A model generated the notes under the pieces. The model saw only the letters and a list, made by a program, of their open reading frames with translations. It had not been told where the DNA came from and ran no database searches. Below are positions 1 through 50,649 of a DNA stretch of 50,649 bases, piece after piece. Numbering within the stretch: the stretch's first letter is position 1; the number at the start of each line of letters is the position of its first letter. The translations under genes were made by a program, and so were the position numbers. The DNA is from a virus: IMG/VR virus record IMGVR_UViG_3300024520_000005, positions 1-50,649 of that record. One strand, 5' to 3'.

Positions 1-127
1 ACTGGGCGCGATGCTACAGGACTGCAACACTGTCCTCCCTGTCGCTATGGATGCTGGAGTGAATGCGTCTAGCTTCTACGTCCCCGCCTTGCAGGTAATC
101 TACAACGCCATCATCGCACTTAACGGC
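1..127. repeat. terminal overlap identical to 50523-50649 (circular contig closure)
   Basis: Bases 1-127 match 50523-50649 base for base (offset 50522). An ORF reads through the junction in frame. Confidence 0.9.
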
Positions 128-1288
128 GCAGGCAGGGCGGTAGACATGATCACTGTCTCCGACAAGCTGAAGCAGAGCGGGTCGCTGGAACAGGCAGGGG
201 GCGAGGTATTCATAGACAATCTCTGCGACTCCTGCGTCACTACAGCCCACAGCAGGCACTACGCAGACATCCTTGTGGGCCATGCCCTTACCCGTTCCGT
301 GATTCAGAGTGCCAGAGAGGTTGAGAATGACGCCATGAGCGGCAACGCTACGGGCGAGGAGCTTCGCAGCAAGGCTGAATACGCTTTCGCCAAGCTGGTG
401 GATGACTCAACAGACACCCCTGATGCTAGTCGCGCATTAGGTGAGGCAGCAGAGATGTGGGAACGGGCAAGGTCTACAGGCTGCGCTGGTATTCGTACAG
501 GCATCCCTCTCTTTGATGAGACATTTGGCGGCTTGCTTCCATCCTCGATCACGTTCATTTCTGGTGAGCCTGGAACTGGCAAGACAACGTTGGCTCGTAA
601 TATAGGTGAGAATATAGGTGAGCGTGGACTCAAGGTTGGCTACTTCACGCTAGAGCAGACAGAGGCTCAGATGTGGGGCGCGATAGCTGCTAGGTATGCT
701 GGGCAGTCTGTCTTCAAGCTAAACTGTGGATTCCGTGGTGAAGGGGCTGACATCCAGAAGGTGATTAAGGCTATGGATACTGTCAAGCAATGGCCTATCA
801 CTATGATTGACGCACCTCAGACGCCGACATCCTTGTGGTCTTCGGCTCGGCGCGGGGTCAGCAAGTTTGGATGGGATCTGCTAATCATAGATTACCTTCA
901 GAAGATCAGGGATGATATGCGGCACGATAGCCTTAGTGGTAAGGTTTCATACTTCTCCGACACAGTGTATGCCATAGCCAAGGCTCTGAAGCTTCCGGTG
1001 ATTGCTCTGAGTTCCCTGTCACGCGGCGATCAGATGTATGGGTCAGGCCAGCTTGATTTTGATGGCTGGAATCATGTGAGCCTCAAGAAAGCCGAGGACT
1101 TCAGAAGCTCCCATATCGTAGAGGCTTCCATTAAGAAGAATCGGTATGGCCCTAGCTCTGGACAGAGGCTCCTGAAGCTGCGAGATACAGGCTTCCTTGA
1201 ATCAGCGGATACTGTGACAGCAGGCTATGATGACGGTGATCCATTTGAATGCGAAGTTGACCTAGACATACAAGGAGACATGCAATGA
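2..1288 (+). CDS. dnaB: replicative DNA helicase DnaB (continuation of the ORF starting at 50473)
   Basis: Same frame as 50473-50649 across the junction. Walker A GEPGTGKTT, DYLQK region, SLSRG. The joined product is 445 aa. Confidence 0.85.
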   Translation: MGAMLQDCNTVLPVAMDAGVNASSFYVPALQVIYNAIIALNGAGRAVDMITVSDKLKQSGSLEQAGGEVFIDNLCDSCVTTAHSRHYADILVGHALTRSVIQSAREVENDAMSGNATGEELRSKAEYAFAKLVDDSTDTPDASRALGEAAEMWERARSTGCAGIRTGIPLFDETFGGLLPSSITFISGEPGTGKTTLARNIGENIGERGLKVGYFTLEQTEAQMWGAIAARYAGQSVFKLNCGFRGEGADIQKVIKAMDTVKQWPITMIDAPQTPTSLWSSARRGVSKFGWDLLIIDYLQKIRDDMRHDSLSGKVSYFSDTVYAIAKALKLPVIALSSLSRGDQMYGSGQLDFDGWNHVSLKKAEDFRSSHIVEASIKKNRYGPSSGQRLLKLRDTGFLESADTVTAGYDDGDPFECEVDLDIQGDMQ

Positions 1289-1440
1289 AAGAGCTACTGA
1301 AGCGATTGTTCTGCAAAATCGGGTGGCATTCATTCCCTTGTGGATTTGAGGGTCTGTATCATGATGGCTGCTCCATGCACTCGCGTTGCCGATGGTGCGG
1401 TTATGAGGGCATGGTAGATAGTCAGGGCAACCTGTTTTAA
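1285..1440 (+). CDS. small Cys-rich protein (51 aa)
   Basis: ATGA overlap with the dnaB stop and AAGGAGA upstream. Five Cys including CRWC. Below the track's size cut-off. Confidence 0.45.
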   Translation: MKELLKRLFCKIGWHSFPCGFEGLYHDGCSMHSRCRWCGYEGMVDSQGNLF

Positions 1441-1481
1441 TCACCATATAATCCGACAGCAACCGAAGAAGGCGAGGCGAA

Positions 1482-1820
1482 ATGAAGACAGCAAAAGAGT
1501 TAGTAGATGAGATCAACACAGCAGATATATGCTCACCGCATTACATTGATGACGAAATAGACTTCAGCGATGTAGCCCAAGTGGCCAGGATCAATCTGGA
1601 CGAGTATCGCTGGTACGTCATAGGCACAATCGTCTACAAGATTGGCGATGAGTTCATTGGTGTTCGTGGCCCTGTGTCGCTTAAGTCCGAATCAATGGGC
1701 TATAATGACCTCGACATAATCTTTTATGCGTTTGAGATGGAGGCGGTGCCGAGCGTGACATATAGAAGGAAGGGTCCTCCGCAGCCAACGACCGGCTCCA
1801 AAGAAAGCAGGGTAAAATGA
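1482..1820 (+). CDS. hypothetical protein (112 aa)
   Basis: Track ORF. GAGGCGAA ATG context shared with other genes of this arm. Confidence 0.6.
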   Translation: MKTAKELVDEINTADICSPHYIDDEIDFSDVAQVARINLDEYRWYVIGTIVYKIGDEFIGVRGPVSLKSESMGYNDLDIIFYAFEMEAVPSVTYRRKGPPQPTTGSKESRVK

Positions 1821-1963
1821 GCAGAGATAGGGGCTTAAATAAGTGTGGTTGTGGAGAAACTATTTCTTGGCGATACCATTTGTGCTGGAGGTGTTCTAGG
1901 AGAGAAACCTACAATACTATGATAAGGAAACGGAAAAATGAAAAACAAAAAAAGAACCACTGA
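1817..1963 (+). CDS. small zinc-ribbon-like protein (48 aa)
   Basis: ATGA overlap with the upstream stop. CGC...CWRC cysteine pairs and a basic tail. Overlaps the next gene by 26 nt. Confidence 0.35.
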   Translation: MSRDRGLNKCGCGETISWRYHLCWRCSRRETYNTMIRKRKNEKQKKNH

Positions 1964-2225
1964 TGAACTAACGGATGCAGAAGTCATTGATATCTGTAGA
2001 AGGCAAATCACAAGCGGCAACTATGTGGAATGTGTTTGCGGGAAATACGATCCTAGATTCCCTGAAGAATCAGCCCACAATGGCTTCCATACAGGGGTAG
2101 ACCGCTGTCCATATTGCGGGAAAGAGTTACAAGTAGTGTCCCACTTTAGCTTGAAGGATGTTTCTGATAACACGGACATATTCACCACTACCCATGACGA
2201 ACCCAAGGAAGGCGATACAACATGA
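1938..2225 (+). CDS. Cys-rich hypothetical protein (95 aa)
   Basis: Track ORF with an SD-like AAGGAAA upstream. CxC and CPYC pairs. Confidence 0.55.
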   Translation: MKNKKRTTDELTDAEVIDICRRQITSGNYVECVCGKYDPRFPEESAHNGFHTGVDRCPYCGKELQVVSHFSLKDVSDNTDIFTTTHDEPKEGDTT

Positions 2226-2455
2226 AAGACTTAATAGATATCTGCGACATCAACATACCGGACTCAACAGGCGAGCTGCGGGATATTGAGGAAATAATTG
2301 CCCAGCTTGCCAATGTGCATACAGGCTTTTCGACCCACGCTATGAGTGATCATGCCCTATACTTGCAGGGGCAGAAGAATATGCTGGGGCAGGTGATTGA
2401 TTATCTGCAATATCTTCTACCGGAGCCAATAGATGACAAAGGAGACATGCAATGA
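2222..2455 (+). CDS. hypothetical protein (77 aa)
   Basis: ATGA overlap, AAGGAAGG upstream. Confidence 0.55.
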   Translation: MKDLIDICDINIPDSTGELRDIEEIIAQLANVHTGFSTHAMSDHALYLQGQKNMLGQVIDYLQYLLPEPIDDKGDMQ

Positions 2456-2697
2456 CTAAACTAAGCGGCAGGACTACCAAGACAGGCACCAAGCCTAACG
2501 TGCGCTACGGGATGGGCGGGAAGGACATCATAGACTTACGCTGCCGAGGGGCTAAATGTCCCATGACGAATGCCTGTGGCCGGCATCGCACAGGGGCCTT
2601 CAATGAATGTCATGGCAAGCGCAGGGATGACGGGCTGTGGGAATGCCAGGAGTTTGCGTATGCTTATGAGATTCCGATGGACAAGGTGGCAGACTGA
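2452..2697 (+). CDS. Cys/His-rich hypothetical protein (81 aa)
   Basis: ATGA overlap. AAAGGAGACATGCAATG context identical to that at 1285. Confidence 0.55.
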   Translation: MTKLSGRTTKTGTKPNVRYGMGGKDIIDLRCRGAKCPMTNACGRHRTGAFNECHGKRRDDGLWECQEFAYAYEIPMDKVAD

Positions 2698-2897
2698 TGA
2701 CACTTTCAGATCCAACAGGCAGCATAACAAAACGGACAGGCCGACTTCAAGCCGACTTGTCGAGGTCGGGAGGCAGGCTCAAATCTGGGCATGGTTCGCT
2801 TGTTGCAACAGGCGGTAAGCCCATGCACCAAGCCTCTGCCACAACCTTGGAAACCCGTATGCTGAAGCTGGCGCGTCGGCGTTCCTGTTGGGTTTGA
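2697..2897 (+). CDS. hypothetical basic protein (66 aa)
   Basis: TGATG overlap. It fills an otherwise empty gap, but the composition is low-complexity. Confidence 0.3.
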   Translation: MTLSDPTGSITKRTGRLQADLSRSGGRLKSGHGSLVATGGKPMHQASATTLETRMLKLARRRSCWV

Positions 2898-2921
2898 TTC
2901 ACTACGAAAGGATGGGTAATT

Positions 2922-3209
2922 ATGAAGATGTATACCACAAGTCGTTTTGACAATAAGATAGAAGAAATAGAAGCCACAAGGACTACAGCGAAATCGGTAT
3001 GGTACATGGGAGACAGTTGGGGCAAGACCGAAGAGCGCAGGGCGGCTAGGCAGTCATCATATGAGCGATACTTCGACACATGGGAAGAGGCCCACGCATA
3101 TCTACTCGGAAGGACGGAGCGGGCGTTAGCTCAGGCGCGGAGACAGCTACAGAATGCACAGGGTGAACACGGCAACGTCAAAGGCATGAAGCAGGAGCCT
3201 ACATCATGA
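2922..3209 (+). CDS. hypothetical protein (95 aa)
   Basis: Track ORF, AAGGATGGG upstream. Confidence 0.6.
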   Translation: MKMYTTSRFDNKIEEIEATRTTAKSVWYMGDSWGKTEERRAARQSSYERYFDTWEEAHAYLLGRTERALAQARRQLQNAQGEHGNVKGMKQEPTS

Positions 3210-3481
3210 CTAAGAAAAAGACCCCCAAGAAACCTAAATGCGACTGTGCCTTCTGGGGCCTACGACTCTGCTCCTGCCACAAGCCTGCCCCGCCGCCGCC
3301 AGATGATTGCGCTAACTGTAAGCATAATCTGCCCAACGGCTGCGAATGGCTCAAGCTACGCGTGGCTGTGCGATGGGAAGGCCTATTGCTTGAAGGCGAG
3401 CATTTGCGGGTGAATCCGACAGATGGGCCGATGGTTTGCGGGGAGCATGAGAGGGCAGAAGAAAGCGAGGTGGGCAAATGA
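3206..3481 (+). CDS. Cys-rich hypothetical protein (91 aa)
   Basis: ATGA overlap, AGGAG upstream, multiple CxC/CxxC pairs. Confidence 0.55.
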   Translation: MTKKKTPKKPKCDCAFWGLRLCSCHKPAPPPPDDCANCKHNLPNGCEWLKLRVAVRWEGLLLEGEHLRVNPTDGPMVCGEHERAEESEVGK

Positions 3482-3687
3482 GCGGGTTTCTATGTGGCCC
3501 AAAAATCTACGAGTACGCAGGCTGGATCTTTGAGTTTGGGTATTGTGGGCCGTGGCCACTGAAGAAGAACGGCGAGCTGCGTAAGAAGGCTGGACGCAAG
3601 TTCTATAGGGATATCCAACCGATGATAGATATGACTGACGAAGAGAAAAGAGAGTATCGAGTGGGCGGCGGGTGTGTGGCATTCTAA
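3478..3687 (+). CDS. hypothetical protein (69 aa)
   Basis: ATGA overlap, GAGGTGGG upstream. Confidence 0.55.
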   Translation: MSGFLCGPKIYEYAGWIFEFGYCGPWPLKKNGELRKKAGRKFYRDIQPMIDMTDEEKREYRVGGGCVAF

Positions 3688-3718
3688 CACTAACGACAAA
3701 CAGCGAGGAGGGTGTCTA

Positions 3719-3856
3719 ATGTTTTATGTTGAACAATACGGGAGATTCTATGGCCCTTACGGTATCGGCTATGCGGTGAGGTTGTGTGGAAATCTTAATT
3801 TCTTGAATCATAGATCGGCAACAGTTCGGGGCAGTCGTGGTAGATTCGTAGATTAA
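3719..3856 (+). CDS. hypothetical protein (45 aa)
   Basis: Internal ATG of track ORF 3674-3856, preceded by GAGGAGGG. Confidence 0.4.
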   Translation: MFYVEQYGRFYGPYGIGYAVRLCGNLNFLNHRSATVRGSRGRFVD

Positions 3857-3878
3857 CGACATCGGGAGGAGAAACGAA

Positions 3879-4100
3879 ATGAAGAAGCGGCAAAAATTAG
3901 TGACAGTACGAAATGATGGCGAGGGTGATTTTTCTGCAATGTGCAATTCTCTGCTAGAGGTCGGCTATGTTCTCAGTTCGTCATGTTGTGGATTCGTGAA
4001 CAGCGAAAGCTATAACTTTATTGACGTATGGATGGCGATCTTTGTGCTTCCAGATTCGCACGATAATCCGACAGCACCCAAAGAAAGTGAGGCGAAATGA
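3879..4100 (+). CDS. hypothetical protein (73 aa)
   Basis: Track ORF, GGGAGGAG upstream. Confidence 0.55.
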   Translation: MKKRQKLVTVRNDGEGDFSAMCNSLLEVGYVLSSSCCGFVNSESYNFIDVWMAIFVLPDSHDNPTAPKESEAK

Positions 4101-4207
4101 AGAAGGAATGTGACCATTCGGACTACTACACACGGACCATTATGGGCTTTACGTTCCATGTTTGCCGCAAGTGTGGCTACCAGTGGAAAGAAAGCGAGGC
4201 GAAATGA
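4097..4207 (+). CDS. small zinc-ribbon-like protein (36 aa)
   Basis: ATGA overlaps at both ends, GAGGCGAA ATG context, CxxC pair. Confidence 0.4.
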   Translation: MKKECDHSDYYTRTIMGFTFHVCRKCGYQWKESEAK

Positions 4208-4734
4208 CAACGAAACCAGATGCAAAGAAGCCAAAACTCAAAGACCTACCATTTAAGGAGAAACTGAAAGACATACGCACTTGGATGCACGTCCCCCACG
4301 GCCTGATAGACACTGGCCCAATAGGAGTGCTTGTGGTTGCCCTTGTGCGCTTCGATATAGACCCACATGTGGCCTATTGCCTGACTGCGCTGACGATTAC
4401 CTTTGTGCTTATGTTCAAGATCATATTCTTGCTCTACGAATGGTGGGAGCATCTGCGTACAGGTGACGGCGCAGACCTTGATTTGATCGGCCCAATGATC
4501 GGCAGGACAGCCGTGTTAATAGCCGTAATCATGGCGATACCTGAAGCAAGAGGCATATCGCTTGAATTGCTCAAGGCCATAGTGGGCCTGCTCAAGAAGG
4601 TTCCTGGCAGTGGATACCTGAAAGCACTTGGCATATTCGGGGCAGGCGGCGTCACAACGATCGTAGGTAAAGGGTTACTCGGCAAGGCGAAGGCATGGAT
4701 CAAGACGAAGATTGGGCAGAAAGGCGGGGAATAA
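4204..4734 (+). CDS. multi-pass membrane protein (176 aa)
   Basis: Internal ATG of track ORF 4162-4734 with GAGGCGAA upstream. Three to four hydrophobic helices. Confidence 0.6.
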   Translation: MTTKPDAKKPKLKDLPFKEKLKDIRTWMHVPHGLIDTGPIGVLVVALVRFDIDPHVAYCLTALTITFVLMFKIIFLLYEWWEHLRTGDGADLDLIGPMIGRTAVLIAVIMAIPEARGISLELLKAIVGLLKKVPGSGYLKALGIFGAGGVTTIVGKGLLGKAKAWIKTKIGQKGGE

Positions 4735-4919
4735 TGGGGATGCCGTCAACAGACGATGTGCGCGAATGGATCGAGGCATGGTGGAGCAAGCCTGTCGAAT
4801 GGCAGCGCGACCAGATCAAAGAACTAGGGCCAGACTACGCGCAAATGTTGCGAGGAATTGCCAGCACCATTGAGTCGCATCACATAGGCAGGCGAAAGCC
4901 CAAGAAAGGCGGGGAGTGA
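4734..4919 (+). CDS. hypothetical protein (61 aa)
   Basis: TAATG overlap, GGCGGGGA upstream. Confidence 0.5.
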   Translation: MGMPSTDDVREWIEAWWSKPVEWQRDQIKELGPDYAQMLRGIASTIESHHIGRRKPKKGGE

Positions 4920-4921
4920 TC

Positions 4922-5083
4922 ATGTACATCAGCAAAAGAAAGCGTCAAGCAATGCAACAGAAGGCAGCTAAATACGTGGCTATGATGACCACCTGTGGCA
5001 TCCCTACAGACCGCTCATGGATAGATGTCTGCGAGGTGGTAGGTGAATGGATGGCTGACAGGCGGCGAAGGGGTGACAGCTAA
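4922..5083 (+). CDS. hypothetical protein (53 aa)
   Basis: ATG 2 nt after the upstream stop, GGCGGGGAG upstream. Below the track's size cut-off. Confidence 0.4.
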   Translation: MYISKRKRQAMQQKAAKYVAMMTTCGIPTDRSWIDVCEVVGEWMADRRRRGDS

Positions 5084-5101
5084 CAGAAAGGGCGGTGAAT
5101 C

Positions 5102-5968
5102 ATGGGCTACATGCACATAGATAATCTCTACAAGAATCAGAAGGTGCTGCTCTGCAAGGGGCTATATGCAATGGAGAAGATTCATGGCACTTCTGCACAC
5201 ATTGGCTACAGAAATGATACCATCAGCTACTTCTCTGGCGGGGCGAAGCATGACATATTCCTTGCCATATTTGACCACGACAGGCTCATGCATTTATTCG
5301 TGGATCTGGGGCAGACTGACATCACTGTGTACGGCGAGGCATACGGGGCCAAGGTGAATGGGATGCGCGAAACATACGGCGAAAGCCTGCGCTTCGTGGT
5401 GTTCGATGTGAAGATTGATAAGACATGGCTACGTGTTCCTGACGCTGAGGATGTGGCCCAGAAGCTAGGGCTGGAGTTTGTGGACTACAAGCAGGTGTCA
5501 AGCGACCTTGAGGCCATTGATGCCGAGCGTGACAGGGACTCTACACAGGCTATCAGAAATGGCATAGGCGCGGGTAAGATGCGGGAAGGTGTAGTGTTGC
5601 GGCCATTAGAGGAGTTAAGGGATTCTCGCGGCAATAGAATCATGGCAAAGCATAAGCGTGATGAGTTCATGGAGCATAGGACTAAGCGCAAGGTTGTAGA
5701 TCCAGCCAAGCTCAAGGTGCTACAGGAAGCTCAGTCCATAGCTATAGAATGGGTGACACTAATGCGCCTGACTCATGTGCTAGACAAGATGCCCGAAGCA
5801 GAGCCGAATATCGAAGATACAGGCAAGGTGATCAAGGCCATGGTTGAGGACGTGACGCGGGAGGCCAAGGGTGAGATTGTCGACAGTAAGCAGGCCCGTA
5901 CAGAGATTGGCAAAGCTACAGCCAAGTTGTTCAAGAAGCACTTACAGGCTAGGCTAGGTGCAGTATGA
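5102..5968 (+). CDS. Rnl2-family ATP-dependent RNA ligase
   Basis: Nucleotidyltransferase motifs colinear with T4 Rnl2: EKIHGTS (I), YGEAYGAKV (IIIa), FVVFDV, EGVVLRP (IV), AKHKRDEF (V). An Rnl2-like C-terminal domain follows (WVTLMRL...GKVIKAMVEDV). Confidence 0.8.
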   Translation: MGYMHIDNLYKNQKVLLCKGLYAMEKIHGTSAHIGYRNDTISYFSGGAKHDIFLAIFDHDRLMHLFVDLGQTDITVYGEAYGAKVNGMRETYGESLRFVVFDVKIDKTWLRVPDAEDVAQKLGLEFVDYKQVSSDLEAIDAERDRDSTQAIRNGIGAGKMREGVVLRPLEELRDSRGNRIMAKHKRDEFMEHRTKRKVVDPAKLKVLQEAQSIAIEWVTLMRLTHVLDKMPEAEPNIEDTGKVIKAMVEDVTREAKGEIVDSKQARTEIGKATAKLFKKHLQARLGAV

Positions 5969-6135
5969 GCAAGCCTAAGCTGGAAGATATGCCTCAAAAT
6001 TTCCGCGAGGATGGCAAGGCTTATGTAGTACGCTGCCCTGCCTGCAAGCGGGAGAACTACGCGATAGCTGTATCCTCTGGAGCCTGTGCATGGTGTGGAT
6101 GGGAAGCTGAGGAGGGGGAGGAAGATGATGGATGA
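5965..6135 (+). CDS. small zinc-ribbon protein (56 aa)
   Basis: ATGA overlap. CPAC...CAWC pairs and an acidic tail. Confidence 0.45.
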   Translation: MSKPKLEDMPQNFREDGKAYVVRCPACKRENYAIAVSSGACAWCGWEAEEGEEDDG

Positions 6136-6502
6136 GCTGGTTGTTATGGCCGATTCAGGGAAGCGGGAGGAGTTCAAGTCTGGGGCTGTCCGTGACACAG
6201 CAGAGGGCAAGCCACGCCCCGACTTGATTAGCCCATTCTTTGAGGAAAGGCTAGGCGCATGGCTGGAGCTGGGGGCCGCTAAGTATTCGGACCATAACTG
6301 GACCAAGGGTATCCCCATCTCCCGCTGCTACGCATCGCTACGCCGCCATCTAATGCAATGGGCGCAGGGCAGGGATGATGAGGACCATATGGCAGCTGTA
6401 GCCTGTAATGTAATGTTCATAATCCATAACGAAGAAGCCGTGAAAAAGGGTTTACTTCCTGACAGCATGGATGACATGCCCGACTACAAGGGGAGGCAAT
6501 GA
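6125..6502 (+). CDS. DUF5664-like protein (dATP/dGTP diphosphohydrolase N-terminal-like, MazG-type all-alpha)
   Basis: Pattern GKPRPDLISP...LGAWLELGAAKYSDHNWTKG...LRRHL...DEDHMAAVACN is recalled from that family. Start taken at the ATG after GGAGGGGGAGG. Confidence 0.45.
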   Translation: MMDELVVMADSGKREEFKSGAVRDTAEGKPRPDLISPFFEERLGAWLELGAAKYSDHNWTKGIPISRCYASLRRHLMQWAQGRDDEDHMAAVACNVMFIIHNEEAVKKGLLPDSMDDMPDYKGRQ

Positions 6503-6723
6503 CCCAATCTCGCAAACGTAGCTTCATAGAGGCATTGATCAATCTAATTATAGGATTTATTATTTCCGTTGCCTCGCAGTTTGTGATATACACGCATCTT
6601 GGATTAGGGGAGGGGAGGGCTGTAGCATGGGGCGCAGGCACCACGTTGTACTTCACGACGATAAGCCTGATACGTACATACACACTACGAAGGCTATTCA
6701 ACAGAGGGGATGGGGAGCAATGA
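6499..6723 (+). CDS. small two-helix membrane protein (74 aa)
   Basis: ATGA overlap, GGGGAGG upstream, two hydrophobic segments. Confidence 0.55.
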   Translation: MTQSRKRSFIEALINLIIGFIISVASQFVIYTHLGLGEGRAVAWGAGTTLYFTTISLIRTYTLRRLFNRGDGEQ

Positions 6724-7091
6724 CCACAGCAGCTAGATACGCAAAGCTCAAAAGGGAAGGGAGATGCTTAGGCTGCGGGAAGTCCGATCATGGCGAGCTA
6801 ACGGCAGGCCGCTGTAAGGTATGCCATGACAAGTATTTGGGGGCTAAAATAAACCTACGAAGGAGGCATTATCGGGAAAAAACATGTACCCGTTGCGGCT
6901 CTCGACCCGCGACATGCGGAACATGCTGTCAGCAATGTGCAAAACAGAAAAGGGTAGGGATGATAAAGATATACTATAAGAGAATAGCTGAGGGGCTATG
7001 CTACTCTTGCGGCGTCCCGTCATACGGGGGGCTTACTTTATGCCCTTCGTGTCAAGGCAGAAAACAACACCTGAGAAGGAGTAACATATGA
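6720..7091 (+). CDS. Cys-rich multi-zinc-ribbon protein (123 aa)
   Basis: ATGA overlap. At least five CxxC pairs interleaved with basic R/K-Y repeats. Confidence 0.55.
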   Translation: MTTAARYAKLKREGRCLGCGKSDHGELTAGRCKVCHDKYLGAKINLRRRHYREKTCTRCGSRPATCGTCCQQCAKQKRVGMIKIYYKRIAEGLCYSCGVPSYGGLTLCPSCQGRKQHLRRSNI

Positions 7092-7945
7092 GAGCAGAAG
7101 CTACACATCTGGAATTCGGCAAGAAAAAGACTACAAGAATAGCAGCAACTTCATGCTGGCATATCGGCTTCAAGGCAATCCATGAAGCGGGTATTCACTA
7201 CATGCTCAAGCGGTTCAGGCAGAAGCGTATTCCGTGGTGGCATTTGGGCGACCTAGTGGAAGGCATCCATCCTGATGACCCACGCTTCGGCCTGGAGCAG
7301 CATCAGACAACCATCCTGCAAGAGATGAATCTGTCTGTGGATTGGATCAAGGAAGCCAAGAAGACATGCGGCGGGTTAATCATGGGCAACCATGAATGGC
7401 GGCTCGGTAACACAATCGGCAATGTGACCAAGCAGCTAGCTGACAGGGCTGGCGTTGACTACTTAGGCGCAACGTGCATGATGGATGTCCATTGCCCTGA
7501 TGGTGCCATGAAGCTGTTTCTGAAGCACACTAACATCATTATGGGCGGCTGTTCGGGCGAGCCAGAGCGTCAGGCATTGAATAGATGCATCAGGCTACGT
7601 GCCAGGCTGAAGTCCTTTGGCGGCGACCTGAAGCTGGTAGGCCACGGCCATCAGGCTGTCATAGCCCCGCCTGTCTTCAAGAAGCAGCTACAAACTGAAG
7701 GGACTAAGACTAAGCTGCGCCCCACTCCCTGTCATGGCGAATGGTGCGCTATGGCCCCAGCCATGTATGTCAACTATTCGGATGATGTAGACGTTGTGGG
7801 TTACGCCGAAATCTATGGCTATCCCCCCACGGATCTAGGCTGGATAGAAGCTATCATAGAGCGTGATGGTACTGTGGCTGCTGTCGAGCATCGAATGGAA
7901 GATGGCAAAGTGGCGTTACGGGTCGAGCCTACGGTGGTGGCATAA
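7088..7945 (+). CDS. calcineurin-like metallophosphoesterase
   Basis: Motifs SCWHIG (Cys where motif I normally has Asp), GDLVEG, GNHE, KH and GHGH in canonical order. Confidence 0.7.
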   Translation: MRAEATHLEFGKKKTTRIAATSCWHIGFKAIHEAGIHYMLKRFRQKRIPWWHLGDLVEGIHPDDPRFGLEQHQTTILQEMNLSVDWIKEAKKTCGGLIMGNHEWRLGNTIGNVTKQLADRAGVDYLGATCMMDVHCPDGAMKLFLKHTNIIMGGCSGEPERQALNRCIRLRARLKSFGGDLKLVGHGHQAVIAPPVFKKQLQTEGTKTKLRPTPCHGEWCAMAPAMYVNYSDDVDVVGYAEIYGYPPTDLGWIEAIIERDGTVAAVEHRMEDGKVALRVEPTVVA

Positions 7946-8337
7946 TGCGCTGCGTTATTACCATTAAGCCGATGGGTAAGCCTCGTATGACTCAGCGCGA
8001 TGTCTGGAAGAAGCGGCCATGCGTTATGCGTTATCGCGCCTTCTGTGACGATCTACGCGCTAGAGTGGTTGTTCCTGATGATGTGGCGCAGCTATCTTGG
8101 ATTGCGTATCTTCCTATGCCTAAGTCATGGTCGAAGAAGAAGACGGATGTAATGCGAGGCCAACCACACAGGCAGCGTCCCGACAGGGATAATATCGACA
8201 AGGCGATCTTAGATGCGTTGTTCAAGGATGATTCCGGTGTGTATTCAGGGCATATTGAGAAGCGATGGGATGATGGGAAAGGGATGCGGCTCGAAATCGA
8301 GATGACAGCGAACAAGAAAGAAGGGGAGAAGAAATGA
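7945..8337 (+). CDS. rusA: RusA-family Holliday junction resolvase
   Basis: KPRMTQRD..., RPDRDNIDKAILDAL, KDDSGV. Size is typical at 130 aa. Confidence 0.75.
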   Translation: MRCVITIKPMGKPRMTQRDVWKKRPCVMRYRAFCDDLRARVVVPDDVAQLSWIAYLPMPKSWSKKKTDVMRGQPHRQRPDRDNIDKAILDALFKDDSGVYSGHIEKRWDDGKGMRLEIEMTANKKEGEKK

Positions 8338-8735
8338 CCACACCAGCGCATCTCGGCACATATCCATTAGGCTTTGAGCATGTACGCATAATGGTTGATG
8401 CCCTGACTGACGGCGGGAGCTACGTTCTGCTTCCTGCCGCCGTCAGTCCTGCAACTATCACTATCGGCACGAATGATAGCTGGGAAGGTGCGCTAGACAC
8501 CCTCTACCATGAATGCGTAGAGATGACCCTTGATCGCCTTGGCTGTCAGTATCGCAAGGAGTCAAGGGAGGCTGCGGATTCATCAGCCTACATCTTTGTC
8601 ATCAGCCATGTGGAGATGGCAGAATTAACGGCGCGGATTAGTAAGGTGCTGCCAAGGATTACTCAGGACTTGCGGCGAGCATGGCTGCGACATAAGAAGG
8701 CTAGGGAAACGAAGGCTAAGAAGGAGGGGAAATGA
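8334..8735 (+). CDS. hypothetical protein (133 aa)
   Basis: ATGA overlap, GGGGAG upstream. Confidence 0.6.
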   Translation: MTTPAHLGTYPLGFEHVRIMVDALTDGGSYVLLPAAVSPATITIGTNDSWEGALDTLYHECVEMTLDRLGCQYRKESREAADSSAYIFVISHVEMAELTARISKVLPRITQDLRRAWLRHKKARETKAKKEGK

Positions 8736-9004
8736 GCAATCAGATGATAGATAATTGCGAGCTATCGCCGCTAGGTGTCGGCGTTGAAGCTAAAGAACCA
8801 TACGTCGAGGGCAAGGCTTATATGGTGGCGTGGAAACATTATGAAGAAGGATTTATAGGATGGTTCAAGTCTATCTATATGAGCGATGACGCACAGGCGA
8901 TAGAGCGGGAATGGGAGGTAGTAGATCTAGCATGGCCGAGCCATATCGAAGAAGCTACAGCCATTAAAGCTTGTGAGATTCACAGGGAGGGTGGTGGGGC
9001 ATGA
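8732..9004 (+). CDS. hypothetical protein (90 aa)
   Basis: ATGA overlap, GGAGGGGAA upstream. Confidence 0.6.
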   Translation: MSNQMIDNCELSPLGVGVEAKEPYVEGKAYMVAWKHYEEGFIGWFKSIYMSDDAQAIEREWEVVDLAWPSHIEEATAIKACEIHREGGGA

Positions 9005-9195
9005 AGATATTGCAATGCTACCAAAAATGGAGATGCCGTAGAGAATGGAAGCTCAAGTATCCCGACCCGCTTATCGTATGCCCATTATGGCGTAGTTGTT
9101 CTCATGTGGACGGAATGCTATGTGACCCGCGCCGATGCAACATGCTAGATTCACACGACGACTTAACGGAATACAGAGAGGATGAGGGGAAATGA
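9001..9195 (+). CDS. Cys-rich hypothetical protein (64 aa)
   Basis: ATGA overlap, GGGAGGGTGG upstream. Confidence 0.5.
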   Translation: MKILQCYQKWRCRREWKLKYPDPLIVCPLWRSCSHVDGMLCDPRRCNMLDSHDDLTEYREDEGK

Positions 9196-9371
9196 ATCCA
9201 TTTAAGCCCACTGCACGTCGGGATATCTCGCGGAGAGAGAAGGTGATATGTCTGGATATCGGTGCTGACCGGAAGGCAAGATTAAGCCAATTCTGCGCCA
9301 GTCGTAACATCAGCAAGACCGACATGATTAAGCAGATGATCGACCACTGTATTGAGGAGGAGGGGAAATGA
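9192..9371 (+). CDS. ribbon-helix-helix (CopG/Arc-like) DNA-binding protein (59 aa)
   Basis: ATGA overlaps at both ends. Beta-strand KVICLDIG followed by two short helices. Below the track's size cut-off. Confidence 0.45.
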   Translation: MNPFKPTARRDISRREKVICLDIGADRKARLSQFCASRNISKTDMIKQMIDHCIEEEGK

Positions 9372-9574
9372 AGAAGACAACAGGCTACGTAATCATCACA
9401 CCAGAAGGTACTATCATGGACGGCTCTAACCATACGCGCAAACGGGATGCTACCAACTTCGCGGAATACATAGAGCAGCTAACATGGAAGGATCTATACG
9501 ACTGCTACTACCGCTGCCAGAAAGTCGAGATCATTCCGATAGAAAGGAAGAAGAAGGGTGGCTATCATCACTAA
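9368..9574 (+). CDS. hypothetical protein (68 aa), last gene of the plus arm
   Basis: ATGA overlap, GGAGGGGAA upstream. Confidence 0.55.
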   Translation: MKKTTGYVIITPEGTIMDGSNHTRKRDATNFAEYIEQLTWKDLYDCYYRCQKVEIIPIERKKKGGYHH

Positions 9575-9688
9575 TCAGTCAATGCCACTTTATGCCCCTA
9601 GAAGGGATCGGAAGCCTTCACCCTACACTTACTACTAATAATCCATCCAAACGCCGTACAGGGCCTCTGACAGCCTCCTATGGGCATC

Positions 9689-10213
9689 CTACACAGTATT
9701 CCGTGGCGGCTCTATCATCAATCTCCCCGTCTGGGCATGTAGGCTGACAGTTGGTAGCAATCTCTGCAACTGTCTGTCGCCGAACATATGCTCCCATTGG
9801 GGCTTGAGCGGCTTCGGGAATATGCGATCATGCCAAGCTGCCTTGATCTTCCTGGAATGCCTGATGGCGTAGTATCTATGATAGCGCAACTGCCGCTTGA
9901 GCCAACTATTGCTAGCCTTGTGCATCAGCTTATACATCTGGTCTATCATCAGCTTGCCAGAGTCGCCTTCATGGTAGACGCCATCAGCATCTATCCTATG
10001 CTCATATATCCAATCATGTGGCGCGGCTATCACGCATTTAGGAAGCCTGAACTTCTCTGGCTCGCGGAAGTCTATGGCTACCGTATGCCCATCGAAGGTG
10101 TAGCCTGCGGGGATGAGGAAGCGCGGGAAGTCGGGGATGGCTATAATGTAGGAATAGGCGTTGACAACTGTGTGGTCCCAGAAGAACATCTTGCCGCCGT
10201 CATCTTCGCTCAT
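9689..10213 (-). CDS. DUF1353-like protein (174 aa), last gene of the minus arm
   Basis: Start moved to the ATG forming an ATGA overlap with the upstream stop. GYTFDGHT...APHDWIYEH resembles the DUF1353 signature. Confidence 0.5.
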   Translation of the reverse strand: MSEDDGGKMFFWDHTVVNAYSYIIAIPDFPRFLIPAGYTFDGHTVAIDFREPEKFRLPKCVIAAPHDWIYEHRIDADGVYHEGDSGKLMIDQMYKLMHKASNSWLKRQLRYHRYYAIRHSRKIKAAWHDRIFPKPLKPQWEHMFGDRQLQRLLPTVSLHAQTGRLMIEPPRNTV

Positions 10214-10470
10214 TGGTGATTCTTCTCCAGCGACTCGCGTATCCATTTCATGTTGGTCTTAATCTCTTTGGTGTCTATGCGCTGCTCAACCATGGCATCT
10301 TCGACACGCGATATCCTTGGGCATAGCTCCTTGATCTCGGCAGTATTGGCTATGGCTCTGAAATGAGTTTTGGTCAGGCTCCATGCAACGGTAACGATAT
10401 ATCCCATAGCCATGATGATTGCTGCTATCTGCACTTTCTTTACGATACTGCTGCGCCTTGCTGGTGTCAT
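10210..10470 (-). CDS. single-pass membrane protein with coiled-coil tail (holin or i-spanin candidate)
   Basis: N-terminal TM segment IAAIIMAMGYIVTVAW followed by a charged helical tail. GGGGAG SD. Sits in the terminal late position. Confidence 0.45.
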   Translation of the reverse strand: MTPARRSSIVKKVQIAAIIMAMGYIVTVAWSLTKTHFRAIANTAEIKELCPRISRVEDAMVEQRIDTKEIKTNMKWIRESLEKNHQ

Positions 10471-10476
10471 CTTCCC

Positions 10477-10740
10477 TTACTCCCCGTTTAGTAGTTTGTC
10501 GAGCCATTCATCATCTGGTATCGCTGCTTCCGTTGCTGCTGCTGACGCCTTTGCTCCGCTGCCGAATATCCCGAAAGGGTTAAATTGCACTCCGAACGTC
10601 ACCACTGCCTCTAGTCCCATTGGAGGCGCAAACCATAGCCTGTCGCATGACATCTCGGCATCAACTCCAGGCACCAATGTAGCTTTAAGCATACATCCCG
10701 ACATAAGCAGGCATATAGTTAGCATTGCTATTGCTTTCAT
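10477..10740 (-). CDS. lipoprotein (o-spanin candidate)
   Basis: Signal peptide ending in the lipobox-like LLMSGC. ATGA overlap with the upstream gene. Confidence 0.5.
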   Translation of the reverse strand: MKAIAMLTICLLMSGCMLKATLVPGVDAEMSCDRLWFAPPMGLEAVVTFGVQFNPFGIFGSGAKASAAATEAAIPDDEWLDKLLNGE

Positions 10741-11054
10741 CTTGCCTCCATTAGTGGCCGTATAGTTTCCCGCTCCACCTCAGTCAGAGTCACTTCCTTG
10801 AAGGGGCTGTTCCCGCTTGTCTTCATAGGATCAGCATAGACTACCTCATCATTATATGTGAATTGCACTATGGCATGATAGCGCAGCATGATGCTCCGTG
10901 GATTGTCATTCCCGTCTATGGCATACGTGATAGCATGGGCATCCTTGAAGCCTGCTTTGCGTAGCGCGTTAGCCCCACCTAATGCGTAATGGCGGCAGTC
11001 TAGGGACACCTTAGCCCATGTGGGGGCTTTGAATATGTTTGATAGCCAGCTCAT
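10737..11054 (-). CDS. minimal transglutaminase-like Cys-His-Asp peptidase-fold protein (endolysin candidate)
   Basis: DC20RHYALGGANALRKAG ... YH60AIV ... YAD75P. Spacing matches the transglutaminase-core/papain-like triad. Only 105 aa. Confidence 0.4.
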   Translation of the reverse strand: MSWLSNIFKAPTWAKVSLDCRHYALGGANALRKAGFKDAHAITYAIDGNDNPRSIMLRYHAIVQFTYNDEVVYADPMKTSGNSPFKEVTLTEVERETIRPLMEAR

Positions 11055-11079
11055 TTAGGATATGTCCTCTACGTTCATG

Positions 11080-12600
11080 CTATTCGCCAGCCCACTTCAC
11101 CGAGAAGCCTGCCTGTAGTGCCGTGAAATTGTCTGAGCCATCACTCTTACCTTGCAGGGATATGGTGGTTCCAGCAGGCAGATAAATAATGCTGCTTGCG
11201 CTAGCCGAGCCTGCGGTAGTGCCTCCGGTATCTCTCCGCTTCTTAACCCATCTGCATACGGCGTTGTTGGTGTGTATGGCAAAGGTGTATTGTGGACTAC
11301 CTCCTACGCCTGTGCCCCCCATGTGGAAGCTCGTATCATACTCGCCATCGAGAGTTGTAACCATATTGCTGCTTGTCGTGGTGACGCCTTTCCCTGTTGC
11401 CACCGCTGTCCAATTTGTGAAACGCTGGTAGCTTGTCGTTAGCGCATAGACTTCGCCAGCATCGTCATCCTTGCCTAGTGAGCCGCAGTAGGCTGGAACG
11501 TTAGTCATCCCCCCACCATCAACCATAGATAATATAGCATTCGATATAATGTTGCCGCCGAAGTTAAATACACCATCCTGTGCCGTAAACTCTAGGTAGT
11601 TGGTCGAGCCGTAGTCCGAAATGCGGAATATGCCATTGGTTGCCACAAGCCTGATCGACGCTAACCCCTCCGACCCACTCTCTGTAGCCGTGGCGAGGGT
11701 TAGGGACGCGCCATCATATGTACCATATCCGATAGTCATAAGACTTAGCGCGTCATTAACGGGGGTCATAGACCATGTGTCATCCGTGTTCACTTTTATA
11801 TTGGCATCAAACGTCTTGACTCCCGTTATGGTCTGCGCCCCCGCCTTGGTTACGACTGTCGAATCCAGTGTACCTACCCGCGTGTTCAGGCTATTAGTGG
11901 CTCCATTAAGGCTGGTAATATCTGTATAGATGCTAGTGTCAAAGGTGATCGTAGCTTCTTGGCTTGCGACCGACACGCTGCTGGTAGAGCCTTCCGCGTA
12001 GATGGCATTAGTTAGAGCCATGCTACCAGCCCCGCTAGTGATGTATGCAACAAAGGCGTCAGATGTGTCAACGATATCGTTATCATTGGTGTCGTATGTG
12101 GCAATGGTCATGTATGAACTCAGATCATTCGTGGTCCATGACGGGAACGGGAACGAGTTAGTATCGGAATACAGAGACTTCGTAACGCTTATCTTACCCT
12201 GCCAGAGAGTGCGAGAATCATTCGTAGCCGCGCCCGACCACATTGTAAGCTCAAAGTCATACACGCTGGCAGGGGGAATGTTTGTGCGATCTATGGAAAA
12301 GGTGGCGCGATAGGTGGAAGTCACAATATCATCGGGGCGTATATCTACATATGTAGTGCCTGCCTTGCTCAACCTTGCGCCCACGCTGTAGTTGGTGAGA
12401 GTCACCCATCCCGCGTTATTAGTGATATCAAGCTGGAAGTCTTGGTCATTAACATTCTGCCATTTCCAGTGAGAGTCCGTAAAGCCGCCTTCAATCTTGT
12501 CGATATTATTAGTGTCGGCATTCATATGCGTAGGGAACGCGGCAAAGGCAGCAGGGCCACCGAACATCAGGAGTGTTGCTATTAAGCGTAATGTTTTCAT
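11080..12600 (-). CDS. tail fibre / receptor-binding-like protein with N-terminal signal peptide
   Basis: MKTLRLIATLLMFGGPAAFA-AF looks like a cleavable Sec signal. The rest is T/S/N/D/W-rich and beta-like. It follows the giant internal protein as in T7-like gene order. Confidence 0.5.
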   Translation of the reverse strand: MKTLRLIATLLMFGGPAAFAAFPTHMNADTNNIDKIEGGFTDSHWKWQNVNDQDFQLDITNNAGWVTLTNYSVGARLSKAGTTYVDIRPDDIVTSTYRATFSIDRTNIPPASVYDFELTMWSGAATNDSRTLWQGKISVTKSLYSDTNSFPFPSWTTNDLSSYMTIATYDTNDNDIVDTSDAFVAYITSGAGSMALTNAIYAEGSTSSVSVASQEATITFDTSIYTDITSLNGATNSLNTRVGTLDSTVVTKAGAQTITGVKTFDANIKVNTDDTWSMTPVNDALSLMTIGYGTYDGASLTLATATESGSEGLASIRLVATNGIFRISDYGSTNYLEFTAQDGVFNFGGNIISNAILSMVDGGGMTNVPAYCGSLGKDDDAGEVYALTTSYQRFTNWTAVATGKGVTTTSSNMVTTLDGEYDTSFHMGGTGVGGSPQYTFAIHTNNAVCRWVKKRRDTGGTTAGSASASSIIYLPAGTTISLQGKSDGSDNFTALQAGFSVKWAGE

Positions 12601-12610
12601 GTAGTTCCTT

Positions 12611-15600
12611 TTATCGTGAACGGCTTAGTGTGCGCTTACGTTTCTTCTTAGAGTCACCTACGATAGCACGTTTGCCAATCTGGTAATAGCCTTTTAATGT
12701 GCGATATGGAATACCCTTCCAAAGCTGTGCAGCTTGCCCTAGCAGATCTTCCGCACTATCCAATATCTTTATAGCATCCTTTTCCCGTACAGCAGAAGCT
12801 AGCCCCTGCGCGTCATCTAGCGCATCACCAACAGCACTCGTAAGCATAAGCTGCGGCTCAAAGGAATGCGTCTTTTCGCCTGTAGTAACTAGCTGGCCTA
12901 GGGACTGTATCGAAGATGACGCTAATCCGTAATACGGGAGCGTAGACAGATTGCTGGTCAGCACAGACAACGCTTTGTCGGTAGCATAATGCTTCTTGGG
13001 CGGGATGCCTTTGAGCTTCTTGCGAGCCTCATCAATAGCCACATTCCCCGCAGCCATGATGATTGTTATAATGGTAAGGTTTCGCATAGTCCTGCCCAGT
13101 GACTGCTCACCAGCCTTGAATGCCCTGACATTATCCGCAACCATCATTAAGTTCTTGGAACGCTGACTCATAAACTTAGTGATGAGCTTCCATCCAGGCT
13201 CTTTATGGCGTAGGTATGCTGGCCTGTCTATCATGTCAAATGTAGGCTGAGTCATCCTGACAATCCTGTGAGTCTCTTTCATGGTGGCCTCAGTCAACGC
13301 CCTGCCGCCCAAGCCTGTCTCGGCTATCTTATCCCGCACAGCCGTAGCTATGCTTAGGACTACATCTCTGTCAGCATTGAGAATGGGATTCATGGACCGC
13401 TCTGCAATAGTGCGCTTGCCGTTCAGGAATGCCCTGACATCGTTCCCCGCAGCCATGTCACCTACGTCTTGATTGAATGTCAATGATGCGTACCTGTCAA
13501 AGAGCAATAGCCCCCAGTCGCCGCCCTGCTTCATATCATTAAGCGTGACGCGATTAGGTGACGCAGCGGCTTTAGCGAGTCGTGCTGCTCCTATTTGCGT
13601 AGAAGCCGAGGCGAAAGATAGATACTGCTTAGCCTTAACGAAATAGTTATAGCCTAAGGCTACGGTTGTGAGCCTGTTATTAAGCGTTGCCAGCCACTTC
13701 ATATCCCTTTTGATCGGCACAATATCAGTTTCTATTGCCAAGATGTGTTCTTCCATGGCGCGATATGCTTCTTCGCCGCCAGCCTTCTCGATAGAGTCTC
13801 GCACTTCGGGGCGAGCAAGGAACTCCTTAGCATTCTGTATAGGTTCAGCAAGGCCATGATAACGGGCTATGCTTCTAGCCCCCTGCTCTGATGTTACGAG
13901 CGCATCACCTATGACCAGAGGCTTCACGGTGCCTGTTCTGGCTATCAGGGATGAAGGCTCACCTATGGCTTCCTGTTGATACTTCCGAAAGGTTGTGAGC
14001 TTCTGCCTGTCGCGGGGATCTATATAACGCCGCACATGGTCCTCTACGGTGGCCTTGTCGTAGCCATCCACGGCAACTGATGTCTCGCTGATCTGCCGCT
14101 TCTGTGTGCCGTTCTCGTATTTGTGAAGGATTGTAGCGACCCGCTTCTCCTGAGGGGTTAGGCTGCGCTGGAATGTATCCACATCATCTGCTGTCAGCTT
14201 AAAGAGATCGCTCTTTGCGGCAGCTAATCTAAAGCCGCCATCTCTATGGAGTAGGTCTTTAATGTCGGCACTCATCATGTGCCTTGCCATAACCACGCGC
14301 TCCATGCGGGTCATCTCAATGTCTCGCCCACTCTGGAGTTTCCAGTGTATGTAATCCACACCTTTAGCCTTGGTTCTGTCGCCGCTAGGACGGGTGCGTA
14401 GGCCGAAGTCACTCCATCTACGTAGCTCCTTACGTGGAATAAGCTGCCGTATGGGGGTCAGCACTTCCTCTTGATATTCCTGATTAGCTCTCACTTCTTT
14501 AGAGCGGCCTAGATGTAAGTCTCTAACTACATACTCGCCACCTACACCATTCTCACCCTCAATGTCCCGCATCCTATATTCGGCATTCTTGACCACGCTA
14601 GCAGCGCGATCCCTTGCGCGAGTGTGAGCAGCCTGTGCTGGCGTCCTGTCTCGCCGCTTTAGCTTATCGCTATTCTTAGTGACGCCTTCGCTCATAGCCT
14701 CGGCATCTTGCTTCATGGTCCTGCTATGCCCATGTGCTATGTGATCCTGCTTCTGGTCATTGAGCTTCTTGAGATGCAGCAATGTGTTCGTTACGAGATC
14801 CACTTCATCAAGCGTCATCTCACTGAGAGGCTTCTTGTTAAGGCGTTGCAGCTTACCAAGCACTTCATCAGGAAGTCTGTGGTCAGGATTCTTCTCAAGG
14901 AACTTGGCTGTGCCATCAAGTGACATGCGTGTAGATTCGGTCATATCCGTGGGGTCGATAGATTCTATGATCTGCTTAATTGGTCCCTGATATTCAGGAC
15001 GCAGCTTCTTGAAGCCCTTGGTCTGCTTGGTGATCTTCTTAGACACCTTCCGGTATTGGGTGACAGCAACCTGCCGCTTATATTCAGATTCAATCCTGTC
15101 TATCTTCCTGATAGCTCGCTCATATTGCAGGCGAGTAGTAGCCTTATCTGCTATCCTAGCTACAGCCGCAGCTTGCCGCACAGTCAGGGTTTCTCTGGCG
15201 TACTGCTTGATATCATCCCGTAGTATCGCATGGTTACGCTTCTTACGGGCGACCTCTAGCGATATGCGCTTACGGGTTTCCACTCTGCCCACTCTCTCGC
15301 CCTCGCGTAACGCCTGTCTTTCTGCCGTCATCTGCCGCTTAATAGCCCGTACTTCGGCCATATCATCCCTGATAGATTGCCGCTCAAGCTCCCGCGCTTC
15401 TGCTGCACCAACCCGCCGTAATGCTTTAGCTAGCTGCGCTTCCGTCTTCGCACTCTTGACGGCCTTGGCTATGGTTTCTGGAACCTTCCCGCGCAAAGCT
15501 GACTTAGCATATTCGATAATAGAATCTTGGATAGCAGCCCTGTCGCCAGCCTTAGTCCTAACCTTCGCCATTAAGTCGGCGCGTTCTTCATGTCTACCCC

Positions 15601-17443
15601 AACGCTCGCCGCTTCCGAAAGCCTTACGCTCAAGCCGTAGCTGTTCAGCATGGGACACTTTATCACTCAAGGCCAAGAGTTTGGTCATCGGTATGCCACT
15701 GTCTTCCATTGCGGCGAGACGACCTGCTATCTTTGCATCTACAACATCGTTTCCGTGGGCGTCAGTGGGCCTAGGCTGCGCTATCCTTAGCTCTGAAGCT
15801 AATGCCCTACCTCCGACCTTTCGTGCAGCCCTAGCCGCATCTACGGCCTCCCTAGTGGATGCCTGCTGGAATAGGGCATCATTCAATGCTTGGCGTCGAT
15901 CAAGATGCTTCGGGGGCAGGAGGGTGAATGGTGTATGCTCCTCGCCCGCTTCAAGCTGTGGTATCTCCCGCACAGCAGGCTCAACATCTTCCCTTACTTC
16001 TTCGGGGTCGATGGCTCGCTGTACATCTTCCGGTACAGCTATATCATCTTGAACTGATGCGTCACGCGCAGGCAAGGGGGCTACTTCCCTCGACTCCCTA
16101 TGGGCTATCCATCGCGCCTTGACGCTCGCCTTGAAATCTTTGGACGCCTTCTTCATGAGCCGCGCCCTGTGTTTCTCAAAGTTGGGATCAGTGAAATCCA
16201 TGCCAGCAAACAGAACAGCCTGCGCCGTATTGACTATATTCTCTGGCCTGTTGAACCATTCCCAGAATTCGCTCTTCTTGACTTCCTTGCGCCACCATCT
16301 ATCTGTAGCGTAATCTGTCCCGACATCAGCTATCACCTGAGCCGCAAAGTTCAGGGCTTTCCTACCTACTTCGCCAGATGCGCCAGAAGGGACTATATGC
16401 TCTGCGCCGAAGCCTATGAAAGCTAGAGCCATAGACTGAGCCATGTTACCTGCTGACCGACTAAGCCTATCCTTTAGCTTGCCTTCGCCCATAGTCAAAT
16501 CAACCAGAGCATTCCCGCCGCCCATTATGGCACTTGTTCCAAGCCGCAGCTTTAGCATGGTGAGCAATGTGCGCTTAGATGGATCGGCAAGGATGCCGAG
16601 CCGCTTAGATAAGCCACCAGCAGCTACGCTACCTGTAAGCATGGAGCCAACCATGCTCATGATGCCGCTATTGACTTGCTCAAAGGTGCTTCCTGGCGTG
16701 ATGATATTGGGATCAATGCCAAGGAGTTTAAGCTCCTTCTGGACCAGCTTGTTCGATAGCCCGAAGGTGAGGCCGCTTAGTGTAGACGCATAGGCTTGTG
16801 TAGCCCCGCGACCTATGGCAAATTCAGTCTCTAACTGCTCTGCTGTGCCGCCTTTGGCTCTAGCTCGTAAGTCCGATGCTTTAATTAGCAGGTCCCTGTC
16901 GCCCGTAGCCTGTAGCTTATCGGCTTCTTCCATCAGGAATGCGCTGTATTGGTCCTGTGGTGAACCATGTCTGACGGTACGCTTGTTCAGTCCACCTTCC
17001 CGCTTCTTCCACGCCTCAAAGCCTTCTGCTAATCCGCGATCAACCTCCTGCACTTTGCTTAGTTCTGCGCGGCCTTGCTCTAAAGCTGCCTGCCTGTCGC
17101 TTTCGCTGCCAGCCCTATCTATTCGTTGCCGAGCTGTCAGGGCTATCCTTGTGCCCTGCTCCAGCCCTCTAAGGCTATCAGATGGTGTAGCAGAAGCCTG
17201 CGTCGGTTGTGGCTGCGTGGAGGCACCAGCAAGGCGTTGCAGGCTCTCAGCTACAGGGGAAGGGGTGCGTGTAGGCAAGGGGCGAGACAACACATCTTCG
17301 ATATCCACACCATCAACACTAGGAGCAGGAGCTTCCTGTGTAGGGATGGGCCGTGATAGTATGTCATCGACATCCACGCTAGGGGCTTGCGCTTCCGGTG
17401 TGGTCGGTATCGGCCTACTTAGGATATCATCTATATCAGCCAT
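12611..17443 (-). CDS. giant virion-associated (internal/ejection-type) protein, 1610 aa
   Basis: Longest ORF. N-terminal triple repeat, Gly-rich hydrophobic segments at about residues 225-350, and a long coiled-coil with a tandem 103-aa duplication. Confidence 0.55.
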   Translation of the reverse strand: MADIDDILSRPIPTTPEAQAPSVDVDDILSRPIPTQEAPAPSVDGVDIEDVLSRPLPTRTPSPVAESLQRLAGASTQPQPTQASATPSDSLRGLEQGTRIALTARQRIDRAGSESDRQAALEQGRAELSKVQEVDRGLAEGFEAWKKREGGLNKRTVRHGSPQDQYSAFLMEEADKLQATGDRDLLIKASDLRARAKGGTAEQLETEFAIGRGATQAYASTLSGLTFGLSNKLVQKELKLLGIDPNIITPGSTFEQVNSGIMSMVGSMLTGSVAAGGLSKRLGILADPSKRTLLTMLKLRLGTSAIMGGGNALVDLTMGEGKLKDRLSRSAGNMAQSMALAFIGFGAEHIVPSGASGEVGRKALNFAAQVIADVGTDYATDRWWRKEVKKSEFWEWFNRPENIVNTAQAVLFAGMDFTDPNFEKHRARLMKKASKDFKASVKARWIAHRESREVAPLPARDASVQDDIAVPEDVQRAIDPEEVREDVEPAVREIPQLEAGEEHTPFTLLPPKHLDRRQALNDALFQQASTREAVDAARAARKVGGRALASELRIAQPRPTDAHGNDVVDAKIAGRLAAMEDSGIPMTKLLALSDKVSHAEQLRLERKAFGSGERWGRHEERADLMAKVRTKAGDRAAIQDSIIEYAKSALRGKVPETIAKAVKSAKTEAQLAKALRRVGAAEARELERQSIRDDMAEVRAIKRQMTAERQALREGERVGRVETRKRISLEVARKKRNHAILRDDIKQYARETLTVRQAAAVARIADKATTRLQYERAIRKIDRIESEYKRQVAVTQYRKVSKKITKQTKGFKKLRPEYQGPIKQIIESIDPTDMTESTRMSLDGTAKFLEKNPDHRLPDEVLGKLQRLNKKPLSEMTLDEVDLVTNTLLHLKKLNDQKQDHIAHGHSRTMKQDAEAMSEGVTKNSDKLKRRDRTPAQAAHTRARDRAASVVKNAEYRMRDIEGENGVGGEYVVRDLHLGRSKEVRANQEYQEEVLTPIRQLIPRKELRRWSDFGLRTRPSGDRTKAKGVDYIHWKLQSGRDIEMTRMERVVMARHMMSADIKDLLHRDGGFRLAAAKSDLFKLTADDVDTFQRSLTPQEKRVATILHKYENGTQKRQISETSVAVDGYDKATVEDHVRRYIDPRDRQKLTTFRKYQQEAIGEPSSLIARTGTVKPLVIGDALVTSEQGARSIARYHGLAEPIQNAKEFLARPEVRDSIEKAGGEEAYRAMEEHILAIETDIVPIKRDMKWLATLNNRLTTVALGYNYFVKAKQYLSFASASTQIGAARLAKAAASPNRVTLNDMKQGGDWGLLLFDRYASLTFNQDVGDMAAGNDVRAFLNGKRTIAERSMNPILNADRDVVLSIATAVRDKIAETGLGGRALTEATMKETHRIVRMTQPTFDMIDRPAYLRHKEPGWKLITKFMSQRSKNLMMVADNVRAFKAGEQSLGRTMRNLTIITIIMAAGNVAIDEARKKLKGIPPKKHYATDKALSVLTSNLSTLPYYGLASSSIQSLGQLVTTGEKTHSFEPQLMLTSAVGDALDDAQGLASAVREKDAIKILDSAEDLLGQAAQLWKGIPYRTLKGYYQIGKRAIVGDSKKKRKRTLSRSR
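17255..17443 (-). repeat. three tandem ~20-codon repeats (D[IV]DDILSRPIPT...APSV) at the start of the giant gene
   Basis: Read directly from the translation: ADIDDILSRPIPT / VDVDDILSRPIPT / VDIEDVLSRPLPT. Confidence 0.8.
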
Positions 17444-17444
17444 G

Positions 17445-18662
17445 CTATGCCCTCTTAGGGATTATCTGCGATTCCAATTCCTTGACGGTGTTTTTGAGCC
17501 TAAGCTGCTCGGAAGGCGTAAGTGTAGCCATGAACTCCTTGCTGTCTACGCGCTCCTTGGCAGCGTTGTAGCGTTCCTCTGTGGGGCTTACCTGTCCATC
17601 ACCATCTACATCACCCTGAACATTGCGGGCTTCAGATATAGCAGGGGATTCAGGAACCGCGCCAGCTTCAAACTCGCTACCTACTATTTCCTCTACCTCT
17701 GGAGCATCTAGCTCTGGAGCATCTTCTTGAGTCAAAGTTCCTGCCTGTGTCGCATCAAAGCGCAAATCCTTGAGGAAGTCAAGGTCGGCTGTTAGCTCTG
17801 CCTCGCGGGAAGCTATAGCCTTCTCTTTGGCTTCGTCTATCTTGCCAGCAGCCTTTAGCTCGGAGATGGCATTAGCATTCTCCTGCTTCATTTCCTGAAC
17901 GCTGATATCATGGTCGAGGATAGATTGCACCTTCTCGTAGCCAAACTTCTCTGCCTGTTCGATAATGCGAGCCTGAGCCTTCTGGTCAATCTGATCAAGC
18001 TGACCCTTCAGGGCTGCGGCATTGCGATCATCCAACCCCTTCTCCTTTAGCTTGGCAACATCTAGCTTGCCATCAGTAGTGACAGCCGCTATTTGGATAG
18101 CTTCGGCAAAGCCTAGGTCTTGCCCCCGCTGTTCCGTAGATGCTCTGATGTGGGCTACTTCCCGCGCTGACGCCGCATCAATGATATGTCCTGCCTGTTG
18201 CGCCCTAGCCCGTATATCGGCTACGTTCTCAGGCACTCGCGCCTTCTGCAACTCAATAGCTTGCTCGGCCTGCCTGCCTGCTGCCCGACTTTCCTGCCTA
18301 CGCTGCCGCTCGATACCCCTAGCACTCTGCTGAATCTCGCGCTCGGCTTGCTGCCTGAATGCCACCGGACCCTGATTCGCCTTGTAGCGCAACTGCTGTG
18401 CTTGCGTGAGGCTCCCTAGATAGTCCTTCCGAGCCTGATCTATAGGGCTTAGTATAGCCTGCCTGCCTGCTTGCCTCTGAGCGGCTGTGAGAGGCTGTGG
18501 AGCGGCTGCTGCGGGCCTTGCCTGCGGAGCTATAGCTTGAGGGACAGGCTGCGGCGGGATGGCCGTAGGTGCTATGGGTGATACAGGGATGGGATCTATG
18601 CCTGCAACATCAGGGATGCGGGGATGTTGCCTGCTTCGGAAGCGTTCGTCGTTACGTGCCAT
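17445..18662 (-). CDS. Pro-rich / coiled-coil virion protein with EF-hand-type loop (405 aa)
   Basis: AAAGGAG SD. Pro-rich N-terminus and Q/R/A/E-rich helices. Canonical 12-residue loop DVDGDGQVSPTE. Confidence 0.55.
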   Translation of the reverse strand: MARNDERFRSRQHPRIPDVAGIDPIPVSPIAPTAIPPQPVPQAIAPQARPAAAAPQPLTAAQRQAGRQAILSPIDQARKDYLGSLTQAQQLRYKANQGPVAFRQQAEREIQQSARGIERQRRQESRAAGRQAEQAIELQKARVPENVADIRARAQQAGHIIDAASAREVAHIRASTEQRGQDLGFAEAIQIAAVTTDGKLDVAKLKEKGLDDRNAAALKGQLDQIDQKAQARIIEQAEKFGYEKVQSILDHDISVQEMKQENANAISELKAAGKIDEAKEKAIASREAELTADLDFLKDLRFDATQAGTLTQEDAPELDAPEVEEIVGSEFEAGAVPESPAISEARNVQGDVDGDGQVSPTEERYNAAKERVDSKEFMATLTPSEQLRLKNTVKELESQIIPKRA

Positions 18663-18678
18663 TTTAGTTCTCCTTTAT

Positions 18679-20412
18679 TCAGTCTTGAAAGCGAAATCCA
18701 TTTGTTACATACCAGTCAGCCCCGACAAGGATTGGCGTCTCAAACTCCCACCCCTTGCTTGTAGCATTAGTAGTCTGCGGCTCATCACACCAATTCGGCG
18801 GGAAGGTTGTATCTCCATAAAAGGCCGAGCTTGTAACTGACGCCCCGTAAGTTGGCGCATTCGTGTCTAGTAGCTGATATTGGTTAGTCTTCCATGAAAA
18901 GCCTTGATTGTCAAATGTTGCCGTATCTATTCCGCTATCGAAAGCTGTCACCTTCCCGTACCACATGAGGCCATGCGCGTAATTAGTAGCTGTGCCCGAA
19001 GTTACCACCTTAGCCTTGACTGCTACTGCTACGGCTGTCCATGTGTCGCCCACCCTTGAGCCTTTAGTGTAGTATTCGGGGAAGCTATCCACGCTTGATA
19101 TGGCTGGCACAGCGGCTTCGCAGTCTGTCTTAGCTGCCGCCCATGAGTCGCCAGAACCTGTCCATGAGTATCTATTATTGGTGATGCTGTCGGCTGTCCA
19201 GTCTCCAGCTTCCTCGGATATCCGCATAGCCCTGTATGCCCTGTATCGCTCGTCGAGGTGTATCCGCTTCAGGACATGTGGGCCAAGGCCATCGAACTCT
19301 GGATCGAATTGCCCGTAGGTTGTGATATCATTGGTCCACGACACTATCACGACATCGCCTGTATTGAATGCGCTATTAGTCATGACCATATTTGTAATGC
19401 CATACCACGGCAATGTGCAGGCCGTCCAGTTGGTGTCGCTTAATGAGACAGTCTCAGTAGCATTAGATACAGGCTGCAATTCTTGGGCATCGTTAATCCA
19501 CCAGTCGCTATACGTATCGAGATATGAACCCTGTATTTCCACGTTAAGATTCGTGATGGCATTAGTGCCGCCTGCTATCAGCCTGACTACAGGTAGATTC
19601 TCGGTATCAAAGAAGTCCCTGTCGAATTCCTGTAGATCCACGAAAGTCCATGAGCCTGTCCATGCGGCTTGGGCCAGGGACCACGGAGCTTCCACTGTGG
19701 CTCGCGTAAACCAAGCCGCATCATCAGCCTGTGCCCCCGTACTCTGAATGAAGCCCCACGCGTTAGTAACAAGATTCGTGGTGTATCCTATGCCTTCTCT
19801 ATTCAGAAGCCCTACACGGCTATTCAGGGGCCATGTCGAGGGTGTTTCACCAGCACCATCGACTAGCGCAAAGTAATCATCAAAGGTTCCATCACTTCCT
19901 ATCTGATTTGTAGAGATAAACTTCTCGCACATGGTCTGATCTGATGCGCCATCTTCGCTATTGAATACCGAGGCATCCCACTCATAGATGAACTGCCCAT
20001 TCAGAAAGAAGCCCGCCGAGTTGGTGTATGTTCCTGACGGGTCTGTGTATGTATATTCCCATGGCCCGAAGTTGGTAGCATTCCCGAAGTCGAAGCGAAC
20101 AGGTCTGGTCAGATTTGTGTAGACTAGATAGCGATTCGTGTATGTCCATGAATTAGTAGTAAACACATCATTGGTGTATCCCGCATAGGCTATCCTTGTA
20201 TCTGATAGGTCAAAGCTGTCGCCATTATCGGAGGGGGCTACATCCCATCGCTCGCTAGCCGACCACCATAGCTGACTAACGCCGCCGAAAGAGTCCATGA
20301 CTGTATCCCAGTCGTGCGCGTTAGTCTCGGACAGAGGGAAGCCATCCCACTGTGCTTGAGCTACCAGAGGCAATAATGTTGATGCTGCTATCACTAGAAG
20401 TAATTTCCTCAT
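18679..20412 (-). CDS. large beta-rich protein with signal peptide (577 aa), receptor-binding/tail spike-like
   Basis: Start moved to the ATG with an ATGA overlap, giving MRKLLLVIAASTLLPLVAQA-QW. W/T/N/D/Y-rich. Confidence 0.5.
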   Translation of the reverse strand: MRKLLLVIAASTLLPLVAQAQWDGFPLSETNAHDWDTVMDSFGGVSQLWWSASERWDVAPSDNGDSFDLSDTRIAYAGYTNDVFTTNSWTYTNRYLVYTNLTRPVRFDFGNATNFGPWEYTYTDPSGTYTNSAGFFLNGQFIYEWDASVFNSEDGASDQTMCEKFISTNQIGSDGTFDDYFALVDGAGETPSTWPLNSRVGLLNREGIGYTTNLVTNAWGFIQSTGAQADDAAWFTRATVEAPWSLAQAAWTGSWTFVDLQEFDRDFFDTENLPVVRLIAGGTNAITNLNVEIQGSYLDTYSDWWINDAQELQPVSNATETVSLSDTNWTACTLPWYGITNMVMTNSAFNTGDVVIVSWTNDITTYGQFDPEFDGLGPHVLKRIHLDERYRAYRAMRISEEAGDWTADSITNNRYSWTGSGDSWAAAKTDCEAAVPAISSVDSFPEYYTKGSRVGDTWTAVAVAVKAKVVTSGTATNYAHGLMWYGKVTAFDSGIDTATFDNQGFSWKTNQYQLLDTNAPTYGASVTSSAFYGDTTFPPNWCDEPQTTNATSKGWEFETPILVGADWYVTNGFRFQD

Positions 20413-21077
20413 GACTGCAATGGTGAATCTATGACTACATCGCCTATATGATGTATCTCCGATTGATACCATATCCCTGCTACATCCGACTGATACTTAG
20501 AGAGCGTGATGAACAAATGCGTTGTGTTGCTTGTGGGCCGCGCTGCTGCATGAGCTATAGAAGCCGAGCTAGTCCCGCGTGTGTGGTCTATGTAGACCCA
20601 TTCTGTCGAGCCTGACAAGGACACACTATCTGCGCTGACTTCGATGTTGGTGTCGCCTATGCAGATGGTGCCTGCCCCTATCTCAAGCGTAGATGGATCG
20701 GACATATATCGACTAAAGGCCAGCTCCGACTTAGACATGAAGTCGCTGACTACGCGCCATAGGTTGCCCTCTCTGAAGATGGTGAGCTCGCCGCCATCGG
20801 TGATGTGGTCAAGTGTGTATTCCATCGAATAAAGCCTATCCTCTTGCTGAAGTACGGCATCTTCCACTTCCTTCAGCCTGTCAAGGAGCGGCTTGATTCT
20901 TCGCTCTATAGCAACCACACTTGCGCTTAAGACATCATCCCTAGCTTCCGAGGCATCCGACTGCTCTTGAACCTGCGCCGTAGTATCATCCTTAGCGGCC
21001 TGTTCGTTCTCGGCAATCTTGCCACGGATAGTCAGGAACTCAGCCTCCGAGCTATTGGTCTGTATATCTTCCGTCAC
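20409..21077 (-). CDS. virion protein with N-terminal coiled coil (222 aa), GTG start
   Basis: GTG start overlapping the upstream TAG by one base. GGAG 8 nt upstream. Confidence 0.5.
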   Translation of the reverse strand: MTEDIQTNSSEAEFLTIRGKIAENEQAAKDDTTAQVQEQSDASEARDDVLSASVVAIERRIKPLLDRLKEVEDAVLQQEDRLYSMEYTLDHITDGGELTIFREGNLWRVVSDFMSKSELAFSRYMSDPSTLEIGAGTICIGDTNIEVSADSVSLSGSTEWVYIDHTRGTSSASIAHAAARPTSNTTHLFITLSKYQSDVAGIWYQSEIHHIGDVVIDSPLQS

Positions 21078-21958
21078 TACCAGTCTCCATCGGACACATC
21101 GCTGTAATCAGTCTCGCCCACTTCCCATACCTGCTTAATGCCTATGTATCTGCTTCCCTGAGCCACAACCCTGCCTGTAGGGACTAGCGGCAGATTGTCA
21201 ATGCCTGTTGGCCTATTTCCAGGAATGGGGGGATTGCTTGCATCCCAATTAGCATATGTACGGGCAGCAGCAAGGCTCTGCCCATACTTACGGCCCTCTG
21301 TGACGCGATAGATTGTGCCATCCTTGCCTACTGCGAAGAATTGGTCATAGTAGTCATATGTGCCTGTGCCGCCACCAGAAACCGGAACACGCCCCACCTG
21401 AACCACATCCTTCAGCCCCTTGTTAGGACGTTCCTCAATCGAGTATGTGTCATGCGTGTAGGCTGTCCCGCCTATCGTGAAATCTGCTGCTGCTACGCCA
21501 GCTATCAGCGTGTCCTTCTGGGCTTCTGTGACATGCGGCCAATAGCGTACATACACCTGATCGCTACGGCCTACCTGAGCCTTAACCTGCCGCGTGTATA
21601 TGTCATCATTAGGGTCCCCGCTAAGGGCATACGTAGAATGTAGCGTCTGCCTGATCAGCACCCATCGCTTATTGCCTGGATATACAACCTTGCTGACATC
21701 GCTGTTAAGCCATGTAATCCCCGCTGCTGTAGCTGCGCCATCATACCAAGGGACTATGTAGGAGGCTACGGCGCGAAGGGCTATGATAGCTGTCTCGGCC
21801 TCTGTAGCGTCTATGGGTCCATATTCCCTGACAATCATCTGTGGGGCCAGCTTGGTATCTACAACAGCAGCCCCGCGCATATGTAGGCGAGCATGGGCGT
21901 TATCACCAGCTAGTGTTCCAGCGACAACTTCAGCAGAAGATAGTAGTAGTTCACTCAT
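21077..21958 (-). CDS. virion structural protein (293 aa)
   Basis: ATGA overlap, position in the tail module. Confidence 0.55.
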   Translation of the reverse strand: MSELLLSSAEVVAGTLAGDNAHARLHMRGAAVVDTKLAPQMIVREYGPIDATEAETAIIALRAVASYIVPWYDGAATAAGITWLNSDVSKVVYPGNKRWVLIRQTLHSTYALSGDPNDDIYTRQVKAQVGRSDQVYVRYWPHVTEAQKDTLIAGVAAADFTIGGTAYTHDTYSIEERPNKGLKDVVQVGRVPVSGGGTGTYDYYDQFFAVGKDGTIYRVTEGRKYGQSLAAARTYANWDASNPPIPGNRPTGIDNLPLVPTGRVVAQGSRYIGIKQVWEVGETDYSDVSDGDW

Positions 21959-23022
21959 TGGGCTGGGGATTCCTCTGTGGTTACGGTTAAGTCGGTCAGC
22001 ATGTCTATGTCATGTATATGTATATGCGAATCTAAAGCTGTGATGCGTACCTGAAATTGCTGCGAATGGACAGGATGCTCTAGGGTAATCTGCTGCCTGA
22101 CATACTTCTCCTCCTGCCATTTAACCTGAAGCGTCTGTGGATCGGACCAGTCTTCCTTACTAAGCCTTGTCTGGAAGGTTATCTCGCCATCAGCTTGTGT
22201 GGTATTGTCGAAGTAGAAGGCTAGTGACTCGACACCAAACGGCCTGCGTATTCCAGAGCGGCGGCGTGTAGCTGTATCTGTGATAACGCGGCTTGTCCAT
22301 CGGAAGCCTGTAGTCCCCCAATGAAACAGCTTCTTCATGCCTAGATCAAACACAAACTTGTCTGTGCCAATAATCCTGCGCTTCTGTGGATCTACCAGCA
22401 AAGCCTTATTCTGGAAGTGGCTGATGCTTGTACGTACATCCCGCGTAATCTCTGTCACCCTGTTGCCATCCCATGCCATTAGCCCGTTACCATTAGAAGC
22501 AAAGGCTAGGCCGTCTAGGACGTTGCAATTAGCGGCTGCGCTTATCTTCATGGATTCTTCTATGTCGGTCTTGCGCCAAACGTCACTCTGACTATTGGTG
22601 CCAAAGAGCATGTAGCCCCCTGTGCTTTTGGCGACATAGAGATTGTTGGCTACAGGCAGGAACTCAAGGATGGCATTAGCATCTTCAGCGAAGCTAACAC
22701 CACCACGACCCTGCAGGAGGCTCTCATAGGCTGCTGTGGTGCCTACATAGCCTGGAGCTAGGTACTTTAGCTGGGTGGTAGCGATAAGCCACATACGGTC
22801 GAAATACTCCCGCCATGTATTTGCGCCGATAGTGTAGGTCTTCTTAACCTGCGCTGTGCCTGTAGGGATAGCCCCTGCAACGAGTCGGCCAGGATAGTCT
22901 ATGCTCATGCCGTAGCCATCAGGAGTCCAGCCATCACGCAGCTTTGAGGGATCAGTCTCTGTATCAAGCCCAGCAGGGAATGAAGATGCTAGCGATACCC
23001 ATTTTAGATCAGAACCAGCCAT
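21955..23022 (-). CDS. virion structural protein (355 aa), tail tube/nozzle candidate
   Basis: AGGAG SD. Sits right after the adaptor-sized gene. Confidence 0.5.
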   Translation of the reverse strand: MAGSDLKWVSLASSFPAGLDTETDPSKLRDGWTPDGYGMSIDYPGRLVAGAIPTGTAQVKKTYTIGANTWREYFDRMWLIATTQLKYLAPGYVGTTAAYESLLQGRGGVSFAEDANAILEFLPVANNLYVAKSTGGYMLFGTNSQSDVWRKTDIEESMKISAAANCNVLDGLAFASNGNGLMAWDGNRVTEITRDVRTSISHFQNKALLVDPQKRRIIGTDKFVFDLGMKKLFHWGTTGFRWTSRVITDTATRRRSGIRRPFGVESLAFYFDNTTQADGEITFQTRLSKEDWSDPQTLQVKWQEEKYVRQQITLEHPVHSQQFQVRITALDSHIHIHDIDMLTDLTVTTEESPAQ

Positions 23023-23032
23023 CCCGCTTCTC

Positions 23033-23428
23033 CTAGCTTGTGCTTATGATATCTACGTCACCAAAGGTTTCACCATTCGTTGCTGCGGCAGTATTCGCCG
23101 TATCCCTGTATAGCCTTGCGCCGTTCCATGCATCCTGCGTCATGCTCTCAGATGTCCGTAAGTCTAGGTCGCCTGAACGGTGGCCGAATCTGATAAGGTT
23201 AGTATCTACGGAAAGGCTAAAGGCTTCCTCATACGCGGCGTCAAGGTCTATAGCTGTAGCCGTATCGGAGATAAGCGTAGGGACAGCAGCTAAGTCTAGC
23301 TCCCTGTAAGCCCTACGTAGCGCATAATTGACTGCGCTTATGTAGGAAGTCGTGAAGCGGGAGCTGCTAGCTTCTTGGCTGTATTGCCGCTGCTTCTGTG
23401 TCCACATTGTATCGGCTGATATGCTCAT
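23033..23428 (-). CDS. head-tail adaptor-sized protein (131 aa)
   Basis: ATGA overlap. Call rests on size and position only. Confidence 0.4.
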   Translation of the reverse strand: MSISADTMWTQKQRQYSQEASSSRFTTSYISAVNYALRRAYRELDLAAVPTLISDTATAIDLDAAYEEAFSLSVDTNLIRFGHRSGDLDLRTSESMTQDAWNGARLYRDTANTAAATNGETFGDVDIISTS

Positions 23429-23877
23429 TCAGGCACCTCCACTACATTCGTGAAGCCTGCTGCCGCTATGACTTCCTCGGCCTCGCCCCACGGTGCCACG
23501 GCAATCTTGATTCGTGTCTTATTGGCCTCGTAATTCAACGCCGTCTTGACCTTGGCAAGCGTTACGTCCTTTTGCGTCTTTCTGAATTGCTTGACACTCC
23601 ACCAATCTATATGCCATTTGTTGCCGTTCAGATAGTAAACCTTCGCGGTCTTGAGTGGGCTATCGGCTTGCCCTGTGTATTCCTTCAGCTTATCCTTGAG
23701 CCATGTCTGCTCCGCTTTTGATAGCTCGCTTAATCGTGCCGCTATAATCACAGACCGCAGCCTATCTGTGTTGTCGATGGCCTCTGCCTCACGCGCTACA
23801 ATCTGGCCGTACGCTACTGCGAATAACGCAAGGCCCACGCTAATAGCCAAGCTCAGTTTTATTATTTGTCCAGTCAT
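23425..23877 (-). CDS. protein with N-terminal signal anchor (150 aa)
   Basis: AGGAGG 9 nt before the ATG at 23877. MTGQIIKLSLAISVGLALFAVAYG hydrophobic N-terminus. Confidence 0.5.
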   Translation of the reverse strand: MTGQIIKLSLAISVGLALFAVAYGQIVAREAEAIDNTDRLRSVIIAARLSELSKAEQTWLKDKLKEYTGQADSPLKTAKVYYLNGNKWHIDWWSVKQFRKTQKDVTLAKVKTALNYEANKTRIKIAVAPWGEAEEVIAAAGFTNVVEVPE

Positions 23878-24703
23878 TGCCAACATCCTCCTGAGTCCAC
23901 CCGTTAGTGAAGTCCATTCCGCATTCTTGCCCCAGTGCGCCTATCAGGAACTTGTCCGCGCCCTCTTCGTCTGATCCGATATACCAGTAATCATTCACGC
24001 TCAAGGCAGAAAGGCCCGTTGGTGCCGAATTAGTAACTAGCTCGCCATTCATATATGTGTATTGAGCTTCTGGCCCCGATGGATTGGTTTCTATAACAAG
24101 AACAACGCGCTTCCATACACCTGTCACCATCGTGCCTGTCGGCGTGTTGAGCGCATCGCCGCCATTGAGCCTGCTTTCCAGCTTGGTCGCATCGCCGCCC
24201 GACAGCTTGGCCCAATGGATATTGGCCCCCCGCAAGCTGAACGCTATGGAGTCAGAGCCGCCCAAGGTAGTGATCCATACGCTGAAATACATGGTGTTGG
24301 TTTGTGAGCCGTTGCCGATGGTCGTATTGTTTGTGATCTTCAGGTAGTCGCCGCCATCGAATGACCGACAGTCAACGCCGCCGATAGTCGTCTCTGTAGG
24401 GCTAGCCCCGCCGCCTGGATCTGATGCGTCATAGTCTGCCCATTCTGCCCATTCTGCGATATTGGCTAATAGGCCCGATGACCCAAGGTCATACCGAAGA
24501 TGTGCGTTGGTGCATGGATTGGGCAGGTCAGCGGATTCCCCAGCAGGCACCACGTAATCAAACCCACCCCCGCCCATAGTGACGATATTGGTCCCTGAAT
24601 AGCCATCACCAAAGGAGCCTTCACATACAGGCTCTATGCATACAGAGAGGGCTACAGCAAGCATACAGGCCACAGCTAGGGACATAACAGATCGTTGCGA
24701 CAT
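23840..24703 (-). CDS. secreted LamG / concanavalin-A-like lectin-fold protein (287 aa)
   Basis: Hydrophobic N-terminal signal. Then the pattern F.GGDYL...W...G.W..V.L......Y.NG.L....IG....F.G typical of LamG jelly-rolls. Confidence 0.5.
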   Translation of the reverse strand: MSQRSVMSLAVACMLAVALSVCIEPVCEGSFGDGYSGTNIVTMGGGGFDYVVPAGESADLPNPCTNAHLRYDLGSSGLLANIAEWAEWADYDASDPGGGASPTETTIGGVDCRSFDGGDYLKITNNTTIGNGSQTNTMYFSVWITTLGGSDSIAFSLRGANIHWAKLSGGDATKLESRLNGGDALNTPTGTMVTGVWKRVVLVIETNPSGPEAQYTYMNGELVTNSAPTGLSALSVNDYWYIGSDEEGADKFLIGALGQECGMDFTNGWTQEDVGNDWTNNKTELGY

Positions 24704-24720
24704 AGCAGACCCCCATTATG

Positions 24721-25068
24721 TTAAGGCTTTGGGTATGTAGAGATGAACACGTTGGTAGCCACGTCAGCTAATGTGCGTAATACAAGCTGGCCTTCAAAGT
24801 CGCCATCCTCACTCCATGCTGTGCCAGCAGGAACAGGTAGCGCATTGGTAGTCAGCATCAATGTCTCAAACGCAGATGTGCTGATATTGAAAGCGAAATA
24901 GACTGTCGTGTTTCCCTGATTGAGAATAGAGAGATGGCCCGTATTGCTCGGAACGTCAAAGGTCTGCCGTGTGGTCGTGACTGTTGCTACTGTCCAGCCG
25001 AAACCCTCAGCGAAGGCCATCAAGCCGCCGACAATCAGGAGAGCCGTTACTGCTAGAAATTTCTTCAT
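24721..25068 (-). CDS. small secreted protein (115 aa)
   Basis: AAGGAG SD. MKKFLAVTALLIVGGLMAFA-EG is a classical Sec signal. Confidence 0.55.
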   Translation of the reverse strand: MKKFLAVTALLIVGGLMAFAEGFGWTVATVTTTRQTFDVPSNTGHLSILNQGNTTVYFAFNISTSAFETLMLTTNALPVPAGTAWSEDGDFEGQLVLRTLADVATNVFISTYPKP

Positions 25069-25127
25069 CATTGCTCCTTAATGGCGAGACAAGGGATCAC
25101 CCTGCCCCGCCAGAGGTTGTCGGTTAT

Positions 25128-25991
25128 TTAGTAATCACCAAGCCAATTATAGGTGATCGTGATTGTGCCGTCTACAGAGTTCGTAGAAACGGCTGCAACG
25201 TCAGCGTCATCAACCAGCCAATTCATCGCAAATATGATTGCAGTTGTGGTGCCATCATAATGCGCTGTCTCGGCGGCTAGCGCGGCGTCATTCGTACCCT
25301 CAATCGGATCAACAGAAGTTGAGGCAAGGAAGTCTTCATAAACGCCAGTGAAGTTATTGTTTGTCATCACAGCAGAACCGAATGCCATATCCCCGCCCTC
25401 GCCAGCAGCGAGATCGCCGCCATCAGGAGTAAGGATGATATTCTCGTACACAATGCCTTCAATGCTGATTCTGCCTTCAGGGAATGTGTATAGATTGGTG
25501 GTCCCCCAGCCCGCGCCAGATGAGCCATCAATAAGAAGCACCACGTCATCAAGAGTCAGCACAACCTGCTTATGCGAGTCTGTACCCTTCTCAACCACCG
25601 TAACGGTACTCTTAGCTGCTGTTCCAGTGTTCACTGTAGTTCTGTTGCCACCAGATGTCACTGCGCCTGCCAGTGTTGATGCGCCTGCGACACTAAGCGT
25701 CTGAGCTTCTGCTACACCATCTTCATCTACACGGAAACCCAGCGTACCGTCAACTGCTGGAATGTTGAAGATGTACGTGGCCGCAGAAGATACAGCAACA
25801 AAGACCAGTGTTATCAGGACAGCCGTAAGGATGGAAGTCTTGCCATCTCGGACTGTGCCATCACTCCCGCTATCGTGATACTTGTGCATATGCCGCTTCC
25901 AGTTCTCTGTGTTCCTGCGAATCTTGGCTTCAATAGTATCAAGTCTCTTATCCTTCTTATCCTTCTTCGCTTCTTTCTTATCTGCTGCCAT
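25128..25991 (-). CDS. membrane-anchored beta-rich protein (287 aa)
   Basis: AAGGAG SD. Lys-rich N-terminus, one TM helix (ILTAVLITLVFVAVSSAATYIF), then a beta-rich domain. Confidence 0.55.
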   Translation of the reverse strand: MAADKKEAKKDKKDKRLDTIEAKIRRNTENWKRHMHKYHDSGSDGTVRDGKTSILTAVLITLVFVAVSSAATYIFNIPAVDGTLGFRVDEDGVAEAQTLSVAGASTLAGAVTSGGNRTTVNTGTAAKSTVTVVEKGTDSHKQVVLTLDDVVLLIDGSSGAGWGTTNLYTFPEGRISIEGIVYENIILTPDGGDLAAGEGGDMAFGSAVMTNNNFTGVYEDFLASTSVDPIEGTNDAALAAETAHYDGTTTAIIFAMNWLVDDADVAAVSTNSVDGTITITYNWLGDY

Positions 25992-26046
25992 TTTGACCGC
26001 TCCTTCTTTATGCTGCCCAGCTCAGGTCGAGAGTTGAGCAAGGGAT

Positions 26047-26628
26047 TTATGCTGCTCCTATACTGCTCCGAGTTGCTTCTTGCTTCTTAATTTTTTCTTG
26101 CCTCTTCCTCCATGAATGCTCAGTCGTAACTTCGCTATGACAATTCGCGCACAGCAGTACGCACTTACTAAGCTCGTCCTCAAGCCTGCCAAACGACCAC
26201 CCGTTACTAATTTTTGACGAAATAGTCAACGTCTTAAGCTCTGGGTCAACATGGTGAAACTGCAATGCTGATAAATGCTCAGAGTACCCACATAGAAGAC
26301 ACTTACCACCAAGGTACTCAACACACTTAATCTTGGTTCCGCGCGACCTCTTGCGATGCCTATCAAGACACGCCGCACCGCTCTTGTGGTAATGCTTGCG
26401 TGATCGTGCCCTGACGTAGGCCCGTCGCTTATCGCACCAATCCTTCTGCCACTTCCTATTGCGAGCGCGAGCCTCGGGCTTCTGCGTTTGTGCAAGAATT
26501 TTATCCTTATTCGCCGCAAAATATTCCCGCCGCTTTCGCTTGATTTCTTCTCTGTATTCAGCATCTTCCGCGTACCGCTTCTTGAGTCTCGCTTTATACT
26601 CCTCATACTTCTCTTTTGAATAAGCCAC
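26047..26628 (-). CDS. HNH homing endonuclease, GTG start
   Basis: GGGAGG 7 nt before the GTG. Basic R/K-Y repeat N-terminus. CLLCGY...LQFHHVDP...KCVLLCANCH HNH core. Confidence 0.75.
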   Translation of the reverse strand: MAYSKEKYEEYKARLKKRYAEDAEYREEIKRKRREYFAANKDKILAQTQKPEARARNRKWQKDWCDKRRAYVRARSRKHYHKSGAACLDRHRKRSRGTKIKCVEYLGGKCLLCGYSEHLSALQFHHVDPELKTLTISSKISNGWSFGRLEDELSKCVLLCANCHSEVTTEHSWRKRQEKIKKQEATRSSIGAA

Positions 26629-26652
26629 AATCTGCCTCCCTATTTAAGCCCA

Positions 26653-26680
26653 GCTAAGGATGGAATAGGCCATCCTTAGC
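26653..26680 (-). other. perfect 11-bp stem hairpin between capsid gene and HNH gene (no U-tract)
   Basis: GCTAAGGATGG-aatagg-CCATCCTTAGC. A second weaker hairpin lies at about 26684-26707. Confidence 0.6.
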
Positions 26681-26731
26681 CAGTTGCAAGTTAATTATGC
26701 TTGCGTAAGTTGTTGGCACTCAGTGTCTTGC

Positions 26732-27673
26732 CTAAGCTCCGACATTGAGAATCATGTTCTTCACTTGCGATGCACCAAAGCCAACCTGCGCCTTGATGTA
26801 ATAGCCAGCCACAACTTCAGGATAGTCAGCATTCGGGTAATCCAAAGGCTTGACTACAGGAGCCGTAAGAACTGCATAGTGCAATCCCCACATGGCTTCA
26901 GGAAGGTCGCCCCACCCATACCACGCGGTAGTACTGGAAGCACCGTCAAAGACGATAGGCTTTACGCCCTTCCAAGGATTGATAGCATTCAATGCGTCCT
27001 CAGGAATCAGGTCTGAACCTGAAATCTGACGGGCCTTCTGCTCTTTCTCGGGGACAACAACAAGATTCTTGATGTTGACCTTTGAGACAAAGCCCTTCTC
27101 ATTGGTTCGCTTACGGGCATTGTAGCGCATGAGGTCGTAGGTGGTCGTAGTCAGAGCTGCGGCTGTTTCCAGATTGCTCCATGTGCCGCCAGCAGCATCT
27201 TCGTGGTAATGATCATTAGCGAAGATGTTAGAGCCATCTGCGCCAGCCACTGATGCACCTGTGTTAATGACGTTAGCCATCCCTGCCTCGATGAATCTGC
27301 GTCCACTGTCCATCAATCCACTAAGCTGGAAAAGAGCCTTACCGGACTTATCTATCTTCACCGTGGTAGCCGTGATGCGATTCCCGAGCATATAGGTGTA
27401 GAGGTTGATGGTCTTGTCATACCCTGGCGCACTTTCTTCAAACTGGAGAGGGTTGCTATCTTCAGTCTTCCGAGGATGGTTCAGGATGTTAGAGACTGTT
27501 GACAATTTGAACGTCAACAGATCAGCGGCTTCGGTGCGGAAGAACTGACCCGCGACCAGAGGGATATTATCCGAGCGATCAAGGATCACATCCATTGCTT
27601 TGTTTGTGAGGTCAGGGTGCTTGAACCTGTTTTCAAAACCGGCTCGTACCCATTCTAGTTTAGTTGCTGCCAT
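26732..27673 (-). CDS. major capsid protein (HK97 fold, lambda-E-like size and context)
   Basis: GGAGG SD, 313 aa. Preceded by scaffold-like and decoration-like genes and followed by a hairpin. Family assignment is by context, not a search. Confidence 0.6.
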   Translation of the reverse strand: MAATKLEWVRAGFENRFKHPDLTNKAMDVILDRSDNIPLVAGQFFRTEAADLLTFKLSTVSNILNHPRKTEDSNPLQFEESAPGYDKTINLYTYMLGNRITATTVKIDKSGKALFQLSGLMDSGRRFIEAGMANVINTGASVAGADGSNIFANDHYHEDAAGGTWSNLETAAALTTTTYDLMRYNARKRTNEKGFVSKVNIKNLVVVPEKEQKARQISGSDLIPEDALNAINPWKGVKPIVFDGASSTTAWYGWGDLPEAMWGLHYAVLTAPVVKPLDYPNADYPEVVAGYYIKAQVGFGASQVKNMILNVGA

Positions 27674-27688
27674 TGTGTTATCCTCCTA

Positions 27689-28198
27689 CTACGCTGCTGG
27701 TGCGGCTTCTACTGCAACCGTCAGCACTTTGACTGTGACTCTGGCGAGTGTATCTGCTGAATCATCCTGGAATGGACGGTCCAACCACAGCGGCGATACG
27801 AGCTGTAATACCTTGATGGTATTGCTGTCGATGTCGATGGTGCAGAGATTTGAGGTTACATCCATCTCAAACTGCTGCCCACGCGCTGCTTCCGTCACGG
27901 CTCCGTCAAGCTCGTTCATCAGGAAGACCTGATTGGGAGTGACGATACCAAACGACTTGCGTGTAGTGTCTGCGCCGATTGCGGTGCCGAGGGTTTCCAT
28001 TGCGATATGCGTAATGGCCGAGGCCGCTACACTTGTCGCGCTCGATGCCGCTTCGTACATCAATCCATCGCTCGCTAGTCTGCAAAACTGAGAGGCATTG
28101 TACGTTGCCGCTCCGTCTACAAGGTACTCATCATGGGCCAGAAGTGCGCCATCAGAGCTAGAAGTACACGCTGGATTTACTGCCGTTAGTGTTGCCAT
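27689..28198 (-). CDS. head decoration / cement-like protein (169 aa)
   Basis: Immediately upstream of the capsid gene as in lambda D-E order. Ala/Thr-rich. Confidence 0.35.
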   Translation of the reverse strand: MATLTAVNPACTSSSDGALLAHDEYLVDGAATYNASQFCRLASDGLMYEAASSATSVAASAITHIAMETLGTAIGADTTRKSFGIVTPNQVFLMNELDGAVTEAARGQQFEMDVTSNLCTIDIDSNTIKVLQLVSPLWLDRPFQDDSADTLARVTVKVLTVAVEAAPAA

Positions 28199-28200
28199 TG

Positions 28201-28857
28201 CTATTCTCCGTCACCACCCAAAAACCTCTCGGGTGCGGGCTTGTTGTGATCTTCTTTTTTGTTCGACTGCACTCCACCTACCACAGCAGCCGTATGGAAT
28301 TGCTTACGCGAAGACTCCTCGTCAGCAGCCACCTGAGCGTCTGACACAGCCTTAGGCCGCATCCATAACTCCATCTCTTTGATTCGTGGCTGTCTGCCTT
28401 CAAGGTCTTCTACAGGTTCATAGCCAGCATGTAAGTTATGTGCATGGTCTACGTCCTCGCCCCAATATGTCGTGTAATCTGCGGGGATGCGGCCTTGTTC
28501 GCGTAGCATCTTTATGGTTGCTGTTAATTTGTCGCCAGAGATTGCCATTCCGACAACAGCATCTGGGGCTGACTTACGCGCTCGCTCTATCGCAGCTACC
28601 TGACGCATTGCTTTCTGCTTTGCGTAGGCTTTCTCAATCTGGAGCTTGGTCTGCGCCTTCTTCGACTCGGCGTCTTGCGGCTTCGTCGCAGCAGGCTTAT
28701 CCGGTTCGCCAACATCGGCTTCCGTTAAGGTTACAACAGGCTTTGGCTCATAATCCTTAGGCCCCTTGCAATTCTTCATATGCTTGGCTCGCGCCGGCAG
28801 GAATGTAGTAACCATCTCGCCACATTTTTCACATCGTTCTTTTGGGTATTCGGTCAT
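28201..28857 (-). CDS. head-module protein with N-terminal zinc ribbon (218 aa)
   Basis: AAGGAG SD, CEKCGE...C pair, Lys/Ala-rich linker. Confidence 0.5.
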   Translation of the reverse strand: MTEYPKERCEKCGEMVTTFLPARAKHMKNCKGPKDYEPKPVVTLTEADVGEPDKPAATKPQDAESKKAQTKLQIEKAYAKQKAMRQVAAIERARKSAPDAVVGMAISGDKLTATIKMLREQGRIPADYTTYWGEDVDHAHNLHAGYEPVEDLEGRQPRIKEMELWMRPKAVSDAQVAADEESSRKQFHTAAVVGGVQSNKKEDHNKPAPERFLGGDGE

Positions 28858-29645
28858 TAGATGAACTCCTTTACACCGCGCCCTCTAGGGCCAGTAGTTG
28901 CTTGCTTTATCGCTTCTTCCTTAGATAGTCCAAGGTTCTGCATTAGATACGTAACAGTTTCAGGATTCGCCTCTTTTACTTCTGGTGCTTGAGGGGCACT
29001 CCCTGCACTCCCTAAACCCCCAGTGGAAGGTGCGCCATCCGGTACTTCTGTACGTTTCGCAAGCGGCAAGATGTCTAATAGTCCAAGTGCCGCAGAACGT
29101 GATACGCCTTTGCCAACCATAGCATCGACCAACTCTTTATTGCCTTGATAGCGAGGATCTTGGGTTTCGCTGAATTCCGCGAACTGAGCATTCATAGCAT
29201 CCATACGCTCAGTCATGGCTTTCGATACTGCTTCAGCTTCCCTTTGTGCCTTCTGCGCCAGATGCTCGGCATAACCCAGACGCTCAACAGCAGCTTCTGA
29301 TACGCCATACTCATCGGCTAAGGCACTTACTCGCGCTTGATTTTCCTCTGCGGTAGGCTGATGTGGGGCATTGCTCTGAGCTACAGCTTCTGTCAGCTTG
29401 GCGAGTTGTTCATTTCTGATCTTCTCGTTTTCTGCTGCCAGCTCTGCTGCTCGCTGCTCTGCCTTCGTCGCTTCCTGCCGCAAATGTAAGTATGACTCCT
29501 CTAGCTTCTCAGGGGAATCGTACTTATCAGCCCACATTTTAGACTCTTGGTCCGTATCCGCGCCTGCGGGGGTGCCAGAATCTACATCAGAACTATGGGC
29601 GAGTGCTGCTTCGGTATCCACTGTTCCGGTATCTGTATCGGCCAT
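28857..29645 (-). CDS. scaffolding protein candidate (262 aa)
   Basis: AAGGAGG SD. Acidic, helical and coiled-coil rich (AELAAENEKIRNEQLAKL). Lies between portal and capsid. Confidence 0.45.
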   Translation of the reverse strand: MADTDTGTVDTEAALAHSSDVDSGTPAGADTDQESKMWADKYDSPEKLEESYLHLRQEATKAEQRAAELAAENEKIRNEQLAKLTEAVAQSNAPHQPTAEENQARVSALADEYGVSEAAVERLGYAEHLAQKAQREAEAVSKAMTERMDAMNAQFAEFSETQDPRYQGNKELVDAMVGKGVSRSAALGLLDILPLAKRTEVPDGAPSTGGLGSAGSAPQAPEVKEANPETVTYLMQNLGLSKEEAIKQATTGPRGRGVKEFI

Positions 29646-29721
29646 GATTGGCCTCCTTGCTGTGCGTCATGGGGCGAAGCATCGTGCATCGGTATCCCAT
29701 CGGCGCGAAACATAAAGTGTA

Positions 29722-29761
29722 TAAAAGCGAAAAAGCCACAGGAAGGGCTGGCCCTGTGGCT
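29722..29761 (-). terminator. rho-independent terminator (minus strand)
   Basis: AGCCACAGG-10 nt-CCTGTGGCT followed on the minus strand by TTTTTCGCTTTT. An extra CCGAGG/CCTCGG hairpin lies at 29770-29786. Confidence 0.65.
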
Positions 29762-29838
29762 TTCTTAATCCGAGGAGCGACCTCGGTTCGCTTAAGTTTT
29801 CTTACTAATGTGAAAGTGTTTCTTATTGCTGAGAAGTC

Positions 29839-30111
29839 TTACGCCTTTTCGGGCATTTTGTCAAGTTCTTTTCTCATATTCTCAAATAAGGCACAGACAT
29901 CTTTCTCAAAACTGACCATGAGTGCCTGAACTACATGGGCAGCACCACGCGCTGACTGGACATCGGCACCATCTGCCAGCACTTCATCGGCTATTTCGTA
30001 GTAGTATGACTCCAGCCATTTAGTGAATGTGCCCCAGCCTTCAGTCTTAGTCATGCCATACAGCCGTTGAATGTCCTGACTGTTCACCTTGCCTCGCCCT
30101 ATTAATTTCAT
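29839..30111 (-). CDS. hypothetical protein (90 aa)
   Basis: ATGA overlap with the portal stop. Confidence 0.55.
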   Translation of the reverse strand: MKLIGRGKVNSQDIQRLYGMTKTEGWGTFTKWLESYYYEIADEVLADGADVQSARGAAHVVQALMVSFEKDVCALFENMRKELDKMPEKA

Positions 30112-32348
30112 TGTAGTGCCAGCCCTCCTTCTTCTGCCGCTAGCAGGTCAGTGGTTGCTTCCGCGCCAGTTAAGGGCGGCGTGTCAGATAAACCCAAGCC
30201 AGGAGTCGCCTCAGAAGCGGGTTGTGCGTTAGTGGCGTCAGCCTGATTCTGTAATGTGTTTGCGCCCTGTTGCGCCCCAGCTTGGATAGATTGTTGTTGC
30301 TGCTTCTTTAATTGCTCGGTCATAAGGTTGTGCTGCTCTGCCATCTTCAGGTTCTCCTTATTCGCGTCAGGAAGCAGGCGGTAGATAGCAATATAGTTCC
30401 GATGGTTGTCCAGATGCAGGTCATGGTTCTCTCCCTGCTGTGGCTCCGTCCAGACGCCCTCAGAGCCGTCCAAAGGCATCATGCCCATGTTCTCCTCCTG
30501 TGACCGCTTACGTGCGTCCTCGGCCATGTCAGGGGGCCAGTAGCGTTCCTGATCGAACATAGGTCTGCCCTTCATGGCATCCTTCATGAAGTTGCGCTGG
30601 CCTTCCATTGGCATCGTAGGTAACGCGGCTGCGGAATATACAGAGAAGAATCTATCAAACTCCTGCCGCTGGATGGTGTTGGTTTCGTATTCATCCACGG
30701 CTATGAGCTTGTATGTGTATCTGCCCCAGAGGTTAGACGGCTTGATTTCATGGGACATCTCGCCGCGAAGCAGCGTAACGGTTAGATCCTTGTCGGCGTA
30801 ATGCTCCCAGAACTGCGCGTCAGTCTTAGCATCCCACTCAATCAGCCCAGCCATGTAGCGCAGCTTGTCTAGTGCAGGCTTCATAGATTGATCTAGGGAA
30901 TTCTTAGCTTCCTGTGCGCTGGTCCTGCCGCCCATAGGGGCACCTTCAAAGGCTCTGGTAACGCCCATGACTTCCCGCGCTATAGCTTCGGTCTTGTCCA
31001 TAAAGGCCATGAAGTCGTTAGTGTGTATGTCTATAGGGAGCTTCTGAATGCGTCCAATGCCGCCACGCCGCATGTTCCATTGTCTGCGGGGATGGAAGTC
31101 TTTGTTGTCATTTATCAACGCGCCTTCCTCAACGAGCCAAGGACTGTTGCACTTCTGATCCTTGAGGTCATACCATTGGTCCTTCATGGTCTTGTATTCG
31201 TCGTTGATAGGCTCCATGACATTCTTGTAGCCCATATGGAACGGGCCATTATCGTCACGGTGGGAATGCGCTAGGTAAACTGGTATCTCATCCTTCTCGG
31301 GGAATGGCTCTGGCGTGAGCCGCATACAGATAGCTTTGTCCTTGCCCTGAGTGACATCACCCACAAACGTAACCCAGAACCAACGGGCAGGCTGGGAGTC
31401 GGGGTCCCACATACCCTTATCGTCGATAGGAAGCCGTACAAAGGCGTCGAACTGATCATACTGCCCTGTAGCTGTAGTAACGTCCGAGGTGCCTGTAGCG
31501 TGTTCTTGACGCTTCTCTAAGATGTCGTTATGAACCTGCCCGTTGTATAGCTGCATCTCGCCAACATCCTTAAAGTTCTTATAGAAGCCGTTGGCTTGCA
31601 TGGAACGCAGCTCTGACTGGACAGGATAAGACCGGAATACTAAGCATTGCTGCTGCTGGACATCTTCGATGTTGCTGTCCATGTAGGCATCTTTCCAGTC
31701 CCAGCAACGCAGGACGGGATAGGCAATCTTCTCGGTCTTGGTTTGCCATGATATCTTCGTAGGCTCACCATTCTCATCGCGGCTCTTAACTACACGCCTA
31801 CGGACTTCCTTCTCGCAGGAATACCATGTCTTAGTAAATAGACCGTTAGCATACTTATTGACAGACCACCAGCCTGTAGCGAGCTTCCTGCGCCTGTCAT
31901 CAGCCGTCATGGAATACTCATAGAGCATAGAGCGGTCTTCACATACCTGCCTTGCCTGCTGCTTCTGGACATCATCCCCGTTTTCCATAGGAATGTACTT
32001 ACCAGGAAGATCCTTGGGCGGCAGAAGTATGTCTGTTTCCCATGCTGAGATCATGCGGGTGAGTGTGAAGAATAGGTGGGGTACGGTGTCTTGGCTTGCG
32101 CGGGTGAGGTTCTCGGCGGCTTTAGTCTGACCTTGTGCCATACGGAACATCTGGTCAGCTTTCTCTATGCTTTCCTCGTATTCACAGCGTTGAGGCTGAC
32201 TCTTAAAATACTCAAAGTAATGGGCGACACGCTCAAGGGTTTTCTCTGCTGCTTCCTCTTTGTCTGCGAAATTGGGTAAGCCTGTAGGCTCGGTATCTTT
32301 AGCTTTCGGGATGGCTCGCTTCTTTGTCGCATGATCAACTGTGGGCAT
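30108..32348 (-). CDS. portal protein candidate (746 aa)
   Basis: Start set at the ATG after GGAGAG. Size and position fit a portal (between the terminase region and scaffold). Q-rich C-terminal tail. Confidence 0.6.
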   Translation of the reverse strand: MPTVDHATKKRAIPKAKDTEPTGLPNFADKEEAAEKTLERVAHYFEYFKSQPQRCEYEESIEKADQMFRMAQGQTKAAENLTRASQDTVPHLFFTLTRMISAWETDILLPPKDLPGKYIPMENGDDVQKQQARQVCEDRSMLYEYSMTADDRRRKLATGWWSVNKYANGLFTKTWYSCEKEVRRRVVKSRDENGEPTKISWQTKTEKIAYPVLRCWDWKDAYMDSNIEDVQQQQCLVFRSYPVQSELRSMQANGFYKNFKDVGEMQLYNGQVHNDILEKRQEHATGTSDVTTATGQYDQFDAFVRLPIDDKGMWDPDSQPARWFWVTFVGDVTQGKDKAICMRLTPEPFPEKDEIPVYLAHSHRDDNGPFHMGYKNVMEPINDEYKTMKDQWYDLKDQKCNSPWLVEEGALINDNKDFHPRRQWNMRRGGIGRIQKLPIDIHTNDFMAFMDKTEAIAREVMGVTRAFEGAPMGGRTSAQEAKNSLDQSMKPALDKLRYMAGLIEWDAKTDAQFWEHYADKDLTVTLLRGEMSHEIKPSNLWGRYTYKLIAVDEYETNTIQRQEFDRFFSVYSAAALPTMPMEGQRNFMKDAMKGRPMFDQERYWPPDMAEDARKRSQEENMGMMPLDGSEGVWTEPQQGENHDLHLDNHRNYIAIYRLLPDANKENLKMAEQHNLMTEQLKKQQQQSIQAGAQQGANTLQNQADATNAQPASEATPGLGLSDTPPLTGAEATTDLLAAEEGGLALQ

Positions 32349-32360
32349 CGTTTTCTCTCC

Positions 32361-32397
32361 AAACAAAAAGGCACAAGGATTCTAAGCCCTTGTGCCT
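32361..32397 (-). terminator. rho-independent terminator (minus strand) 13 nt upstream of the portal RBS
   Basis: AGGCACAAGG-9 nt-CCTTGTGCCT followed on the minus strand by TTTTGTTT. Confidence 0.7.
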
Positions 32398-32423
32398 CAT
32401 CTCTTACCGGAGCTACCGGAATG

Positions 32424-33095
32424 TCAACTTGTCAGTATTGCTTCAATCTTCTCAATGGGAACTATCTTCAGCCGCCTGTCTCCGACTGTTATGTTCTGGA
32501 ACGTGTCCTCATGTGGCAGGACTGCTGTGGCACCTACCGTCACTGCTACTGGAATCGTGCCGCCATCCTGATCTACTATGCCCAAGCCTACGCCTGTCAC
32601 AATAGCCTCTGTAGGCAATCTTTCGGCGTTATCAGGCATCTCCAAGAGGTCGCCGCCCATATCCCGCCATGACTCCTTAGGCTCAACTAGGACCCTGTGG
32701 CCTAATGGCTCATATTCACCATCTTCAAAGCGTACTGTTGGCAATGCTTCATCAATAAAGAACTCATGCTGACTCCACGGCGAATGCTTAATGTAATCTA
32801 TGTGATGCTCTGGGCATGTGATTACATCACCCACTTTCCAGTTGACGCCAGCAGACCATTCAAATTCGTGTGGCTCCATCTCCCTTGCTTCGCCGCAGCC
32901 TGTGCCTATAGCTAATACCTCAAACCAATGGCATATGTCAACAGACTTCTCGGGCCGCTCTAATTCCACCTTGCCATCTGGCGTGTCCAGCATGATAGCT
33001 GCTGGCTTACATTTGCGTACATATAGCCAATGGCCCCGTAAGTCTAATACTGCGTCGTTCTCAAGACCAAGAAGATTCTCATTCGTGCGAGACAT
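32424..33095 (-). CDS. tandem GroES/Cpn10-like protein (223 aa)
   Basis: C-terminal half aligns by eye with GroES (PLGHRVLVEPKE ... GGDLL ... TGVGLG ... VGATAVLP ... LKIVPIEKIEAIL). The N-terminal half repeats the pattern (LRGHWLYVRKCK ... VLAIGTGCG ... KVGDVI). Confidence 0.5.
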   Translation of the reverse strand: MSRTNENLLGLENDAVLDLRGHWLYVRKCKPAAIMLDTPDGKVELERPEKSVDICHWFEVLAIGTGCGEAREMEPHEFEWSAGVNWKVGDVITCPEHHIDYIKHSPWSQHEFFIDEALPTVRFEDGEYEPLGHRVLVEPKESWRDMGGDLLEMPDNAERLPTEAIVTGVGLGIVDQDGGTIPVAVTVGATAVLPHEDTFQNITVGDRRLKIVPIEKIEAILTS

Positions 33096-33137
33096 ATAAC
33101 ACCTATCCTTTCGTGTGTCAAGTTATTTAGCTCTAGC

Positions 33138-34988
33138 TTATCTAGCCCCTGCTCTCCGATACCCTGTGTATTTAGATGGTTGTAGCTGCCCCTTGGGTGT
33201 GTCTGTAAGTTCCCTGACGCCGCGTGGTAGTAGGGATTCCGAGGGGCTGCGTAGTGATGGGCCGCAATACCTAGGCTCATCCCCATCCTTAGTGCGTAAA
33301 ACGTATTTCATGGCTGTCAGCAGGTCGTTACCCTTATTCTCTGGGTCACGGCTTTCTTCCTTGTAGACATAGCCTTCAATCTCCCCGCGCAGTCTTGTCA
33401 GCGTGTTGAAGATATACAGCCTTGGTGACGCATGAATGGGCGCGTCCGTGTCGGGATTGATAACCTGATCCATAATCTTCATGCGAACTAATAGATGCTC
33501 ACGTTCTGGGACCGGAGCAAAATACTCATTCCTGAGAATGGGAATGATATTCCTGTCGTGCATTCCCGAAGCCTGTATGCAATCAAGCCCCGCGTCTGAA
33601 TACACTTCGCCTTCTGTCTTGGTGATATCCTTGGTTGGATGTGAGAAGTTGCGGGAATCCATCGAAGAATACACATACTTCTCGCCGCAGAACTCCTCGC
33701 GGAAGTAGACAGTAGTATTGCCATCAAGGTCCATGCTCGGGTCGCCTGACTGCACACGCTTGTTCCCGCTAGCTTCGATAATATTGATAACGTTATCGCG
33801 CATAGACAGATTAGCTTCCCTGTATTCCCTGAACAGCACGACATCATGCCAAGGCGACGCAGCAGCCCAGAGGCAGGCCATATGGTGACGCTTGCCAGGG
33901 TCTATGCCGCGATAGAGAGTCCAATGCTTCGGGATGGTGAAGGGGTCAATCCACTGCACAGATGGATTCCATTCTTCGTAGACTAGCCCTTCCCTCGATT
34001 CAAAGTCGCCATAATACTTAGCTTTGCCATGCCTGATATCCACCATGTTCCCACTCTTTCTAGGAGCCACGATATACTTGAAGTATTCGCGCTTCTTTCT
34101 TGATGCTGAAATTATACAGTTAGGTACATTATCCGTGTTGATTTGGTACTGTCGAAGCTCTACGCCATCATCGAGGGCACCCAATACCTTTCGATGTATC
34201 CACGTCCCCGCGCCCGTCTCAGGCTGTCCTGCGACCCTGTGTGGCGTACAGGAGATGTGCATACGGCTATTCTCTGCCGTAATAGTCCTGTCGAAGCAGT
34301 TGCGATACACTTCCTCTGGTGGCTGCTCATCACAGAATACATCCTCATATGTAGCCCCTGTCCATGATGTTTCGTTCTGGGCATAGGCATGGAAGTTTAC
34401 GATGGAACCGGAAGCAAACGGGACTGCTGCCCAGCCTGACCCCCAAGGCGGCGTCTTGCGCTTATACTTGCGGCTGGCATCCCTGATCTTCCAATGTGGC
34501 GAGTATTCACGTAGCTCATCTGCCGGCATGATTTCAGCAAACTTCTTCCAGATATTGCGCGAATATAAGGCCATCTGGTATGTGCCTACAGCTATCATCT
34601 TAGCTTCCCATCTTGGCGGCTTTAGCCCGTACTCAAAGCAAGGCCATGTTGGATCTGTAGGGCAGGCGCATAAGCCCAGCTTAGCTAGGAGTGCCCATGT
34701 CTTTCCGCGCTGGACGCCGCTTCTCAGTAATGAGATGCCATCAGCCCAGTCATTGATGAAGTCAACCTGCTGGCAATGGGCAAGGAAGTATGAAAGCCTA
34801 TTCTCCTTGTAGCGTAAGGTTTCCTCGCGGAAGTAGTCTGCTAATAGCGCAGCCTTGCCGCCTAACGCCGACATCATAAGCAGCCAGTTGTCGTCGAATC
34901 TAAGCCATCTGCCCAGCCCCTTAAAGCGTCCCTTCAGGGGTGCCCAAGGAATCATGTACTTCTCGTTACGCTTCTTGATCTGAGCCAT
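33138..34988 (-). CDS. terL: terminase large subunit
   Basis: Walker A RSGVQRGKT, Walker B VFCDEQPPE, coupling motif SCTP, then a nuclease-like C-terminal half (GIDPGKRHHMA...). 616 aa. Confidence 0.8.
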   Translation of the reverse strand: MAQIKKRNEKYMIPWAPLKGRFKGLGRWLRFDDNWLLMMSALGGKAALLADYFREETLRYKENRLSYFLAHCQQVDFINDWADGISLLRSGVQRGKTWALLAKLGLCACPTDPTWPCFEYGLKPPRWEAKMIAVGTYQMALYSRNIWKKFAEIMPADELREYSPHWKIRDASRKYKRKTPPWGSGWAAVPFASGSIVNFHAYAQNETSWTGATYEDVFCDEQPPEEVYRNCFDRTITAENSRMHISCTPHRVAGQPETGAGTWIHRKVLGALDDGVELRQYQINTDNVPNCIISASRKKREYFKYIVAPRKSGNMVDIRHGKAKYYGDFESREGLVYEEWNPSVQWIDPFTIPKHWTLYRGIDPGKRHHMACLWAAASPWHDVVLFREYREANLSMRDNVINIIEASGNKRVQSGDPSMDLDGNTTVYFREEFCGEKYVYSSMDSRNFSHPTKDITKTEGEVYSDAGLDCIQASGMHDRNIIPILRNEYFAPVPEREHLLVRMKIMDQVINPDTDAPIHASPRLYIFNTLTRLRGEIEGYVYKEESRDPENKGNDLLTAMKYVLRTKDGDEPRYCGPSLRSPSESLLPRGVRELTDTPKGQLQPSKYTGYRRAGAR

Positions 34989-35006
34989 AGCTACCTTTCA
35001 TCATGC

Positions 35007-35035
35007 TTGACATATATCATGTTTGCCGCTATTAT
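35007..35035 (+). promoter_or_regulatory. near-consensus sigma70 promoter (TTGACA-17-TATTAT)
   Basis: TTGACA at 35007-35012, exact 17-nt spacer, TATTAT at 35030-35035. The ATG at 35043 lies at the expected transcription start. Confidence 0.6.
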
Positions 35036-35042
35036 CCGCGCC

Positions 35043-35471
35043 ATGTCATATTACGAGACCATCCGAGCGCAGACTACTAAGATGGGCCTACGTTGGCCCG
35101 AGGACATCATCCTTTTTCCTGTTGGGCAGAACGATGATGGGACTGCCGTCTTTTATGCACACTCTGCCCCACTCACCCGCTCCATGTTTGCTACGGGCAA
35201 CAAGAACCCCATCTGCCTGCAACCAATACCGCTTTCTTCCATTGGCAGCTATCTGGAATCCTTCATTGGCTACATCTTCCCTGATGGCGAGATTCGCTGG
35301 GATACGGAAATGATGATGGATAACGGCTTTGACGGCAAGCCTGTGACTATTCTGCCTGTTCATATTATCATGTACTCCTACAATTACCCACATCATCTCC
35401 GTCAGCATCTAGCCGCAGAGAAAGCCAAGCGGTCCGTGGACAAGAATGCTATTGTCCTAGCCACGCATTAA
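35043..35471 (+). CDS. reverse-oriented hypothetical protein (142 aa), possibly leaderless
   Basis: Only plus-strand gene inside the minus arm. In-frame ATG 8 nt after the -10 box and no SD. Confidence 0.5.
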   Translation: MSYYETIRAQTTKMGLRWPEDIILFPVGQNDDGTAVFYAHSAPLTRSMFATGNKNPICLQPIPLSSIGSYLESFIGYIFPDGEIRWDTEMMMDNGFDGKPVTILPVHIIMYSYNYPHHLRQHLAAEKAKRSVDKNAIVLATH

Positions 35472-35472
35472 G

Positions 35473-35775
35473 CTAATCTTCCAGCAATCCTTCTGCGTTA
35501 TACTTCTTCAGCTTGCTATTGACAATCTCCAGCTTCCCACCGAATGCTCTGAACTTAGCTGCAATCGTAGGCAGATCATCCACGTCATTTATCCTGAGGC
35601 TCAGGAAGTTGGCGGGATTAGGAGGCCGCTTCTCATCCACAGGCTGCGGAACAGGGATGACAAACTGCACAGTCCCGAAGCGCGTGAACTTGTTGTTTGG
35701 CGACTCCATGATAGTCTCATCTTCTGCCCGTATGCTGACTTTCCAGCCGTTACCTTCTCGTAGTGTGTCCTGCAT
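35473..35775 (-). CDS. hypothetical protein (100 aa)
   Basis: AAAGGAGAA SD, TAATG overlap with the upstream gene. Confidence 0.6.
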   Translation of the reverse strand: MQDTLREGNGWKVSIRAEDETIMESPNNKFTRFGTVQFVIPVPQPVDEKRPPNPANFLSLRINDVDDLPTIAAKFRAFGGKLEIVNSKLKKYNAEGLLED

Positions 35776-36338
35776 TATTGTTCTCCTTTGTCGTGATATA
35801 CCCTAAGTGGAACGCCATCATTGACGATTCCAGCAAGCTTGTCATAAATCCACATCTCGCCCCGCTGCTGAACAGTGGCCTTGTTGCCTATAATGGGTGT
35901 CATAGCTAATGACATAGAGGGATACCCGCTGACGATCCTGCGATCCACCTCATTGGTGTAGATGTCATATGAAGGCGGCAGGTCCCAGAACCAATGCTCT
36001 AAGCCTAGGTTGATACGAGGGCTAGACTGATAGCTGAAGAAGTATATCATCGAGCCATTGGGCATCTCAAGCTCGGCCCAGCCCGAACTCCATGCTGGTG
36101 TCTTCACATCCCCGCCCATGTCAGGCAATAAGGACAGCAGCTTGGGCCATAGGTTATGCGGGAACAGGGACATAGCCATTGTGCCCAACCCAACCTCTAC
36201 AGGCTTCTCGGCTGTGCATACCTGCACCATCTTCGTCAGTAAGGCCATAGTCTTCCCGCTCTGCACCCCCGCCAGTAGGATGGACAAGCCTTCATCCTTG
36301 TCGTCTATAAATGCCTGTGGCTTATCTCTAAATGTCAT
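35775..36338 (-). CDS. TerL ATPase-domain paralogue lacking the nuclease domain (187 aa)
   Basis: Start at the ATG after AGAGGAGG. Colinear blocks with TerL: LLAGVQSGKTMALL vs LLRSGVQRGKTWALL, WSSGWAELEMPNGSMIYFFSY vs WGSGWAAVPFASGSIVNFHAY, FWDLPP vs FCDEQPP, LAMTP vs ISCTP. Confidence 0.65.
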   Translation of the reverse strand: MTFRDKPQAFIDDKDEGLSILLAGVQSGKTMALLTKMVQVCTAEKPVEVGLGTMAMSLFPHNLWPKLLSLLPDMGGDVKTPAWSSGWAELEMPNGSMIYFFSYQSSPRINLGLEHWFWDLPPSYDIYTNEVDRRIVSGYPSMSLAMTPIIGNKATVQQRGEMWIYDKLAGIVNDGVPLRVYHDKGEQ

Positions 36339-36391
36339 ATTGTTTATTCCTCCTCTTTTGGTATATCGCATAGCATCTAATGTTGACGACA

Positions 36392-36580
36392 TCAGCCTTC
36401 CTGCTCTTTCCATACATTCTGCCTAAAGCATTCCCCGCATCGCTTAGGATGCCCCTTACAGCCCTTCACGGACTTCATACAGAAGCCAGCAGTGGGATAG
36501 TTCCCGCGCTCCTTGGCTGTACGCTGCTTCATGGTGCCGTCATTGCCTGCTACGCCACCCATCTCAGATGTTAGGCTCAT
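36392..36580 (-). CDS. small Cys-rich protein (62 aa)
   Basis: GGAGGG 9 nt upstream of the ATG. CMKSVKGCKGHPKRCGEC. Confidence 0.45.
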   Translation of the reverse strand: MSLTSEMGGVAGNDGTMKQRTAKERGNYPTAGFCMKSVKGCKGHPKRCGECFRQNVWKEQEG

Positions 36581-36803
36581 TGCTTGTTCCCTCCTGTGGT
36601 TGCCATCCCTGCCCCTGTCTACGCCTGTGAATCCCCACAATGGGATTCCCCGCCAGCCTCTTCCCGCGAGCGCATCCTATGGCACAATATATCCATGTGC
36701 TTTTCCCGCGAGAGGCGCAAAGGCCAGCCCCAGCTAAGGCCCTACTCTTGCATCTGTCGTCGCTAAGCAGTGATTCATTATAGCCAAGATCACACGCGAT
36801 CAT
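36564..36803 (-). CDS. hypothetical protein (79 aa), weak call
   Basis: ATGA overlap with the upstream stop. Competing ORFs exist on both strands. Confidence 0.3.
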   Translation of the reverse strand: MIACDLGYNESLLSDDRCKSRALAGAGLCASRGKSTWIYCAIGCARGKRLAGNPIVGIHRRRQGQGWQPQEGTSNEPNI

Positions 36804-37084
36804 TGCTTCCTCCATCTCATTAGCTTCTTTATCGCCGCCTTCAGCCATTTATCAGGCTTAGGGCGGGAACACACTGATGTCATGCGTGTAAGGGCTAGCT
36901 TATCCTGAAGCTGGCTTATGCGCCGAAGCAGCATGTGACGTTCTGCCTCCAGCTTGGGAACAAGCTCTCGCCATTTCCAATGCTCATGATACATATGCCG
37001 AAGCCGCCCCGCTTCCGCTAGCTCTGTCACCCTGTCGATATCCATCAGGTCGAGATTGCCGCCGTATGGCATAATGTCGTTCAT
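36800..37084 (-). CDS. hypothetical protein (94 aa)
   Basis: Track ORF, AAGGATGGGG upstream. Confidence 0.55.
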   Translation of the reverse strand: MNDIMPYGGNLDLMDIDRVTELAEAGRLRHMYHEHWKWRELVPKLEAERHMLLRRISQLQDKLALTRMTSVCSRPKPDKWLKAAIKKLMRWRKQ

Positions 37085-37142
37085 GCTGCCCCATCCTTGC
37101 CCAATACCGCAAACTCTCTCTCCGCATGTTTCAGTAGATTAC

Positions 37143-38120
37143 TCATTGCTTCCCCTCCTTGTCCAGCCCGTTCTCGGCTATGATGGCGCGGCAGATGTCT
37201 GTGGTGTAATGTTGCCTGTCAAAATGATTCTCGCCACTAGGCGTATTGGGATTGATGTGATGGAACTTGACGCAAGCATATTCATCCGAGGCTCCATATC
37301 CCACCACAACCATCTTCACGCCGCAATGAGTCACTTCCTTCCCCAGGGGCAACAACGCCTTGATGGGAGCCATCTCAGCCTCCTGTTTATCCTTGGATAT
37401 CTGAAGGGCTAGTGTGGCCAGGTCTTCGATGGCCTTGTCGCGCTCGGCTATCAGGGCGGCAACCTGCTTAGTATGCTCCGTGGATCTGTAGTCTGCCGTC
37501 TTGCACATGCTCTCCAGTCTCTTTAAGCGATATCCATTCGTAGCTTCCAGCTCCGCAATCCGCTTCTTTCCGAATATGTCCATGATTCTCCCCTTCTTTG
37601 TTGGTGTAGCTGCAATATAGTTCATGTCGTGTTTCCGAGCTAGCGACCATTGCTCGTAGTCAGCAGAGGTCATCCTGCTTGTTTCATCCATACCATTAGC
37701 CCCGCTCGTTGCTAAGTCGTACCATTCCTCAACTATGTGATGCCCCTGAGCTACCAGTTCGGAATAGCCAATGTGCCTAGCTTCCTCTGCCCCTGATCGC
37801 GGCGGCAGGGCATCCTTCAGCATCCATTTAGCCTCACAGCCACCTACCTTGCCGCCCCGCATGGCATCTGTGATCGCGCCGTTAGCTGCCCATTCGTTGT
37901 ACACATGATCGAGATACGCCTTGTCCAGCTTGAATGCCAAGCCGCGAATACGCTTAGTCGGCTTCCACCAGCAGGCGTCCTTCTCTTTCTCTCTCATCTT
38001 ACAGTATGTAAGGCTGCTTTTATACACCTCCTCTGTGTTATGCTCCCGCATCTCGGCCTCAGTCGGCACATGCCCACGACTTATCTTCAGATTCCATTCT
38101 CGGGCTTCGTCTGCATTCAT
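37143..38120 (-). CDS. hypothetical protein (325 aa)
   Basis: Start at the ATG with an ATGA overlap. No recognisable motif. Confidence 0.6.
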   Translation of the reverse strand: MNADEAREWNLKISRGHVPTEAEMREHNTEEVYKSSLTYCKMREKEKDACWWKPTKRIRGLAFKLDKAYLDHVYNEWAANGAITDAMRGGKVGGCEAKWMLKDALPPRSGAEEARHIGYSELVAQGHHIVEEWYDLATSGANGMDETSRMTSADYEQWSLARKHDMNYIAATPTKKGRIMDIFGKKRIAELEATNGYRLKRLESMCKTADYRSTEHTKQVAALIAERDKAIEDLATLALQISKDKQEAEMAPIKALLPLGKEVTHCGVKMVVVGYGASDEYACVKFHHINPNTPSGENHFDRQHYTTDICRAIIAENGLDKEGKQ

Positions 38121-38335
38121 CTTCCCCCCTCCATTACTGCCCTCATTCCATCCCACAAGTATTTAGACGCAGCCTCACACATCAGCCTCGGCATCCTGCG
38201 TACCGCAAGCGGCGTCTTGCGCCTATCCTTAGCCACGCCAAGCAGGAATGCCCTGCCTTCTGGCGTTGCCCGTAGCAGGCTGTCGTCGCCAGAATGAGCG
38301 CAGGCCATGATTGCGTCGAATAAAGACTGTTTCAT
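38117..38335 (-). CDS. hypothetical protein (72 aa)
   Basis: ATGA overlaps at both ends, GGAAGAAGGGGG upstream. Confidence 0.5.
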   Translation of the reverse strand: MKQSLFDAIMACAHSGDDSLLRATPEGRAFLLGVAKDRRKTPLAVRRMPRLMCEAASKYLWDGMRAVMEGGR

Positions 38336-38619
38336 CTTGCCCCCTTCTTCCATTGCTCCAGAGACACATAATAGCCGCCGCCATGAATATCGAAACAAAA
38401 CCAGTCTGTCCCCTCCTTGCCATCAAAGCCAAGTGGCCTCACATCACTGCCGCTTGGTCGGCGCAGATAAAGGCAGCTAGGCATCTCCTCCTTTGCAGCC
38501 GCGTATCCATCCTTGTACCCGCCATGAGCACCCGCGCATCCACCCATCCATAGGAATACAATAGCCACCACTCCCCATTTCACTATCCAATCCCTGTCTG
38601 CTTGCGCCTCTGTCATCAT
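38332..38619 (-). CDS. small membrane protein (95 aa)
   Basis: ATGA overlaps at both ends, GGAGGGG upstream. One TM segment (WGVVAIVFLWMGGCAGA). Confidence 0.5.
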   Translation of the reverse strand: MMTEAQADRDWIVKWGVVAIVFLWMGGCAGAHGGYKDGYAAAKEEMPSCLYLRRPSGSDVRPLGFDGKEGTDWFCFDIHGGGYYVSLEQWKKGAR

Positions 38620-38783
38620 CTCATCCCCTCCCTCATCTTCCGCAGATCCATCTCGCGCTGACGCGGCGGCATATGCTTCCATTCAGCCTTGAAGCCCCGC
38701 AGAATTGGCTTCCAAGGATAACCCGTCATGGCAGCAAGCTGTCTAGCATAGCGTGAAAGCGTCTTAGCTGTCTTGGCGTTCAT
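38616..38783 (-). CDS. hypothetical protein (55 aa)
   Basis: AAGGGGGA SD. Below the track's size cut-off. Confidence 0.45.
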   Translation of the reverse strand: MNAKTAKTLSRYARQLAAMTGYPWKPILRGFKAEWKHMPPRQREMDLRKMREGMR

Positions 38784-38862
38784 GATTCATCCCCCTTTCT
38801 CAGATATCCTTGTTTTATCGAACTCATTGGCATTAGATACCCTTGCTTTGTGAAAGCCGTAA

Positions 38863-38939
38863 TGGTCGAGGCGGCAGGACTCGAACCTGCAACTGCCGCG
38901 CCCCAAACGCGACCTGCTAGCCAATTGCATTACGCCTCG
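38863..38939 (-). tRNA. tRNA-Pro (anticodon UGG), CCA encoded
   Basis: Hand-folded cloverleaf. 7-bp acceptor stem CGAGGCG/CGCCTCG with C1-G72 and A73 (bacterial tRNA-Pro identity). D-loop contains GG. Anticodon loop UU-UGG-GG with G37. T-arm GCAGG-TTCGAGT-CCTGC. Confidence 0.9.
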
Positions 38940-38951
38940 CTTTTGTGATGC

Positions 38952-39146
38952 TCATCGCTTAACCCTAGTCCCAGGCAACCCTTCCAGTACCATCATCTTT
39001 TTGCCAAAGGACTTAACCTTAAATTCCCCGCCCTTGACCTTGACATACTCGCCAATGCTGAAGATTATGTCTTCATTCCCAGCTCGCTTCTCGTGCGCCA
39101 ACATCTCGGCATCCAGTCTTACCATTGTTCCATCATCGCTCTGCAT
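38952..39146 (-). CDS. hypothetical protein (64 aa)
   Basis: Internal ATG of the track ORF, preceded by GGAAGGGG. Confidence 0.5.
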   Translation of the reverse strand: MQSDDGTMVRLDAEMLAHEKRAGNEDIIFSIGEYVKVKGGEFKVKSFGKKMMVLEGLPGTRVKR

Positions 39147-39147
39147 A

Positions 39148-39438
39148 TTATTCCCCTTCCTTTTTTGTTTTGTGATACTCATTCCAGAAAGCCCTATTCA
39201 TTTCCCCGATATGCCCTGCTATTTCCTCATTCATGCGAAGCATTGTCCGCAATGCTGTCTGCTTGGACCTAGCTATCTTCTCGCGTATCGGCGGATAGCA
39301 CAACGCACTATGCCATAGCTCATGGCTCACAATGCCCGCGCCCAAGTCCTGCTCACTCAAGCACATGATAGCATAGATGCCGTCACAGGGGTCCCACTTG
39401 AGCCGCAGCAATGCGCCAAGGTATTTCTTGTTATCCAC
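39148..39438 (-). CDS. small HExxH metallopeptidase-motif protein (96 aa), GTG start
   Basis: IVSHELWHSAL motif. The start codon at 39436-39438 is GTG. Confidence 0.4.
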   Translation of the reverse strand: MDNKKYLGALLRLKWDPCDGIYAIMCLSEQDLGAGIVSHELWHSALCYPPIREKIARSKQTALRTMLRMNEEIAGHIGEMNRAFWNEYHKTKKEGE

Positions 39439-39495
39439 AGGGAAACCCGTCTTCGCGTCCAGCCTATCTATCCCCCCTGTTCATCGTGTACCTCG

Positions 39496-39509
39496 TCGCA
39501 TATATGCGA
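39496..39509. promoter_or_regulatory. perfect 14-bp palindrome TCGCATATATGCGA (operator candidate)
   Basis: Read directly. Lies in the 119-bp gap between the HTH gene and the HExxH gene. Confidence 0.4.
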
Positions 39510-39557
39510 ACCTCAAGCCTGTATAGCTTGCCTGTCTTGTGCTCGGTAGTAAGTAGA

Positions 39558-39770
39558 TTAAAGTGGCGCATTGGGATTCTCAGCTTTCTTAGTCTTGGCT
39601 CGCATGATCCCCCGCTTACCAGCCACATATTCGATAACACTGAGCAGCTGACTAGGAACCACCTTCCCTAAACGCTTGTGTTCCCTGATAGCACGATCAC
39701 TCTGCCCCGTTAGCTCAGCTATGTGATGCAGGCTATAAAACCACTTTCTTCGATTGTCATAATCTCTCAT
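39558..39770 (-). CDS. small helix-turn-helix DNA-binding protein (70 aa)
   Basis: LHHIAELTGQSDRAIREHKRLGK HTH-like segment. First gene after the promoter at 39824-39852. Confidence 0.5.
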   Translation of the reverse strand: MRDYDNRRKWFYSLHHIAELTGQSDRAIREHKRLGKVVPSQLLSVIEYVAGKRGIMRAKTKKAENPNAPL

Positions 39771-39823
39771 ACGTATATTACCGCCTACGAGTTAATACAC
39801 GCTATTTCGTGCATTAGAGGGAT

Positions 39824-39852
39824 AATCTACAGGAAGTCGCGCTGGCTGTCAA
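39824..39852 (-). promoter_or_regulatory. sigma70-type promoter on the minus strand (TTGACA-17-TAGATT)
   Basis: The reverse complement reads TTGACA gccagcgcgacttcctg TAGATT. It lies about 50 nt upstream of the HTH gene start. Confidence 0.55.
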
Positions 39853-39970
39853 CCATCTTTCTGAAAAAGGGACCTGCTGACAGCCGAAAGGGTAGCCGCC
39901 AGCAGGCCCCAGAGGGACGTGTCAATGCGCTAGCCACACCAACACCATGCTACATGCAACTCCTGCGAAG

Positions 39971-40227
39971 GAATACCACCATAGCAGGGCATCATTGCGG
40001 CGTCAAGTAGTATCCCATCCCCCCACAGGAGGCTCTCAGAGGCGCGTGAGGGCGTTAGCTGCCAGAATGCAGGCAAGGACAGGGGGAGGGAGGGGATCGG
40101 GGCTTGTAGGCATACGTGAAGGCCCAGAACAGGGACAGGATTACCGCCATAGCAGGAAGCAGCAGGGAATACACAGGAAGCAGGCAGGGATGCAGGCGTG
40201 TATGCAGGGAATTACCGCTGGACAGGG
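39971..40227 (+). repeat. three dispersed iteron-like copies of GAATTACCGCCATAGCAGG within a purine-skewed non-coding region
   Basis: GAATACCACCATAGCAGGG (39971), GGATTACCGCCATAGCAGGA (40138), GGAATTACCGCTGGACAGGG (40208). Many GCAGG/CAGGGA units lie between them. Confidence 0.6.
40082..40102 (+). other. canonical G-quadruplex-forming motif
   Basis: GGGGG-A-GGG-A-GGGG-ATC-GGGG: four G-runs of 3 or more with loops of 1-3 nt. Confidence 0.5.
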
Positions 40228-40631
40228 AAGGAAGGGCAGGCAAGGAAGGGGTAGGTGTAGAACGTGCATGCCCGTTATACACCAATAGGGCAGGGATGGC
40301 AAGGATTAAGGCAGGGAGCGGAAAGCAAGGTGGGGGTGTGGGGGCATTTTTAGAGGAACCGGTTTATACATACACATAGGCCCCCCAGCGGGGGAGGGCT
40401 ACGGGCATCCCCCCACCCCCTTGATCTCCCTGCTGCCGTTGCCTTTCGTTGCCTGCCTGCTACTCCTGCCGGCTATCAGCGAGCCTGTACGCCACGACAA
40501 GGCATACCATATGTAGCATTCTTGTATATCCAGGTGCGGAGGGTGCGAAGGAAAGTCAATGAATATAGGGTGATTAGGGCTAAGGTCGTATAATGTACGT
40601 TGTGTCTACTCGCAGGAAAGGCCCGTAGACA

Positions 40632-41108
40632 CTAGCTGAATAGCTTTTTGCGGTCGTCATTACGCGATTCGTAGGTTGTAGGCTCTAATTCTGGTTCGGA
40701 TTGCTTCAGTTTGATAGCTGAGTTAACAGCTTGTGTACCAACAGCCTTAAGGGACGCGGCATCTTGAACCGTTTTAACCTGTATATCCCCGTCTATGATT
40801 GCATCTCTGATTAGCTTGTTACATGCATGTGCTATGCTTAGATCCTCAGCTGCTATCACGGAAGCCCCTACATGCTTCAGCTTGTCTATGGTTGCTACGT
40901 ATCTGCCCTTAAGCGTATATGCCGTCCTTGTACTGATACCATTCATCTTGGCAGCTCTTTCCGCTCCGAAGAATGCTATATCTATCAGTGTATCTGTATC
41001 CTTGGCAGGTATGTCATCCGGTACTATAGACAATATCTGAACAGCCTTATCTTTTGTTTCTACCTGCTTAGCTATTCTCTTTTCCATTGTGTGTTTATGT
41101 ATAGTCAT
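40632..41108 (-). CDS. HTH DNA-binding protein (158 aa); regulator or small-terminase-like, unresolved
   Basis: Start moved to the first in-frame ATG (no stop before the protein body) downstream of the promoter at 41143-41171. AERAAKMNGISTRTAYTLKGRY HTH-like segment. No SD. Confidence 0.45.
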   Translation of the reverse strand: MTIHKHTMEKRIAKQVETKDKAVQILSIVPDDIPAKDTDTLIDIAFFGAERAAKMNGISTRTAYTLKGRYVATIDKLKHVGASVIAAEDLSIAHACNKLIRDAIIDGDIQVKTVQDAASLKAVGTQAVNSAIKLKQSEPELEPTTYESRNDDRKKLFS

Positions 41109-41142
41109 AATCTTGCATGATGATTGTTTAGATAACGCCGGA

Positions 41143-41171
41143 ATCATAAAGTACGCCGCTCCCCTTGTCAA
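41143..41171 (-). promoter_or_regulatory. near-consensus sigma70 promoter on the minus strand (TTGACA-17-TATGAT)
   Basis: The reverse complement reads TTGACA aggggagcggcgtactt TATGAT. It lies inside the long track ORF 40632-41219, which argues for the shorter CDS. Confidence 0.6.
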
Positions 41172-41238
41172 TAGCTGATTGCTGGCCCGTCCTGTACGGT
41201 GTCCGTGTATGTCTGTCATATGTCAGGATTACGCCGAA

Positions 41239-41266
41239 ATGCCTGATTATGCCTGATATGCCTGTT
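41239..41266 (+). repeat. tandem 9-10 nt repeat ATGCCTGAT(T) x3
   Basis: ATGCCTGATT ATGCCTGAT ATGCCTGTT. Further single copies at 41381-41389 and 41502-41510. Confidence 0.75.
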
Positions 41267-41424
41267 TCCAGGCTCGCAGGATGCCCCTACAAGCCGCGAT
41301 CTACCCCCTGCCCCTTATGTTCCCCTAGGCTATTTTGCGCGCCTTGTGAGTGTCGTGCTAGGCTATGGTTACTATACAGGATGCCTGTTGTAGTGTGTGT
41401 GTATGGTAATGGATGATAACGCCG

Positions 41425-41449
41425 CAATCTTTCTCAATCTTTACAATCT
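41425..41449 (+). repeat. CAATCT x3 at helical (9-10 nt) spacing
   Basis: CAATCTttctCAATCTttaCAATCT. A fourth copy at 41609-41614 shares the flank AACGC(C/G)GCAATCTT. Confidence 0.7.
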
Positions 41450-41613
41450 GATTCTCATTCTGTCCACAGTGTAAAATGTGAGAATGCTGTTGCGTCCTTT
41501 TTGCCTGATTCTATCTGTTCAGGTATGCTGTAGTATGCTGGTATATATCATGTATGAGAATATATGCTAGTATATGGGATCATTTGCAGGAATTGTATAA
41601 GAACGCGGCAATC

Positions 41614-41631
41614 TTGGCATGGTTGGCATGG
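41614..41631 (+). repeat. tandem TTGGCATGG x2
   Basis: Read directly. It overlaps a possible -35 (TTGGCA) lying 15 nt before TATAAG at 41644-41649. Confidence 0.6.
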
Positions 41632-41686
41632 CTACTGCTAATGTATAAGGCGCAATGAGCAAATCAATCAATGAGAGGGGACGAAC

Positions 41687-41866
41687 ATGAGCAACCACGA
41701 ACCACTGACGAAGCGGGAAGCGGCATGTGGCGTATGCAATACCCGCAAGCCTATGCACGACGATGATATCTGCGAAACGTGCGACCTGATAGCAATCTCT
41801 ACGCATTGCCGAAAGAAAGCCGCACAAGCTATCTTGAAATCACGTAAGCAATCGAGCAAACCCTAA
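41687..41866 (+). CDS. small zinc-ribbon protein (59 aa), first gene of the plus arm
   Basis: CAATGAGAGGGG element 8 nt upstream. CGVC...CETC pairs. Just under the track cut-off, and the track shows only antisense ORFs here. Confidence 0.5.
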   Translation: MSNHEPLTKREAACGVCNTRKPMHDDDICETCDLIAISTHCRKKAAQAILKSRKQSSKP

Positions 41867-41905
41867 AGCGTAAGACCGAGATGATCAAAGCACTATAACC
41901 TAAAC

Positions 41906-41925
41906 ACACTCACTGCAATGAGAGG
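41906..41925 (+). promoter_or_regulatory. conserved 20-nt element ACACTCACTGCAATGAGAGG (copy 1)
   Basis: Identical 20-mer at 42290-42309. Ends 8 nt before the ATG at 41934. Confidence 0.7.
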
Positions 41926-41933
41926 AGCACGCC

Positions 41934-42284
41934 ATGAAGACATACAATGAATTAACGGATACAGAGAAGATCCAAGCAAGAAACGCGTCACTCACATCTC
42001 TATTGACCGCTATCACAGAGGGATTGCGGTTCGATGACGAGTCAAATAGCAACACACTACAGGCCTCTATTGATGCAGCATTCATGGAAGCGGAACAAAA
42101 TCAAACACCTTGGTTTGCCCATGAATTCATATTGGAAGCGCGCTACACTCCATGTGAGAAGGGCATGGCAGATAGTGACGGACTGCGCGCCGTACGAGAT
42201 GAACTTGACGGCATGGCGTTATGTGACGCAGAAGACGCGCTATATTCAGAGCATACAGAGAATATAGTGCCTGGTATAGCCTAA
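41934..42284 (+). CDS. hypothetical acidic protein (116 aa)
   Basis: Track ORF preceded by the conserved element. Confidence 0.6.
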   Translation: MKTYNELTDTEKIQARNASLTSLLTAITEGLRFDDESNSNTLQASIDAAFMEAEQNQTPWFAHEFILEARYTPCEKGMADSDGLRAVRDELDGMALCDAEDALYSEHTENIVPGIA

Positions 42285-42289
42285 GCATA

Positions 42290-42309
42290 ACACTCACTGC
42301 AATGAGAGG
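42290..42309 (+). promoter_or_regulatory. conserved 20-nt element ACACTCACTGCAATGAGAGG (copy 2)
   Basis: Identical to 41906-41925. Ends 10 nt before the ATG at 42320. Confidence 0.7.
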
Positions 42310-42319
42310 GATACACACC

Positions 42320-42433
42320 ATGCTTAAACCCTACACAAAAATCCTACGCTGCCTGTCTTGTGGCTGGCACCATAGGAGCAATCAGCAATGCGAATGTAAA
42401 CGCGAAGCCAAGAAATCTAAACCAGCAGCATAA
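42320..42433 (+). CDS. small Cys-rich protein (37 aa)
   Basis: Preceded by the conserved element. CLSC...CEC. Confidence 0.4.
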   Translation: MLKPYTKILRCLSCGWHHRSNQQCECKREAKKSKPAA

Positions 42434-42448
42434 AGAAGGGGATGCATT

Positions 42449-42793
42449 ATGAACAAGAAAGAATACAATGGCTGGACGAATTATGAGACATGGGTGACGG
42501 CATTGCATATTGGCAACGAAGCATCATCATGTGATTACGCTCTAGGGATGACGCGCGAAGCCTTATCTCAACAGAATGACGTTGACACTTGGACGAAAGC
42601 GCAGCATACCAAATTCACATTAGCAGATATGCTCAAAGATTGGATTGGGGACGATATCCTTGAAAGCAATAGTGTTGACGGATTAGCCCTTGATCTAATG
42701 CGAGCAGCAGTGTCTGAAGTCAACTGGGATGAAATAGCATCACACTATATTGGCAAGGTTGCCGATATAGACTCTTGCGAATCCGTAGCCTAA
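42449..42793 (+). CDS. conserved phage/plasmid-type hypothetical protein (114 aa)
   Basis: GAAGGGGA SD. N-terminal NGWTNYETWVTALHIGNE motif, recalled from a widespread uncharacterised family. Confidence 0.6.
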   Translation: MNKKEYNGWTNYETWVTALHIGNEASSCDYALGMTREALSQQNDVDTWTKAQHTKFTLADMLKDWIGDDILESNSVDGLALDLMRAAVSEVNWDEIASHYIGKVADIDSCESVA

Positions 42794-42886
42794 CCCTCCC
42801 CCCGCTGGCACTAGCCTTTGCGGGTTAGTGCTAGCAAGGTGAGGAGTTGAGCAGGTTAACGCGGGAATAATTGGAAGGGGAATATC

Positions 42887-43168
42887 ATGATAACAGTATT
42901 GGCAGTAGATTACGACCATATGCCAGACGGTGCAGAGTATCCAGTAGAGCGGGGCATGACAGTTAGGCAGGCATTATCCGCACTACGCAAGGCGGGGCGG
43001 GAGAATCTAGGCAGTATAGGCAATGTCCATATCACACTTAGCGACTATAGCAGCATATCCACGCCATTGCAGATAGACGGCGGGGGGCGGCTCCTGAATA
43101 GCCAACAGCTCACGCGCATATCTGTAGATGCTGGATGGGAGACGATAGATCGTCACTATGCATGGTAA
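42887..43168 (+). CDS. hypothetical protein (93 aa)
   Basis: GGAAGGGGA SD. Confidence 0.6.
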   Translation: MITVLAVDYDHMPDGAEYPVERGMTVRQALSALRKAGRENLGSIGNVHITLSDYSSISTPLQIDGGGRLLNSQQLTRISVDAGWETIDRHYAW

Positions 43169-43255
43169 GCATAACGCGGCATACGGGGAAAAGCCACGCA
43201 AGGCGGGAATTGACAAGGAACAGAAGGGGAAAAGGTTAAAAAGGGGGTTGCAATA

Positions 43256-43447
43256 ATGAGGTGTAAGAAAATGACAGCAAAAGAGGGGGCGCGCGTTGGG
43301 ATATCCATGTTCCCAAACTTCCACAAAACGGGAAGCATTAGGGGCATGAAAAAGCTGTATTATGGGGAAAATGCGCTTTTGGTGTGCTGCGGACAGTGGA
43401 TATACAACGTCACATCTAGACGGGGAATCTATGAGCAGGCACACTAA
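43256..43447 (+). CDS. hypothetical protein (63 aa)
   Basis: AAGGGGG SD. Confidence 0.45.
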   Translation: MRCKKMTAKEGARVGISMFPNFHKTGSIRGMKKLYYGENALLVCCGQWIYNVTSRRGIYEQAH

Positions 43448-43694
43448 TCCACCAAATACACCTTGGCGCGAAAGTGGAATTAATGGGGCGCGAAGCTGGA
43501 GGTGCTTGGTTTGTAGGGAATATATCTGCGGATGGGGTTGCGTAGGGGAGAAAACTAATCCCGACAAGATGCTCGGAGGACGTACTTGCCAGAATTGTGG
43601 AAAGAGTTTTGTCGTTCACCCAGAAGATGGGTGCTACCTTTGGGGCTTATGCCCCAGATGCAGGCGGTTATCCGCAACACGTAATAGTAATTAA
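43431..43694 (+). CDS. zinc-ribbon protein (87 aa)
   Basis: Internal ATG after GGGGAA. CLVC...CQNC...CPRC pairs. Confidence 0.5.
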   Translation: MSRHTNPPNTPWRESGINGARSWRCLVCREYICGWGCVGEKTNPDKMLGGRTCQNCGKSFVVHPEDGCYLWGLCPRCRRLSATRNSN

Positions 43695-43845
43695 GGGGAA
43701 AATCATACCAACCTACAAGATCCAGCCATACATAGACTGCGGCAAGCGGCGAAAGCTGACAAAGAATGATACATGCCTTGACTGCGAGGTCATCCTGGAG
43801 CGGGGACGAGAGAAAAATAGGCAGGGGAGAAGGAGAAAGCAATGA
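43627..43845 (+). CDS. hypothetical basic protein, start uncertain
   Basis: Needed to fill 43695-43841, but every canonical start overlaps the previous gene by 68-98 nt and lacks an SD. Confidence 0.3.
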   Translation: MGATFGAYAPDAGGYPQHVIVIKGKIIPTYKIQPYIDCGKRRKLTKNDTCLDCEVILERGREKNRQGRRRKQ

Positions 43846-44132
43846 ATACATTTACACCGAACAAAAAAAGATGGAGTGACCCTATGTTTTGCGACCATTG
43901 CGGGAGGGTGATTGATGAACACAATGAGGGAGGGAAGTGTATGACCGCAAGTAATATACGCGTTGACAAGCACCCCAGAGGATGCTATGTCGCCACTTGC
44001 ATGGTGGGGGTGAGTGGCTCTCGGGCATGGGGGAACACGCGGGATAAGGCGGCTAGGCGACTGTATGAATTAGTGCATATAGAGAATGGTTACAACTGGC
44101 CTAAAGTCACGGCGAGCAGCGAGGAGGAATAA
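43842..44132 (+). CDS. Cys-rich hypothetical protein (96 aa)
   Basis: ATGA overlap, GGAGAAGGAG upstream. Confidence 0.6.
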   Translation: MNTFTPNKKRWSDPMFCDHCGRVIDEHNEGGKCMTASNIRVDKHPRGCYVATCMVGVSGSRAWGNTRDKAARRLYELVHIENGYNWPKVTASSEEE

Positions 44133-44350
44133 TGCTGGCTAACTCGCCTAAATGTTGGCGTTGCGGCCATTATCTCGACTACACAGTTGGTCCCAATATA
44201 CCTGCTGGATGGGTGTGCCCTACGTGTGAGCGCATCAATAAAGAGCATCAAGAAAGACTTGAAGCTATGAAGAATGATATCAGGCAGGGGGAGATTGCAT
44301 CAATGGGGAAAAGCCGAAAACTAACACTTGACATCTACACTACTACATGA
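44132..44350 (+). CDS. zinc-ribbon protein (72 aa)
   Basis: GAGGAGG SD, CWRC...CPTC. Confidence 0.6.
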   Translation: MLANSPKCWRCGHYLDYTVGPNIPAGWVCPTCERINKEHQERLEAMKNDIRQGEIASMGKSRKLTLDIYTTT

Positions 44351-44393
44351 AATGATGACCTACGCAATGAGAGAACACACACATACACACAAT

Positions 44394-44492
44394 ATGGCCC
44401 GAAGGCGCGGCAGAGTAACATCCTTGAGCGCAACGCTCATCCTCTCATTGCAACGCGCTGGAGGGCCTCTCTTTAGGGGAGAAAGCTCATGA
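44394..44492 (+). CDS. possible 32-codon upstream ORF coupled by ATGA to the next gene
   Basis: ATG after a CA-rich leader with no SD. Ends in an ATGA overlap with 44489. Speculative. Confidence 0.2.
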   Translation: MARRRGRVTSLSATLILSLQRAGGPLFRGESS

Positions 44493-44710
44493 CAGACACT
44501 ATCACAATACCACTCAAGGCAGCAGAGAAGGCCGTGCGGAATCAGGCCCGAGTCAACAAGCTGGAGGCAGAGCTTCGGGAGGCTAGGGTGTGCTTGCGTA
44601 ACGCTATGGAGTTCATATGTGACATCATGCAGTGTACTGATGTAGACATAGATCACGACAAGATATGGAAACGGTGGAAAAGGGCGGCGCAGGGAGCCTT
44701 GGACAAATGA
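44489..44710 (+). CDS. hypothetical coiled-coil protein (73 aa)
   Basis: AGGGGAGAA SD. Confidence 0.6.
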   Translation: MTDTITIPLKAAEKAVRNQARVNKLEAELREARVCLRNAMEFICDIMQCTDVDIDHDKIWKRWKRAAQGALDK

Positions 44711-44817
44711 ACATACTAATATACATCTGCCTTACATGGCTAATCGTAGGGGCACTCTGGATCGGCGTGGAATTCTTCTCGGCATGGGCAAGAAAGGAGC
44801 AATCATGGGAAGCGTAA
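44707..44817 (+). CDS. small membrane protein (36 aa)
   Basis: ATGA overlap, one hydrophobic helix. Confidence 0.4.
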   Translation: MNILIYICLTWLIVGALWIGVEFFSAWARKEQSWEA

Positions 44818-44912
44818 GCATATTCGAGATCATTGGCGTATGCTCGGTGATGCTGCTACTGAGTGCGGGCATATTGGCAGGCGCAGACAAGGCGCGGAAA
44901 GGCGGTGAGTGA
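44805..44912 (+). CDS. small membrane protein (35 aa)
   Basis: AAAGGAG SD, one hydrophobic helix, ends in KGGE. Confidence 0.4.
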   Translation: MGSVSIFEIIGVCSVMLLLSAGILAGADKARKGGE

Positions 44913-45280
44913 TGAAAGCGTGGGGATGCAGTGACGACGAGTGCGGTGTGATTGTCTTTGCGGCAACTAGAGGCAAGGCGCGAACATTGGCGCATCAGGC
45001 ATCAGGCTGCTTTGATTGCGCGGAGTGGACCGAGATAAGCGTGACTCGTATTCCCGCGTTGGATGGGCGCAGAGATGCCGAATACATCGCAGACTGGTAT
45101 GTGGATCAGCGAATGTATTACGAATCAGGTTGGTACTCCGAAGGCCAAGACAATCCGCAATGCACCACATGCGGGCTGTATGAGTACGCAGGCATACCAG
45201 AAAGCCACATATCTGATTGGGATGAACATGAACGCGCTGGCACTTGCGAGGCATGTAAGGCCGCAGGGAGGCCGCAATGA
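44912..45280 (+). CDS. Cys-rich hypothetical protein (122 aa)
   Basis: Start taken at the ATG at 44912 (the track ORF begins at a GTG at 44909). GGCGGTGAG upstream. Confidence 0.6.
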   Translation: MKAWGCSDDECGVIVFAATRGKARTLAHQASGCFDCAEWTEISVTRIPALDGRRDAEYIADWYVDQRMYYESGWYSEGQDNPQCTTCGLYEYAGIPESHISDWDEHERAGTCEACKAAGRPQ

Positions 45281-45423
45281 AACGACTCGCAGCAATCTAC
45301 ATACTCTCTGCCCTGGCATGGCTGGCAATGGCGGCATTGAGCAGGGAATGGGTGTATCTCTGCATGGTGGGCTTTTGCTTGATCATGGCGGGGGTGGTGG
45401 TGGACAGGAAGGGGAAGAAATGA
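45277..45423 (+). CDS. small two-helix membrane protein (48 aa)
   Basis: ATGA overlaps at both ends. Confidence 0.4.
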   Translation: MKRLAAIYILSALAWLAMAALSREWVYLCMVGFCLIMAGVVVDRKGKK

Positions 45424-45644
45424 ACTACAACGAAGCTAAATGTGCGGCACTAGGGGCAGCTTTGGGTTTGGCGATGGCAGACAGAAAGCCCAAGCCTGTC
45501 ACTCGGCTGATGAATATATGCCCGAAATGCCATGTGGGGAATAGTACCGAGCTGGCTGTGTGTCTGCATTGCGGGGCGCAGATGCCGCAGCATATACTGA
45601 AAGAATGCAGCATAACCAAGAAGGGAAGTGAAAGATGCCATTAA
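45420..45644 (+). CDS. zinc-ribbon protein (74 aa)
   Basis: ATGA overlap, CPKC...CLHC. Confidence 0.5.
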   Translation: MNYNEAKCAALGAALGLAMADRKPKPVTRLMNICPKCHVGNSTELAVCLHCGAQMPQHILKECSITKKGSERCH

Positions 45645-46279
45645 CAGCGACAGAAGGCGGTGGTGGGGATAGGCAGATTGTAGCAGCAGGGCCGAAGATA
45701 GCTCGATGCTATTTAATCTGCGACATAGGTACTCAGGAGAATACGTATGCTGGGGACCTGAAGATTGTGCATCAGGTGGTAGTAGGCTGGGAGATCCCTG
45801 CTGAACGCATCACAATCAAGGATAGGGACCTTCCTGTAGCCATCTCTAAGCTCTACACATTGAGCCTGCATGAGAAGGCAAATCTACGCAAGGATCTGGA
45901 CTCTTGGCGGGGCAAGTCGTTTACAGGGGATGAGCTTGGCGGCTTTGATCTCAAGAATGTGCTTGGCGTTCCTTGCCAGCTTCAAGTGGTCCATAGAGAA
46001 GGCGGGAATGGAAAGATGTATGCCAACGTAGCAACGGTGATGGGTGTTCCTGCTGGGCTAGACGTTCCTGCTGCCGAGAATCCTGCACAATACTTCTCAT
46101 TAGAAGAGGGTGGCGACATTCCTGAGAACATTCCGCAATGGATAGTGGATAAGATTCACGAAAGCCATGAATGGAAAGACAGGCAGGCAGGGGATGCAGC
46201 TAGGGATGCCGAAGCTGGCGTAGTATTCCCTGATGAGGAGCCGCCTACTGTTGGCGCGAATGATGATCTGCCGTTTTAG
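45635..46279 (+). CDS. single-stranded DNA-binding protein, DUF669 type
   Basis: LSLHEKANLRKDLDSWRGKSFT block recalled from DUF669 proteins. Acidic C-terminal tail ending in DDLPF like the SSB interaction tails. Confidence 0.6.
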   Translation: MPLTATEGGGGDRQIVAAGPKIARCYLICDIGTQENTYAGDLKIVHQVVVGWEIPAERITIKDRDLPVAISKLYTLSLHEKANLRKDLDSWRGKSFTGDELGGFDLKNVLGVPCQLQVVHREGGNGKMYANVATVMGVPAGLDVPAAENPAQYFSLEEGGDIPENIPQWIVDKIHESHEWKDRQAGDAARDAEAGVVFPDEEPPTVGANDDLPF

Positions 46280-46285
46280 GGAGGA

Positions 46286-47083
46286 ATGATGAAGATACCT
46301 GTACCAACTAAGATTAAGCGGCATCAGCAGGAAGGGGGGCATTGGTATAGTCCTACAGGGGAGCTTGTTACGCAAGTTCCCTCCGCCGATGGGAAGAAGC
46401 TGGTCACTACCACCCTCCGTCAAGCTCGCAAGCTGGGGCTGTTCCCGTCTGTCACTACCATCCTGAAAAGCATATCAAGCTACGGGCTAGTGAATTGGCA
46501 GATAGAGAACGGGATCAAGACAGCTTACATGAATCCACCAATGAAGGATGAAACGGAGGACAACTGGCTAGATAGGATCATCGAAGAAAGCCGTGAGATT
46601 ACGCGCCACGCAGCAGAACGGGGGACGGAGATTCACGCGGCTATCGAGAAGTATCTTGAAAGCGGCAAGCTGCCTAAGGATGATGTGCTTAAAGCATCTT
46701 GTCAGGGTGTGAAGGGGCTGCTTGATGGCTCTAAGTATGAAGTAGAAACACCATTCTGCTCCAAGCGGCTAGGCTGGGCTGGAAGGGCTGACATCACGAC
46801 AGAACATAGCGTCATTGATATCAAGACTGTCGAGATGAATAAGAAAAGCTATAGCTGGCCCTACTTCAAGCATGGGCTACAGCTTGCCGCGTATGCTATG
46901 GGGCTGAACATGCACAGCGCAAGGCTCATTAACATCTATGTGTGCAGGCTCAGTGGCACCTGCAAGGCGATAGAATGGGGAATAGATACCAGATATGCCC
47001 CTGAGGAGCTTAAGCGCGCCTACGGGCATCTGTACGAGGCTTGGGTGATTGAGAAGCGGTTTGATCCTAGAAAGGAAAGCTAA
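46286..47083 (+). CDS. PD-(D/E)XK (RecB/Cas4-like) nuclease
   Basis: GTEIH, GRADI...VIDIKT (D...D-x-K) and QLAAY (QxxxY). The start may be the second ATG at 46289. Confidence 0.6.
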   Translation: MMKIPVPTKIKRHQQEGGHWYSPTGELVTQVPSADGKKLVTTTLRQARKLGLFPSVTTILKSISSYGLVNWQIENGIKTAYMNPPMKDETEDNWLDRIIEESREITRHAAERGTEIHAAIEKYLESGKLPKDDVLKASCQGVKGLLDGSKYEVETPFCSKRLGWAGRADITTEHSVIDIKTVEMNKKSYSWPYFKHGLQLAAYAMGLNMHSARLINIYVCRLSGTCKAIEWGIDTRYAPEELKRAYGHLYEAWVIEKRFDPRKES

Positions 47084-47084
47084 C

Positions 47085-47603
47085 ATGAGCAAGGAAATCA
47101 CGCGGGACATGCTGAAGGATGGGATGAGGGTGAGGTGCAAGATTCTCGGGGAGCAGATAGATGATGCACAGATTGAGATAACGCCTGCGGGCAGCATCTA
47201 TATATGCCAAAATCAGTGTGACGGCTTTGAAAGCGGGAGTGATATGCATGGATATCATTACGCATGGCTTGCCGCACGTGCGGGCGAGATTCTTAAATAT
47301 GGGATGAAGAGAGAGGACATCACTGACCTCCGTATAGTCGGGCTTGAAGCCGCCCCCAAGAAGCCGCGCCCATACATCACGTCAATGCGTACAGACTATG
47401 ACGAGAAGGGGAAGGCTCGCTATACAACCTACACCTACAATGATGGCGTGGAGATGTGTAACGAAAGAATACGTGAAAGCGTTACGTCTGAGGCCGAATC
47501 CCCTGCAGATTACGCCGAAGGCATAGCCAAGCTGCGGCGGGAAGCTAACAGGCGGGCAGGGATACTTAGACGCTGGGAGCGGAAGTTCGGGGAGGGGTCA
47601 TGA
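47085..47603 (+). CDS. hypothetical protein (172 aa)
   Basis: Internal ATG after GAAAGGAAAG. Confidence 0.6.
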   Translation: MSKEITRDMLKDGMRVRCKILGEQIDDAQIEITPAGSIYICQNQCDGFESGSDMHGYHYAWLAARAGEILKYGMKREDITDLRIVGLEAAPKKPRPYITSMRTDYDEKGKARYTTYTYNDGVEMCNERIRESVTSEAESPADYAEGIAKLRREANRRAGILRRWERKFGEGS

Positions 47604-48169
47604 ACATTCTGGTTGCCTGCGAGTTCAGCGGGATTGTGCGGGATGCCTTCTGCAAGCTGGGCCATGACGCATGGAGCTGCGATCTACTTGAGTCAGAGCG
47701 GGACGGGAATCATATCGTAGGTGATGTCGCTGCTATCATGGAAGCTGGCACATGGGATATGATGATAGCCCATCCTCCCTGTACGCATCTAGCTGTTTCT
47801 GGCGCGAGATGGTTCAAAGATAAGCAGCAGGAGCAGGCTGATGCTATCAAGTTTGTGGAAATGCTGTGGCATTCCGGTATTCCACGCATATGCATAGAGA
47901 ATCCAGTCGGCGTATTACCCAGACTCAGCTCCCTTGGCAAAGCTACGCAATGGATACAACCTTGGCAATTCGGGCATGGCGAGACTAAGAAAACGGGGCT
48001 ATGGCTCAAAGGATTGCCGCTATTGGAGCCTACTAAGATAGCAGAAGGGCGGGAAGGCCGCGTCTGGAAGATGGCACCAGGCCCCGATAGATGGAAGGAG
48101 CGAAGCAGGACATACACAGGGATTGCCGAAGCAATGGCAGATCAATGGGGAAGGGGAATCACATCATGA
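47600..48169 (+). CDS. compact C5-cytosine DNA methyltransferase-like protein (189 aa)
   Basis: ILVACEFSG (motif I-like), HPPC (motif IV) and IENPVG (motif VI). No room for a separate target-recognition domain. Confidence 0.5.
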   Translation: MNILVACEFSGIVRDAFCKLGHDAWSCDLLESERDGNHIVGDVAAIMEAGTWDMMIAHPPCTHLAVSGARWFKDKQQEQADAIKFVEMLWHSGIPRICIENPVGVLPRLSSLGKATQWIQPWQFGHGETKKTGLWLKGLPLLEPTKIAEGREGRVWKMAPGPDRWKERSRTYTGIAEAMADQWGRGITS

Positions 48170-48375
48170 ACCTGGAAGAATTATGGCAGCATCTCAGGCA
48201 GCTATACCCCCGAATCCGCAGCGAGGAAGTCAAGCTGTCTAAGCGGGAGCTGGAGGGGATTGTAGACTTCGCCTATGCCGTGGCCCAGAAGACAGGCTAT
48301 GTGGAAGGCTACAGGGAAGGCGGGGACATGGCTATAGGGAAGATTAAGCAGGTGTTCGGGAAGGGGGAGGGATGA
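48166..48375 (+). CDS. hypothetical protein (69 aa)
   Basis: ATGA overlap. Confidence 0.55.
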   Translation: MNLEELWQHLRQLYPRIRSEEVKLSKRELEGIVDFAYAVAQKTGYVEGYREGGDMAIGKIKQVFGKGEG

Positions 48376-48509
48376 AGGGGATTGTGCTGACGATGGTAGC
48401 TAACCTGATCCTGTGTGCGGTCCATGTCCACTTTGGGTCATATAGCTGGGCCGTATTCAGTGGCGGGATTAGCCTATTCGCAATGATGGTGATTGCTAAG
48501 GAGATATAG
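48372..48509 (+). CDS. small membrane protein (45 aa)
   Basis: ATGA overlap, two hydrophobic segments. Confidence 0.4.
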   Translation: MKGIVLTMVANLILCAVHVHFGSYSWAVFSGGISLFAMMVIAKEI

Positions 48510-48511
48510 TT

Positions 48512-48901
48512 ATGACAGAAGCATACATAGAGAACGCCGCGATCATGCTGATTGAATGGCAGGGGGATGGAGCTGCTAAGGTGAGGACGTTCAGGAGCAG
48601 GGAGGAGCTGCTGAAGGGGGTGGGAGCGAGCGAGGAAGGCGTGGATGACAACCATGCCTGTGAAACCTGCGAGCATGAAGATGTGCGTGGCGGCGAGGAA
48701 CCATGCCATAGCTGTGAGCCAGATTTTGGCGTGGACAACTGGGAAGCTAAGGTAGTGGAGCCAGAGGACTATGCCTGCACAACCTGCGAGCATGAAGCTG
48801 TATGCGCTCGCCAGAAGCCGCACGTTACCTGTAGGCCACGTGATGGCGTGGGCGGCTGGGAAGCAAAAGAAAAGCTGAAAGAAATAGTTGACAGCGATTA
48901 G
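48512..48901 (+). CDS. protein with duplicated CxxCEHE...C..C...WEAK zinc module (129 aa)
   Basis: AAGGAG SD. Internal 117-nt (39-codon) tandem duplication with units starting at 48656 and 48773. Confidence 0.6.
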   Translation: MTEAYIENAAIMLIEWQGDGAAKVRTFRSREELLKGVGASEEGVDDNHACETCEHEDVRGGEEPCHSCEPDFGVDNWEAKVVEPEDYACTTCEHEAVCARQKPHVTCRPRDGVGGWEAKEKLKEIVDSD

Positions 48902-48917
48902 GCAGGGGTGGTAAGGT
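48888..48917 (+). promoter_or_regulatory. sigma70 promoter with extended -10 (TTGACA-18-TGgTAAGGT)
   Basis: TTGACA at 48888-48893, TG at 48909-48910, TAAGGT at 48912-48917. Confidence 0.45.
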
Positions 48918-48923
48918 AGGAAC

Positions 48924-49040
48924 ACTGATGAGACATAACACAATATCTATTAAATCAAAACTAACTAGCCCCAGAACGATTCTGCCTTCGGGTAGCGTGT
49001 GTCTCATCAGGCCGCGCGGGATCGTCGAGGGGCTTTTTTC
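48924..49040 (+). ncRNA. candidate ~117-nt structured RNA or transcription attenuator
   Basis: Perfect 11-bp long-range stem (48925-48935 / 49000-49010). C(UUCG)G hairpin at 48982-48995. Crossing helix 48968-48980 / 49021-49033 followed by TTTTTTCTTT. No credible ORF. Confidence 0.4.
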
Positions 49041-49187
49041 TTTATGTGGCAGGAACTGCATCACGGGACGGTTCTCGGAACGCTGTGTGCAGCAGAGGTC
49101 TTGGAGTGGACGCGTGTTGCACCGTACACTCCCTGCCTGCCACTATTTTTCCAGTGGAAGGGCTGGGGAAGGTCAGGAGTGTGTGTT

Positions 49188-49595
49188 ATGAGTGAATGGA
49201 GCGAGAAGTATAAAGACCCAAGATGGAAACAGAAGCGATCAGAGATTATCAAGAGAGACAATAGCCGTTGCTGTATTTGTATGGCTGAAGATAGTCATTT
49301 AGAGGTGCATCATGACTACTACACCCCCTCTGCTGATGGTCCGTGGGATTATCCAGACACATCCCTCACCACCCTCTGCCCTGCATGTCATAAGGTTATG
49401 ACTGCGACAACGAGAGCTGTTAAAGCCGCCCTTTTTATCTTCGTCAATAAGCGGCAATGGTACGACTTCATTGTTAGCGATAGCGCAGAGGACACTATGT
49501 ATCTTGTGAGGTCGATAATGGAAGCGTTAAGTCGAGCAAGAGACGGCAGCAGGGCGTCACTGAAGCTATGGGGTAACGAAGGGGGTGCAGAATGA
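49188..49595 (+). CDS. HNH-motif protein (135 aa)
   Basis: AGGAG SD at the internal ATG. CCIC...HLEVHHDYY...LCPACH. Confidence 0.55.
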   Translation: MSEWSEKYKDPRWKQKRSEIIKRDNSRCCICMAEDSHLEVHHDYYTPSADGPWDYPDTSLTTLCPACHKVMTATTRAVKAALFIFVNKRQWYDFIVSDSAEDTMYLVRSIMEALSRARDGSRASLKLWGNEGGAE

Positions 49596-50476
49596 ATCGC
49601 GCCCCAGCTTTCCAATTCTATCCAGATAAGGCAATCGCAGGCACACGGCACCTCAGCCCCGAAGCATTCAAGGCGTACTGGAGTATGCTATGGTGGATGT
49701 GGCTACACAGCCCCACATACTGCTCCATAAACGACACGGATTCGGGGTGGAAAATAGCCACCGGAATCAATGATCAAGATACCCTAGATTCAGTCAGAGC
49801 AGAGATCATGTCAGATGATATGCCAATGCTCAAGAAGCGACGACAGAAACTGTATTCAAATGGGTTAGAAAAGGAGATAGAAAAGATACAGACGAGGAGG
49901 GCTAATTCGTCGAAAGGAGGACGTACCACATCAAAGCGTAATAAAGACAAGGTGTTTAGAGCCAAGTCCACTACTAAGTCCACTACTAAGTCCACCAAGG
50001 ATTCACTAGGCGTTCACTGCGTAGTAAAACAGCACCCTCCTACTCCTACTCCTTCTCCTACTATACCACAACTACTAGACACCCCTCTTTTTGTGAAGGC
50101 TTGGGCTGAGTGGCAAGCTCATCGCAGGCAGATCAAAAAGGGTCTTACTGAGCTTCAGGCGCAGAAACAAATCAATCAATTCGCTGACTGGGGTGTTAAG
50201 CGTTCTGTCGCCGCGATTAACCATACGATCAAGAACGGTTGGCAGGGGATATATGAGCCAAAGGGCGATGATGCTCCTAGCCTGTCTGAAGCCCCTTGTG
50301 TGGATGCTCAGTTCCAAGGCTACTTCTCTCCTGATCAGGCTCGATGGCTAACCAATGCCTTCGTTAATATTGATCGCAAGAAGGCGGGTGAGCCAGAGAT
50401 CGCACAAGATCCAGCACATACTGTCACAAAGGCAGAGTATGATGAATTCGTCGCCAACACAGGAGATCACAAATGA
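49592..50476 (+). CDS. DUF1376 (YdaU-like) replication organiser candidate
   Basis: N-terminal FQFYPDKAIAGTRHLSPEAFKAYWSMLWWMW matches the DUF1376 signature. Sits directly upstream of dnaB. Confidence 0.6.
   Translation: MNRAPAFQFYPDKAIAGTRHLSPEAFKAYWSMLWWMWLHSPTYCSINDTDSGWKIATGINDQDTLDSVRAEIMSDDMPMLKKRRQKLYSNGLEKEIEKIQTRRANSSKGGRTTSKRNKDKVFRAKSTTKSTTKSTKDSLGVHCVVKQHPPTPTPSPTIPQLLDTPLFVKAWAEWQAHRRQIKKGLTELQAQKQINQFADWGVKRSVAAINHTIKNGWQGIYEPKGDDAPSLSEAPCVDAQFQGYFSPDQARWLTNAFVNIDRKKAGEPEIAQDPAHTVTKAEYDEFVANTGDHK
49964..49999 (+). repeat. tandem 12-mer AAGTCCACTACT x3 (third copy degenerate) inside the DUF1376 gene linker
   Basis: Read directly (encodes KSTTKSTTKSTK). Followed at 50036-50063 by the CCTACT-type repeat encoding PPTPTPSPT. 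Confidence 0.8.
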
Positions 50477-50649
50477 CCATCAGCCACATACCACCACACT
50501 CAGAAGAAGCAGAGCGGGGGCTACTGGGCGCGATGCTACAGGACTGCAACACTGTCCTCCCTGTCGCTATGGATGCTGGAGTGAATGCGTCTAGCTTCTA
50601 CGTCCCCGCCTTGCAGGTAATCTACAACGCCATCATCGCACTTAACGGC
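50473..50649 (+). CDS. dnaB: DnaB helicase, N-terminal part (continues at position 2 after circular closure)
   Basis: ATGA overlap with the upstream stop, AGGAG SD. MTISHIPPHSEEAERGLLGAML is the DnaB N-terminal signature. Confidence 0.85.
   Translation, partial: MTISHIPPHSEEAERGLLGAMLQDCNTVLPVAMDAGVNASSFYVPALQVIYNAIIALNG
50523..50649. repeat. terminal overlap identical to 1-127
   Basis: See the feature at 1-127. Confidence 0.9.

Follow-up and report, generated by a model that had tools for sequence, protein, structure and literature searches.

A stretch of viral DNA 50,649 nucleotides long (IMG/VR record IMGVR_UViG_3300024520_000005; this whole stretch is referred to below as the window) encodes, 0.8 kb upstream of a complete gene for the large terminase subunit (TerL), a 187-aa protein that is genuinely paralogous to the ATPase core of TerL. 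On the evidence set out below we conclude, with moderate confidence, that this protein is a lineage-specific partial duplicate of terL that the phage has retained in expressed form and that is now a pseudo-ATPase. The features of the locus are listed here in the order of their coordinates.

33138..34988, (-) strand: complete TerL, 616 aa, with an ATPase domain in which GKT, DEQ and TPH are intact, and a nuclease domain.
35007..35471, (+) strand: opposite-strand gene of ~140-150 aa, directly 5' of terL, its position kept in relatives.
35473..35775, (-) strand: orphan ORF of 100 aa, its ATG overlapping the stop codon of the paralogue gene (TAATG).
35775..36338, (-) strand: the paralogue, 187 aa, equivalent to TerL residues ~70-287, the ATPase core.
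35895..35906, (-) strand: remnant of the coupling (C) motif, A145-M-T147-P148, with T-P kept and the family's next His deleted.
35976..35996, (-) strand: Walker B strand, H115-W-F-W-D119, then L120-P121, with the family-invariant Glu-Gln replaced.
36249..36272, (-) strand: Walker A (P-loop), A23-G-V-Q-S-G-K-T30, which fits [AG]xxxxGK[ST].
36349..36356, (-) strand: Shine-Dalgarno sequence AGAGGAGG, 10 nt 5' of the paralogue ATG, identified from the sequence.

The initial annotation of this region had described the 187-aa product as colinear with the ATPase half of TerL, and pairwise and profile comparisons both bear this out. BLASTP aligned residues 10-182 of the paralogue with TerL residues 77-282 (E 8e-25, 31% identity), in hhalign a 16-TerL profile from which the paralogue had been left out matched it with a probability of 97.9% (E 3.2e-13 over 171 columns), and all five of the sequence blocks quoted in that annotation are present. 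The match to Pfam Terminase_6N scored 14.8 bits, which is under the 22-bit gathering threshold of the family. Structure prediction, which had been proposed as a check for both proteins, gave a compact and confident alpha/beta P-loop fold for the paralogue (AF2, pLDDT 87.4, pTM 0.85), although the input alignment was made of TerLs and thus biased the model towards a TerL fold. The top Foldseek matches of this model in the PDB were the TerL ATPase domains of D6E, P74-26, T4 gp17, Sf6 and HK97 (E down to 5e-6, TMq ~0.6), its matches in BFVD were TerLs as well, and its secondary structure follows that of the TerL model element by element, with every core strand and helix kept.

The 616-aa protein is itself a match to Terminase_6N (E 3.6e-6), both of its domains are present in the AF2 model (pLDDT 80), and the TerLs of relatives are 27-45% identical to it. 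The family profile A1, in which the paralogue is included as a row, matched the nuclease region of D6E TerL. We rejected the explanation that the two genes are parts of a split TerL, because the 616-aa protein contains all of the ATPase motifs together with the nuclease domain.

Comparison with the TerL family locates what the paralogue has kept and what it has lost. Its P-loop (AGVQSGKT) is intact, as had been reported, with G28 and K29 falling in invariant columns of alignment A1 and the pattern GVQxGKT being common to the paralogue, the TerL of its own genome and P0003. The Walker B Asp (D119) is likewise invariant, whereas the Glu and Gln that follow it, which 16/16 TerLs have, are absent from the paralogue alone, in which DEQ has become DLP; the reported replacement of the catalytic Glu is therefore confirmed. 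In the coupling motif, which has the form T-P-H in the family, T147 is invariant and P148 nearly so, while the His (TerL H250), which all 16 TerLs share, is aligned with a gap in the paralogue. A conserved Arg (R133, equivalent to TerL R234) is retained. Overall, the paralogue is without the family-invariant E, Q, H and Y. It is shortened at both ends, reaching only as far as the counterpart of TerL residue 287 and lacking the N-terminal 70 residues of TerL, the lid/linker helices and, in agreement with the initial annotation, the C-terminal RNase H/RuvC-like nuclease domain; and it contains two internal deletions of ~17-20 residues. Its pI is 5.15, as opposed to 7.1 for the TerL core. Replacement of the arginines around Walker A had also been taken as a sign of degeneracy. 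The paralogue indeed has other residues in place of TerL R89 and R94, but both positions are freely variable within the TerL family (the position two residues before the Walker A Lys can be R, Y, Q, V, D, I or A), so their replacement is no evidence of a degenerate site.

In TerL and other ASCE ATPases, the Glu next to the Walker B Asp serves as the catalytic base. Because this residue is missing, the paralogue is predicted to be unable to hydrolyse nucleotide, which it can probably still bind, and by itself it would be unable to cut or translocate DNA. With hydrolysis, cutting and translocation predicted to be lost, the protein would act by binding and not by catalysis. We propose that a lineage-specific partial copy of the phage's own terL was maintained as a gene and became a pseudo-ATPase, which would mimic the TerL ATPase domain. 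Since the gene lies in the same gene run as terL and 0.8 kb upstream of it, the most likely partner would be the ATPase surface of TerL, or a factor that normally binds this surface, in which case the paralogue may serve as an accessory modulator. The protein may be a partner of the packaging motor; we take it to be neither a core packaging component nor a replacement for the small terminase subunit (TerS).

The signals around the gene are consistent with its translation. The ORF runs from an ATG at 36338 to a TAA stop at 35777-35775, and its description as translationally well signalled is upheld by the strong Shine-Dalgarno sequence AGAGGAGG at 36356-36349, which reads AGAGGGGG in a second sample as a result of a SNP at 36351. 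The overlapping 100-aa ORF is probably co-translated with the paralogue, to judge from the TAATG junction; it had no homologue in a search of 5.8 billion clusters and is unrelated to the TerL profile. The interval between terL and the paralogue gene measures 786 bp, matching the 0.8 kb given previously, and the paralogue gene is upstream of terL in a shared strand-wise gene run. This arrangement was found on three contigs of at least 50 kb that come from three sources (JGI, ENA and Logan), and also on a 2-kb contig from the second sample at 99.8% identity. The opposite-strand gene at 35007..35471, for which tblastn found matches in four related loci (L001-L004) at equal position and orientation, marks where the terL module was ancestrally bounded on the left. 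A promoter-like site with an 11/12 match is located at 35007-35035.

As to origin, a neighbour-joining tree placed the paralogue as sister to the TerL of its own genome with 97% bootstrap and with P0003 outside, a topology showing that it derives from its own TerL lineage after the split from the nearest known relative. The branch leading to the paralogue is long (~1.0-1.2 substitutions per site, against ~0.1-0.4 for TerL, or roughly fivefold), and there is no residual nucleotide similarity between the paralogue gene and terL. The paralogue is an obvious recent copy whose parent is still recognisable. Two extensions of the duplication were considered and rejected. A likeness to TerL ("TL..RY.K") 5' of the paralogue start proved no better than shuffled sequences when all three upstream frames were locally aligned with TerL residues 1-80. 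A larger duplicated head module was dismissed as well, since the 100-aa ORF is related neither to the 262-aa head-module protein nor to the TerL profile; a weak match in L004 (E 6e-4) was not reproduced within the window.

The distribution of the paralogue is narrow. We found no orthologue by tblastn against cultured phages, in IMG/VR, in the 5.8-billion-cluster index or among 1.84 billion representative proteins, where an exhaustive phmmer search matched only the paralogue itself and its own TerL. The initial annotation had pointed to related phages as a place to look for the same gene pair, but in nine related loci (L001-L009), which represent six distinct relatives with TerLs 28-45% identical, no copy is present beside terL (within 8-10 kb), and tblastn with the paralogue matched only the terL genes of these loci. 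Given that it is found only in this phage, the paralogue is best described as an accessory oddity rather than as a missing part of the packaging machine. The partners of terL whose synteny is conserved in the relatives are the 35007-35471 gene and the N-terminal part of the 32424-33095 protein. No TerS family was matched among the ~40 ORFs scanned with PHROGs (and, for 16 of these close to terL, with Pfam too) apart from a cross-hit to an HNH domain, which agrees with the earlier statement that no TerS is recognisable; the six relatives also have no recognisable TerS. Since these relatives have neither the paralogue nor a recognisable TerS, the paralogue does not account for the missing TerS, which is an annotation gap common to the whole clade. 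A 195-aa protein encoded at 40632-41219 shows a weak, sub-threshold HTH match.

The fast evolution of the paralogue, its loss of the invariant E, Q, H and Y, its truncated ends and its internal deletions are also what one would expect early in the life of a decaying duplicate, and the gene may accordingly be a non-functional remnant, a partial terL duplication (which perhaps arose near the packaging-site end of the genome) that is drifting to loss and has yet to acquire a stop codon. Its status as a singleton, absent from relatives, and the presence of a neighbouring ORF that is likewise an orphan add to this explanation. Several tests, however, go against it. When sequences were evolved neutrally to equal amino-acid identity, only 0.13% of the simulations retained a stop-free frame, and every indel in the paralogue is in frame. 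The TerL residue is kept at 65% of family-conserved columns as opposed to 27% of variable ones (Mann-Whitney p 0.008), and the replacements that did occur are more conservative than neutral drift would produce (mean BLOSUM62 -0.47 versus -0.83 +/- 0.15, P 0.0095), and in this respect match the replacements that separate genuine TerL orthologues. Codon usage in frame (0.78) equals that of bona fide genes, with values of 0.67-0.75 in the other frames, while the identities at the three codon positions (0.48/0.62/0.32) are, taken alone, compatible with neutrality on the paralogue branch. The strong Shine-Dalgarno sequence, the coupled downstream ORF and the confident, compact AF2 model also argue against a relic. 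No dN/dS can be computed because there is a single phage lineage and the two samples have an identical paralogue protein, with no SNP inside the CDS. From these tests, indirect and made on a single sequence, we infer that the paralogue is a selected gene and not a decaying relic, in keeping with its earlier description as a retained gene, and we consider the remnant explanation unlikely.

The two other explanations that we weighed assign the paralogue a different task. According to the first annotation it could be a substitute for TerS, acting as a DNA-recognition or regulatory subunit, and it does resemble a TerS in being small and in being encoded upstream of terL, the usual place of terS, in a genome where none of the ORFs scanned matched a TerS family. 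Against this, relatives that share the head and packaging module have neither the paralogue nor a recognisable TerS, so that the gap reflects ordinary TerS divergence; the conserved neighbours of terL are other small genes, namely those described above; and the 195-aa protein with the weak HTH match exists. The paralogue itself is not homologous to TerS, has a different predicted fold, matches no TerS family and no HTH or other DNA-binding element in Pfam or PHROGs, is acidic, and is without the N-terminal 70 residues of TerL. Its orphan status and the equal lack of TerS in relatives thus leave the proposal unsupported, and we judge it highly improbable. Alternatively, the protein could take part in biological conflict, as a decoy engaging host immune sensors that detect the TerL ATPase (Avs1-3, Upx) or as a poison of the packaging rings of related competitors. 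Recognition by Avs2 and Upx is directed at the TerL ATPase domain, and for Upx this domain alone, or mutants of its catalytic site, suffice (PMC13601566); models place T4 vs.8, a TerL-ATPase-like protein, in a complex with EcAvs2, and co-expression of the two is toxic (PMC13601566). The lineage restriction of the paralogue, its fast evolution and its acidic shift are typical of arms-race accessory genes. On the other side, the small TerL-like proteins that are known activate such sensors rather than block them, which makes a mimic more likely to be a liability, and the whole argument is inferential. PADLOC gave no match for the paralogue, a result that says little either way because its library consists of defence proteins and holds no anti-defence proteins. 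We therefore see a conflict role of this kind as quite unlikely, and its more specific form, in which a purpose-built, nucleotide-bound, non-turnover mimic would occupy Avs1-3- or Upx-type sensors without triggering them, or would cap and poison the packaging rings of related competitors, as a slightly longer shot still; if true, it would give the first case of an anti-defence or anti-competitor protein derived from TerL.

Placed among known proteins, the pseudo-ATPase that we propose shares with the TerL ATPase domain (Terminase_6N; T4 gp17, P74-26, D6E, Sf6 gp2) the ASCE core, the P-loop, the Walker B Asp and the T-P of the coupling motif; it differs in having no catalytic Glu, lid/linker helices, N-terminal extension or nuclease, and in coexisting with a complete TerL. 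It had been thought to have no described equivalent, a view that is superseded by T4 vs.8, a nuclease-less protein of 219 aa homologous to the gp17 ATPase domain and described in 2026 (PMC13601566), as well as by Ksap2, with its weak TerL-ATPase-like fold (PMC11564622). The nearest described equivalent is vs.8, both being small, nuclease-less and uncharacterised relatives of the TerL ATPase that occur in addition to a complete TerL and in one phage group only. There is no sequence similarity between the two proteins (best BLASTP E 0.09, out of register), which points to independent origins. Furthermore, vs.8 keeps the Walker B Glu (IIDE) that the paralogue has lost, is located among early genes far from gene 17 rather than near terL, and is remote from gp17 (pairwise BLASTP not significant in register), unlike the obvious recent copy described here. 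Homologues of vs.8, which PSI-BLAST retrieves together with T4-like terminases, are limited to specific phage taxa (PMC13601566), whereas the paralogue is a singleton. Considered together, the two cases suggest that copies of the TerL ATPase domain without a nuclease have repeatedly arisen in phages. If it is made and binds nucleotide, the paralogue would be a natural trapped-state TerL ATPase core, with the Walker B Asp and without the catalytic Glu, and a clean case, within a viral packaging motor, of the birth of a pseudoenzyme. It could also offer a tool or a lead for learning how TerL subunits, or immune receptors that sense TerL, recognise the ATPase domain, though its weight is limited by its coming from a single uncultured lineage.

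Other likenesses are more distant. Ksap2 of the Stephanstirmvirinae, which has a weak structural likeness to the D6E TerL ATPase domain, is also a small accessory phage protein of narrow taxonomic range, but it has no detectable TerL sequence homology, has been described only as a trigger of Avs2 and has no reported P-loop (PMC11564622). ATPases of the phi29 gp16 type, which are ASCE-lineage packaging ATPases without a working nuclease (PMC7672431), resemble the paralogue in this; gp16, however, is the sole active motor of its phage and has a vestigial C-terminal domain, while the paralogue would be an extra, inactive copy. Finally, phiPDS1 and the Xanthomonas jumbo phages XaC1 and XbC2 have two terminase-large-subunit CDSs side by side. 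In phiPDS1 these are the two halves of one TerL, and for XaC1 and XbC2 only two tandem terL homologues are reported, whereas here a complete TerL is accompanied by an extra CDS that duplicates its ATPase core.

The 187-aa product (P0001; hereafter the paralogue) encoded at 35775..36338 is a real, probably functional partial duplicate of terL that is predicted to be catalytically dead. BLASTP aligns its residues 10-182 with residues 77-282 of the window's own large terminase, TerL (E 8e-25, 31% identity, colinear), and hhalign against a profile of 16 TerLs, from which the paralogue was left out, returns 97.9% probability (E 3.2e-13, 171 columns). The initial annotation had proposed this colinear relationship to the TerL ATPase domain and called for alignment and structure prediction of both proteins; the alignments confirm it, and the predicted structure likewise matches TerL ATPase domains. 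The AlphaFold2 model of the paralogue is confident (pLDDT 87.4, pTM 0.85) but was built from a family alignment made up of TerLs and is thus biased towards the TerL fold. In the PDB it most resembles the ATPase domains of large terminases from D6E, P74-26, T4 (gp17), Sf6 and HK97 (E as low as 5e-6, TMq about 0.6), and large terminases are also its best matches among predicted viral structures. When secondary structure was compared with a full-length TerL model (pLDDT 80), all core elements of TerL 74-283 had a counterpart: seven strands, the helices that follow the two Walker motifs, and the helix preceding the final strand. Absent from the paralogue are the first 70 residues of TerL, a helix and loop at its periphery (about 108-128), another helix with a long, low-confidence loop (about 156-175), two lid/linker helices (295-326) and the entire nuclease domain. 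No remnant of the TerL N-terminus was found 5' of the paralogue in any frame, the downstream 100-aa ORF has no relationship to TerL, and no nucleotide similarity remains between the paralogue and terL.

Features of the paralogue locus and a 195-aa gene considered with it (coordinates, strand, description)
40632..41219 (-): 195-aa protein, sub-threshold winged-HTH match (Pfam HTH_29, E 0.017), helical C-terminal part
36392..36580 (-): 62-aa Cys-rich ORF (C..KGC..CGEC), good Shine-Dalgarno (SD) sequence
35775..36338 (-): paralogue ORF, 187 aa, SD AGAGGAGG 10 nt 5' of the ATG
35473..35775 (-): 100-aa ORF, ATG overlapping the paralogue stop as TAATG
35007..35471 (+): opposite-strand gene, about 140-150 aa, directly upstream of terL, no family match
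33138..34988 (-): TerL, 616 aa, complete large terminase
32424..33095 (-): 223-aa GroES-domain protein, after terL in gene order

A 752-aa portal-sized protein and then the remaining head module follow the GroES-domain gene, and all genes in this part except 35007..35471 lie on the minus strand. Three contigs of at least 50 kb, from three sources (JGI, ENA and Logan), show this gene order, as does L012, a 2-kb contig obtained from a second sample (99.8% identical), and this excludes an assembly artefact. L012 differs from window positions 35136..37196 at four sites, one in the paralogue SD (36351, AGAGGAGG to AGAGGGGG) and three in the opposite-strand gene (35150, 35159 and 35230), with none inside the paralogue or 100-aa coding sequences. 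The TGA of the 62-aa ORF overlaps an alternative in-frame ATG of the paralogue ORF (36392), a start chosen by the gene caller of one assembly to give a 205-aa product (P0019).

The paralogue sits in the same gene run as terL and is possibly co-transcribed with it. Directly after a strong terminator-like hairpin at 39910-39869 (-) (17 bp stem, 11 GC pairs, T-run) comes a promoter-like site (TTGACA-17-TAGATT, 39852-39824, -); judged by consensus matches, a transcription unit that includes both genes may begin in this 39910-39824 segment. A second terminator-like hairpin (32398-32368) follows the GroES-fusion gene. The opposite-strand gene, kept at the same position in four related loci (L001-L004), has an 11/12 match to a sigma-70-like promoter (TTGACA-17-TATTAT, 35007-35035), and its predicted transcription runs against that of the paralogue and terL.

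Comparison of the paralogue with 16 TerLs, 27-100% identical to that of the window, separates what has been kept from what has been lost. Retained are the FI(N/D)D motif that precedes the P-loop, an intact Walker A (A23-GVQSGK-T30, whose GVQxGKT form also occurs in the nearest relative and in the window's TerL), D119 as the Walker B Asp, the family's single well-conserved Arg (R133, TerL R234), T147-P148 of the coupling motif, and T155, W163, G170, G175 and Y181. In 16/16 TerLs the Walker B Asp is followed by Glu-Gln, and only the paralogue lacks this pair (DEQ to DLP); it alone has also lost the His of the T-P-H motif and Y137, Q204 and N79. The P-loop is thus intact and the catalytic carboxylate gone, in agreement with the initial reading of a kept GKT, a replaced catalytic Glu and a missing nuclease, and the label of pseudo-ATPase stands. 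Replacement of the arginines flanking Walker A, also cited there as degeneracy, carries no weight: both positions vary across the family (R, Y, Q, V, D, I or A at K-2; R, W, Y, V, M or A at the upstream position). Since TerL and other ASCE ATPases use the Glu that follows Walker B as their catalytic base, the paralogue should bind nucleotide without hydrolysing it.

A neighbor-joining tree of the shared region places the paralogue and the TerL of its own genome as sisters (97% of 500 bootstraps), to the exclusion of P0003, the TerL of the closest known relative, which is 48% identical over the same columns. Branch lengths are about 1.0-1.2 substitutions per site for the paralogue and about 0.1-0.4 for TerL. 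Duplication thus took place within this lineage, after which the copy evolved several times faster than TerL. Small-scale duplication in the head module occurs elsewhere in the clade: relative L001 carries a tandem pair (8989-9501 and 9513-10031) just upstream of its capsid gene, both copies matching the head-module protein encoded at window 27689..28198. In L007, two 160-aa genes lie side by side at the corresponding position (15299-15781 and 15803-16285), with no tblastn match to that protein.

A rapidly diverging copy could be a relic or a selected gene, and four indirect tests, all based on a single sequence, point in the same direction. When terL codons were mutated neutrally to the observed 35% amino acid identity, only 0.13% of 3000 simulations were stop-free (mean six stops), and the indels of the paralogue are all in frame. 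The TerL residue is kept at 65% of conserved columns (conservation of 80% or more in the other 15 TerLs) versus 27% of the most variable (Mann-Whitney p 0.008). Neutral simulations gave less conservative replacements than those observed (mean BLOSUM62 -0.83 +/- 0.15 versus -0.47, P 0.0095), and the observed ones are as conservative as those between real TerL orthologues at similar divergence. In-frame codon usage (0.78) equals that of the terL, portal and capsid genes, compared with 0.67-0.75 in the five other frames. Identities by codon position (0.48/0.62/0.32) may partly reflect change on the TerL branch, and no dN/dS is computable because the second sample has no SNP inside the paralogue. 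Taken together, these sequence patterns make a selected gene the fairly probable reading and a relic an unlikely one.

The paralogue had no match in 50,697 cultured phage records, in IMG/VR or in a 5.8-billion-cluster index, and an exhaustive phmmer search of 1.84 billion representatives recovered nothing beyond the paralogue and the TerL of its own genome. The neighbouring 100-aa ORF is likewise an orphan. Nine terL loci from six distinct relatives (L001-L009) share a module of opposite-strand gene, terL, small protein, portal and capsid, but the search for the same gene pair suggested in the initial annotation found no further TerL-like sequence in any of them over the 8-10 kb around terL. 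The paralogue and the 100-aa ORF thus fall in variable sequence immediately outside the module's conserved left edge. The paralogue is an accessory gene, restricted to a single uncultured lineage, rather than a hidden core component.

This distribution bears on the suggestion that the paralogue substitutes for a small terminase (TerS). As had been noted, no TerS is recognisable in the window, where about 40 ORFs were scanned without a TerS-family match. Absence of a recognisable TerS is common among divergent phages. Relatives with TerLs 28-45% identical lack the paralogue and also show no Pfam-recognisable TerS near terL, so this absence is a property of the whole clade. The paralogue is moreover acidic (pI 5.15, versus 7.1 for the matching part of TerL) and has no Pfam or PHROG match suggesting a DNA-binding element, and the substitute role is not borne out. 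The sub-threshold winged-HTH match makes the 195-aa protein (40632..41219) a candidate DNA-recognition protein such as TerS, with no homologue seen in the related loci, and two small synteny-conserved genes adjoining terL are other candidates. HNH proteins are partners of some terminases. An HNH endonuclease in the replication region (48999..49595, +; PHROG E 5e-13) and a 193-aa gene beside the capsid gene with a faint HNH match (26047..26628, -) may bear on DNA cutting by this phage.

What the paralogue offers is a compact TerL-ATPase core with an intact P-loop, signs of selection, and no catalytic base, lid or nuclease. We infer that it would work through binding, mimicking the TerL ATPase domain without hydrolysing ATP; the likeliest partner would be TerL itself or some factor that docks on the TerL ATPase surface. 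More speculatively, it could be a decoy aimed at TerL-sensing immunity or rival phages, which would fit the narrow distribution and rapid evolution, but known TerL-like small proteins trigger TerL-sensing sensors rather than block them.

The paralogue belongs to a recently recognised set of nuclease-less, TerL-ATPase-like phage proteins, and the earlier statement that no equivalent had been described no longer holds: Evans et al. (2026, PMC13601566) describe T4 vs.8 as an uncharacterised ATPase-like protein, and Ksap2 has weak structural similarity to the D6E TerL ATPase domain (Bechon et al., PMC11564622). Unlike the paralogue, vs.8 (219 aa) keeps the Walker B Glu (IIDE) and lies among early genes, far from gene 17, whereas the paralogue is next to its parent. 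In pairwise comparison vs.8 is only remotely similar to gp17, and it has no sequence similarity to the paralogue, which is therefore an independent, much younger example of the same phenomenon, and the first we have found with the catalytic Glu lost and the parent gene next door. Reported cases of "two large terminase genes" differ from the window in being tandem CDSs with no complete TerL described alongside: the two terminase CDSs of phiPDS1 are two halves of one TerL, and for Xanthomonas jumbo phages two tandem TerL homologues are reported and nothing more.

The 223-aa protein encoded after terL is itself a fusion. Its residues 6-125 match the small protein intervening between terL and portal in six related loci (L001-L006), and residues 128-220 make up a GroES/Cpn10 domain (Pfam E 2.9e-8). 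It is unusual for a co-chaperonin to be fused to a head-module protein; in L001-L003, a separate Cpn10 gene lies upstream of terL.

Follow-up and report, generated by a model that had tools for sequence, protein, structure and literature searches.

The window analyzed here, i.e. the whole stretch of DNA of 50,649 nt, comprises positions 1 to 50,649 of the IMG/VR record IMGVR_UViG_3300024520_000005, read 5' to 3' on one strand. In a phage arm in which adjoining genes overlap or abut, 286 nt separate the end of the upstream ORF (48901) from the start of an HNH endonuclease gene (49188), which is followed by genes for a replication initiator and the DnaB helicase. The features of the segment and the genes downstream are collected in Table 1. 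An earlier sequence-only reading had placed a promoter, two long helices, a tetraloop hairpin, and a U-tract in this gap, and each of these elements was found in the sequence at its position.

Table 1. Features of the gap and of the genes that follow it (positions in the window)
Feature	Position	Strand	Remarks
Putative sigma70-type promoter	48888–48917	+	-35 TTGACA 48888–48893; 18-nt spacer; TGn extended -10 TAAGGT 48912–48917, TG at 48909–48910
P1 5' arm CUGAUGAGACAUA	48925–48937	+	holds leader-ORF AUG 48928–48930; partner 48998–49010
Leader ORF, 87 codons	48928–49191	+	spans L1, P2, P3, P1 3' arm, U-tract, and spacer; TGA overlaps HNH ATG (ATGA, 49188–49191)
L1 linker, A-rich	48938–48967	+	41% A across the family
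P2 5' arm GCCCC..ACGAU	48968–48980	+	GCCCC 48968–48972, ACGAT 48976–48980; partner 49021–49033
P3 inner hairpin CUGCC(UUCG)GGUAG	48982–48995	+	read in the sequence; an inner hairpin between P2 5' arm and P1 3' arm also in relatives
P1 3' arm UGUGUCUCAUCAG	48998–49010	+	partner 48925–48937
P2 3' arm AUCGU..GGGGC	49021–49033	+	ATCGT 49021–49025, GGGGC 49029–49033
U-rich tail UUUUUUCUUU (TTTTTTCTTT)	49034–49043	+	terminator-like output of P2; read in the sequence
Spacer peculiar to this phage	49044–49187	+	crossed by leader ORF; ends with HNH Shine-Dalgarno AGGAG 49175–49179 and UGUGUUAUG 49182–49190
HNH endonuclease	49188–49595	+	putatively controlled gene
Replication initiator	49592–50476	+	putatively controlled gene
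dnaB	starts 50473, past window end	+	putatively controlled gene

Promoter, helices, and reading frame of the gap

The putative promoter TTGACA-18-TGgTAAGGT is present as it had been read, with 6 of 6 matches in the -35 hexamer and 3 of 6 in the -10 hexamer, which has a TG upstream. A promoter and terminator consensus scan listed nothing at the element; the promoter is absent from that list because its -10 hexamer matches at only three positions. Only four TTGACA-N15-19-TANNNT sites occur in the whole window, this promoter among them. Transcription is predicted to start at ~48923–48925, which coincides with the first bases of helix P1. The core of P1 is the perfect 11-bp helix read earlier from the transcription start, in which CTGATGAGACA (48925–48935) pairs with TGTCTCATCAG (49000–49010), and it can be extended to 13 bp including one G·U pair, giving a duplex energy of −18.8 kcal/mol. 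The C(UUCG)G tetraloop hairpin P3 is likewise found between the arms of P1, and the 3' arm of the second helix, P2, abuts the U-tract as described, with TTTTTTCTTT directly after it at 49034. The arms of P2 in the window have 65% GC with a GCCCC/GGGGC base, and the helix is weak (−14.3 kcal/mol) and interrupted.

P1 and P2 are interleaved (i<k<j<l) with zero nucleotides in common, and no other crossing helices on the two strands of the 50.6-kb window score as high (53, compared with 45–46 for the next best). A second crossing-helix candidate at 40329–40435 was not significant (z = −0.18). The sequence-only reading had left open whether the two helices form a pseudoknot or mutually exclusive terminator and antiterminator folds. 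The crossing is real, with compensatory changes in both helices among relatives, and the mutually exclusive folds fit less well: because P1 and P2 share no bases and their 3' arms lie 0–3 nt apart in 15 of 26 loci, a coaxially stacked pseudoknot would fit better than a classical competing terminator/antiterminator pair. The nested minimum free energy (MFE) of the window element is only modestly beyond chance (z = −1.84), and the element taken alone (MFE z = −1.8, no Rfam match) is weak evidence.

An RNA ending in the U-rich tail would measure ~117 nt. P2 has the GC-rich stem and the U-tract directly after the stem that mark an intrinsic terminator, but in place of the short loop of 3–8 nt it encloses ~40 nt, made up of P3 and the 3' arm of P1, and is thus not a canonical intrinsic terminator. 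A terminator scan of 46000–50649 detected nothing, and it misses P2 because of these ~40 enclosed nucleotides.

The Rfam covariance-model search that had been suggested gave no match to the element. At the gathering threshold the whole window contained tRNA-Pro alone; at E<=10 the interval 48700–49300 gave a single chance 6A match at 48841–48884, upstream of the element; no Rfam 15 family, with CopA, ctRNAs, C4, hammerhead, and riboswitches among those covered, reached its gathering threshold at the element; and at E<=1 the element was without a match in 20 related loci. The sequence CUGAUGAG resembles a hammerhead core, yet no hammerhead model scored, and a tRNA-like or tmRNA identity was rejected as ARAGORN reported only the tRNA-Pro, at another place in the window. 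Close DNA relatives of the element were sought in phage GenBank records, Escherichia coli genomes, and IMG/VR with no result, Logan returned identical copies only, and BLAST of the element with the spacer against all fetched loci gave no match. The closest initiator to that of the window is 41% identical.

The leader ORF begins within the 5' arm of P1, and the 3' arm of P2 with the U-tract (49021–49043) lies inside it, ~115 nt after the AUG. The spacer beyond has no stop codon in any + frame, and it sets P2 and the HNH start 154 nt apart, whereas relatives have 10–28 nt between P2 and the start codon. That the spacer repeats the element or forms another structured RNA was rejected (fold z = −0.84, no similarity to any fetched locus), as was a longer HNH protein starting at 49044, since homology to the HNH gene of locus L005 begins at the ATG at 49188. 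The segment 48934–48942 of the L1 region, CAUAACACA, is complementary to the HNH start region UGUGUUAUG over 9 Watson-Crick bp (p ~0.006 by shuffling), so that the HNH start is complementary to leader codons 3–5, and this pairing is found in the MFE structure of the entire gap. The junctions of the HNH, initiator, and dnaB genes are all ATGA overlaps. The downstream genes had been described as HNH, DUF1376, and dnaB; they do form a replication module, but the DUF1376 label could not be reproduced, as the window protein has no Pfam match at E<=1 and only 4 of 10 relatives match, weakly. PHROGs labels the window initiator as replication-initiation O-like/primosomal. Iteron-like repeats are present inside the initiator gene at 49964–49995.

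Conservation of the layout in related loci

The same layout is found before distant relatives of the initiator in about 20–25 phage lineages from metagenomes, whose helix sequences are unrelated. The shared order is a sigma70-type promoter, P1 at the transcript 5' end, an A-rich linker, a GC-rich P2 around P3 and the P1 3' arm, and a U-rich tail. A TTGACA-like -35 hexamer with a 16–18-nt spacer and a TAnnnT -10 hexamer ends 6–12 nt (mode 7) before P1 in 16 of 26 related loci, providing the window promoter with a counterpart at a set distance. P1 has 7–19 bp in the family; P2 has 8–17 bp, and its medians are −22 kcal/mol for duplex energy and about 0.73 for GC content. Strong crossing helices ending 8–32 nt before the start codon were present in 28 of 85 distinct upstream regions, compared with 1 of 85 shuffles and 2 of 73 coding controls, and 15 of the 42 strong matches in the 650 kb searched lie within the 0.44% of sequence just upstream of rep. 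In each of the 25 relatives, P2 and the start codon are 10–28 nt apart. Of 22 lineages, 17 have the better fold on the + strand and 2 are tied, and the folds of ten relatives gave z values of −2.4 to −6.3. A U-tract (at least 5 T in 8) occurs in 14 of 22 independent lineages and is missing in 8, and the T fraction of the tail is 0.51 compared with 0.21 inside the element. L1 pairs with the tail or the ribosome-binding site (RBS) in ~10–12 of 22 lineages (Wilcoxon p = 0.03), namely those without the U-tract, and 11 of 12 of them carry the leader ORF. An inverse relation between U-tract and leader ORF was considered, but the lineages are too few to claim it.

The helices of the distant lineages were located by searching each sequence for complementarity, a circular procedure except where the shuffle, position, and close-pair controls apply, and MAFFT across these lineages brought the -35 hexamer alone into register and was unusable for pair counting. 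Evidence for pairing was therefore drawn from close-pair alignments together with the shuffle and position controls. The compensatory covariation that the sequence-only reading had proposed to look for was found there, with almost no disruptions: the sequence-based alignments of close pairs contain 11 two-sided compensatory changes, ~10 one-sided G·U changes, and 1 mismatched cell, and 98.7–100% of cells are paired compared with 30–50% when the partners are slid. The compensatory changes hit the equivalents of both P1 and P2, and P3 has one compensatory pair in alignment A6. As an independent prediction, RNAalifold gave P1 and P3 on alignment A5 and P2 and P3 on A4. The window element has no close relative, so its own helices are without direct covariation and its membership in the family of pseudoknotted leaders rests on architecture and position. 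Relative to the window sequence alone, this comparative evidence is judged decisive. The structured RNA that had been postulated ahead of the replication genes is real, on the + strand, promoter-proximal, and conserved in architecture before the replication module. We see an even chance that this segment supplies a replication operon (HNH, initiator, and DnaB helicase) with its promoter and 5' leader and belongs to an uncatalogued family of pseudoknotted leaders.

In relatives the leader ORF has 33–40 codons, with the same frame relation and unrelated peptides. In 18 of 23 loci the frame that ends on the start codon of the next gene runs without a stop for 100 nt or more, compared with 3 of 23 for a control frame, and an ATG in the P1 5' arm or L1 with a leader ORF stopping on the downstream start codon is present in ~14–16 of 21 lineages. 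The conserved properties are thus the frame and the stop on the downstream start codon, not the peptide sequence. About 5–7 lineages (L019, L020/22, L023, L083, L085) retain P1 and P2 without the leader ORF, and the RNA fold must therefore also have a role that is independent of the ribosome. The earlier reading had named a conserved small ORF explaining the region as a finding that would refute it. Such an ORF does exist (48928–49191), but it appears as a component of the device and not as an alternative to it.

Comparison with known systems and alternative explanations

Plasmid initiator genes under leader-peptide coupling (PMC8053102) provide one close comparison. In IncI1 (ColIb-P9 repY-repZ) and IncB (pMU720 repB-repA), as here, the target is an initiator, the stop of a leader ORF overlaps the initiator start, translation is coupled, and a long-range RNA interaction in the leader (pseudoknot) is part of the control (PMC8053102). 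A short ORF whose stop overlaps or abuts the downstream start is found in the window and in ~14–16 of 21 lineages. In contrast, the plasmid pseudoknot joins a hairpin loop to a site adjacent to the RBS through a few base pairs and activates translation, whereas the phage leader has two crossing helices of 7–19 bp that end 10–28 nt before the start codon, and it does not resemble a short activator pseudoknot. Two thirds of the phage lineages add a terminator-like U-tract, the hosts of the element are phages, and sequence or Rfam similarity between the phage leader and the IncI1/IncB control regions was not found. The regulator of IncI1/IncB is an antisense RNA, and the phage family is without a consistent antisense promoter. 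A plasmid-style antisense RNA is disfavored, as no consistent - strand promoter or terminator appeared in a consensus scan, which a weak promoter may escape, and the - strand folds worse; the few - strand promoter matches in relatives fall in conserved QFY codons of rep, with none in the window. A terminator tail on the - strand, encoded by the A-rich L1, was also considered, but on inspection it had no consistent pattern across lineages. In IncFII R1 (tap-repA/CopA) and IncI2 (repR-repA) the initiator is also translated only via an overlapping leader peptide (PMC8053102). R1 differs by its antisense RNA gene, with none evident here, and by lacking the pseudoknot between 5' end and loop.

Intrinsic terminators are suppressed by a ribosome close behind RNA polymerase, and that of pyrBI is contained in a leader ORF of 135 bp (PMC4824070), just as the terminator-like segment of the window (49021–49043) lies within its leader ORF. 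The pyrBI attenuator differs in having nucleotide-sensing pause sites, of which none are known here, while the phage P2 encloses ~40 nt and is crossed by P1, and 8 of 22 lineages have no U-tract. In MS2, long-distance pairing limits translation to nascent RNA (PMC4615214). As proposed below for the phage leader, an upstream or 5' segment of the MS2/Levivirus maturation-gene 5' UTR pairs with a distant one and occludes the start site, so that ribosomes have only a brief interval in which to load and expression stays low and linked to transcription (PMC4615214); MS2 differs in being an RNA-phage genome with a cloverleaf and neither leader ORF nor terminator, so that the analogy is one of logic only.

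Lambda nut and HK022 put share with the element a promoter-proximal position as cis-acting RNA in an early phage transcript, and the sequence-only reading had compared the element to them. If it were a processive antitermination site of this kind, the nascent leader would modify its own RNA polymerase to pass downstream terminators, for which the promoter-proximal position and the conservation of structure above sequence would be suitable. The comparison gained no support, and such a role is very improbable: nut has boxA and boxB, and no match to CGCTCTTTA within 2 mismatches, i.e. no boxA-like sequence, occurs on the + strand of 48918–49043, nor is anything like boxB present; no sign of polymerase modification was seen; put consists of two adjacent stem-loops, whereas here helices cross, with their own terminator-like tail and a leader ORF; Rfam gave no match; the scan of 46000–50649 found no downstream terminators needing suppression; and the leader ORF and the fixed start-codon spacing would be left unexplained. 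An element acting as DNA, in which the interleaved inverted repeats serve as origin, single-strand initiation site, or protein-binding sites, is hardly credible. Inverted repeats are common at origins and the element adjoins replication genes, but the G·U pairs give a strand-specific fold (+ strand better in 17 of 22 lineages), complementarity is conserved and sequence is not, and the element is flanked directly by a promoter on its upstream side and a start codon on its downstream side. The iteron-like repeats in the initiator gene (49964–49995) are a better origin candidate.

The remaining alternatives concern the product of the transcript. The sequence-only reading had also considered a stand-alone phage sRNA, i.e. 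an RNA of ~117 nt running from promoter to U-tract with its 5' end in the pseudoknot, acting in trans, with read-through into the replication genes being incidental. We regard this as unlikely. Eight of 22 lineages are without the U-tract, and in these the tail pairs with L1, covering the downstream RBS; the element is always in sense orientation, 10–28 nt from the downstream start codon; the frame of the leader ORF is conserved through it; and it has no candidate target and no Rfam family. In its favor are the promoter, the GC-rich helix and U6, the stability that compact folding and pairing of the 5' end would confer, and the U-tract in 14 of 22 lineages, all of which would also be compatible with an attenuator whose terminated leader could double as an sRNA. 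Pseudoknots bound by repressors are known from the T4 gene 32 and ribosomal-protein mRNAs, and a protein of phage or host, perhaps the initiator, that recognizes the pseudoknot might similarly repress translation or transcription of the operon. Such an operator would account for a fold that is conserved while its sequence is not, and that is held in lineages without the leader ORF, and the coaxial P1 and P2 (3' arms 0–3 nt apart in 15 of 26 loci) with the A-rich linker suggest a defined three-dimensional shape. Nevertheless, we consider an operator improbable, as no conserved nucleotides able to form a binding site are found across lineages and the conserved spacing is already explained by the leader ORF and RBS pairing. 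The 87-amino acid ORF being an ordinary small protein gene, with helices that are incidental, is very unlikely, and its annotation as an orphan protein by gene callers is probably wrong. It is called by gene callers, AAGGTAGGA 7 nt upstream is a possible Shine-Dalgarno sequence on read-through transcripts, and its ATGA overlap with the next gene is in keeping with the style of the arm, but it has no homologue among 5.8 billion proteins, its codon-usage score is −0.15 per codon, compared with mostly positive values for neighboring genes, the ORFs of relatives have 33–40 codons with unrelated peptides or are absent, and close-pair substitutions keep base pairing rather than amino acids.

Proposed control of the replication operon

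The leader bears on how the level and timing of replication initiators are set in tailed phages other than the lambda, T4, and T7 models. The best reading of the segment appears to be an uncatalogued RNA family that is a variant of plasmid-type leader-peptide control. For the window, we infer with a probability of roughly 50% that the segment is a pseudoknotted leader that, coupled to its ORF, acts as attenuator and translational gate of the HNH-rep-dnaB operon. Of the cis-regulatory gate on the replication module proposed earlier, the gate itself is retained as the best reading for the window, with a terminator-like 3' helix, while the nut/put logic attached to it is unsupported. The layout probably makes expression of the replication genes dependent on ribosomes translating the leader. 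After transcription from ~48924, the 5' arm of P1 (the first 13 nt, holding the leader AUG) would pair with the P1 3' arm in the large loop of P2. A ribosome loading onto the nascent leader before the P1 3' arm is synthesized would trail RNA polymerase and block formation of P1 and P2, allowing the polymerase to continue beyond the U-tract. The same ribosome would unmask the HNH start, the complement of leader codons 3–5, stop at the ATGA, re-initiate, and continue down the ATGA-coupled HNH-rep-dnaB chain. Where no ribosome has loaded, P1 would shut the leader start site and P2 would form, with transcription stopping at ~49040 to give the ~117-nt RNA, and any full-length RNA would be translationally silent. 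As a net outcome, the replication genes would be expressed at a low level, in dependence on translation, and roughly once per transcript.

A more general proposal, which we put forward tentatively and hold to be possible but doubtful, is that these leaders represent a kind of cis-regulatory RNA not described before in phages, a pseudoknot whose 5' end pairs into an apical loop and which a short upstream ORF reads through, licensing the whole replication module (nuclease, initiator, and helicase) only on transcripts that capture a ribosome while nascent. If true, phage DNA replication would be tied to the translational capacity of the host, and the terminated, pseudoknotted RNA of ~117 nt might in addition be stable and serve a purpose in its own right. 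The leader would be a compact control element found in ~25 otherwise unrelated-looking metagenomic phage lineages, joining three devices: leader-peptide coupling as in plasmids, a terminator in a leader ORF as in biosynthetic operons, and occlusion of a start site by fold-back as in RNA phages. The family is a candidate new Rfam entry, and the promoter with its leader could mark the start of the replication module in uncultured phage genomes. In the window, the HNH gene is lodged exactly within the translationally coupled chain and leaves the chain unbroken.

A crossing-helix leader before the HNH gene

The 286-nt gap upstream of the HNH gene lies in an arm whose genes elsewhere abut or overlap, and on reading the sequence from 48600 to 49400 every element proposed by the sequence-only reading was present as described: an extended −10 promoter, two long helices (P1 and P2), an inner hairpin (P3) and a U-rich tail. 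P1 and P2 do cross, as had been claimed, with no nucleotide in common, and form the top crossing helix pair on both strands of the entire window. Taken alone, the window element is of modest strength, with a nested MFE at z = −1.84 and z = −0.91 for the whole gap. A consensus scan reported neither promoter nor terminator at the element, and an Rfam search of the window and the element region gave no match there.

Features of the leader and downstream genes (promoter and RNA parts read from the sequence)
Feature	Position	Strand	Remark
−35 TTGACA	48888–48893	+	18-nt spacer to −10
TG of extended −10	48909–48910	+	
−10 TAAGGT	48912–48917	+	
P1, CUGAUGAGACA / UGUCUCAUCAG	48925–48935 / 49000–49010	+	extendable to 13 bp
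P2, GCCCC..ACGAU / AUCGU..GGGGC	48968–48980 / 49021–49033	+	
P3 hairpin, CUGCC(UUCG)GGUAG	48982–48995	+	
U-rich tail, UUUUUUCUUU	49034–49043	+	directly after P2
HNH endonuclease	49188–49595	+	first gene after leader
Replication-initiation O-like / primosomal protein (initiator)	49592–50476	+	second gene
DnaB	from 50473, continuing at window start	+	third gene

The U-tract is separated from the HNH start by a spacer of ~144–145 nt (49044–49187), which has no stop codon in the three plus-strand frames (~6–7 expected), no special fold (z = −0.84) and no similarity to the fetched loci. It is unique to the window phage and missing in the HNH-bearing relatives L005–L008. Elsewhere in the genome, exact TTGACA-N15–19-TANNNT sites occur only at 35007 (+), 39824 (−) and 41143 (−); the two minus-strand sites flank a strand-switch region (~39.8–41.2 kb) containing a G-run/C-run intergenic stretch (40300–40440) with no significant fold (z = −0.18). 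The only Rfam/ARAGORN match in the genome is a tRNA-Pro (anticodon TGG, 38863–38939, minus strand).

Layout, covariation and strand in relatives

Among ~110 fetched loci encoding relatives of the initiator N-terminal domain, many share one layout immediately upstream of the initiator homologue: a TTGACA-like −35, a 16–18-nt spacer and a TAnnnT −10; the P1 5′ arm 6–12 nt past the −10; an A-rich linker, L1 (41% A); the P2 5′ arm; the inner hairpin P3; the P1 3′ arm; the P2 3′ arm, 0–3 nt later in 15 of 26 loci; a U-rich tail (51% T); and a start codon 10–28 nt past P2. The helix sequences are unrelated from lineage to lineage. Strong crossing helices ending 8–32 nt before the start codon were found in 28 of 85 distinct upstream regions, compared with 1/85 dinucleotide shuffles and 2/73 coding controls, and when 96 whole loci were scanned on both strands, 15 of the 42 strong hits lay immediately before the initiator gene, a region making up 0.44% of the scanned sequence. 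Even with a nested-only model, ten relatives gave fold z values from −2.4 to −6.3. Helices of distant lineages were located by complementarity search, their validation consisting of the shuffle, position, strand and close-pair controls, and the window is a candidate member of this leader family by architecture and position rather than by sequence homology.

Sequence alignment fails between distant lineages, so covariation was assessed in four close pairs or trios aligned with MAFFT without reference to structure. Eleven pairs (3 + 5 + 2 + 1) of the P1/P2/P3 structure had substitutions in both partners that preserved pairing, ~10 more changed on one side through G·U, and a single cell was mismatched; 98.7–100% of cells were paired, 30–50% with partners slid by 1–3 columns. 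The nine substitutions between the L050 and L052 leaders comprise three compensatory pairs (six substitutions), one G·U change and two in loops. From the alignments alone, RNAalifold returned P1 and P3 on one (A5) and P2 and P3 on another (A4). For the helices of the window itself, the lack of a close relative leaves no direct covariation to score. The fold is strand-specific owing to its G·U pairs, and the plus strand outscores its complement in 17 of 22 independent lineages (2 ties), which argues for an RNA in the replication-gene sense over a DNA-level or antisense element.

The leader reading frame and its putative outputs

The sequence-only reading would have taken a conserved small ORF explaining the region as a refutation; gene callers do fill the window gap with an 87-aa ORF (48928–49191) whose TGA overlaps the HNH ATG. 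Its coupled frame is kept in relatives, as counterparts of 33–40 codons: 18 of 23 loci have 100 nt or more of open sequence in the frame that terminates on the next gene's start codon (3/23 in the other non-gene frame), with an ATG inside the P1 5′ arm or up to 20 nt after it in ~14–16 of 21 independent lineages. As a protein the ORF fares poorly, having a negative codon-usage score and no homologue among 5.8 billion proteins. Since the leader peptides are unrelated across lineages and nucleotide changes in close pairs track base pairing, not amino-acid conservation, it is the act of translation that appears conserved. In the window, L034 and L090 only a few nucleotides separate the AUG from the predicted transcript start, and a transcript from the promoter would there be close to leaderless. 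P1 and P2 are also kept in about five to seven lineages that have no leader ORF (L019, L020/22, L023, L083, L085), indicating a ribosome-independent role as well, which could be termination, 5′-end protection (P1 begins at the predicted transcript 5′ end) or binding of a protein. In L020 the P1 5′ arm contains AUGUAG (356–361), a start followed by an immediate stop.

A U-tract directly follows the GC-rich P2 in 14 of 22 lineages, including the window, and the combination resembles a terminator, although the stretch enclosed by P2 is much longer than the loop of a canonical one. In ~10–12 lineages, mostly ones lacking the U-tract and with a leader ORF in 11/12, the 3′ part of L1 pairs with the tail, extending P2 over the downstream Shine-Dalgarno/start region (ΔG down to −19 kcal/mol); hardly any cross-lineage control pairs as well (Wilcoxon p = 0.03), and the pairing also appears in the relatives' MFEs. 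In the window, CAUAACACA (48934–48942; leader codons 3–5, overlapping the end of the P1 5′ arm) is perfectly complementary to UGUGUUAUG (49182–49190), a segment that includes the HNH start codon. The match has p ~0.006 by shuffling, the pairing is present in the whole-gap MFE, and it resembles, over a longer distance, the L1 pairing over the start region.

We infer a mechanism, each step of which has precedent elsewhere, in which the transcript 5′ end would bear the leader start site, in a segment complementary to both the P1 3′ arm and the HNH start region. A ribosome loading before the P1 3′ arm is made (~70 nt later) would trail the polymerase and block P1 and P2, allowing transcription past the U-tract and exposing the HNH start; terminating on ATGA, it would re-initiate and feed the ATGA-coupled HNH-rep-dnaB chain. 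With no ribosome, P1 would shut the leader start, P2 would form and transcription would stop near 49040, any full-length RNA being silent. Intrinsic terminators are suppressed by a ribosome that closely trails the polymerase, and that of pyrBI lies within its leader ORF (PMC4824070); plasmid initiators are controlled by leader-peptide coupling (PMC8053102), and long-distance pairing lets the MS2 maturation protein be translated only from nascent RNA (PMC4615214).

Related systems and genome context

Closest in function are the leader-peptide controls of plasmid initiators (R1 tap-repA, IncI1 repY-repZ, IncB repB-repA) together with pyrBI-like terminators within an ORF, with which the window element shares no Rfam or sequence similarity. 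No antisense promoter is evident at the leaders. The predicted pseudoknot is also of another kind: two long helices whose 3′ arms adjoin, in place of the short loop-to-RBS contact of the IncI1 and IncB systems. The suggested analogy to nut/put-type sites found no support when the leader was checked. The leader is thus not a member of the plasmid or pyrBI families and is rated a candidate new RNA family. A promoter-like GTGCCA-18-TAGAAT (TAAAAT in L058) lies on the minus strand of L022, L043, L058 and L071, ~140–150 nt downstream of the P1 5′ arm, within conserved A-F-Q-F-Y-P-D initiator codons; it is absent from the window and probably arises because the coding sequence is conserved.

Positions 2–130 and 50523–50649 encode identical DnaB N-terminal residues (LGAMLQDCNTV...ALNG), so the window ends overlap (~127-nt assembly overlap) and the phage genome is complete and circular or circularly permuted. 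Searches of phage records and E. coli genomes gave no DNA match, and the nearest initiator homologue is 41% identical. Among 185,579 species genomes the only initiator relatives are L118–L120 (24–30% identity), from Acidobacteriota (Bryobacterales, Terracidiphilus) and Gemmatimonadaceae MAGs. The DUF1376 label earlier given to a downstream gene was not reproduced for the window protein; 4/10 relatives match that Pfam family weakly. HNH, initiator and dnaB are joined by an ATGA overlap at each junction. The HNH gene of the window phage and its nearest relatives (L005, 366–833; HNH cores 42% identical) sits exactly between leader ORF stop and initiator start, with ATGA on both sides, and in other lineages the initiator directly follows the leader; a normally mobile gene seems to have become part of a chain of translationally coupled genes. 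The initiator gene contains a tandem 12-mer, AAGTCCACTACT (×2.7, 49964–49995), encoding a KSTTKSTTKST stretch, and a tandem 6-mer, CTCCTA (×4.3, 50037–50062). These repeats look iteron-like and may mark an origin within the gene, much as lambda O contains one.
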